Shown here: positions 1 through 5,830 of the stretch, one piece after another | How the letters are laid out: each line of letters opens with the position of its first letter | How positions within the stretch are numbered: position 1 is the stretch's first letter | Source of the DNA: a virus | DNA length: 5,830 nucleotides | Reading direction: 5' to 3' (one strand) | Virus record (IMG/VR): IMGVR_UViG_3300045988_031704 | Notes under the pieces: generated by a model | Seen by the model: only the letters and a program-made list of their open reading frames with translations | Told to the model about the DNA's origin: nothing | The model's database searches: none | Position numbers and translations under genes: made by a program

Positions 1-55
1 GGCTTTCCAACATGGTTTCTGAGTACGTCTAGGATAGATACCAGGTAACTATCTA
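1..55. repeat. 55-nt terminal direct repeat, identical to 5776-5830. This is assembly redundancy of a circular genome whose unit length is about 5775 nt.
   Basis: Exact 55/55 identity between 1-55 and 5776-5830 (ggctttccaacatggtttctgagtacgtctaggatagataccaggtaactatcta). The identity ends at both sides. Confidence 0.9.
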
Positions 56-158
56 TAAAAACTACCTGTGACCCGTCCTGGCAAGCGAATTCCTTTACTT
101 TGAAGTGCTGCCCTACTTTTTCGTTTGCGTCTGTGTCCATGATATAGCATTTAATCAT
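1..158 (-). CDS. 5' portion of a Peptidase_M15_3 (VanY / D-Ala-D-Ala carboxypeptidase-like zinc peptidase) gene, a candidate lysis enzyme. The ORF continues across the circular junction into 5544-5775. The start is either ATG 158..156 (MIKCYIMDTD...) or ATG 140..138.
   Basis: Hand translation of the minus strand gives MIKCYIMDTDANEKVGQHFKVKEFACQDGSQVVFIDSYLVSILDVLRNHVGKP..., open to position 1 in the same frame as the ORF entering from 5830. GAGGAA lies 10 nt upstream of ATG 158. The N-terminal region matches the family pattern K-x-EF-x-C-x-DGS ... L ... LR ... G-P. Confidence 0.8.
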   Translation of the reverse strand, partial: MIKCYIMDTDANEKVGQHFKVKEFACQDGSQVVFIDSYLVSILDVLRNHVGK

Positions 159-195
159 TCTTGTCAATTCCTCAAAAATTAAAAATTGAAATACA
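139..195 (-). promoter_or_regulatory. Candidate sigma70 promoter P2: a consensus -35 TTGACA (167..162), then either a 17-nt spacer to TATCAT (144..139) or a 15-nt spacer to TGcTATATC (extended -10, 149..141). It is preceded by an A/T-rich UP-like tract (aatttttaattttt, 168-195).
   Basis: Read directly on the minus strand: aatttttgaggaaTTGACAagaatgattaaatgcTATATCATgg. The predicted start (~132) falls inside the peptidase ORF, so this would be an internal promoter. Confidence 0.4.
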
Positions 196-254
196 CTCTT
201 ACTAAGAACTTGTACTCTTTTATGGCGTTTACCTCTCTTTCTTTTTCTGATTCT

Positions 255-284
255 ATTATACTACTTGTCAATAGGTTTTTTCAA
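255..284 (-). promoter_or_regulatory. Candidate sigma70 promoter P1: TTGAAA (284..279) - 18 nt - TATAAT (260..255), reading toward the peptidase gene.
   Basis: Perfect -10 hexamer and a 5/6 match for the -35. The predicted transcription start near 248 gives a ~90-nt leader to ATG 158. Confidence 0.45.
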
Positions 285-489
285 TGATCTTGCTGTTTTG
301 TAATATATTCGTAACCTTTTTTTGCAACTCGGTTTTGCTCCTTTGTTTTGATGGCGCTTTAGCGCCTTGCCGTGCGTAGCGTATGCGGAGCTCGGCTAAT
401 CCTTTCCTTTTTAGCGCTGTGCGCGTTTTCAACACTTTCAACACTTTCAACAGGTTTTCCACAAAATGTTGCACAATACTTTTCGTCAT
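268..489 (-). CDS. Doubtful 73-aa ORF encoding a very basic protein (...KTRTALKRKGLAELRIRYARQGAKAPSKQRSKTELQKK...). It could be a J/ORF8-like DNA-binding protein. Its N-terminus is encoded by the iteron repeats (LKVLKVLK).
   Basis: ATG 489 has no convincing SD (GAAAG only). The first third of the ORF is the tandem 9-mer array, and the ORF ends inside the P1 promoter. Small Arg/Lys-rich DNA-packaging proteins are known in Microviridae. It may equally be a non-coding iteron region. Confidence 0.25.
   Translation of the reverse strand: MTKSIVQHFVENLLKVLKVLKTRTALKRKGLAELRIRYARQGAKAPSKQRSKTELQKKVTNILQNSKIIEKTY
353..366. repeat. 14-bp perfect palindrome GGCGCTTTAGCGCC. The same arms GGCGCT/AGCGCC recur at 640-645/664-669.
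   Basis: Direct reading. Confidence 0.6.
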
Positions 490-600
490 TTTGACGAACT
501 TTCAACATTTCAACAAGTTTTCAACAAAACTTTCAACATTCTTTTTTGCTTTTTATTTACGCTTTAACGTTAAATTTTAGTACTTTTCAACTTTTCCACA
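428..600. promoter_or_regulatory. Iteron-like array of about 10 copies of TTCAACA and variants at roughly 9-11 bp (one helical turn) spacing. It includes three tandem 9-mers TTCAACACT (428-454) and two TTTTCCACA elements (455-463, 592-600) that each match the relaxed DnaA-box consensus TTWTNCACA perfectly.
   Basis: Perfect TTCAACA at 428, 437, 446, 501, 509, 520 and 532. TTCCACA at 457 and 594, and TTCAAC at 586. All copies are in the same orientation, inside an AT-rich tract. Confidence 0.6.
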
Positions 601-605
601 TTGCC

Positions 606-620
606 TACTACTACTACTAC
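606..620. repeat. (TAC)5 trinucleotide microsatellite.
   Basis: tactactactactac, read directly. Confidence 0.8.
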
Positions 621-676
621 AACAAGTTATATATTATTTGGCGCTTGTGAGCTTGCGAACTATAGCGCCTAAGAGC

Positions 677-719
677 TGCGCGTGCGCGCGTGCGCGCTTC
701 GCGCGCGTGCGTACGCGCA
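677..719. repeat. GC-rich tract of about 43 nt, made of two runs of perfectly alternating purine/pyrimidine bases (677-697 and 700-719). The tract is Z-DNA prone and folds as an imperfect hairpin centred on gcgcgc-ttc-gcgcgc.
   Basis: tgcgcgtgcgcgcgtgcgcgc ttc gcgcgcgtgcgtacgcgca. The core 692-697/701-706 is a perfect 6-bp GC stem, extended by G-T/wobble-tolerant pairs. It is strikingly GC-rich against the AT-rich flanking sequence. Confidence 0.6.
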
Positions 720-738
720 GTAAAGATATATTTACTTG

Positions 739-756
739 ATAGACTGAATAGACTGA
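739..756. repeat. Tandem 9-mer ATAGACTGA x2. The flanking 11-mer TTACTTGATAG (732-742) recurs in the loop of the 780-811 hairpin (791-801).
   Basis: Direct reading: 739-747 and 748-756 are identical, and the 11-mer at 732-742 equals 791-801. Confidence 0.7.
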
Positions 757-779
757 TACATGGAGTCTTTAACGATAAT

Positions 780-811
780 AGCCCAGTACCTTACTTGATA
801 GGTACTGGGCT
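780..811 (-). terminator. Perfect 12-bp stem / 8-nt loop hairpin (agcccagtacct - tacttgat - aggtactgggct) 20 nt downstream of the rep stop. A candidate operon terminator, or a structural element of the replication origin.
   Basis: 780-791 is the exact reverse complement of 800-811. In mRNA sense the hairpin is followed by the moderately U-rich AUUAUCGUUAAAG. Confidence 0.55.
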
Positions 812-823
812 AGGTGACACCAC

Positions 824-840
824 GACACTTTTAAAGTGTC
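824..840. promoter_or_regulatory. 17-nt perfect palindrome gacacttt-t-aaagtgtc overlapping the rep (VP4) stop codon.
   Basis: 824-831 is the reverse complement of 833-840, and the rep stop TAA is at 833..831. Confidence 0.4.
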
Positions 841-1850
841 CCTCTCTTCTTCAGCTGCTTCTTTATTACTCTCTCTTTCGTTTTGCACTGTTCTGCAAAG
901 TCTGTGTTTTCGTACTTTAGTCGGTTTTCTGCGATCACTGCTGCTTGTCTGTTTTGTTTAATTCGCCACAATCTTTGTGGGTTTTCAGCTTCCATCATTT
1001 TTTCATAATAGCGTGGAATTTGTGCGCGTTTGCCGTTTGTGCATTGGATATACCCTTGCTTCCAGATTTTCGCTTTGTGTTCTTGATAGTAGCGATCTCC
1101 TAGGCCTGGTTTAAGGCTCATACATGCAAAAGGTTTTTGCTGTCCTAGATCGTAGTATACGTTTGCTTTTTGACCGTCAATTTCGTACATTTTTTTCGTG
1201 ACGTATCCCGCAACATATCTATAAGTCTCCGGTGCTGCTTGTGCTATCTGTATTTGACCCATGCCCCATAGGTCTTCAAGCCATTTACTTGTGAAATATC
1301 CGTTGTGTTGTATCTTGTACAGGTGCTTTAGATCCGTTGGTCGCCATCCATACAGTATCATATGATAATGCGGCCTTGCTGTCTGTTCTCCGTATTCTCC
1401 CGCCACAAAATAGCGTAATTTGCCCCTGTAAGCCTTTCTGAGGCGTTTTATGAGTTTTTGAACGTCAGTATATAGCAATGTTTGGACGCTTTCAGGGCGC
1501 TTCTCTCCCGGCTTCCAGACGTATTGTACTTTTCGCATGATTTCGCCTGTGTTTACTATCATGCCCGGTACATGATCATCATCATAAGTTAATGTGATAA
1601 ACCAAACTTCCTCTCTTGGATAGTCTCGTGCTTCTAATTCTATTCGTGTTGTCCAGTCCTCCCTCTGTCTGATTCTGCATCCGATACACTGCCCGCATGG
1701 TATCAACATGACATCTTTTCTATACATCAAATCTTCATATTTGAGCTGTTTCCCGCATATTTCAGAAAAGCGGGAGAGTGAATACACCCTCCCGCTAATG
1801 CTTTTATCGTTCGGGTTGTACAGCCTTATTAATGGCTTGTAGCAACTCAT
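831..1850 (-). CDS. VP4 replication initiation protein (rolling-circle Rep of Microviridae), 339 aa.
   Basis: Rolling-circle motifs are present: motif I FITLTY, motif II PHYHMILYG (HxH), motif III YRYVAGYVTKKM (catalytic Y...K). There is an N-terminal Cys cluster CGQCIGC. ATG 1850 overlaps the VP2 stop. Confidence 0.93.
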   Translation of the reverse strand: MSCYKPLIRLYNPNDKSISGRVYSLSRFSEICGKQLKYEDLMYRKDVMLIPCGQCIGCRIRQREDWTTRIELEARDYPREEVWFITLTYDDDHVPGMIVNTGEIMRKVQYVWKPGEKRPESVQTLLYTDVQKLIKRLRKAYRGKLRYFVAGEYGEQTARPHYHMILYGWRPTDLKHLYKIQHNGYFTSKWLEDLWGMGQIQIAQAAPETYRYVAGYVTKKMYEIDGQKANVYYDLGQQKPFACMSLKPGLGDRYYQEHKAKIWKQGYIQCTNGKRAQIPRYYEKMMEAENPQRLWRIKQNRQAAVIAENRLKYENTDFAEQCKTKERVIKKQLKKRGTL

Positions 1851-2710
1851 TTCAAATAATCACCCGGCTTTCGCTTTTCTCCGTAGCTTCCTGTTTTGTC
1901 TTGTGGTTTTATGCTTCTACTTTGTTCTGTGCCTTTTTCCGCCTTTGCTGTTGCATCCGTAATGGCCTTGTTTGTGTTGTTTCCTACTTCTGTAAGTGCC
2001 TTTTGCAGTCCGTATGGTGTCATGTGTGTTGTACTGAGCATTTGCTGCCAGCTTTGCGCAGCATTGTACCAGTCACTTGTACTCCAACTTGAGCTTGAGT
2101 ATGCATTCGGTACAAATCCACCGCTTCTGCTTACCCCTAGCGCGCTGCTGCTTGCAAGTCCCATGCTCGCACCGCTGATTGTTCCTGCTGATCCTCCCGG
2201 CGTGCTTGCTCCACCGTTTGAAAAAGCCAAGATTGGGTTAAGTCCTGCTTTTTTCATATCTTCAACTGCACGCTGGTATGCTGTGCTTGACATGTGTTCT
2301 TGCCATTCACGGTTTGCTAGTGCTTCTGCACTGTTGTAGTTCATTGCTACGCTGTTTTCAATGTGGTTGTATACGCCTTGCATGATTGCTTGTAAGGTGT
2401 TGTAACCCATCTGTTTAAGCATACTCTGACTGTTGTATTTACCTTGCATGGCTGCCTCTTGCCCTTGGTATGCGTATGCTTGCTTTAGCCAGTCGTTTAC
2501 TTGTTGAACGTTTGTGCCTGATTGGCTTCCGCTTTCTGAGTGCCCGCCGCCCTGGCTTATACTTCCGCCCTGGCTTTGGCTGTTACCTTCTTGTCCGTAT
2601 CCGCCAAATGCTCCGGCAATGTTTTTTGCTGCTCCGGCGAATGTTCCGATTGTATTTGCTACGTTTCCTGCTACGTTTAGTGCTGTTAAGAATCCTGATA
2701 ACGCTCCCAT
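1847..2710 (-). CDS. VP2 minor capsid / DNA pilot protein, 287 aa, with Gly/Ser/Gln-rich low-complexity segments.
   Basis: Contains the conserved gokushovirus VP2 core ...SSTAYQRAVEDMKKAGLNPILAF (the AYQRAV-DMK-AGLNP-LA motif). Its low-complexity composition and position between VP1 and VP4 are typical. The stop overlaps the VP4 start (ATGA at 1847-1850). Confidence 0.85.
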   Translation of the reverse strand: MGALSGFLTALNVAGNVANTIGTFAGAAKNIAGAFGGYGQEGNSQSQGGSISQGGGHSESGSQSGTNVQQVNDWLKQAYAYQGQEAAMQGKYNSQSMLKQMGYNTLQAIMQGVYNHIENSVAMNYNSAEALANREWQEHMSSTAYQRAVEDMKKAGLNPILAFSNGGASTPGGSAGTISGASMGLASSSALGVSRSGGFVPNAYSSSSWSTSDWYNAAQSWQQMLSTTHMTPYGLQKALTEVGNNTNKAITDATAKAEKGTEQSRSIKPQDKTGSYGEKRKPGDYLK

Positions 2711-2738
2711 TTAAAAATAGCCCGGATTTCTCCGGGCT
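2711..2738 (-). terminator. Stem-loop between VP1 and VP2: 8-bp stem AGCCCGGA/TCCGGGCT with a GAAA tetraloop in mRNA sense, followed by AUUUUUAA. A candidate leaky intrinsic terminator that could also reposition the VP2 SD next to its start codon.
   Basis: Plus strand 2719-2726 agcccgga pairs perfectly with 2731-2738 tccgggct. A U-rich run separates the stem from the VP2 ATG at 2710. The SD GGAGG (2744..2740) lies immediately 5' of the stem. Confidence 0.55.
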
Positions 2739-2748
2739 TCCTCCTTTC

Positions 2749-4422
2749 TTACAGTTTGTACAGGCCCGGCACACTGTACAGCGGCATCCGCCTTGTGGTT
2801 TTGTTTGCTACGCGGATTGCTCCGAAAAATTGGGGTTCATTTTGCACGATGAGCGTGCGCGCAATTTCGATTTTTCCTTCTTCCATCCAGTCCTGTGACA
2901 GCGTTGGTACGTTTGAATAGTTGTCAGCATAATGCCAGAAGTCCAGCGTTCCTGTTGCGTTGCTTCTCATGAGGCCAGATACCCGGTTTGGCTTCATTCT
3001 GTAGTCTGCCCATGCTTCTTGATACCCGAAGGTTTCTTCATCTGTTGCATTGCCGGTTAACATGATTTCTTTCTTTTTGACAGGCTGCTCGCCTATGTTT
3101 GCAAACTGCGGTACGTAGTAGTCAAGTCTGTCACTTCTGCTCCAGAAGCGTTCAAGTCCTTGCTGATAGCTGCGATTGTGTCGTACACAACATACACCGA
3201 TCACAAAACCGTGCTCTTCAAACGATTTGGCAAAACTGCTTTCATTGATTGGTGTTACTGACATTGCACCAGTTTCACCAATAGGCGTGTCATCTTGGCT
3301 CTGCTGTCCGCTGGTCTGCACGATTTGGTTAATGTTTACATGGTATCTGCCGCCGCCGAGGTATTCCGGCACCTGTACGGTTTTATCACTGATAACCACG
3401 TCCCATAGTGCTTGTACCTGTTCGCGGTAACGAGTGCCGCCGCGTGCCAGTGCCTCATAGTACTGCTGCACTGCTACGGCCTTTCGTAAGTCGTTGATGG
3501 TTGCTGCTGCTACACTGCTAAGGTCTGCACCTAGGTATACTACATTATGTGTCGTGTCAGTATCGTCTCCGATGGCTAAGTATGCTGATCCGGTGTTTCC
3601 ATCTTCCGCGATTGCATACAGTCTGTCCTTGACGTTGCTCGGGTTTGTGCTTCCGTCAAAAAAGCTGTTTGCATATAGTGGTGCTTTTTCGTTAAATTTA
3701 TCGTTTGTGTATCCGGAAATTCTTGCATTGCCTTGCATTGGCAGCGTAACTTCCGGCCCGCGCTGAGGCTGCGGCAGACAGCTTGTGAAGTAGTCATGGA
3801 ACTTGTTTACCGGCAACAGATTTCCGCCTTTGTACGCGTTGTTGTCTGCTTCTTGCACCCAAGTTTCATTTCCAAATTCGTACAACACGTTGCTATCGTC
3901 TGTTTTTAGCACTGCTTCGTTATTTACGTTTTCGTCTCTGAAAAATTCATTCCAGATTTTTACGTACGCTCTCACGGGCAGTGCGTTAATCGTAAACGAT
4001 TTTTTGATCTTGGTTGGTACTCCCATATAGTCTAGTATGGATCTTTCGTCTGGTTTTGGTTTGCTATCCGTTCCGTTGATTACGATTTTTGGCGTTGCGT
4101 ATTCTTTTTTTGGCATCCATGGTGTTGCTTCTACTTCTCCCATGAAGTGCTTAAAGTTGTCCCACAGAATTCTATTAGGACAGTAGAAGTAGTAGAAGTC
4201 AATGAATGCATCATCCATTACCGGGTACTTCGGTGTGCTCATGCGGATAATAGCTGAAGTATTCACGCTGAAGGTATCGCCCGGTAATACCTCGTCAACA
4301 TAAAATGGAATCAGCTTGCCAGAATCGAATGTTGTTAAGATCGTCTGGTCTCGGTTAAACCGCGTCCGGCTTGCTTTCATTTCCGGGATTTCATTAAAGT
4401 GTCTTTCATTGTTTCTATTCAC
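2749..4422 (-). CDS. Major capsid protein VP1 (Microviridae F-protein family), 557 aa from GTG 4422, or 543 aa if ATG 4380 is used.
   Basis: The N-terminal region ...MKASRTRFNRDQTILTTFDSGKLIPFYVDEVLPGDTF is the canonical gokushovirus VP1 start (RxRF...TTFDxGxLIPxxVDEVLPGDTF). The size is typical of Gokushovirinae VP1. GTG 4422 overlaps the upstream stop (GTGA) with AGGAGG 7 nt upstream. The first in-frame ATG is at 4380. Confidence 0.95.
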   Translation of the reverse strand: MNRNNERHFNEIPEMKASRTRFNRDQTILTTFDSGKLIPFYVDEVLPGDTFSVNTSAIIRMSTPKYPVMDDAFIDFYYFYCPNRILWDNFKHFMGEVEATPWMPKKEYATPKIVINGTDSKPKPDERSILDYMGVPTKIKKSFTINALPVRAYVKIWNEFFRDENVNNEAVLKTDDSNVLYEFGNETWVQEADNNAYKGGNLLPVNKFHDYFTSCLPQPQRGPEVTLPMQGNARISGYTNDKFNEKAPLYANSFFDGSTNPSNVKDRLYAIAEDGNTGSAYLAIGDDTDTTHNVVYLGADLSSVAAATINDLRKAVAVQQYYEALARGGTRYREQVQALWDVVISDKTVQVPEYLGGGRYHVNINQIVQTSGQQSQDDTPIGETGAMSVTPINESSFAKSFEEHGFVIGVCCVRHNRSYQQGLERFWSRSDRLDYYVPQFANIGEQPVKKKEIMLTGNATDEETFGYQEAWADYRMKPNRVSGLMRSNATGTLDFWHYADNYSNVPTLSQDWMEEGKIEIARTLIVQNEPQFFGAIRVANKTTRRMPLYSVPGLYKL

Positions 4423-4817
4423 TTTTCCTCCTCCTTTGTTTCAGGTTCTGCCGCTGGTTTTTCTGCTGCCTTTTTTTGCAGCTCCTCTAGTTTCATGGCG
4501 TTTACCTGTGCGGTCGCCACCATGCGGTGATACTCATGGATGTTTTGCGGGAATTCCGTAATATCCGTGTATGTACCGTTTAATGCTCCTTCTGACAGGC
4601 TATTTAGAAACTGCGGGTCAAAACTTGCTTTTCGGACAATGTTTTTGATATCACATTCATCCGCATAGCTTTCAATCTCCTGTTGGATATCGATTGGTGC
4701 AGTTTCTTGTAGTGTTTCTTCTCCTTTTTCGTCCTTCGTCCAAACGTACTGTTTTCGAAGTTTTTCTCCTGATTTAGAAAAGAAGGGCTCTCGCCCTTCT
4801 TCGTATCGTTTATTCAT
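4419..4817 (-). CDS. Acidic 132-aa protein, a candidate internal scaffolding protein (VP3-like) of Microviridae.
   Basis: SD GGGAGGG lies 8 nt upstream of ATG 4817. The protein is highly acidic with a C-terminal KKAAEKPAAEPETKEEEK tail, and sits immediately upstream of and overlapping VP1, as VP3 does in gokushoviruses. The assignment rests on size, charge and synteny rather than a recognised motif. Confidence 0.5.
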   Translation of the reverse strand: MNKRYEEGREPFFSKSGEKLRKQYVWTKDEKGEETLQETAPIDIQQEIESYADECDIKNIVRKASFDPQFLNSLSEGALNGTYTDITEFPQNIHEYHRMVATAQVNAMKLEELQKKAAEKPAAEPETKEEEK

Positions 4818-5049
4818 GCGGTTTGCCCTCCCATACCTTCTCCTTGCCGTTCGTGAACGTGCCTAGCTCGTCTTCAAACACTGCCAGCTTATAGCCGGTG
4901 TAGTCGCCGGGCCCCTGCCCAACAAACGTTTTTTCATCCTTCGCCATTACGTTGCACATACGTGCAAAGGTTGCACTATTCTTGCTCTCGCCTACCCATG
5001 CATAGCACTTTGCTACGTCATCCCATAGGCCAAAATATTCATGCTTCAT
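4810..5049 (-). CDS. Hypothetical protein of 79 aa (82 aa if GTG 5058 is used). It is a candidate VP5-like protein by position alone, immediately upstream of the VP3-like gene as in gokushovirus gene order.
   Basis: ORF MKHEYFGLWDDVAKCYAWVGESKNSATFARMCNVMAKDEKTFVGQGPGDYTGYKLAVFEDELGTFTNGKEKVWEGKPHE. Its stop overlaps the next gene's start (ATGAATAA at 4810-4817). A purine-rich AAAGGAAAGTGGA lies upstream. I do not recognise any sequence-level homology. Confidence 0.4.
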   Translation of the reverse strand: MKHEYFGLWDDVAKCYAWVGESKNSATFARMCNVMAKDEKTFVGQGPGDYTGYKLAVFEDELGTFTNGKEKVWEGKPHE

Positions 5050-5147
5050 GATATCCACTTTCCTTTCTTTTACAGCCGGATGCCGCCGCGCATAGGCTTT
5101 TGACTGAGGTTGATGGTTTTGGTTTTTCGTGCGGTTACGTTGAACAC

Positions 5148-5167
5148 GCGGCGGTCTTTTGCGCCGC
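5148..5167 (-). other. GC hairpin (gcggcg - 8-nt loop - cgccgc) 8 nt downstream of the 74-aa ORF stop, inside the 117-nt gap 5059-5175. A possible RNA stability or processing element.
   Basis: 5148-5153 pairs with 5162-5167. No U-tract follows in mRNA sense. Confidence 0.35.
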
Positions 5168-5175
5168 TCATTACT

Positions 5176-5400
5176 TTACGATGTCGTCCCATTGTTGTAC
5201 TCCCTTCTCATCAGTTCTATCTCGATTTCGTTTACAAAGCTTTTTATTTGCCAAATTTCGTTTACCAGCTTTTTGGCATCGTCTATGTTTGACACTTTTC
5301 TAAGCATTTTGTAATTGGCATTAATTTCTTTGTATTTTTGTGTGAGTATTCCTTCCAATGCTTCTTTGGGCTGGTCACGTACATTCCATGCTTTCATCAT
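5176..5400 (-). CDS. Hypothetical protein of about 74 aa (MMKAWNVRDQPKEALEGILTQKYKEINANYKMLRKVSNIDDAKKLVNEIWQIKSFVNEIEIELMRREYNNGTTS). The track extends it to a GTG at 5418.
   Basis: Perfect SD AAGGAG lies 9 nt upstream of ATG 5400 (gtgAAGGAGaatagccgaATGATG). The track's GTG at 5418 sits upstream of that SD, so ATG 5400 is the preferred start. The ORF is in the operon orientation. Confidence 0.45.
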   Translation of the reverse strand: MMKAWNVRDQPKEALEGILTQKYKEINANYKMLRKVSNIDDAKKLVNEIWQIKSFVNEIEIELMRREYNNGTTS

Positions 5401-5436
5401 TCGGCTATTCTCCTTCACAGGTCATTCGTCATTCAT

Positions 5437-5541
5437 TCACTGCTTGTCGTGCAGCACATGATAGATCATGTCCAGCTTTTCCAAGATCTCTCTCATAACT
5501 GCAACTGCAGCTTTGAGGTCTTTAATGCTGATAAGTGCCAT
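5437..5541 (-). CDS. Small hypothetical protein of 34 aa (MALISIKDLKAAVAVMREILEKLDMIYHVLHDKQ), predicted helical. It lies directly downstream of the peptidase and is likely translationally coupled to it.
   Basis: ATG 5541..5539 is preceded by AGGGGA at 7-nt spacing (aaaggggatgtaaaaATG). That Shine-Dalgarno (SD) lies inside the last codons of the peptidase, whose stop TAA is 2 nt before the ATG. The ORF is too short for the track threshold. Confidence 0.35.
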   Translation of the reverse strand: MALISIKDLKAAVAVMREILEKLDMIYHVLHDKQ

Positions 5542-5543
5542 TT

Positions 5544-5830
5544 TTACATCCCCTTTCTGTATTTTTTGGTGCGTGTGTCGATGTGTACCCACGTATTATA
5601 CACGATTATGCCGCATTCATCCGGAATTATTTTGTTCAGTTTGTTGGCGATTTCTTTTGCGGTCATGCCATTAACCCGGATATCTGCTGCCATTCCTCGC
5701 ATATGGTATGAGTACTTTGCACCGCCTACTGCTTTATTCCTTGTTGGTGTCCGGTATCCGCTGTTGATGATTACAGGCTTTCCAACATGGTTTCTGAGTA
5801 CGTCTAGGATAGATACCAGGTAACTATCTA
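5544..5830 (-). CDS. 3' portion of the same Peptidase_M15_3 gene. It carries the zinc-ligand motifs, and its stop TAA is at 5546..5544. Positions 5776-5830 duplicate 1-55.
   Basis: Minus-strand translation reads ...VIINSGYRTPTRNKAVGGAKYSYHMRGMAADIRVNGMTAKEIANKLNKIIPDECGIIVYNTWVHIDTRTKKYRKGM*. The SGYR...N..VGG...S.H..G.AADI ... VHID signature matches the H-x6-D ... H zinc site of the M15 (VanY-type) family. The full protein would be about 123-129 aa. Confidence 0.85.
   Translation of the reverse strand, partial: DSYLVSILDVLRNHVGKPVIINSGYRTPTRNKAVGGAKYSYHMRGMAADIRVNGMTAKEIANKLNKIIPDECGIIVYNTWVHIDTRTKKYRKGM
5776..5830. repeat. Second copy of the 55-nt terminal redundancy (circular junction).
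   Basis: Identical to 1-55. Confidence 0.9.

Follow-up and report, generated by a model that had tools for sequence, protein, structure and literature searches.

The window, a stretch of 5,830 nt analysed at its full length, carried all of its genes on the minus strand, and these encoded VP1, VP2, VP3, VP4/Rep, VP5 and a peptidase whose gene was divided between the two ends. The 5′ part of the peptidase gene (1..158) had its ATG start at 158-156 with a GAGGA sequence 10 nt upstream, and encoded approximately residues 1–53 of a 129-aa Peptidase_M15_3 protein, a putative endolysin. The 3′ part (5544..5775) carried the SxHxxGxAxD block (H77 and D84) and a WVHxD motif (H117), and ended in a TAA stop codon at 5546-5544. 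A small ORF of 34 aa (MALISIKDL..., 5437..5541) started 2 nt past this stop with AGGGGA upstream, and was conserved in 9/9 relatives by tblastn. Its product was not hydrophobic, and an equivalent 40-aa ORF was called directly 3′ of the peptidase in L014. A 74-aa ORF (5176..5400) was conserved with 53–73% identity in 8/9 relatives and was called as a gene in three ENA contigs (L010, L011, and L012). The 40-aa arginine-rich protein (5070..5192) matched phrog_10695 (E=6e-10) and was 85–97% identical in relatives; it probably serves as the small internal DNA-binding protein, in the manner of VP8 or protein J.

The VP5-like protein (4810..5049), 79 aa from its ATG, matched Pfam Phage_ORF5 (PF20577) and phrog_1670, and was called with the same length in the ENA contigs. 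The VP3 internal scaffolding protein (132 aa, 4419..4817) was identified by Pfam Chlamy_scaf (PF09675, E=2e-12) and phrog_24309 (E=2.5e-70), and the VP1 major capsid protein (557 aa, 2749..4422) by Pfam Phage_F (PF02305, E=1e-136, profile positions 2-501 of 501) and phrog_514 (E=1e-200). A terminator-like hairpin followed by ATTTTT (2719..2738, minus strand) separated VP1 from the VP2 DNA pilot protein (287 aa, 1847..2710; phrog_8742, E=2e-126). The VP4 rolling-circle replication initiator (339 aa, 831..1850) matched PF23343 and phrog_942, and contained the HUH motif HYHMIL and the two-tyrosine motif YVAGYVTKK. No ORF of the window matched the Pfam or PHROG families of the phiX-type external scaffold D or spike G.

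The characters of Gokushovirinae, a circle of ~4.4–6.1 kb, a Phage_F VP1, a HUH two-tyrosine Rep and VP2/VP3/VP5, were all present, and the window is a gokushovirus (Microviridae, Gokushovirinae) from the human gut. It was 84–85% identical in nucleotide sequence to the human-gut gokushoviruses KX513868 and KT264791, and represents a distinct genome because identity to the GenBank relatives did not exceed ~85%. These gut relatives included KX513868/KX513876 (‘Human gut gokushovirus’), KT264791/KT264793 (‘Gokushovirus WZ-2015a’), the pig-faeces Microviridae MG9453xx-MG9457xx, and MZ821031. They are circular genomes of 5.2–6.1 kb, compared with 5,775 nt for the window, and the human and pig gut relatives shared with it the order VP4, long non-coding region, peptidase, small ORFs, VP5, VP3, VP1, VP2. 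Clusters of the iteron-like TGTTGAAA motif and, in most, a hairpin after VP4 were also shared.

The non-coding region of 660 nt contained seven exact TTTCAACA repeats on the plus strand (427..538; TGTTGAAA on the gene strand), compared with 0.39 expected, which were spaced by 8–12 nt within each of two groups. Together with two TTTTCCACA sites at 455-463 and 591-599, these repeats form a set of iteron-like sites. The TGTTGAAA motif was clustered in 9/9 GenBank relatives, and a tblastn comparison with these nine revealed no conserved reading frame in the repeat region. Unlike in the window, the iteron cluster of KX513876, KX513864, and KT264784 was oppositely oriented and located between VP2 and VP4. 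A GC-rich imperfect palindrome (676..720) had 21-nt arms with 86% complementarity, and its GC-rich tract was conserved in relatives. The segment 620-830, comprising this palindrome and the hairpin after VP4, was strongly structured as single-stranded DNA, with a fold z-score of -7.1. A sigma-70-like promoter match (TTGAAA-18-TATAAT, 11/12; 255..284, minus strand) was located ~100 nt upstream of the peptidase start; it is a consensus match only, and such matches were in total no more frequent than in shuffles.

Terminal repeat and the gene across the junction

The longest exact end-to-end match was 55 nt, with the first copy at 1..55 and the second at 5776..5830, and a match of this length would arise by chance with a probability of ~4^-55. 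The bases beyond the repeat differed, and trimming of the second copy therefore gave a circle of 5,775 nt. The three ENA contigs are public assemblies from other samples and assemblers, independent of the window. L010 (MEGAHIT) was 5,902 nt long with a 127-nt terminal repeat, which again gave 5,775 nt, and L011 (SPAdes) was 5,830 nt long with a 55-nt repeat located at window positions 318-372; both were 100% identical to the window, and their overlaps of 127 and 55 nt match k-mer sizes. L012 (5,795 nt) was 99.93% identical. Their breakpoints differed from that of the window, and the sequence ...5775|1... was uninterrupted and internal in 3/3, so that the circle size was backed by four differently broken assemblies. 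The contigs of close relatives had terminal repeats of 55 nt (16 contigs), 99 nt (13 contigs), and 119 or 141 nt. The k-mer overlap that a de Bruijn assembler leaves on a circular template is the best reading of the 55-nt repeat, in preference to a biological terminal repeat.

By itself, a terminal repeat is as compatible with a linear genome that is terminally redundant as with a circle. The molecule could be linear with a true direct terminal repeat, or the repeat could be an artefact joining unrelated ends, and the ORF at the junction would then not be a contiguous gene. We consider this highly improbable, since the join was internal in three other assemblies of 99.9–100% identity with their own overlaps placed differently, the alignment over the join was free of gaps in nine relatives, the junction ORF yielded a full-length Pfam domain, and the repeat lengths of the related contigs equalled assembler k-mer sizes. 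The earlier note had described the window as a complete circular microvirus genome of 5775 nt with an exact 55-nt redundancy, and this description agreed with the repeat, the three assemblies with other breakpoints, the gokushovirus gene set, and the gene order of circular GenBank relatives.

When the sequence was circularised with one repeat copy trimmed, as the note had proposed, and ORFs were called again, a minus-strand ORF was found over the join (5544..5775|1..167) with its stop at 5544-5546. The candidate starts were TTG 167 (132 aa), ATG 158 (129 aa), and ATG 140 (123 aa). The best-supported start appears to be ATG 158: database homologues were mostly exactly 129 aa, and an ATG at the equivalent codon with a GAGG-like upstream site was present in 8/9 GenBank relatives. 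The in-frame crossing claimed for this ORF was obtained with position 1 joined to 5775; the claim fails if position 1 is joined straight to 5830, which would insert 55 nt and break the frame. The note had also stated that a linear scan misses the gene. Indeed, with the contig cut inside the gene, the linear ORF list, which by its own statement omits ORFs running off an end, contained no more of it than a 52-aa fragment (5544..5702), whereas gene callers detected the 129-aa gene in two of the three ENA assemblies. That a gene spans the junction was borne out by the Pfam match, an internal homologue in nine GenBank relatives, the unbroken DNA alignment and the bias of substitutions among codon positions.

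The plus strand was also open over the join, where an antisense ORF (5338..5775|1..48) of 161 aa with hydrophobic stretches might represent a genuine overlapping gene for a membrane or lysis protein. By tblastn, it was open over 92–152 aa in relatives, and in one genome a complementary-strand ORF adjoins the peptidase gene (Roux et al. 2012, PMC3394797). However, the plus strand also yielded hydrophobic ORFs of 142–161 aa opposite VP2 and VP1, and since this T-rich strand gives such ORFs elsewhere, a length like that of the antisense ORF is background in this genome. The conserved peptidase on the other strand accounts for the apparent conservation of the antisense ORF, and the substitution pattern matched the peptidase frame. 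An antisense gene is thus very unlikely.

The peptidase and its putative role in lysis

The junction protein matched Pfam Peptidase_M15_3 (PF08291; clan Peptidase_MD, LAS-type zinc peptidases) with E=6e-25 and 87.9 bits, compared with a cut-off of 23.2, and the match covered residues 18-119, corresponding to profile positions 2-108 of 108. It also matched phrog_894, ‘endolysin’ (E=2e-44). In the nine GenBank relatives examined, the gene was internal in 9/9, its DNA aligned with no break over the join and the proteins were 61–90% identical; several of these records annotate the homologue as ‘peptidase M15’ or ‘similar to peptidase’. Relative to the closest GenBank relative, 10/4/40 differences were located at codon positions 1/2/3, and 34 codons had synonymous changes compared with 13 with non-synonymous changes, a pattern indicating strong purifying selection. 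The database search returned more than 1,500 homologues, of which the best 120 were 85–95% identical, nearly all 129 aa long, and in many cases located on contigs of ~5.4–6.0 kb. In 76 of the 80 close IMG/VR relatives, the peptidase gene was found on the same strand as Rep, and the four with no match were all short contigs, possibly incomplete.

Among solved structures, the sequence search found only the zinc D-Ala-D-Ala carboxypeptidase of Streptomyces albus G (PDB code 1LBU, MEROPS M15A; E=9e-6). Both proteins have the SxHxxGxAxD block holding two metal ligands, and residues H77 and D84 of the peptidase aligned with H154 and D161 of 1LBU, which we take to be zinc ligands. The metal-ligand pattern of His-x6-Asp with a distal His was present in the junction protein, H117 being presumably the third ligand by the family pattern, and H77, D84, and H117 were invariant in 30 homologues. 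The sequence alignment covered ~46 residues, with the WVHxD region of the third ligand located outside it. The 213 residues of 1LBU include an N-terminal wall-binding domain that the junction peptidase, with 129 residues in a single domain, lacks. The AlphaFold model of the peptidase was of moderate confidence, with a mean pLDDT of 64, and the top Foldseek match was again 1LBU, although weak (E=0.044, TM 0.40). The profile match and the ligand pattern together assign the junction gene product to the Peptidase_M15_3 (LAS-type) family, as a zinc peptidase of 129 aa with a single domain.

M15_3 peptidases have been reported in human-gut gokushoviruses, affiliated to F. prausnitzii, with a proposed endolysin role (Roux et al. 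2012, PLoS One 7:e40418, PMC3394797), and M15 peptidases have likewise been reported as likely lysis genes in other microvirus groups (PMC11499846, PMC9865509). The Pfam family, virus group, habitat, proposed Faecalibacterium-related origin and endolysin proposal are the same in the window, with no difference of substance; its gene was merely hidden by the contig cut. The junction gene is therefore an ordinary, already described cell-wall-cutting enzyme, and its finding is correct but ordinary, an artefact of the linear ORF scan. In the phage collection searched, the nearest homologues outside the microviruses were those of the Faecalibacterium phages Lelie and Toutatis (46% identity), in which the overlapping feature is annotated as peptidase or endolysin.

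No holin-like hydrophobic ORF was found among coding-strand ORFs of at least 25 aa (19-residue window, mean hydropathy of at least 1.6). No signal or anchor sequence was found on the peptidase, the N-terminus of which, MIKCYIMDTDANEK, was not hydrophobic, and neither form of the canonical holin–endolysin cassette, an adjacent holin or a signal or anchor on the lysin, was observed. Two scans of bacterial genomes for a host returned no match. The lack of a holin or export signal alongside the peptidase, the four short contigs with no match, and the complete absence of the gene from some microvirus groups (PMC11499846) would fit a genuine peptidase with a function other than lysis, such as local wall opening at entry, wall remodelling for the benefit of the host, or a passenger gene. 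We consider such a function unlikely, although less so than the two alternatives above. The best PHROG family and the homologues in tailed Faecalibacterium phages are annotated as endolysin, related bacterial and prophage copies adjoin holin genes (Roux et al. 2012, PMC3394797), and that the gene is under strong purifying selection and is found almost throughout the clade speaks against a passenger. The peptidase is thus most likely an endolysin. The analysis shows the circle, the gene with its family and conservation, and the conserved metal-ligand residues; that the enzyme acts in lysis, which bond it would cut and how it would get to the wall are inferred.

With good confidence, the window is the linearised 5,775-nt circle of a human-gut gokushovirus, cut in an M15_3 peptidase gene that most likely encodes an endolysin. 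The assembler left the ends overlapping by a 55-nt k-mer, and its cut in the circle happened to fall within this gene, which is the first to follow the long non-coding region and precedes the structural genes. Late in infection, the putative endolysin would cleave the peptide moiety of the host peptidoglycan and thus aid progeny release, replacing the single-gene lysis protein of phiX174-type phages. Protein E of phiX174 likewise serves progeny release in a microvirus, but this small membrane protein acts by blocking wall synthesis, and its gene is overprinted within gene D. The window instead encodes a hydrolase in a separate gene, and its coding strand has no hydrophobic ORF resembling E. 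The hydrolase gene probably came by horizontal transfer from tailed phages of Clostridia.

The hairpin after Rep and strand polarity

A perfect 13-bp hairpin (779..812) was located just after Rep, with its 8-nt loop (792-799) reading TACTTGAT on the plus strand, opposite to all genes. It was conserved in 10/11 genomes with one compensatory change in the stem. The sequence ACTTG|ATA at 793-800 (plus strand) is the core of the phiX174 viral-strand nick site, CAACTTG|ATATTAATAAC in gene A, and the loop is the same as the (T/C)ACTTGAT loop of the hairpin in Chp2 and many environmental gokushoviruses. The two-tyrosine motif of the window Rep (YVAGYVTKK) was nearly identical to that of phiX174 gpA (YVAKYVNKK), and the HUH motifs were HYHMIL and HFHAVH, respectively. 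The hairpin is a candidate Rep nick site or replication origin.

The strand on which the hairpin lies was unexpected, and may matter more than the junction gene. In two samples of diverse gokushoviruses, the loop was found on the coding strand in 49/80 and 29/78 genomes and on the opposite strand in one genome each; Chp2 and Dulem virus 195 also had it on the coding strand. The motif thus lies on the coding strand in phiX174, Chp2, and ~80 sampled gokushoviruses, whereas it lies on the non-coding strand in the window and in 80/80 of its close relatives. Base composition at four-fold degenerate sites of the coding strand was A 51% and T 13% in the window, compared with T 61% and A 7% in phiX174 and T 51% and A 25% in Chp2, so that T-richness at neutral sites was mirrored in the same direction as the loop strand. 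The origin-like hairpin and this skew point to the non-coding strand as the candidate packaged strand.

To our knowledge, Microviridae are described as uniformly positive-sense. In this clade, the candidate origin hairpin may be inverted relative to the genes, in which case the strand that Rep nicks, displaces, and packages would be the complement of the mRNA sense; if true, the family would include negative-sense members. This is a tentative proposal towards which we remain somewhat sceptical, and one genome with a coding-strand hairpin that was equally A-rich (L148) counts against it. On the gene strand, the same hairpin could act as a terminator after Rep.

Circle closure and gene content

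The exact terminal redundancy described in the earlier note was confirmed as a 55-nt repeat (window positions 1–55 and 5776–5830). The match extended no further, and trimming of one copy therefore gave a circle of 5,775 nt. After circularization, the minus-strand ORF that had been proposed to cross the junction started at TTG 167, ATG 158, or ATG 140, corresponding to products of 132, 129, and 123 aa, respectively, and stopped at a TAA at 5546–5544; the coordinates and lengths first read for it were correct. Its frame was unbroken only when, as had been suggested, one repeat copy was trimmed and position 1 was joined to 5775. The linear ORF list, which excludes ORFs running off an end, contained just a 52-aa piece (5544..5702), and the gene was missed because a circular contig had been scanned as a linear one.

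An exact look-up of the window Rep protein (VP4, the rolling-circle replication initiator) led to contigs of the same virus in three ENA assembly records, which were then compared with the window. The L010 contig (ERZ918304, human gut metagenome, MEGAHIT k127) was 5,902 nt long with a 127-nt terminal repeat, giving a circle of 5,775 nt, and the L011 contig (ERZ827408, SPAdes NODE_8328) was 5,830 nt long with a 55-nt terminal repeat at window 318–372. Both were 100% identical to the window, and were broken inside the major capsid gene VP1 and in the non-coding region, respectively. The L012 contig (ERZ27256504, k119_141898; 5,795 nt) contained no terminal repeat, was 99.93% identical, and was broken near window 5669, inside the junction gene. 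The 5775|1 join was ordinary internal sequence in all three contigs, which bore out the proposed circularity, and the 129-aa gene was called across it by gene callers in L010 and L011. The alignment across the join was also uninterrupted in nine GenBank relatives. In L012, the gene was called merely as 47- and 88-aa fragments, the same annotation loss as in the window.

The contigs of 80 close IMG/VR relatives carried terminal repeats of 55 nt (16 contigs), 99 nt (13 contigs), 119 nt, 141 nt, and similar lengths, which correspond to k-mer sizes typical of assemblers. The 55-nt repeat was therefore a de Bruijn assembly signature of a circular template, and is not a biological terminal repeat. 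A search of IMG/VR with the exact junction 75-mer gave no match. The circle was already effectively settled.

The window genes, all located on the minus strand, included VP4/Rep (831–1850, 339 aa; PF23343, phrog_942), the pilot protein VP2 (1847–2710, 287 aa; phrog_8742), VP1 (2749–4422, 557 aa; Phage_F, E = 1e-136), the scaffold protein VP3 (4419–4817, 132 aa; Chlamy_scaf), VP5 (4810–5049, 79 aa; Phage_ORF5), an Arg-rich protein (5070–5192, 40 aa; phrog_10695), and two conserved ORFs kept in relatives (5176–5400, 74 aa; 5437–5541, 34 aa). The closed window had the gene order common to the circular GenBank records of its relatives (VP4, long non-coding region, peptidase, small ORFs, VP5, VP3, VP1, and VP2), in agreement with its earlier description as a complete genome, here that of a gokushovirus. 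The closest GenBank genomes were the human-gut gokushoviruses KX513868 and KT264791, with 84–85% nucleotide identity, and pig and monkey faecal microviruses were also near. With nucleotide identities of no more than about 85%, the virus is new with respect to GenBank but of a familiar type. An Rfam search gave one sub-threshold chance match and nothing else. Between VP1 and VP2, a terminator-like hairpin of 8 bp (6 G-C) followed by ATTTTT was observed at 2719–2738 on the minus strand, which suggests transcription attenuation downstream of the capsid gene.

The junction gene as a putative endolysin

The 129-aa product matched the full Pfam profile Peptidase_M15_3 (E = 6e-25; 87.9 bits, cut-off 23.2) and PHROG 894, annotated as endolysin (E = 2e-44). 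The peptidase gene was internal in the GenBank relatives, with 61–90% identity to that of the window, and several of these records label the homologue 'peptidase M15' or 'similar to peptidase'. A large protein database contained more than 1,500 homologues; the top 120 shared 85–95% identity and were nearly all 129 aa long, many of them on contigs of ~5.4–6.0 kb. Differences from the closest relative numbered 10, 4, and 40 at codon positions 1, 2, and 3, respectively; 34 of the codon changes were synonymous and 13 were non-synonymous. The gene was located on the Rep strand in 76 of 80 IMG/VR relatives. The same start ATG with an upstream GAGG-like site was shared by eight of nine relatives, which assigned the start of the peptidase to ATG 158.

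The sole solved structure matched by sequence was the zinc DD-peptidase of Streptomyces albus (PDB code 1LBU; E = 9e-6). The segment SYHMRGMAADI of the window peptidase was aligned with SRHMYGHAADL of 1LBU, so that His77 and Asp84 corresponded to His154 and Asp161, the zinc ligands of that enzyme. Residues His77, Asp84, and His117 (in the WVHxD motif) were invariant across 30 homologues. A structure model built from a shallow alignment had a moderate pLDDT of 64, and its best Foldseek match, 1LBU, was weak (E = 0.044), with nothing found at E ≤ 0.001.

The junction gene most likely encodes a putative endolysin, a small zinc peptidase that would cut peptidoglycan peptides late in infection. This reading agrees with that of Roux et al. 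2012 (PMC3394797), who reported M15_3 peptidases in five human-associated gokushoviruses and affiliated four of them to Faecalibacterium prausnitzii; they argued that the genes had been acquired horizontally and act in lysis. Gut gokushoviruses with a horizontally acquired wall peptidase, hinting at Clostridia hosts, have been on record since then, and M15 peptidases have later been reported as likely lysis genes in other microvirus groups (PMC11499846, PMC9865509). Outside the microviruses, the nearest matches (46% identity) were in Lelie and Toutatis, two Faecalibacterium phages whose overlapping feature carries a peptidase or endolysin annotation. Scans of bacterial genomes for the host, with a VP1 query and with a peptidase-alignment query, were both without matches. 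No holin-like ORF was found on the coding strand of the window, and no signal sequence on the peptidase. The conserved 34-aa ORF (5437–5541, minus strand) begins 2 nt past the peptidase stop behind a strong AGGGGA, an arrangement which suggests translational coupling. Its product was non-hydrophobic and had no family match, and could be a lysis accessory.

The junction-gene finding was correct in every element, each of a known kind, and is ordinary. The virus group, the M15_3 family within it (since 2012), and identical public contigs with the gene called were already known. The finding carries an annotation lesson only, namely to close circular viral contigs before gene calling; the gene cut here was a putative lysin, the one non-core gene, and at least one further public contig, L012, was cut within the gene as well.

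A promoter-like match (TTGACA-17-TATCAT, 11/12) was observed at 139–167 on the minus strand, overlapping the start region of the peptidase. The TTGACA directly upstream of the peptidase ATG recurred in most of the nine relatives, and may reflect a spacer constraint or an internal promoter. A 161-aa antisense ORF across the junction was rejected as composition background.

An inverted origin-like hairpin and mirrored base composition

A side observation could matter more than the junction gene. A perfect 13-bp hairpin was located at 779–812, directly 3' of the Rep stop, and 10 of the 11 genomes aligned retained both the hairpin and its loop; one stem change was compensatory. The hairpin could serve to terminate transcription of Rep; on the gene strand, it resembled a terminator with a weak T-run. 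The loop (792–799) reads TACTTGAT on the + strand, opposite to all genes, and ACTTGATA at window 793–800 is identical to the core of the viral-strand origin of phiX174, CAACTTG|ATATT. This origin is annotated at 4306 in NC_001422, and its nick core is ACTTG|ATA. A resemblance by chance is unlikely, given that the loop was conserved family-wide. The Rep active-site motifs HYHMIL and YVAGYVTKK were close to HFHAVH and YVAKYVNKK of phiX174 gpA. A second copy of TTACTTGATAG was present at window 732–742.

Unlike in the window, the intergenic 14-bp hairpin of the cultured gokushovirus Chp2, with the loop TCTACTTGAT, was located on the coding strand. The orientation of the loop was surveyed in IMG/VR genomes oriented by their genes, counting only perfect stems of 8 bp or longer except where noted. 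Among 80 diverse gokushoviruses from an alignment led by Chp2 VP1, the loop was on the coding strand in 49 (52–53 with a 7-bp stem cut-off) and on the opposite strand in one (L151), with no hairpin in 30. The corresponding numbers in 78 further diverse genomes were 29, 1, and 48, and the coding-strand loop was found in about 80 of 158 diverse gokushoviruses overall. With perfect stems only, the window's 80 close relatives had 71 loops on the opposite strand and one on the coding strand (L025), with no hairpin in 11 genomes. When one stem mismatch was allowed, the opposite-strand form was found in all 80 genomes, none lacking it, and the same L025 hairpin was the one on the coding strand. Among GenBank genomes, the coding-strand form was present in Dulem virus 195 and the inverted form in MG945781 and KX513877.

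The L025 record (IMGVR_UViG_3300045988_007630) was 10,917 nt long, about twice the genome length. Its two hairpins differed in orientation: one was inverted, as in the window, and the other, GCGGTATATA|TACTTGAT|TATATACCGC, was on the coding strand. Two different microviruses have probably been concatenated or joined as a chimera in this contig. The L151 record (IMGVR_UViG_3300026518_000187, 4,394 nt) was a distant, small environmental gokushovirus with an ACTTGAT-loop hairpin opposite its genes; its nearest sampled relatives were not inverted, which made it a singleton.

Base composition was compared at four-fold degenerate sites on the coding strand, using the long minus-strand ORFs (≥150 codons) of the window. 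The window had 51% A and 13% T, with a TA skew of -0.60, close to the mean of -0.61 in the 80 close relatives. The skew of L151, with its inverted hairpin, was -0.76, the most extreme of its set and the most A-rich coding strand there. The window composition was the mirror image of phiX174 (A 7%, T 61%), Chp2 (A 25%, T 51%; skew +0.35), and Dulem virus 195 (A 9%, T 55%; skew +0.71). A T-rich packaged strand is a known mutational signature in single-stranded DNA phages. The T-rich strand in the window was the non-coding strand, and the skew is consistent with exposure of that strand as single-stranded DNA. The association of skew and hairpin is not absolute: among genomes with a coding-strand hairpin, L148 had a skew of -0.62 and four others had -0.40 to -0.46, and phiMH2K was also A-rich. 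Whole-genome AT skew was rejected as a test of the virion strand, being weakly discriminating, with phiMH2K and a few coding-strand-hairpin genomes A-rich; the four-fold-site skew was clearer, with one counter-example, L148.

In phiX174 rolling-circle replication, the nicked strand is the strand that is displaced and packaged. The loop is a candidate Rep nick site, and if it acts as such, the packaged strand in this clade would be the complement of the mRNAs. The element could instead act in double-stranded form, in which case its orientation would be irrelevant. A negative-sense virion in the clade of the window was considered a tentative reading, somewhat on the doubtful side; the inverted conserved origin-like element itself is well documented and directly testable. 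A literature search that covered few subscription journals found neither a gokushovirus origin hairpin nor negative-sense microviruses described, which does not establish novelty. If this abundant gut clade does package the antisense strand, textbooks would have to revise the polarity of the family, the consequences would extend to strand-specific virome methods, and a simple sequence rule would predict the virion strand of uncultured microviruses.

Repeats and folding of the non-coding region

The non-coding region between Rep and the peptidase was about 660 nt long (~170–830). ORFs in this region were rejected as genes; they had matches in several frames and on both strands, in the closest genomes only, which represented conservation of DNA and not of coding sequence. 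Seven exact, iteron-like TTTCAACA repeats were located at window 427–538, against 0.39 expected by chance, and were spaced by 8–12 nt inside each of two groups. The motif was clustered in all nine GenBank relatives, and in KX513876, KX513864, and KT264784 the cluster was located between VP2 and VP4 and was reversed in orientation. Rep or a host factor may bind to the repeats. Two TTTTCCACA sites, at 455–463 and 591–599, resembled DnaA boxes and fit the relaxed DnaA-box consensus.

A GC-rich imperfect palindrome composed of GCGCGTGCGCGC-type repeats was located at 676–720 within the otherwise AT-rich non-coding region, and a similar GC-rich tract was also found in relatives. As single-stranded DNA, the region 620–830 folded far better than shuffled sequence (z = -7.1), because of the 676–720 palindrome and the 779–812 hairpin together.

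Follow-up and report, generated by a model that had tools for sequence, protein, structure and literature searches.

The non-coding region at positions 426-639 of the 5,830-nt stretch of viral DNA analyzed here (the window) is probably a module that recruits host DnaA and unwinds DNA on the double-stranded replicative form of the phage, following the design of a bacterial chromosome origin. It lies in a circular 5,775-nt gokushovirus genome, between the Rep gene and an M15 peptidase gene, and forms a sharp-edged cassette of 214 bp. The larger part of this cassette is an array of DnaA-box-like repeats, all in the same orientation.

Repeat array and layout of the cassette

The original prediction described an iteron-like array at 428-600 with about ten same-orientation copies of TTCAACA or TTCCACA, and such an array is indeed present. 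The window contains eight exact copies of TTCAACA against 1.18 expected, and none of 200 shuffled sequences reached eight, which settles the proposed check of this heptamer for over-representation. Seven of the eight copies are found at 428-538, every one on the plus strand, and TTCCACA at 457-463 and 594-600 brings the total in the region to nine. When the variants TTGCACA (469-475) and TTCAACT (586-592) are included, eleven same-orientation 9-mers are obtained, which fall into three clusters with start-to-start spacings of 9, 9, 11, 12, 32, 8, 11, 12, 54 and 8. The spacing of roughly one helical turn that had been suggested holds within the three clusters; across the whole array it is interrupted by gaps of 32 and 54. 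Instead of three tandem TTCAACACT units, two TTCAACACT units followed by one TTCAACAGG were observed.

Two consensus sequences for DnaA boxes gave different statistical results in the window. The Mollicutes-type TTWTCMACA has four perfect matches, all inside the array (0.33 expected; 0 of 200 shuffles), and 17 matches with at most one mismatch, 10 of them in the array (6.55 expected; 0 of 200 shuffles). The relaxed consensus TTWTNCACA has two matches where 0.79 are expected, a number that 37 of 200 shuffles also reached. Thus the two copies of TTTTCCACA at 455-463 and 592-600 do fit this consensus exactly, as had been pointed out, but their count is not significant and the pair was rejected as stand-alone evidence. 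The earlier coordinates covered the array but ended at 600, so that the informative part at 601-639, which comprises a spacer, (CTA)5, CAACAAG and an A/T tract, was missed. All parts of the cassette are listed in Table 1.

Table 1. Parts of the 214-bp cassette and two neighboring elements (window coordinates)
Feature	Position	Strand	Description
Box cluster A	426-475	+	Five same-orientation DnaA-box-like 9-mers: 426-434 TTTTCAACA; 435-443 and 444-452 CTTTCAACA; 455-463 TTTTCCACA; 467-475 TGTTGCACA; position 426 is the left edge of the cassette
Palindrome	482-498		TTCGTCA-ttt-TGACGAA; between clusters A and B; overlaps inverted repeat I4
Box cluster B	499-538	+	499-507 and 530-538 CTTTCAACA; 507-515 ATTTCAACA; 518-526 TTTTCAACA
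A/T-rich spacer	539-583		GC 0.22-0.28; palindrome TTTAACGTTAAA at 562-573
Box cluster C (trio-proximal pair)	584-600	+	584-592 TTTTCAACT; 592-600 TTTTCCACA; one-base overlap
4-bp spacer	601-604		TTGC; CCCC, CTCC or GCCT in relatives
Five DnaA-trios	605-619	-	(CTA)5 on the plus strand, i.e. five 3'-GAT-5' on the minus (gene-sense) strand
CAACAAG	620-626	+	Near-invariant; between trios and A/T tract
A/T tract	627-639		TTATATATTATTT; 13/13 A/T; candidate DNA-unwinding element; right edge of the cassette
GC-rich palindrome I1 (context)	676-720		Conserved; between the cassette and the Rep-side hairpin
Hairpin I2 (context)	779-812	-	13-bp perfect stem directly after the Rep stop; gene-sense loop CTATCAAGTAA

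Comparison with DnaA boxes and replication origins

The consensus of the repeat over 34 representative relatives is TTTTCAACA, a sequence that has served as a DnaA box for Lawsonia (PMC2671203). It fits the DnaA-box consensus of Mollicutes, TT(T/A)TC(C/A)ACA (PMC3322544). Homologous sites in relatives alternate between TTTTCAACA, TTTTCCACA, TTATCAACA and perfect TTATCCACA; the site at 518-526, for example, is perfect TTATCCACA in 5 of the 34 representatives. At the position where the relaxed E. coli consensus TTWTNCACA requires C, eight of the eleven boxes have A, and these eight would be weak sites under E. coli rules.

The part of the cassette adjoining the trios was compared with the published criteria for a basal unwinding system and with the trio consensus, in which 3'-GAT-5' is preferred (PMC8287927). 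The box at 592-600 has one mismatch to TTATCCACA, where up to two are allowed, and matches TTWTNCACA perfectly, and its tandem partner at 584-592 has three mismatches to TTATCCACA, where up to four are allowed, and one to TTWTCMACA. The 4-bp spacer TTGC lies within the 0-16 bp accepted, a gap that typically has 4 bp and contains GC; 90 of 92 relatives show a box-to-trio distance of 13. The five trios exceed the minimum of three 3'-NAN-5' triplets on the strand whose 5' end faces away from the boxes. Moreover, the plus strand opposite the trios carries repeated 5'-TnnT-3' motifs, which have the form of the DnaD recognition element TnnT (PMC10201434). The location beside dnaA/dnaN is the point on which the cassette, situated in a gokushovirus non-coding region, departs from these criteria; it therefore shares the design of such a system and has no chromosomal membership. 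A strict pattern of box, 4-bp spacer, (CTA)5 and A/T tract turned up in one of 2000 shuffled sequences and at a single place in 766 kb of control DNA.

As comparison origin we used a Bacillus dnaA-dnaN region (L261), the flanking genes of which were confirmed by Pfam. In register, the phage sequence is identical to this B. subtilis oriC at 28 of 39 positions, and the next best register in the phage genome gives 22 of 39. The basal unwinding system of B. subtilis oriC, consisting of boxes #6/#7, trios and an AT-rich element, is said to have been described by Richardson in 2016 and 2019 and by Pelliciari in 2021 and 2023. Boxes #6/#7, which read TTATCCACA and AAATCCACA, form the same 8-bp overlapping pair as the phage boxes at 584-600, and they are separated from the trios by the 4-bp spacer GGCC in place of TTGC, with a box-to-trio distance of 13 bp in both. 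Forward boxes, spacer, CTA triplets and A/T-rich tract follow one another in the same order and on the same strands, and the strand arrangement of the phage trios agrees both with L261 and with the published sequences of B. subtilis (CTACTATTACTTCTACTA; PMC10201434) and C. difficile (CTACTACTATTACTACTA; PMC7561715). On the other hand, the upstream boxes of the Bacillus origin are found in both orientations, whereas all eleven phage boxes point one way. The phage cassette further differs from the bacterial system in belonging to a 5.8-kb ssDNA phage with an HUH Rep, in lying away from dnaA, in having A at position 6 of most boxes, in the CAACAAG that follows the trios, and in an A/T tract of only 13 bp.

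Small origins that are used on mobile or artificial replicons provide further comparisons. Mycoplasma oriC fragments of 217-247 bp with one or two DnaA boxes and A/T-rich blocks are sufficient for plasmid replication (PMC4351888). Minimal oriC plasmids of Mollicutes (Mycoplasma and Spiroplasma citri) thus have the same box consensus as the phage cassette and are of comparable size, but they carry the host's own origin fragments and were tested in that host. In P1 oriR, pSC101, F, RK2 and phage origins situated within the initiator gene, a mobile replicon likewise recruits DnaA through tandem boxes near an A/T-rich block. Such iteron-type origins rely on an iteron-binding initiator of their own with DnaA as helper; the phage cassette has a full trio element instead, and lacks both a second repeat family and a gene of that kind. 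The same box type was also observed in an unrelated dsDNA phage contig, where an initiator-like HTH_36 gene contains an array of it adjacent to iterons and an A/T-rich block.

Conservation, orientation and distribution

Alignment of related phages, which had been proposed as a check, demonstrated that the repeats are conserved with fixed spacing even where Rep is only 37% identical. The cassette is 59-96% identical at the nucleotide level among phages whose Rep and VP1 proteins share 37-58% and 40-54% identity, respectively, and its flanks are unrelated. On the left, similarity among diverse phages begins exactly at GTTTTCAACA; on the right, it stops at the A/T tract, whose composition is kept while its sequence varies (the 14 nt after CAACAAG are 89% A+T in 91 relatives versus 55.6% genome-wide). 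Cluster A is absent in some GenBank relatives, the matches of which span only query positions 81-218.

Internal spacings are almost invariant over 92 sequences, even where the spacer sequence differs. The sequence of the palindrome at 482-498 changes between clades while the length of the spacer between clusters A and B is kept (positions 466 and 499 are 33 apart in 76 of 92 sequences), and the spacer at 539-583 combines low per-column conservation with constant length (the 530-to-584 distance is 54 in 84 of 92). The boxes of cluster C start 8 bp apart in all 92 relatives. In the trio region, relatives have (CTA)3-NNN-CTA with an invariant length of 15 nt. The following CAACAAG varies to CAACAAA in 1 of the 34 representatives, and its function is left unexplained by the DnaA model.

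Among 67 close relatives carrying the cassette, 61 have it in the same orientation as the window and six have it inverted, with the hairpin beside Rep remaining in constant orientation. In the most distant clade the cassette is located upstream rather than downstream of Rep, and its distance to the hairpin ranges between clades from about 20 nt to more than 140 nt. The occurrence of both orientations and of a relocated position fits a self-contained element that acts in duplex DNA.

The cassette was found in gokushoviruses of the mammalian gut (43 GenBank records). Spiroplasma phage SpV4 has neither the box cluster nor the trios, and the cassette is thus an accessory of one group of mammalian-gut gokushoviruses. 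It had no match in the plasmid database, and the exact trio-plus-CAACAAG pattern was absent from the bacterial chromosomes among 185,579 species representatives, so that no host origin was matched. A scan of these 185,579 species genomes with CTACTACTACNNCTACAACAAG yielded 26 matches and revealed no prophage or host origin. Twenty-five of the matches are without a box array and are mostly tyrosine- or threonine-rich coding repeats, and the other is a microvirus contig of 5.7 kb that was binned with 'Bacteroides sp. CAG:545'. As evidence for a host this bin is weak, and it conflicts with the strong Shine-Dalgarno sequences of the phage (such as AAGGAGGAGG before VP1), which fit a Bacillota-type host. 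In addition, the M15 peptidase encoded by the phage argues for a host with a cell wall.

Candidate function and alternative explanations

From the match to oriC, the fixed geometry and the independence of orientation, we infer that the cassette may bind DnaA, unwind DNA and thereby play a role in the phage life cycle. Host ATP-DnaA would occupy the box clusters, whose boxes are of the low-GC Firmicute/Mollicute type, on the double-stranded replicative form, and the pair at 584-600 would steer a DnaA filament onto the trio strand (the minus strand of the window). The neighboring A/T tract would then melt and admit the helicase loaders of the host (DnaD/DnaB/DnaI-DnaC in Bacillota), while the rolling-circle nick itself would more likely occur at the separate hairpin beside the Rep gene. 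The most likely use of such a module would be host-driven, Rep-independent opening and replication of the replicative form, as a second origin of theta type; supplying melted DNA to the rolling-circle machinery is a possible alternative. The stronger proposal, that the cassette is a working DnaA-dependent theta origin from which the host's chromosome-initiation machinery copies the replicative form of an otherwise lytic-type, rolling-circle microvirus independently of Rep, and possibly keeps it as a plasmid-like episome or in a carrier state, is put forward only tentatively. It counts against a DnaA reading that the replication of the microviruses phiX174 and G4 needs no DnaA.

In the literature library that was searched, no paper mentions gokushoviruses together with DnaA. 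The replication of gokushoviruses has largely been inferred from the DnaA-independent phiX174 and their origins are undefined; two candidate elements are now separated, namely the DnaA module at 426-639 and the conserved-loop hairpin at 779-812 beside Rep. If the module works, the 'chromosomal' design of boxes and trios would be portable and would have been taken up by an ssDNA phage, and highly abundant gut phages would have a means of coupling their replication or persistence to the host. Which type of DnaA box a phage carries would then give a sequence-based clue to its host, and the cassette could serve as a small natural substrate for studies of unwinding by DnaA and possibly as a starting point for vectors in gut Bacillota. 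If the theta origin is true, Microviridae would have a second, host-coupled replication mode, and gut Bacillota a natural portable minimal origin of about 214 bp.

The array had originally been viewed as a binding platform for either Rep or host DnaA, with an origin, copy control or a promoter operator as its possible roles. The DnaA and origin-like side of this view is favored by our analysis, in which the whole array fits the box consensus and the trios and A/T tract stand in oriC geometry. Its Rep-iteron side is disfavored, with the repeat kept at 37% Rep identity and the cassette inverted or relocated relative to Rep and the hairpin. A promoter operator is disfavored because the cassette is free in orientation and position, and no promoter-like site was found within it; two such sites lie outside, at 284-255 and 167-139, both on the minus strand.

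An unlikely alternative is that the cassette binds DnaA without initiating replication, either as a sink for ATP-DnaA, like datA, or by coupling expression to the DnaA level of the host. It draws on the same box evidence, with many boxes per genome and many copies of the replicative form per cell, and on the position of the cassette between Rep and the promoter-like site at 284-255. Titration loci of the datA type are also dense clusters of DnaA boxes outside oriC. However, a sink or operator requires boxes only, and loci like datA need no trios or unwinding element, whereas conservation within the cassette is strictest in the trios, the 13-bp distance and the A/T tract, and the position and orientation of the cassette relative to promoters vary.

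That the repeats are iterons of Rep (VP4), and the cassette a rolling-circle double-strand origin nicked in or near CAACAAG/TTATATA, seems more doubtful still. Direct repeats at 8-12 bp are compatible with it, and a self-contained origin would also tolerate inversion; the RepB repeats of pMV158 (its bind locus) and the iterons of CRESS-DNA viruses are short, non-coding direct repeats spaced by about one helical turn in replicons with an HUH Rep, as in the phage. CAACAAG with the A/T tract also loosely resembles the phiX174 origin, CAACTTGATATTAATAAC (about 11 of 18 positions in our own comparison). But iterons normally change together with their Rep, and the TTTCAACA unit remains unchanged across Reps that are 37 to 100% identical; after CAACAAG only composition is conserved. 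Fixed geometry relative to a nick site, as in pMV158 and CRESS-DNA viruses, is lacking as well: a separate Rep-side hairpin with a conserved loop and co-varying stems, present in every genome examined, is the better nick candidate, and its distance and orientation to the cassette vary. Rep iterons would also leave the match to DnaA boxes, trios and the Bacillus oriC geometry unexplained.

There is a small chance that another duplex-DNA protein (a host regulator, a nucleoid protein or a partition-type adaptor) binds the array and that the likeness to DnaA sites is coincidental. Clustered direct repeats serve many DNA-binding systems, and the palindrome TTCGTCA-n3-TGACGAA at 482-498 fits TGNCGAA, the form of the Spo0A box. 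Yet this palindrome is swapped for other sequences in other clades, Pfam and PHROGs searches gave no candidate partner encoded by the phage, and coincidence would have to account at once for the boxes, both in their consensus and in their alternation with perfect TTATCCACA, for the trios and the A/T tract, and for the two spacings.

A complementary-strand (single-strand) origin, which would take shape through folding of the packaged DNA and bring in a primosome, RNA polymerase or DnaA, is highly improbable and largely refuted by the inversion of the cassette. Models for such elements are the primosome assembly site of phiX174, the complementary-strand origin of G4, plasmid single-strand origins and the A-site hairpin of R6K. 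Microviruses must prime their complementary strand, and the TAG strand of the trios, to which DnaA would bind, is the gene-sense strand in this genome. Single-strand origins nevertheless act in one orientation, while the cassette is found in both, and its folding is no better than that of shuffles (z -1.43 and -1.38 for the two strands). As direct repeats without complementary partners, the boxes would remain single-stranded. A DnaA site within a hairpin was rejected in the same way: the sole pairing that involves boxes is the imperfect 12-bp I4, folding is like that of shuffles, and both orientations occur. A structured RNA was likewise discarded, with no Rfam family matched by the cassette; the sole match with E < 1 in Rfam 15 falls within the Rep gene and scores 20.5 bits, where the gathering score is 51.

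A last alternative has the repeats encode a small repeat-containing protein, either in ORF 268-489 (minus strand; LKVLKVLK) or in ORF 383-580 (plus strand). The ORFs are present and a 'hypothetical protein' is annotated here in some GenBank records, but this reading is refuted for practical purposes: in relatives the equivalent ORF is anywhere between 17 and 140 aa long and frameshifted after about residue 30, conservation has no codon periodicity and collapses across the C-terminal third, the cassette containing the ORF start is inverted in six relatives, and neither Pfam nor PHROGs gave a match. The region is thus non-coding, as originally described, since relatives do not conserve the overlapping ORF 268-489 at the protein level. 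The grounds named in advance for abandoning the array, namely unconserved repeats or plain coding sequence, do not apply, as the repeats are kept in relatives and the region does not code.

For the nick of rolling-circle replication, the hairpin at 779-812 is a more likely candidate (the double-strand origin) than the cassette. One such Rep-adjacent hairpin was found in each of 26 diverse genomes; the loop motif is conserved among them, and the stems are of six different kinds. A nick site on the antisense strand was also considered, on which ACTTGATA (732-742 and 791-801) is similar to the nick region of phiX174; it was dropped when cross-clade conservation was located in the gene-sense loop TATCAAGTA of the same hairpin. 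CAAGT is common to the hairpin loop and CAACAAGT, but the two vary separately across clades in a comparison by eye, and the likeness is therefore taken as coincidence.

Two other identities for the cassette or its right end were discarded. The stretch at 620-645 shares TATATATTAT with the dif site of B. subtilis, but positions of the XerD arm mismatch and the sequence varies among relatives, which speaks against a dif/Xer site. A transposable element was rejected because the cassette ends have no terminal inverted repeats. The cassette is flanked by a short inverted repeat, TGCGCGT (420-426) and ACGCGCA (713-719), and in the inverted variants it is flipped between these GC-rich flanks.

Genomic setting and composition of the repeat array

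Because its first 55 bases recur exactly at its end (1-55 equal 5776-5830), the window represents the entire circular genome of a gokushovirus, with a unit of 5,775 nt that was opened within the peptidase gene. All genes are carried by the minus strand, and the cassette, a 214-bp non-coding element at 426-639, sits in the ~670 nt that separate the stop codon of Rep (831) from the start of the peptidase gene (158). For the peptidase, a start at 158 (MIKCYIMDTD, with GAGGA upstream) is more likely than one at 140. The nearest GenBank relatives are unannotated gokushoviruses of human and pig gut, and strong Shine-Dalgarno sequences, such as AAGGAGGAGG ahead of VP1, point to a host from Bacillota rather than Bacteroidota. 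In three relatives (L019, L033 and L065), a small gene (MKHNYELRELN...) lies downstream of Rep, between the promoter-like site and the peptidase; the window is without it.

Features of the window, with coordinates and strand
Feature	Position	Strand	Description
M15 peptidase	start 158, across window end to 5544	minus	
Promoter-like site	284-255	minus	conserved; TTGAAA-18-TATAAT
Cluster A	426-475	+	five sites
Cluster B	499-538	+	four sites
Cluster C	584-600	+	two sites
Rep-side hairpin	779-812	minus	perfect 13-bp stem, right after Rep stop; loop motif TATCAAGTA on gene-sense strand
VP4 Rep	1850-831	minus	
Several small ORFs; ORF5, VP3 scaffold, VP1 capsid, VP2 pilot		minus	

The heptamer TTCAACA occurs seven times at 428-538, on the plus strand only, against 1.18 copies expected in the whole window, a count found in 0 of 200 shuffles. 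Once near-variants are included, the array comprises eleven 9-mers, all pointing one way, with start-to-start spacings of 9, 9, 11, 12 / 32 / 8, 11, 12 / 54 / 8. The same-orientation array of the original prediction is thus real and over-represented relative to shuffled sequence. Two DnaA-box matches had also been claimed; both fit TTWTNCACA exactly, but their number alone is not significant (2 vs 0.79 expected, reached by 37 of 200 shuffles). At 482-498 lies a palindrome, TTCGTCA-ttt-TGACGAA, which fits the Spo0A-box form, TGNCGAA; other clades have different sequences there, with the spacer length unchanged.

Box sequences and the putative unwinding module

The consensus of all sites in 34 representatives, TTTTCAACA, differs from TTATCCACA at positions 3 and 6, exactly those left free by the Mollicutes DnaA-box consensus TT(T/A)TC(C/A)ACA (PMC3322544), and has itself served as a DnaA box for Lawsonia (PMC2671203). 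Perfect matches to TTWTCMACA number four in the window, all within the array (0.33 expected), and 10 of the 17 matches with at most one mismatch also fall there. At homologous sites in relatives, TTTTCAACA, TTTTCCACA, TTATCAACA and perfect TTATCCACA alternate. Most of the phage boxes would be weak by the rules of E. coli. The same box type is arrayed in L188, a contig of an unrelated dsDNA phage (TGTGGAAAA, TGTTGAAAA, TGTTGAAAG and TGTTGAAAC), where, within an HTH_36 initiator-like gene that neighbours an SSB gene, it adjoins an A/T block of 60 bp and five iterons, a classical origin context. The origin-like block of this contig (2210-2520) consists of four TGTGGAAAA/TGTTGAAA boxes, five GAGGAAnAAAAnTTCC iterons, the 60-bp A/T block and two more boxes.

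On the plus strand, 584-639 reads TTTTCAACT/TTTTCCACA - TTGC - CTA CTA CTA CTA CTA - CAACAAG - TTATATATTATTT, which comprises a DnaA-box pair, a 4-bp spacer, five DnaA-trios (3'-GAT-5' on the opposite strand) and a tract of A/T only. Box pair, spacer, trios and A/T tract are the elements that, with their tolerances, define the bacterial basal unwinding system (PMC8287927); the trio-complement strand is CTACTATTACTTCTACTA in B. subtilis (PMC10201434) and CACCTACTACTATTACTACTATGA in C. difficile (PMC7561715). The comparison origin, L261, comes from metagenome contigs and spans the region between dnaA and dnaN of a Bacillus, Pfam having confirmed both DnaA and DnaN; it reads TTTTTCACA ac TTATCCACA/AATCCACA ggcc CTACTATTACTTCTACTA tttttt aaaaatatatatatt. 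Its proximal boxes share one base and lie 8 bp apart start to start, as they invariably do in the phage cassette, and its last box starts 13 bp ahead of the first trio, a number that the phage cassette keeps as well. In register, 28 of 39 positions are identical between the two, compared with 22 for the next best register in the phage genome. The strict box-spacer-(CTA)3 pattern appeared in 1 of 2000 window shuffles, and 766 kb of unrelated DNA, taken as a control, contained it once. CAACAAG (620-626), which joins the trios to the A/T tract, hardly varies (CAACAAA in one representative); its wrong middle base rules it out as a DnaA-trio, and the DnaA reading does not account for it. In a scan of 185,579 species representatives, the exact trio-plus-CAACAAG pattern turned up in neither a bacterial origin nor a prophage.

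A portable cassette in gut microviruses

Using a pattern scan of viral contigs together with GenBank searches, we found the cassette in many mammalian-gut microviruses, some of them far diverged (VP1 40-54% identical to that of the window), and the array is kept in related Microviridae even where Rep is only 37-58% identical. The element is not present in SpV4. When 92 distinct copies were aligned, similarity started abruptly at GTTTTCAACA (426) and stopped past CAACAAG and the A/T tract (639), with flanks unrelated from clade to clade (the cassette is 59-96% identical; between unrelated clades the left flank is 12-41% identical). Internal distances are near-invariant even where the spacer sequence varies freely: 8 bp from 584 to 592 in 92/92 copies, 13 bp from 592 to 605 in 90/92, a trio tract of 15 nt in 92/92, 54 bp from 530 to 584 in 84/92, and 33 bp from 466 to 499 in 76/92. 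Such spacings are the signature of a duplex-acting nucleoprotein site and not the pattern expected of a gene, an operator at a promoter or a signal read on one strand only.

Among 80 close relatives, the cassette is oriented as in the window in 61 and inverted as a whole in six, with both flanks and the Rep-side hairpin oriented as before. The trio pattern was unmatched in the other 13, most of which are loci that end shortly past Rep; the box array is present in L071 although the trio pattern was missed, and only one of the 13, L014, is truly without the cassette in the available sequence. L014 is an IMG/VR contig of 8,781 nt with a 93% identical Rep and the full downstream flank, in which the Rep-side hairpin is followed by apparently reverse-strand coding sequence in place of the cassette; recombination or chimeric assembly may explain it. 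Where the cassette is inverted, in six relatives, it has been turned around between GC-rich flanks (cf. 676-720; TGCGCGT/ACGCGCA), which suggests that recombination between these flanks caused the inversion. The most distant clade has its cassette immediately upstream of Rep, and TTCAACA there is read on the gene strand. A shorter version without cluster A, spanning only query positions ~81-218 (cluster B, spacer, cluster C and trios), is carried by microviruses of pig, dog, mink, raccoon and rhesus (GenBank matches H68-H81) and hints at the minimal functional unit.

Proposed role and competing explanations

The grammar, geometry and conservation of the cassette, and its independence of orientation and position, are directly established. 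Its most economical purpose would be to have the replicative form opened and replicated in a host-coupled way, independently of Rep. Host ATP-DnaA would load onto the boxes in the double-stranded replicative form, the 584-600 pair would steer the DnaA filament onto the TAG strand, the 627-639 tract would melt, and host helicase loaders could then enter. A cassette on the 214-bp scale could suffice, given that oriC fragments of 217-247 bp, with one or two boxes plus A/T blocks, replicate as mycoplasma plasmids (PMC4351888). The main alternative, still within the DnaA reading, is that the cassette acts as a DnaA sink or regulatory site. Origins with DnaA boxes are well known from plasmids and phages, and the box-plus-trio system from chromosomes; a conserved Microviridae cassette that can be inverted and holds the whole chromosomal-type module of box, trio and unwinding element appears undescribed, and a search of non-subscription literature returned no paper mentioning gokushoviruses together with DnaA.

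The original prediction had proposed a platform for either Rep or host DnaA. The DnaA, origin-like part is supported by the box consensus and the trio geometry, whereas the array as Rep iterons is disfavoured, as it neither changes with Rep nor keeps a fixed geometry to the Rep-side hairpin. On the gene-sense strand, each of 26 diverse cassette-bearing genomes has a single hairpin directly beside Rep, past the Rep stop in most clades and before the Rep start in the most distant one; its stem is perfect over at least 8 bp. The loop, (C)TATCAAG(T/A)A or GATAGACAAG(G/T)A, is conserved, and six different stems carry it. HUH nick sites usually take such a form, a conserved loop on co-varying stems; this hairpin is a good candidate for the gokushovirus rolling-circle nick site, which would leave the array free for another role. 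In the window, TTACTTGATAG is found both in the hairpin loop (791-801) and as a second, unpaired copy at 732-742, and AGACTGA is directly repeated at 738-744 and 747-753 (CAGTCTAT twice on the gene-sense strand). On the antisense strand near 732-760, ACTTGATA resembles the phiX174 nick region CAACTTGATA, probably by coincidence, because the conserved loop is on the sense strand.

A coding repeat is ruled out, and the array is non-coding as proposed: the ORF equivalent to 268-489 ranges from 17 to 140 aa in relatives, with frameshifts; in the 52 close relatives whose Rep is 89% or more identical, the columns from 640 down to 335 are 90% or more conserved, without codon periodicity, and conservation collapses in the C-terminal third of this ORF; and neither Pfam nor PHROGs has a family match for the array region. 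Structured RNA is argued against by the lack of any Rfam match there, and single-strand structure by folding as single-stranded DNA, in which neither strand was notably more stable than its shuffles (z -1.43 and -1.38).

Next to the cassette, 335-427 is a highly conserved non-coding block of fixed orientation relative to the genes, which includes a hairpin (GGCGC-TTTA-GCGCC, 353-366) and accommodates indels, with L033, for example, carrying an inserted hairpin of 30 nt; a related GGCGC-loop-GCGCC start occurs in more distant clades. An optional hairpin, GGCGCT ... AGCGCC, is found at 640-669 in only ~44% of close relatives, and a conserved GC-rich palindrome with 21-nt arms (86% complementary) at 676-720. 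A short inverted repeat, TGCGCGT (420-426) and ACGCGCA (713-719), lies on both sides of the cassette.

Follow-up and report, generated by a model that had tools for sequence, protein, structure and literature searches.

To our knowledge, all characterised Microviridae package the coding strand, and we know of no gokushovirus in which the origin of replication has been defined experimentally. The viral-strand origin of phiX174 is CAACTTG^ATATTAATAAC. Stable hairpins are found at the minus-strand priming sites of G4, St-1 and alpha3 (PMC13037366). An extra-stable mini-hairpin consensus, GCGNAGC / GCGNNAGC, occurs at the primase sites of these three phages, in ssiA of RSF1010 and in the N4 promoters (Kimoto and Hirao, PMC13037366). 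For other microviruses, too, hairpins have been put forward as minus-strand origins (PMC9865509), and microvirus hairpins as candidate minus-strand origins are a known idea. The sso elements of rolling-circle plasmids are strand-specific and host-specific, and they aid replication, at the step of lagging-strand synthesis, rather than strictly enable it (PMC5703833).

The locus described here lies in a viral sequence of 5,830 nucleotides (IMG/VR record IMGVR_UViG_3300045988_031704), and this whole stretch is referred to as the window. The ends of the window repeat its first 55 bases, so that the gokushovirus genome it represents is complete, circular and 5775 nt long. Megablast matches it to gokushoviruses from the human and pig gut (75-85% identity). 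All long open reading frames (ORFs) lie on the minus strand of the window, which is therefore called the coding strand. The features that the argument needs are as follows.

167-139 and 284-255, coding strand: two near-consensus sigma-70 promoters, from a promoter scan
623-738, plus strand: predicted Y-shaped ssDNA fold, closed at its base by an AT-rich stem (623-636 paired to 724-738) and containing the 640-669 hairpin together with the GC hairpin
640-669, plus strand: 6-bp hairpin GGCGCT...AGCGCC, directly 5' of the GC hairpin and present only in this subtype of relatives
676-720, plus strand: alternating GC hairpin, arms 676-696 and 700-720, 3-nt loop CTT at 697-699
677-697: first alternating purine/pyrimidine run, 21 nt, TGCGCGTGCGCGCGTGCGCGC
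700-719: second alternating purine/pyrimidine run, 20 nt, CGCGCGCGTGCGTACGCGCA
732-742, plus strand: second copy of TTACTTGATAG, unstructured, 11 nt past the GC hairpin and before the nick-type hairpin
779-812, plus strand: perfect 13-bp hairpin with the loop TACTTGAT at 792-799, putative Rep (VP4) nick site
831-1850, minus strand: VP4 / rolling-circle Rep gene (phrog_942, E = 1e-107; GenBank annotation of relatives)
1847-2710, minus strand: VP2
2749-4422, minus strand: VP1
4419-4817, minus strand: VP3
minus strand: VP5-like DNA-binding protein
minus strand: J-like basic peptide
minus strand: M15 peptidase, whose ORF spans the circle junction

Like the primase-dependent origins of G4, St-1 and alpha3 and the n' primosome assembly site of phiX174, the GC tract is a stable intergenic hairpin in a Microviridae genome, which is proposed here to act only when single-stranded. 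Its apex, GCGAAGC / GCGNNAGC, also fits the mini-hairpin consensus of the G4, St-1 and alpha3 sites (PMC13037366). Unlike the G4-type origins, which comprise two or three hairpins of mixed sequence, the tract is one 21-bp hairpin of purely alternating CG/TG without sequence homology to them, and its mini-hairpin motif is not on the strand that the wobble pairs favour but on the other. The host also differs from that of the G4-type phages: strong Shine-Dalgarno sequences suggest that it is probably a Gram-positive gut bacterium rather than an enterobacterium. A search of genome contigs for prophage relatives, which would give a clue to the host, found none.

The tract resembles ssoA, ssoU, ssoT and ssoW of Firmicutes rolling-circle plasmids in its strand-specific fold, in its proposed place on the displaced leading strand and in belonging to a replicon with an HUH-type Rep. 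The orientation specificity that marks sso elements is seen in 53 of 54 variants of the tract, in which the wobble polarity is strand-specific. However, an sso is about 160 nt long with conserved RSB and CS-6, whereas the tract has 45 nt and neither element, RSB being judged without a reference sequence. The sole copy of the ssoA CS-6 (TAGCGT), at 377-382, was rejected as a candidate, as it lies outside the tract and is not conserved in the relatives L041, L081 and L088. No sequence similarity to characterised minus-strand origins or sso was found. Like the intergenic hairpins of the reekeekee- and roodoodoo-microviruses, which have been proposed as minus-strand origins, the tract is conserved by compensatory changes (PMC9865509, section 3.8). 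Those hairpins belong to other clades and differ in sequence and composition, and neither alternation nor strand-specific wobble was reported for them. The pure CG/TG alternation, the strict strand-specific wobble and an adjoining nick-type hairpin whose orientation is opposite to that of the genes make this tract unusual. Searches of the literature gave no description of this tract, of a gokushovirus origin hairpin or of the ACTTGAT hairpin, and nothing on microvirus Z-DNA or on antisense packaging in Microviridae.

The alternating tract and its surroundings

A first-pass annotation had described positions 677-719 as a GC-rich tract of alternating purines and pyrimidines in an AT-rich phage genome. 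The alternation is confirmed as the two runs 677-697 and 700-719, which are parted by TT and contain 80-86% G+C. The G+C content of the whole genome is 44%, so that the contrast with an AT-rich background was overstated. The best 44-nt segment has 39 alternating steps out of 43, and the maximum in 300 mononucleotide shuffles was 36. The longest alternating run is 21 nt compared with a mean of 13.5 in dinucleotide-preserving shuffles, which reach 23 because the CG/GC dinucleotides of the tract itself are retained. The tract had also been regarded as a cluster of GCGC sites that phages normally avoid. The clustering is borne out, since 8 of the 24 sites in the genome fall within the tract, but GCGC is not avoided elsewhere (16 sites compared with about 14 expected from base composition).

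When the plus strand is folded as ssDNA, the tract forms 22 continuous pairs with a free energy of -28.5 kcal/mol (z = -4.4), and the 676-720 hairpin is entirely paired once G·T counts as a pair. The minus strand forms the same stem with three internal mismatches (-22.2 kcal/mol, z = -1.65). The stable ssDNA hairpin that had been proposed is therefore real. The proposed gcgcgc-ttc-gcgcgc register, however, amounts to a slide of two columns and pairs 94% of cells compared with 99% for the best register, in which CTT is the loop. The annotation had missed that all genes lie on the opposite strand. The hairpin is thus best formed on the non-coding strand, which matters for the idea of an origin. 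The ssDNA fold of the region 600-830 has a free energy of -54.6 kcal/mol (z = -8.3), and its Y shape is predicted for this genome alone. In the predicted base stem, the conserved CAAGT at 623-627 pairs with the ACTTG of the 732-742 copy, the first one in this genome.

The tract is contained in the only stretch that lies outside the transcription unit, and this stretch is bounded by the two promoters and a terminator-like hairpin (812-779). The VP4 stop codon lies 19 nt ahead of this hairpin when read on the coding strand. A basic ORF of 73 amino acids (268-489, minus strand) is present in this presumed non-coding region. Relatives retain it (e.g. L013), some GenBank records annotate it as hypothetical, and it has no PHROG match. 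The repeat TTTCAACA, which reads TGTTGAAA on the coding strand, occurs about ten times at 427-600. The copies at 427-489 lie inside the conserved ORF, where they encode ...VENLLKVLKVLKT, and the remaining copies lie upstream of it. Such repeats could be iterons bound by Rep or a regulator. A trinucleotide repeat, (CTA/TAC)5, follows at 605-621 and is kept by relatives with small variations as GTAGTAGTAG on the coding strand, and positions 626-645 vaguely resemble a dif-like site. A further alternating palindrome of 14 nt, TGCACATACGTGCA, is located at 4953-4966 within the VP5-like gene, and most relatives conserve it, with the variants TGCACATGCGTGCA and TGCACATGCGCGCA.

Conservation and strand asymmetry of the hairpin

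The clade of the window is isolated: 21 GenBank records share at least 60% VP4 identity, all others fall below 60%, and the nearest listed outgroup has 38%. The tract was surveyed in 93 sequences, namely the window, 12 GenBank relatives and 80 IMG/VR loci found by VP4 (89-94% amino-acid identity). Eight sequences cut at a contig end and one chimera (L022) were left out, which leaves 84 testable sequences (VP4 78-94% identical), and 54 distinct variants were analysed. The tract is clear in 80 and degenerate in one (L034), and these 81 have it at the same place; in each of the 12 GenBank relatives, the alternating GC tract found there measures about 41-47 nt. Absence of the tract from otherwise syntenic relatives that have no structured element in its stead had been named as a refutation of the first-pass reading. 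The left arm is truncated in one sequence (L031), and the tract is absent in two, L088 with a mere 5-bp hairpin at its position and L041 with no hairpin there. The tract is thus not strictly indispensable: it is either dispensable, or these contigs are defective or misassembled. The contig L022 was rejected as a tract-less relative because it is a chimera with tailed-phage genes. After its second TATCAA motif, it runs at 2600-4017 into portal-like and head-morphogenesis-like ORFs of a tailed phage, with the junction at a nick-like motif, and it is probably a chimeric assembly.

The tract and the nick-type hairpin are separated by a variable spacer of 5 to about 170 nt, which sometimes contains extra hairpins, and the tract always lies between the nick-type hairpin and a conserved TATATAACTTGTTGTAG block. 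Because the hairpin is retained while the spacing varies, the tract behaves as an autonomous module. Its right arm is more conserved than its left arm, and it contains three direct repeats of GCGCACGCG in a register of 8 and 17 nt. In L041 (~2200-2440), the module of iterons and CTACTAC...CAAGTTATATA is inverted relative to VP4. Inversions therefore do occur in this region.

In every variant, 17-26 pairs form a dyad without gaps that encloses a loop of 3-4 nt, and the 54 variants contain no transversion-type mismatch. In two length-matched alignments, 99.2% and 99.4% of cells are paired in plus polarity, which none of 500 shuffles matches. Changes on both sides are seen at four pairs in each alignment, including compensatory changes from G-C to A-T. 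When the partner is slid by two columns, pairing falls to 87-95%, so that alternation alone does not explain the conservation. Consistently, 92% of the T's on the coding strand lie opposite A, although A fills only about one quarter of the opposing positions, indicating that the two arms co-evolve. The hairpin is conserved by structure and not by sequence.

Such pairing is markedly asymmetric between the strands. Of the cells in the inner 18 pairs, taken across all 54 variants, 728 are G-C, 58 are A-T, 180 are A·C on the coding strand, which corresponds to G·T on the plus strand, and only 5 are G·T on the coding strand. The ratio of 180:5, or 36:1, favours the plus strand. About 81% of cells pair in the coding-strand helix, and 53 of the 54 variants are more stable in plus polarity, with a mean difference of 5.4 kcal/mol. 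This wobble pattern indicates selection on one single strand, DNA or RNA, that has the plus polarity of the window.

Mutation bias in the genes is too weak and inconsistent to account for the 36:1 ratio. In a polarised sister-pair spectrum, which was examined for a sign of single-strand DNA damage, G>A and C>T changes number 120 and 48 in VP4, 36 and 56 in VP2, and 30 and 26 in the C-terminus of VP1, so that the direction differs between genes and the sum is 186:130. The only consistent trend, on the coding sense, is an excess of C>A over G>T in VP4, VP2 and VP1 (43:6, 28:5 and 7:3; 78:14 in total), which equals an excess of G>T on the plus strand. The mirror image of this spectrum was sought in a control clade and was not seen. 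A mutation spectrum based on singletons was discarded, as it was noisy and contradicted by the polarised analysis.

The nick-type hairpin and the strand that may be packaged

The ACTTGAT loop of the 779-812 hairpin matches the core of the phiX174 nick site. By analogy with the phiX174 core ACTTG^ATA, the putative nick would lie between 797 and 798, and the GC hairpin is located 77 nt 5' of it on the plus strand. In a comparison set of 206 gokushovirus genomes outside the clade, Chp2 included, 131 have a hairpin with a (Y)ACTTGAT(G) loop, and their stems are unrelated and compensated. That of Chp2 is at 2904-2941 (entry L093 2904-2941). The ACTTGAT-loop hairpin is likely to be the general Rep nick site of gokushoviruses.

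In 127 of these 131 genomes, it is the coding strand that bears the ACTTGAT-loop hairpin. The non-coding strand bears it in four, of which L148, L224 and L274 are strong exceptions and L269 is a weak one. In the clade of the window, by contrast, the element is on the non-coding strand in every scorable member. The rare non-Watson-Crick pairs of its nick-type hairpins are G·T in 13 cases and A·C in one on the ACTTGAT strand. The nick-hairpin stems of the control clade are perfectly Watson-Crick and thus offer no wobble polarity to validate this method, and the extended nick-hairpin stems of the broad set contain 27 A·C and 19 G·T, counts that are uninformative. Alternating GC tracts occur in only two of the 206 outside genomes. 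That of L154 (3351-3396) is intergenic between VP2 and the J-like gene and forms a hairpin of 14+6 pairs, and that of L169 is at 866-902. In both, the T-rich, G·T-paired version lies on the ACTTGAT-bearing strand, which in these genomes is the coding strand. In all three lineages, L154, L169 and the clade of the window, the polarity of the tract therefore follows the strand of the nick motif and not the direction of the genes.

These observations suggest that the plus strand of the window is nicked, displaced and packaged. The position of ACTTGAT on the non-coding strand, the ratios of 180:5 in the tract and 13:1 in the nick-type hairpins, and the polarity in L154 and L169 together argue that the clade and the isolated lineages L148, L224 and L274 package a strand antisense to all their genes, on which the GC hairpin would be a strand-specific ssDNA signal. 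We consider this to be slightly more probable than the alternative of coding-strand packaging. The coding strands of L148, L224 and L274 are A-rich and T-poor (A 0.35-0.43, T 0.17-0.22). Base composition was rejected as a marker of polarity, as phiMH2K and several genomes with the ACTTGAT loop on the coding strand have a coding strand as A-rich and T-poor as that of the window.

The apex of the tract points to the strand opposite to the wobble-favoured one. On the coding strand it reads GCGAAGC, GCGTAGC, GCGATAGC, GCGGTAGC or GCGTAAGC in 51 of 80 loci, thereby matching the mini-hairpin consensus. Three observations weaken this argument. The arms end in GCG and start with C, so that any loop ending in AG makes the motif; 13 loci have AAA instead; and the plus strand carries motifs of its own at 374-391, GCGTAGC (374) and GCGGAGC (385), 4 nt apart. 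L081 and L088 have GCGCAGC at the corresponding place. In 49 ordinary gokushoviruses, mini-hairpin motifs favour the ACTTGAT strand close to the nick hairpin: within 200 nt they number 69 on this strand and 26 on the other, compared with 564 and 438 genome-wide. The region upstream of the nick hairpin is more stable than the downstream region in 39 of 49 other gokushoviruses, a comparison that is confounded by coding sequence.

Competing explanations and a candidate complementary-strand origin

The best reading of the tract is a hairpin that would act in single-stranded DNA, on the strand that is nicked and packaged. Because the substitution pattern shows single-strand selection, a complementary-strand origin, which the first-pass annotation had proposed, is the leading hypothesis, and we give a priming role in complementary-strand synthesis a rough probability of 0.4, by analogy with known origins. 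A hairpin by itself does not demand strict alternation of purines and pyrimidines, which counts against an account based on the hairpin only. The alternation may be explained as a by-product of a (CG)n-like ancestor and the purging of transversions. In such a palindrome, transitions would give tolerated G·T pairs, whereas transversions would give purine·purine and pyrimidine·pyrimidine clashes and would be purged. Five other explanations were weighed, and each of them fails to account for at least one tested feature.

An unlikely explanation, although the best placed of the five, is a non-B structure of the duplex. Under the supercoiling of the replicative form, the arms would convert to Z-DNA or the palindrome would be extruded as a cruciform, and the supercoils taken up in this way would tune the firing of the origin or the neighbouring promoters. 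The first-pass annotation had called the tract a textbook Z-DNA former, and its sequence does suit Z-DNA: two CG/TG runs of 20-21 bp compare with a threshold of at least about 12 bp of CG-rich alternation. All variation consists of transitions, so that the alternation is intact in 54 of 54 variants. Like (CG)n and (CG·TG)n plasmid inserts, the tract combines alternating CG with TG/CA over about 20 bp per arm and has AT-rich flanks. AT-rich flanks aid C-type cruciform extrusion, and those of the tract would favour it. The rough cost of the Z-DNA transition is 19-20 kcal/mol per arm compared with a gain of 20 at sigma -0.045 and 27 at -0.06, and the gain from cruciform extrusion is 23-31 kcal/mol. 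However, the Z-DNA transition is favourable only at a sigma of about -0.045 or more negative and is unfavourable at the effective in vivo value of about -0.03. Z-DNA does not need complementary arms, whereas T faces A here at a frequency of 92%, and it does not need a central loop interrupting the phase of alternation. Under any duplex-level model (cruciform, Z-DNA or bound protein), a transition in either arm changes both strands at once and yields one hairpin with G·T and one with A·C, and hence no asymmetry would be expected. Neither Z-DNA nor a cruciform predicts the 180:5 ratio, and in contrast to (CG)n plasmid inserts, whose structures form at the duplex level, the tract evolves in a strand-asymmetric and dyad-constrained manner. 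Z-DNA thus stands as a property of the sequence but not as its main explanation, since arm complementarity, the loop and the 36:1 asymmetry are left unpredicted.

Somewhat less probable still is an RNA hairpin in an antisense transcript of plus polarity, either a small regulatory RNA or a primer RNA copied from the coding-sense template. G·U pairs are acceptable in RNA, so that the wobble pattern suits a plus-polarity RNA as well as DNA, and with RNA parameters the mean free energy is -40.9 kcal/mol in the plus sense compared with -31.2 kcal/mol in the coding sense. Against such a transcript, no sigma-70-like promoter was found on the plus strand at 1-1000, the covariance models of Rfam 15 matched nothing there up to E = 10, and no T-run follows the hairpin on plus polarity. 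The neighbouring nick-type hairpin has the same polarity, for which ssDNA is the simpler explanation.

We regard as improbable a palindromic operator for a dimeric protein, such as Rep, the product of the 73-aa ORF or a host factor, or else protein binding to the three direct GCGCACGCG repeats. The dyad symmetry with its mirrored changes, the 8- and 17-nt register of the direct repeats and the better conservation of the right arm would fit an operator. However, the symmetry is broken at about 19% of positions, and the strand sense of these breaks never varies, which would not be expected for a dimer bound to duplex. A half-site of 20 bp is also unusually long.

The chance that the tract has no function and is a slippage-prone, (CG)n-derived palindrome kept by descent appears smaller again. 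Its rare natural losses and its confinement to one clade and two isolated genomes are consistent with this explanation. Yet the tract is kept in nearly all testable relatives while its flanks are reshuffled, and the compensatory changes, the lack of transversions and the strict wobble polarity argue for purifying selection. Very improbable, finally, is a terminator or insulator that stops VP4 read-through on the coding strand into the origin/promoter region: the very stable GC hairpin does lie past VP4, the last gene, and ahead of both promoters, but it lacks a T-run on either side (flanks TAAAGATA on the plus strand and CTCTTAGG on the coding strand), a terminator scan of both strands called the 779-812 hairpin nearer to the VP4 stop and not the tract, and the coding-sense transcript bears A·C mismatches, so that selection is not on that RNA.

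For the preferred priming function on ssDNA, the following mechanism may be envisaged. The plus strand, which bears ACTTG^AT in the neighbouring loop, would be nicked, displaced by rolling-circle replication and packaged. After infection or strand displacement, SSB would coat the single strand, and the very stable GC hairpin would remain folded and free of SSB. The hairpin could thereby mark a start site for host primase, a PriA-type primosome or RNA polymerase. Complementary-strand synthesis would then begin at the hairpin, as it does at the minus-strand origins of G4, St-1, alpha3 and phiX174 and at plasmid sso. Because elements of the sso type are helpful but not absolutely required, such a role fits the rare natural losses of the tract.

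In this genome, the two candidate origins are neighbours, one being the Rep nick hairpin and the other the strand-specific GC hairpin. The asymmetry of wobble pairs is a purely computational indicator of which strand exists as ssDNA, and here it is at odds with coding-strand packaging, which is assumed for all microviruses. If the plus strand is indeed packaged, 'negative-sense' microviruses would exist in a family that is described as uniformly positive-sense. Confirmation would change the assignment of strand polarity for thousands of metagenomic microvirus genomes, and it would mean that the orientation of the origin module with respect to the genes can be inverted.

Follow-up and report, generated by a model that had tools for sequence, protein, structure and literature searches.

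Where does rolling-circle replication begin in a gokushovirus whose genes all lie on one strand, and which of its two strands ends up in the capsid? The window, by which we mean the whole stretch of DNA analysed (5,830 nucleotides, IMG/VR record IMGVR_UViG_3300045988_031704), carries just behind its Rep gene a hairpin that a sequence-only reading had put forward as a rolling-circle origin or terminator. The loop of this hairpin resembles the phiX174 nick site, but on the strand complementary to the mRNAs, for which reason that reading allowed that the resemblance might be coincidental. Indeed, Microviridae are described as positive-sense. We found no described gokushovirus origin, stem-loop or nick site in the searchable literature, which leaves out older subscription papers on Chp2, SpV4 or phiMH2K that may mention hairpins.

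Genome organisation

The window is a complete circular gokushovirus genome with a unit of 5775 nt: a 55-nt terminal direct repeat (bases 1-55 equal 5776-5830) shows that the contig is a closed circle, and megablast places its nearest kin among human and pig gut gokushoviruses. Every credible gene lies on the minus strand, and the stretch at about 141-830 is non-coding:

831-1850, minus strand: VP4/Rep (Pfam PF23343 REP_ORF2-G2P, E 1.1e-17)
1847-2710, minus strand: VP2
2749-4422, minus strand: VP1 (Phage_F, E 1e-136)
4419-4817, minus strand: VP3 scaffold
4810-5058, minus strand: VP5
140 down to 5544, minus strand: M15 peptidase, spanning the circle junction (Pfam PF08291, E 1e-22)
824-840: small palindrome GACACTTTTAAAGTGTC containing the VP4 stop codon (831-833, minus strand), kept in relatives as GACACTnTAAnnGTGTC

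VP4 is a Rep of the rolling-circle type, with the HUH motif HYH and the two-tyrosine motif YVAGY; the HUH and YxxxY columns are invariant when VP4 is aligned to the Reps of Chp2 and phiMH2K (alignment A1).

A perfect hairpin next to partial repeats of its own core

The features of the hairpin and its surroundings are as follows:

773-827, plus strand: complete origin-like element, hairpin and 3' box, as delimited by covariance model R1 (described below)
779-791, plus strand: 5' arm of the stem, TAGCCCAGTACCT, perfect inverted repeat
792-799, plus strand: loop TACTTGAT, with the predicted VP4 nick G797^A798 placed by homology
800-812, plus strand: 3' arm of the stem, AGGTACTGGGCTA, perfect inverted repeat
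813-821, plus strand: GGTGACACC box, candidate Rep recognition sequence 3' of the predicted nick
732-742, plus strand: second copy of the 11-mer TTACTTGATAG, exact repeat
739-747 and 748-756, plus strand: two tandem ATAGACTGA 9-mers

The perfect hairpin originally reported behind the Rep gene is there, with a stem of 13 bp (779-791/800-812) rather than 12. Alone, it folds as single-stranded DNA at about -13 kcal/mol on either strand, and its 131-nt surroundings are much more stable than shuffled sequences (z-scores of -5.8 and -6.7 on the two strands), none of 200 shuffles being as good. Both repeats noted beside it are also real: the 11-mer of the loop (791-801) recurs exactly at 732-742, a spacing of 59, and the 9-mers stand in tandem at 739-756, resembling the junction of loop and 3' arm, GATAGGTACTG. 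The octamer ACTTGATA occurs at two places only in the window, both on the plus strand, against 0.16 expected, a count of two being reached by 4 of 200 shuffles. Its copy at 793-800 agrees at 8/8 positions with phiX174 4300-4307, so that the claimed identity with the octamer around the annotated rep_origin at 4306 holds, as does the observation that the motif (plus strand) is complementary to the mRNAs (all credible genes minus). An Rfam scan of the whole window returned nothing relevant, its sole match lying elsewhere at a chance-level E of 0.71.

Conservation within the VP4 clade

How much of this arrangement is kept by close relatives? Our clade set comprises 80 IMG/VR contigs picked by VP4 similarity alone (89-94% amino-acid identity). 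The hairpin lies directly 3' of the VP4 stop codon in all 78 scorable relatives, and the loop, whose conservation the sequence-only reading had proposed as a check, is invariant in every one of them, together with the adjoining arm (CAGTACCTATCAAGTA in VP4 sense). Changes in the stem are compensatory: one pair is seen as C-G, A-T or T-A, and others pass from C-G to G-C or from A-T to G-C.

Homology among clade relatives frequently ends at the hairpin, beyond which lies a mosaic of exchangeable non-coding modules, the second 11-mer and the 9-mers being part of one such module. Of 70 distinct relatives, 11 carry the second 11-mer exactly, 33 carry a variant and 26 lack it, so that it is not required; the variant copies mostly read ...TATTTGATAG, usually with A replacing the nick-site G. 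Both ATAGACTGA units are present in 27 of these 70, and the whole repeat block is absent in L015, L024, L029, L065, L069, L072, L076 and L077. We considered whether the second 11-mer and the 9-mers could be essential iterons and rejected the idea, as they are missing or degenerate in most relatives. Rather, they resemble a partial copy of loop and 3' arm that is decaying, the 11-mer at 732-742 likely being a partial duplication of the origin core, or pseudo-origin; both are dispensable, clade-specific and outside the conserved element.

An element shared across gokushoviruses

Beyond the clade, Chp2 has on its coding strand a 14-bp hairpin whose stem sequence is unrelated to that of the window, whose loop includes TACTTGAT, and which is followed by GCTAGGTGA, as in the window. 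We sampled 80 diverse gokushoviruses, with VP4s 37-49% identical to that of Chp2 (one Chp2-like contig, 89%) and, among those compared, about 32% identical to that of the window. Nearly all 80 share the consensus (T)AGCACAGTTAC - yTACTTGAT - GTAACTGTGCT(A), then GGTGACACC, with one hairpin each.

Alignment A2 holds 51 distinct elements from other gokushoviruses, none of them of the window's clade. Here, 11 of the 12 stem pairs change on both sides (matched by 0 of 500 shuffles), and in the 3' box TGA-A is invariant and the remaining positions are at least 70-90% conserved; A2 was chosen with a CTTGAT pattern, which by itself accounts for part of the invariance of CTTGAT inside it. From A2 we built a covariance model, R1, with 54 positions. 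In the window it matches 773-827 (plus strand) along all of its positions (model 1-54 of 54, 44.4 bits, E 8.5e-10), the only significant match and thus a single copy in the clade; in Chp2 it finds 2901-2955 (E 6e-8). One strong match was obtained in 79 of the 80 diverse genomes, the last one having the hairpin by inspection, and in 69 further genomes R1 scored 62 at E <1e-4 and 5 more at a looser threshold. The gut GenBank genomes closest to the clade were all positive (6/6), as were 53 of 60 relatives of one of them, while phiMH2K gave a weak match only. Taken together, a single copy per genome was detected in all but a few of the roughly 215 genomes sampled.

Alignment A3 collects 95 distinct elements detected by the model; in it, the loop core is ACTTGAT in about 80%, ACTAGAT in 15 and CTTGTT in a few, the last carried by phiMH2K and the L393 group; the dominant 3' flank is GGTGACACC or ACTGACACC. 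Since ACTTGAT reaches about 80% in a set detected by the model, its conservation is real and not an artefact of selection. To judge from the sequences, the ACTAGAT class may be a variant of Rep specificity. In both A2 and A3, the 3' arm and the box that follows form the most conserved side of the element, and the loop and 3' box are constant in Chlamydia and E. coli phages and in gut, freshwater and marine contigs.

By BLAST, gokushovirus prophages of E. coli carry the element in sense orientation between the VP3(-like) and capsid genes, as on the strain E9 chromosome (L408, 5001-5043), with matches in 7 of 5426 complete E. coli genomes. These prophages offer a culturable system for testing the origin. 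Prophage relatives of the clade's own VP4, of the kind that XerCD/dif-type integration would leave, numbered none in 185,579 species-representative genomes.

Some sequences lie at the edges of this family. SpV4 (L189) has at about 1637-1675 on its coding strand AACTTGATA, 9/9 identical to phiX174, then TAGGTGAT; AACTTGATA sits at the stem/loop junction of a small hairpin without an R1 match, and the site is probably a divergent member of the element. Many sense-oriented loci (for example L206, L208, L209 and L237) have GTCACC about 30 nt upstream of the hairpin, complementary to the downstream GGTGAC box and with a G+C hairpin in between, so that a larger three-way structure may surround the origin in these loci; the window is without it. 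An exact 16-mer scan of viral contigs also gave five matches unaccompanied by any VP4 relative, four of these in larger phage contigs; none of the five had a hairpin, and they were set aside as chance.

Comparison with known replication origins

A close characterised counterpart is the viral-strand origin of phiX174 (CAACTTG^ATATTAATAAC..., rep_origin 4306), with which the window shares an identical core, ACTTGAT(A), a cognate Rep of the same family (HUH and two tyrosines), and a conserved sequence 3' of the nick, comparable to the key and recognition arrangement of phiX174. The annotated nick G4305^A4306 corresponds to the predicted G797^A798. However, phiX174 has its site within gene A, on the coding (virion) strand, and no hairpin loop presents it; in the window the site is intergenic, is presented in the loop of a 13-bp hairpin, and belongs to the strand opposite the genes. 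The bases further upstream of the octamer also differ (TT instead of CA), and the GGTGACACC box stands where phiX174 has the rest of its 30-bp origin, the 18-mer CAACTTGATATTAATAAC being unmatched at up to 3 mismatches on either strand of the window. Against the gokushovirus-wide element (R1; Chp2, L408), the window's copy has the same stem-loop geometry, loop core, GGTGACACC box and single occurrence, but is inverted, lies downstream of VP4, has an extra base between loop and 3' arm, and is accompanied by the clade-specific partial duplications.

Other rolling-circle replicons provide further parallels. Double-strand origins of pC194/pUB110-type plasmids are nicked at CTTG^ATA, the same heptamer under the same Rep superfamily logic, but belong to plasmids, which use another Rep subfamily and are not packaged. 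In circoviruses, geminiviruses and nanoviruses, an HUH Rep nicks in the nonanucleotide loop of a conserved hairpin with short direct repeats, or iterons, alongside. There, however, the loop is of the type TAGTATTAC rather than TACTTGAT, and the Rep is unrelated to VP4 and has a helicase domain, whereas the repeats of the window are dispensable; the CRESS nonanucleotide (T/n)A(G/T)TATTAC is absent from the window's hairpin loop. Within the Microviridae, Olo Ndela et al. (PMC9865509) describe conserved hairpins in reekeekee- and roodoodoo-microviruses which, going by that description, resemble the present one in being intergenic with an invariant loop and compensatory stem changes. That description reports no link to a Rep nick motif; it tentatively suggests negative-strand initiation and leaves the function open.

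The element as a candidate viral-strand origin

What, then, does the element do? It is present once per genome, its loop and 3' flank are constant while its stem merely keeps pairing, and the loop is the phiX174 cleavage site; from this combination we put the probability that 773-827 on the plus strand is the VP4 rolling-circle (viral-strand) origin at roughly three in four. The origin half of the earlier proposal is thereby strengthened by the R1 match, the stem compensation, the single copy and the presence throughout the family, and the terminator half survives at most as an additional local role. Coincidence no longer describes the phiX174 match, which belongs to a homologous element common to gokushoviruses and usually found on the coding strand.

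One competing possibility is that the hairpin is a complementary-strand origin, folding in the packaged single-stranded DNA to recruit host primase, primosome or RNA polymerase, as do the phiX174 n' site, the G4 complementary-strand origin and plasmid sso, with the resemblance to a nick site being incidental. A hairpin stable on either strand would suit such a role, and the similar hairpins of other microvirus clades have been proposed for negative-strand initiation (PMC9865509). Yet the loop and box are constant across Chlamydia, E. coli, gut and aquatic phages, whereas host priming signals vary, so that recognition by a viral Rep fits better than recognition by diverse host primases. The invariant core is, moreover, the nick site of the homologous phiX174 Rep, and other candidate priming structures exist elsewhere in the window's non-coding region. 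We consider this possibility improbable.

Orientation of the element and the packaged strand

About 190 of the sampled genomes have the element on the coding strand, which agrees with the positive-sense packaging accepted for phiX174, Chp2 and SpV4. In the window, it lies antisense, on the plus strand opposite the minus-strand genes, and directly downstream of VP4, whereas in most genomes it is upstream. The inversion is not unique to this clade: four other lineages, with 14 genomes between them, show it too (the L196 group; L329/L309/L326; L294/L340; L393/L394/L406). In such inverted viruses, nicking of the element would displace the antisense strand, which would then be the one packaged.

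Could strand composition betray which strand is packaged? Whole-genome A/T skew was discarded as a polarity test, being too noisy (phiMH2K, for instance, gives +0.29), and was replaced by the skew (A-T)/(A+T) at four-fold degenerate sites in coding sense, with gut-matched controls. At these sites the window has A 51% and T 12%, and phiX174 T 52% and A 12%; the two are mirror images, and the motif-bearing strand of the window (T 51%, A 12%) has the same composition as the virion strand of phiX174. Outside the clade, the six gut genomes nearest to it all have a sense element, with T 43-66% and A 12-14% (skew -0.53 to -0.68). Skew was bimodal in 60 further genomes, most from the human-gut dataset 3300045988: 57 fell between -0.49 and -0.82, the other three between +0.62 and +0.72. 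For these three we predicted an inverted element from the skew, and their only R1 matches are antisense, as predicted; those negative-skew genomes that were re-searched with R1 alongside them were all sense. In the sampled gut genomes, the sign of the skew thus tracks the orientation of the element without exception.

Composition asymmetry follows the origin, not the direction of transcription, as would be expected from a mutation bias acting on the strand that spends time single-stranded. In the clade, the neutral-site composition is inverted together with the element, which lends no support to the coincidence that the antisense position had been taken to hint at. By the same token, the link between skew and orientation would fit a complementary-strand origin too, whose role is likewise strand-specific.

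The rule is not without exceptions in environmental genomes. Nine of about 136 sense-oriented ones have a skew of +0.33 to +0.50 (L293, L295, L296, L301, L303, L304, L308, L288 and L292), most of them from metagenomes 3300030243 and 3300030412, and the inverted pair L294/L340 gives +0.22 and -0.39. The sense-oriented L292 and L288 share their high skew with an inverted sister clade, and no second elements were found in the rule-breaking genomes. It is speculation on our part that recent flips explain these exceptions.

On balance, element and composition incline us to the view that the window's clade packages antisense DNA, a polarity that contradicts the textbook description of Microviridae as positive-sense. 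With similar, qualified confidence, we posit that the element marks the packaged strand across the Gokushovirinae, that its orientation has flipped at least five times, and that this clade, which is abundant in the human gut, and the four other inverted lineages are negative-sense. If so, replication forks in the inverted lineages would run head-on into transcription, and the T-richness at neutral sites that is typical of ssDNA phage virion strands would fall on the antisense strand.

Could packaging have remained positive-sense all the same? The inverted hairpin would then be a relic or a regulatory Rep-binding site, with a coding-strand origin elsewhere, such as the block at 605-637, which reads TATATAACTTGTTGTAGTAGTAG on the coding strand (minus, 637-605). 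No other non-coding sequence of the clade is as well conserved as this block (identity is 91-97% for most relatives and 88% for a few, even between non-homologous flanks). Its coding strand contains AACTTG, and the loop of the weak phiMH2K match has ACTTGTTGTA in common with it. However, R1 finds no second element in the window, and the block has neither hairpin nor GGTGACACC box. It is also inverted with its surroundings relative to VP4 in L132, L100, L117 and L082, where the hairpin is not, and a strand-specific origin would not tolerate inversion. We rejected it as a sense-strand origin for lack of an R1 match and for this inversion in some relatives. Nor does the coding strand of the four other inverted lineages hold any ACTTG[AT]T, and hence no substitute site of that form, and neutral-site composition tracks the orientation of the hairpin. 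An origin elsewhere on the coding strand is accordingly doubtful, a shade more so than the complementary-strand role.

Least likely of the three alternatives is that the hairpin is merely the intrinsic terminator of a long minus-strand transcript ending with VP4. A terminator scan does flag the minus strand (13-bp stem, 7 G-C pairs, tail TTATCGTTAA) 18 nt past the VP4 stop codon; that strand also has promoter-like sites for the gene block, at 284-255 and 167-139, and many relatives have tails such as GGGCTTTTGTCGTC. But termination needs neither an invariant loop nor an invariant flank, several relatives have a tail that is not rich in T (e.g. GGCTAACCCCTC, GGCTAGGTGTC), and about 190 other genomes have the element upstream of VP4, in the opposite orientation and without a T run. 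These last two points leave termination as an added local role only, and the hairpin may also help to terminate this transcript.

Proposed mechanism

Returning to the origin reading, the element's homology, conservation, covariation, single occurrence and orientation were observed, as was a composition asymmetry following that orientation. From the homology of VP4 with phiX174 protein A we infer both a nick at G797^A798 and the following scheme. VP4, as a two-tyrosine HUH Rep, would recognise the replicative form (RF) at the 3' arm and the GGTGACACC box, while supercoiling would extrude the 13-bp inverted repeat and expose TACTTGAT as single-stranded DNA. VP4 would then cut the plus strand at G797^A798 and remain on the 5' end, and a host polymerase would extend the 3'-OH and displace the plus strand. 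After one round, VP4 would cut the regenerated site and seal the displaced strand into a circle, which would be fed into procapsids. The predicted packaged strand is thus the plus strand of the window, reading TTACTTGATAGG.

Gokushoviruses are the dominant ssDNA phages of gut and aquatic viromes, and an element that occurs once per genome and can be detected by a model gives them an annotation landmark and a natural zero coordinate; the predicted nick site is, in addition, a directly testable substrate for VP4. The inverted orientation and mirrored neutral-site composition suggest that polarity is not fixed in the Microviridae, which, if so, bears on strand-specific virome library protocols, on mutation models for ssDNA viruses, and on how easily a rolling-circle replicon swaps its packaged strand.

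Other features of the non-coding region

Several further features share the non-coding region with the hairpin. A block of about 210 nt (427-637) is in the opposite orientation, relative to VP4 and the hairpin, in L132, L100, L117 and L082. Its boundaries fall in CGCGC-rich stretches, and it contains seven exact TTTCAACA repeats (0.39 expected), two copies of TTTTCCACA (the DnaA-box pattern TTWTNCACA), a small hairpin, CGTCATTTTGACG, and the conserved CTACTACTACTACAACAAGTTATATATTATT. The inversion could be evolutionary or programmed, and one idea is that the block acts in DnaA-dependent priming. A basic ORF of 73 amino acids (268-489, minus strand), without a Pfam hit, overlaps the repeat block; it is unlikely to be a gene, as it extends across the right-hand edge of the segment whose orientation is reversed in some relatives.

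At 676-720 lies a G+C-rich alternating purine-pyrimidine palindrome of the CGCGTGCGCGCG type, with 21-nt arms that are 86% complementary, prone to forming a cruciform or Z-DNA; most relatives have a comparable stretch of different exact sequence in its place. The hairpin at 641-669, GGCGCTTGTGAGCTTGCGAACTATAGCGCC, is found in a subset of relatives only, others having different G+C hairpins in the same region, such as AAAGGGGTTGACTTAAAAGTCAACCCCTT, which points to a modular non-coding region. Finally, one contig, L141 (IMGVR_UViG_3300045988_007630, 10.9 kb), has two VP4 genes, 94% and 30% identical to that of the window, and is either a chimeric assembly or two joined microvirus genomes.

Follow-up and report, generated by a model that had tools for sequence, protein, structure and literature searches.

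Organization of the VP1-VP2 junction

The stretch of DNA analysed here (hereafter the window; 5,830 nucleotides, IMG/VR record IMGVR_UViG_3300045988_031704) is the complete circular genome of a gokushovirus, a small gut phage, and the junction under study joins the gene for its capsid protein, VP1, to the gene for its pilot protein, VP2. Read in mRNA sense, the minus strand at 2751..2708 gives UAA-GAAAGGAGGA-AGCCCGGA-GAAA-UCCGGGCU-AUUUUUAA-AUG. This is exactly the anatomy given in the first-pass annotation: a stop codon, GGAGG, an 8-bp stem closed by GAAA, a U-tract and a start codon. The features, in the order of the mRNA, are:

2749..4422, minus strand: VP1 (major capsid protein) gene, 5' of the element (Pfam Phage_F, 1e-136; phrog_514)
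2749..2751, minus strand: VP1 stop codon UAA (TAA in 81/81 loci of the window clade)
2739..2748, minus strand: Shine-Dalgarno (SD) block GAAAGGAGGA, with the GGAGG core at 2744..2740, a linear distance of 29 nt from the VP2 AUG
2731..2738, minus strand: 5' arm of the hairpin, AGCCCGGA, covarying with 2719..2726
2727..2730, minus strand: hairpin loop GAAA, variable among relatives
2719..2726, minus strand: 3' arm of the hairpin, UCCGGGCU (also given as TCCGGGCT), covarying with the 5' arm
2711..2718, minus strand: U-run and A/U-only spacer before the AUG, AUUUUUAA (also given as ATTTTTAA)
2708..2710, minus strand: start codon AUG of VP2 (DNA pilot protein), with an in-frame UAA before it; alignment to the PHROG profile begins at residue 3
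1847..2710, minus strand: VP2 gene, 3' of the element (phrog_8742 pilot protein, 2e-126)

The same VP2 ATG is used in the public annotation of KX513868, a genome 84% identical to the window, and the VP2 stop codon overlaps the start of VP4 (AUGA).

Folding and covariation of the hairpin

The stem comprises 8 bp, six of them G-C, around a 4-nt loop, and folds alone at -15.3 kcal/mol. For the 44-nt element the folding energy is -17.3 kcal/mol (z = -4.4), a value matched by 0/200 shuffles; a looser 81-nt context yields a z of only -1.2, so single-sequence thermodynamics alone is not decisive. That the element goes beyond chance is concluded from comparison with relatives and not from the window sequence alone. 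Across 47 distinct versions of the hairpin, 96.3% of the cells in the stem alignment pair, and two-sided compensatory changes are present in five of the eight pairs. Cells with a two-sided change number 38, compared with 7.6 +/- 2.2 in shuffles, and the observed score is reached by 0/500 shuffles, while slid controls of the same alignment pair in 12-53% of cells. Pairing is kept by at least 13 stem sequence variants, one of which pairs via U-G. Judged by these comparisons, the hairpin is under selection for pairing. The GAAA tetraloop that had been highlighted at the outset is present in the window but is not conserved, as the loops of relatives vary widely (GAAA, GAGA, CAAAA, AAAAA, AAAA, TTTT, GTTTTG and CAAAGA).

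Because the stem was left free in a flank-only scan, the sampling of stems was unbiased towards pairing. A G+C hairpin was found in 68/68 matches after the VP1 C-terminus and in 0/43 matches elsewhere, and in 35 of these 43, GGAGGA is followed 4-12 nt later by an ordinary start codon. Within the genome, the VP1-VP2 junction hairpin is the weakest of four conserved hairpins. An Rfam covariance-model scan of the whole window gave no match at 2708-2751; the sole match in the window, Termite-leu at 1715-1800, is at chance level (E = 0.71).

Two further pairings were considered and set aside. A G-U extension of the helix, pairing GGAGG with UUUUU, appears in the minimum-free-energy structure, contributes only some 1 kcal/mol and does not occur in the centroid structure; we assign it no function. 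The Pro-Gly codons of VP1 (CCGGGC, at about 2767..2762) are identical to a portion of the 3' arm and might, as an anti-terminator, pair with the 5' arm in its place, an idea we rejected, as the synonymous positions of these codons lack consistent covariation with the stem variants.

Terminator signature

Under terminator, promoter and SD rules that are assumed to hold in the host, the 2708-2751 site is one of only two minus-strand matches in a terminator scan of the window. Ten nucleotides, constant in number in the window clade, separate the VP1 UAA from the hairpin, which lies past the stop codon, out of reach of melting by ribosomes, and is followed by AUUUUU, that is, five U after an A, a short run that fits a weak terminator. 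In a survey of 185 hairpin-bearing and 72 hairpin-less VP1-VP2 junctions, which are not phylogenetically independent, the 10 nt 3' of the hairpin include TTTT in 172/185, whereas AAAA lies 5' of it in 11/185. All 167 junctions with an SD upstream of the hairpin have at least four T in the 8 nt after it. Where the SD lies downstream, the T-run stays beside the hairpin and apart from the AUG (TTTTTGAAAGGAG...ATG), and TTTT is found in 11 of the 72 hairpin-less junctions. Terminator-like sites in 81 genomes fall on the sense strand 203 times versus 38 times on the antisense strand. The G+C-rich covarying stem, the free loop, the T-run on the sense side only and the position after the stop codon thus lend comparative support to the first impression of an intrinsic terminator. 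In addition, the scan of the window gave no promoter-like site between the hairpin and the essential genes VP2 and VP4, so any termination at this site must be partial.

Position of the Shine-Dalgarno sequence

Of the major genes in the window, VP2 alone lacks an adjacent SD. VP3, VP1 and VP4 have anti-SD sites of -10 to -12 kcal/mol located 3-8 nt from their starts. For VP2, no anti-SD duplex that ends 12 nt or less from the AUG is better than -2.5 kcal/mol, compared with -11.5 kcal/mol for the upstream block, whose duplex ends 28 nt from the AUG; the initial statement that VP2 has no SD of its own is thus borne out. Pairwise identity per column in the SD block is 0.98-1.0, except for one column at 0.84 (GGAGG to GGAGA), versus 0.61 at the adjacent third codon positions of VP1. 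By this comparison, the SD block and the T-run are under purifying selection and stand far above neighbouring synonymous sites in conservation.

The hairpin lies wholly inside the spacer between SD and AUG. When it is discounted, GGAGG and AUG in the window are separated by 1 + 8 = 9 nt. The first-pass annotation had given this same distance and called it ideal; the arithmetic stands, but the adjective does not, since bridging leaves 9-13 nt after GGAGG in members of the family, whereas relatives have a canonical spacing of 4-7 nt, and the bridged distance is 2-4 nt longer than canonical in these viruses. It thus falls within the functional range and is longer than optimal. The end of the helix adds further physical distance between SD and AUG.

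Among the 185 hairpin-bearing junctions, an SD is found only upstream of the hairpin in 167, only downstream in 12, on both sides in none and on neither side in six, which are mostly borderline; hence 179/185 have it on exactly one side. Hairpin-less junctions have an adjacent SD in 69/72. No junction has two, only 6/185 have none, and nearly every hairpin-less junction has one; an SD thus seems to be required for VP2 in these viruses. The side can also change within a clade. Six loci of one clade (L090) keep the hairpin AGCCGGG..CCCGGCT and have lost the upstream purine block, with cacaaaaacaa upstream of the hairpin in its place; the same six have gained AAAGGAG 5-6 nt before the ATG, and their hairpin-to-ATG distance has grown from 8-10 to 20-22 nt. 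This relocation may represent a single event. The proposal that VP2 translation is tied to the hairpin thereby gains comparative support, both from the one-sidedness of the SD and from its move within one clade.

Distribution and relatives

The stop-SD-hairpin-T run-AUG layout is found in the window clade and in three further clades whose VP1 proteins are 40-46% identical. In total, at least 168 genomes in four capsid clades, from human and animal gut phages, have a window-type junction. Many related gokushoviruses have no hairpin at the VP1-VP2 junction, and attenuation there is thus not universal. Unrelated hairpin and T-run units also sit at this junction in further clades, as well as in Oscillibacter, Lachnospiraceae and Enterobacteriaceae prophages.

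A first scan of bacterial genomes for the host gave no match. A profile scan identified integrated relatives, with VP1 38-46% identical, mainly in Clostridia: Oscillibacter sp. PC13, Muriventricola aceti, Peptostreptococcaceae, Lachnospiraceae and Christensenella MAGs; Phascolarctobacterium faecium is a further case. All of them have conventional VP1-VP2 junctions, and window-type junctions were confined to free contigs about 5.7 kb long and to MAG-binned scraps. The VP2 N-termini are very divergent, unlike the rest of the protein (BLASTP, 74 complete proteins). The idea that VP2 genes behind the conserved junction are unrelated modules was withdrawn, as BLASTP found 74/74 complete VP2 proteins to be homologous, at 53-100% identity.

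A proposed dual role for the junction hairpin

The interpretation we favour, with confidence slightly better than even, is that the junction hairpin serves as a leaky intrinsic terminator that also bridges a split SD. The 44-base element, to judge from its sequence and that of its relatives, probably has two effects, reducing transcription beyond the capsid gene and bringing together the ribosome-binding site of VP2. For a polymerase leaving VP1, the 8-bp G+C-rich hairpin together with AUUUUU would act as a partial terminator, which would result in surplus VP5-VP3-VP1 transcripts with 3' ends protected by the hairpin, while a fraction of polymerases would read through into VP2 and VP4. In the read-through RNA, the hairpin would refold and loop out 20 of the 29 nt between GGAGG and the VP2 AUG, such that SD and AUG could be held about 9 nt apart by a 30S subunit or by a ribosome that comes straight from the VP1 stop. 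Translation of VP4 would then be coupled to that of VP2 by the AUGA overlap and supported by its own SD. What we infer is that polymerases do stop here, though only some of them, and that initiation at VP2 is driven by the upstream SD, brought into place by the folded hairpin. The VP2 start region is A/U-rich and unstructured, which might permit SD-independent initiation and in that respect speaks against bridging.

A more far-reaching version of the proposal, for which our confidence falls a little short of even, makes the terminator hairpin an obligatory part of the VP2 ribosome-binding site. VP2, and VP4 coupled to it, would then be made only from transcripts that have escaped termination and refolded, and the 44-nt element would set the capsid-to-pilot ratio both transcriptionally and translationally. 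Its near-unchanged state across gut gokushoviruses down to 40% capsid identity would be due to deep conservation or to exchange of the junction.

One may argue that only one of the two roles is real. The element could be a terminator or a 3'-end stabiliser and nothing else, with VP2 starting without an SD, from its unstructured A/U-rich leader or through ribosomes that finish VP1 and re-initiate, and with GGAGG kept for some other reason such as terminator context. The canonical terminator anatomy and the longer-than-canonical bridged spacing would fit this, as would the low copy number of VP2, for which weak initiation could suffice. Moreover, an adenosine directly 5' of a G-C hairpin improves termination (bioRxiv 10.64898/2026.07.06.736697), and an A lies directly upstream of the hairpin in 38/47 variants. 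However, the purine block is dispensable to the hairpin and its T-rich tail, which persist behind cacaaaaacaa in the six L090-clade loci, and exactly those loci without the block have gained a downstream SD. The distribution of SDs (both sides 0/185, neither side 6/185, hairpin-less junctions with an SD 69/72) likewise argues against a terminator alone, an account that we regard as unlikely. Conversely, the hairpin might only set VP2 translation, by bridging the SD or by limiting access to the start, with no useful stop of the polymerase and with the T-run as a mere A/U-rich spacer. The position of the SD agrees with this, the U-run is short and starts with A, and many relatives manage without a hairpin. 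Nevertheless, the T-run follows the hairpin and not the AUG when the SD is downstream, junctions of that kind keep both hairpin and T-run despite having no bridging role for them, hairpin-less junctions seldom have TTTT (11/72), and unrelated hairpin and T-run units recur at this junction in the Oscillibacter, Lachnospiraceae and Enterobacteriaceae prophages. A purely translational role thus seems to us rather improbable.

Two other explanations place the function in DNA. The packaged strand of the Microviridae has mRNA polarity, and the same hairpin therefore forms in virion DNA, where it could act on the single-stranded genome, for example in priming complementary-strand synthesis. As DNA it folds at -10.2 kcal/mol (z = -4.5), and covarying intergenic hairpins of other Microviridae have been read as acting on single-stranded DNA (PMC9865509). 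We nonetheless give this explanation only a slim chance: the element is 20 nt long and exists with at least eight loop and at least 13 stem variants, with no specific, recognised sequence within the hairpin, and with a loop that varies so freely it offers no sequence-specific recognition surface. Priming would have no use for a polar T-run, nor for an SD whose side of the hairpin changes; many relatives lack the hairpin entirely, and the window holds a better candidate, a 13-bp hairpin at 812..779 whose loop is invariant. A function in single-stranded DNA would be compatible with RNA functions of the same hairpin. Finally, the two arms make up a perfect inverted repeat in the window, which a palindrome bound by a protein on the double-stranded replicative form, or a repeat arisen by chance, would also show. 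We find either hardly credible, given that at least 13 stem sequences preserve pairing and not sequence, that the variant with a U-G pair breaks the dyad symmetry of the DNA, and that 0/200 shuffles fold as well.

Comparison with known systems and implications

To our knowledge, split SD sites have been documented for very few genes, of which genes 25 and 38 of phage T4 are the textbook cases. There, a hairpin cuts the distance between SD and AUG from 22 to 5 nt in gene 38 and from 27 to 11 nt in gene 25 (PMC3014915). As in T4 (27 and 22 nt), a strong SD in the window is linearly too distant from its start codon (29 nt), a hairpin lies within the spacer, and the bridged distance is functional (11 and 5 nt in T4, 9 nt in the window); in both systems the arrangement is kept within a phage clade and absent in more distant relatives (PMC3014915). 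The T4 description mentions neither a U-run nor termination (PMC3014915), whereas the window hairpin has full terminator anatomy right after a stop codon. The T4 sites are proven by mutagenesis and DMS probing, whereas bridging in the window is predicted from sequence comparison.

The terminators TJ, TF, TG and TH of phiX174 belong to the same virus family, Microviridae, and likewise consist of an intergenic hairpin and a U-run after structural genes. In phiX174 the SD of the next gene lies downstream of the terminator, an order shared with the downstream-SD junctions of other gokushoviruses. In contrast, the SD in the window lies upstream of the terminator hairpin, and there is no sequence homology between the two. 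Partial termination has a precedent in phiX174, since TJ, TF and TG block only 20-40% of transcription; read-through is needed for the genes downstream, and transcript levels fall stepwise (bioRxiv 10.1101/2020.03.05.979765). The primosome assembly (n') site of phiX174 is also a hairpin region, just before gene G and after the capsid gene F (PMC9865509). It resembles the window hairpin in being intergenic and following the capsid gene of a microvirus, but acts on single-stranded DNA and needs a specific sequence, whereas the loop in the window is free and the hairpin is tied to a U-run and an SD. Gokushoviruses with conventional VP1-VP2 junctions have the same genes and junction in the form stop-SD-ATG or stop-hairpin-T run-SD-ATG; in the L090 clade even the hairpin is homologous. 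In Chp2 and phiMH2K the SD adjoins the VP2 ATG. Relative to these conventional junctions, the window has SD and hairpin in reversed order.

Our literature search on gokushovirus terminators, regulatory RNA hairpins and SD sites found no paper. As read here, the element would be a variation on two known tricks rather than a new kind of system. If our reading is true, it would provide a large natural family, with at least 168 genomes and about 80 natural sequence variants, and the relocated SDs would serve as a natural control in studies of the way ribosomes cope with a hairpin placed between SD and AUG. The element would, in addition, represent a very compact way to control the stoichiometry of structural proteins in a genome of about 5.8 kb. 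In that case, terminator predictors will put the transcript end inside a functional ribosome-binding site. Gene callers and ribosome-binding-site models whose search is limited to 5-15 nt upstream will rate the VP2 start as one that has no SD.

A selected hairpin between VP1 and VP2

The junction between the capsid gene VP1 and the pilot-protein gene VP2 (2751..2708, minus strand) reads in mRNA sense UAA GAAAGGAGGA AGCCCGGA GAAA UCCGGGCU AUUUUUAA AUG, exactly the layout given by the first-pass annotation, which had proposed a hairpin-bridged VP2 ribosome-binding site and a leaky terminator. The predicted folding energy is -15.3 kcal/mol for the hairpin by itself and -17.3 kcal/mol for the 44-nt element (z = -4.4), and in an 81-nt context the z-score is only -1.2.

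Relatives were gathered in two ways, neither of which biases the stem: by VP1 homology (80 IMG/VR loci, VP1 identity 72-87%) and by a DNA pattern in which only the flanks are fixed (TAAGAAAGGAGGA-N19-23-ATTTT). A single very large gut metagenome collection (IMG 3300045988) is the source of most of them. The element is present in all 81 genomes of the window clade. The pattern matched at 111 places. In 68 of these a VP1-like C-terminus precedes the match, and the free region contains a G+C hairpin every time; the remaining 43 lie in unrelated contigs, where a hairpin is found in none and an ordinary start codon stands 4-12 nt after GGAGGA in 35, making them a useful natural control.

Across 47 distinct junction sequences, 96.3% of stem cells are paired and five of the eight stem pairs show two-sided changes. 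Such changes fill 38 cells vs 7.6 +/- 2.2 in shuffles, a number reached by 0 of 500 shuffles, and sliding the 3' partner by 1-3 columns as a control gives 12-53% pairing. Stem variants include AGCCGGGA/UCCCGGCU, AGGCCGGA/UCCGGCCU, AGCUCGGA/UCCGAGCU, AGCCCCGC/GCGGGGCU, AGCCUCGC/GCGAGGCU and GCCUGGG/CCCAGGC, and one variant has a U-G pair, compatible with the sense strand only. Because the loop sequence varies freely (GAAA, GAGA, CAAAA, AAAA, UUUU, CAAAGA and others), the GNRA tetraloop is incidental. Pairwise identity per column of the Shine-Dalgarno (SD) block is 0.98-1.0, with one column at 0.84, compared with 0.61 at third positions of the last 50 VP1 codons and about 0.5 at any position of the first 50 VP2 codons. 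Judged from these sequences, the junction hairpin is almost certainly under selection as a sense-strand structure.

The upstream GGAGG as the proposed SD of VP2

VP2 indeed has no SD of its own, as had been claimed: among anti-SD duplexes that end within 12 nt of its AUG the best reaches -2.5 kcal/mol, vs -11.5 kcal/mol for the block 28 nt upstream. The anti-SD sites of VP3, VP1 and VP4 score -10 to -12 kcal/mol and lie at a distance of 3-8 nt from the start codon. Hairpin-bearing VP1-VP2 junctions from four clades, 185 in all and not phylogenetically independent of one another, were sorted by the position of the SD, defined as an anti-SD duplex at least as strong as -7 kcal/mol. It occurs only upstream of the hairpin in 167, only downstream in 12, on both sides in none and on neither side in six. 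Five of these six have a weak SD-like block (-5.9 kcal/mol), and the sixth (L256) has GAAAGGAG downstream of the hairpin, more than 16 nt from the called ATG. Hairpin-less junctions have an adjacent SD in 69 of 72 cases.

The most telling case is the relocation of the SD within one clade of relatives, L090, in members with 84-87% VP1 identity among themselves. Most members of the clade read TAA (A)GAAAGGAG.. AGCCGGG(G)-loop-CCCGGCT ATTTT... ATG. Six exceptions (L339, L343, L346, L348, L354 and L355) keep the homologous hairpin (AGCCGGG-TCAAAA-CCCGGCT) and show three linked differences: the purine block upstream is replaced by CACAAAAACAA, AAAGGAG appears downstream, 5-6 nt before the ATG, and the hairpin-to-ATG distance is 20-22 nt vs 8-10 nt. 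The hairpin can thus do without the purine block, and VP2 appears to need an SD either before or after the hairpin.

Three layouts can be defined: type A (stop, SD, ATG, without a hairpin), type B (stop, G+C hairpin, T-run, SD, 4-7 nt, ATG) and type C, that of the window (stop, SD, hairpin, T-run, ATG). Not counting the hairpin, the spacing after GGAGG is 9-13 nt in type C (9 nt in the window) vs the canonical 4-7 nt in types A and B, thus within the functional range but longer than optimal; the predicted spacing of about 9 nt in the folded state stands, but not its description as ideal. The type C range is comparable to the bridged spacing of 11 nt in T4 gene 25 (PMC3014915). We moderately favour the reading that the upstream GGAGG serves as the SD of VP2 via the folded hairpin.

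The hairpin and T-run as a probable partial terminator

TTTT follows the hairpin within 10 nt on the 3' side in 172 of the 185 junctions, and AAAA stands on the 5' side in 11. The T-run is linked to the hairpin and not to the start codon: type B junctions have it between hairpin and SD, and only 11 of 72 hairpin-less junctions contain TTTT. A consensus terminator scan of the window gave two minus-strand matches, the VP1-VP2 site and a 13-bp hairpin after VP4, and stringent terminator-like sites across the 81 genomes number 203 in sense vs 38 in antisense.

An exact 55-base direct repeat at its two ends (1..55 and 5776..5830) shows the window to be a complete, circularly closed genome of about 5,775 nt. 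All its recognisable genes lie on the minus strand:

5058..4810, minus, ORF5/VP5-like
4817..4419, minus, VP3 scaffold
4422..2749, minus, VP1 major capsid (Pfam Phage_F, 1e-136)
2710..1847, minus, VP2 pilot protein (phrog_8742, 2e-126)
1850..831, minus, VP4 replication initiator

Its closest GenBank records, gut gokushoviruses from human, pig and monkey, match it at 84-85% nucleotide identity across 81-88% of the genome. VP2 and VP4 overlap by four bases (AUGA, 1850..1847, minus), as do VP3 and VP1 (GUGA, 4422..4419, minus), and VP3 shares 8 nt with the end of VP5, a pattern typical of translational coupling. Two promoter-like sites, each with 11/12 matches to a sigma-70-type consensus that may not be the host's, lie on the minus strand at 284..255 (TTGAAA-18-TATAAT) and 167..139 (TTGACA-17-TATCAT). 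They stand in tandem in the non-coding region downstream of VP4 and are the sole strong ones on the coding strand; elsewhere in the window this strand has only weak ones inside VP4.

Because strong promoter-like sites are confined to the non-coding region, VP2 and VP4 would be reached by read-through and any termination would be partial. In phiX174, the terminators TJ, TF and TG each stop only 20-40% of transcription (bioRxiv 10.1101/2020.03.05.979765), and this logic of partial stops and read-through is the one proposed for the junction hairpin. The suggested analogy to leaky phiX174 terminators is thus consistent with the polar T-run, the sense bias and the need for read-through, and the hairpin with its T-run probably acts as a partial terminator.

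Alternative explanations

The hairpin might instead act in single-stranded DNA, for example as a primosome site, and would form in virion DNA. Such a function has been put forward for other Microviridae hairpins, and the phiX174 primosome site is a hairpin region just before gene G, after the capsid gene (PMC9865509). However, the element here is only 20 nt with a loop free to vary, the hairpin is missing from many relatives, a polar T-run and an SD that changes sides would have no role in priming, and a hairpin with an invariant loop at 812..779 is a better candidate for DNA recognition. A protein-binding site in duplex DNA is unlikely, since pairing is conserved but sequence is not.

Termination by itself explains part of the pattern but not why an SD is present either before or after the hairpin and never at both places, whereas translation by itself, which also explains part, accounts neither for the linkage of T-run and hairpin nor for the persistence of the hairpin in type B junctions. 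On evidence that is comparative throughout, we narrowly favour both together, a partial terminator whose hairpin would also bridge GGAGG as the SD of VP2. A test for an anti-terminator involving VP1 codons gave no support.

At the level of sequence, the junction element has every feature expected of a leaky microvirus terminator and every feature expected of a T4-type split ribosome-binding site, and may work like both at once. No description of it was found in the searchable literature, and Rfam has no family for it.

Junction layouts and hosts of related gokushoviruses

Type C is found in three further capsid lineages, L159 and L112 (VP1 40-42% identical to the window) and L090 (45-46%). The L192 clade (KT264755; VP1 45% identical to the window) has types A and B, with A in the majority, and its type B hairpins are unrelated in sequence. 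By VP1 identity, this clade with conventional junctions nests among the type C lineages. The junction is about 82% nucleotide-identical between the window and L159/L112/L090, and the capsid proteins only 40-46% identical; either a very old and strongly constrained element or exchange between lineages may be responsible.

Among cultured gokushoviruses, the SD of Chp2 adjoins the VP2 ATG and there is no hairpin, and in phiMH2K a hairpin precedes the SD. Type B is the layout of prophage relatives in Oscillibacter, Lachnospiraceae and an enterobacterium, and other Clostridia prophages are of type A. Gokushovirus capsid genes with 38-46% VP1 identity to the window occur inside long contigs of Clostridia and relatives (L390, L391, L393, L396, L402, L411, L414, L444 and others), including those of Oscillibacter sp. 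PC13, Muriventricola aceti, Phascolarctobacterium faecium DSM 14760, and Peptostreptococcaceae, Lachnospiraceae and Christensenella MAGs. They are probably integrated prophages, a hint that this part of the subfamily may have its hosts in the Bacillota; the nearest integrated relatives of the window are in Clostridia. The long complementarity of GAAAGGAGG to a 16S 3' end of CCUCCUUUC would fit a Clostridia host.

Other conserved hairpins

Three more hairpins stand out in the window:

4802..4776, minus, within the first 15 VP3 codons, 10 nt after the VP5 stop (4812..4810)
1796..1769, minus, inside VP4 codons 19-27, 51 nt after the VP2 stop
812..779, minus, 18 nt after the VP4 stop, 13 bp, -24 kcal/mol

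The VP3 hairpin (GAAGGGC-GAGA-GCCCUUC, extendable to 10 bp, -16.5 kcal/mol) sits inside coding sequence with UUUUCU behind it, and was found in 73 of the 81 clade genomes. Its stem covaries even though this changes an amino acid, GAA..UUC (Glu..Phe) vs GAG..CUC (Glu..Leu). Placed as TJ is in phiX174, the hairpin resembles a second terminator-like unit. The VP4 hairpin (12 bp, AGCGGGAGGGUG-UAUU-CACUCUCCCGCU, -22.9 kcal/mol, z = -9.3, then UUUCUGAA) is conserved in 65 of the 81 genomes. It shows compensatory changes, and with its 1-2 G-U pairs it can form on the sense strand only; it is possibly a third attenuator, before the replication gene.

The post-VP4 hairpin has an invariant 8-nt loop, ATCAAGTA, in every recovered version (37 of the 42 hairpins that the scan gave at this position; the other five are unrelated), and a few compensatory changes in its stem. 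Its tail in the window is not U-rich, and its 11-mer CTATCAAGTAA has a second copy 59 nt downstream (742..732). With a loop that never varies, the hairpin is more suggestive of a site recognised by a protein, perhaps an origin or nick site for replication, than of a plain terminator. The core of the phiX174 origin, ACTTGATA, has TATCAAGT as its reverse complement. Further into the non-coding region, 717..690 (minus) is a G+C-rich tract of mostly alternating purines and pyrimidines (GCGCGTACGCACGCGCGCGAAGCGCGCAC), and similar CGCG-rich palindromes occupy the equivalent place in relatives.
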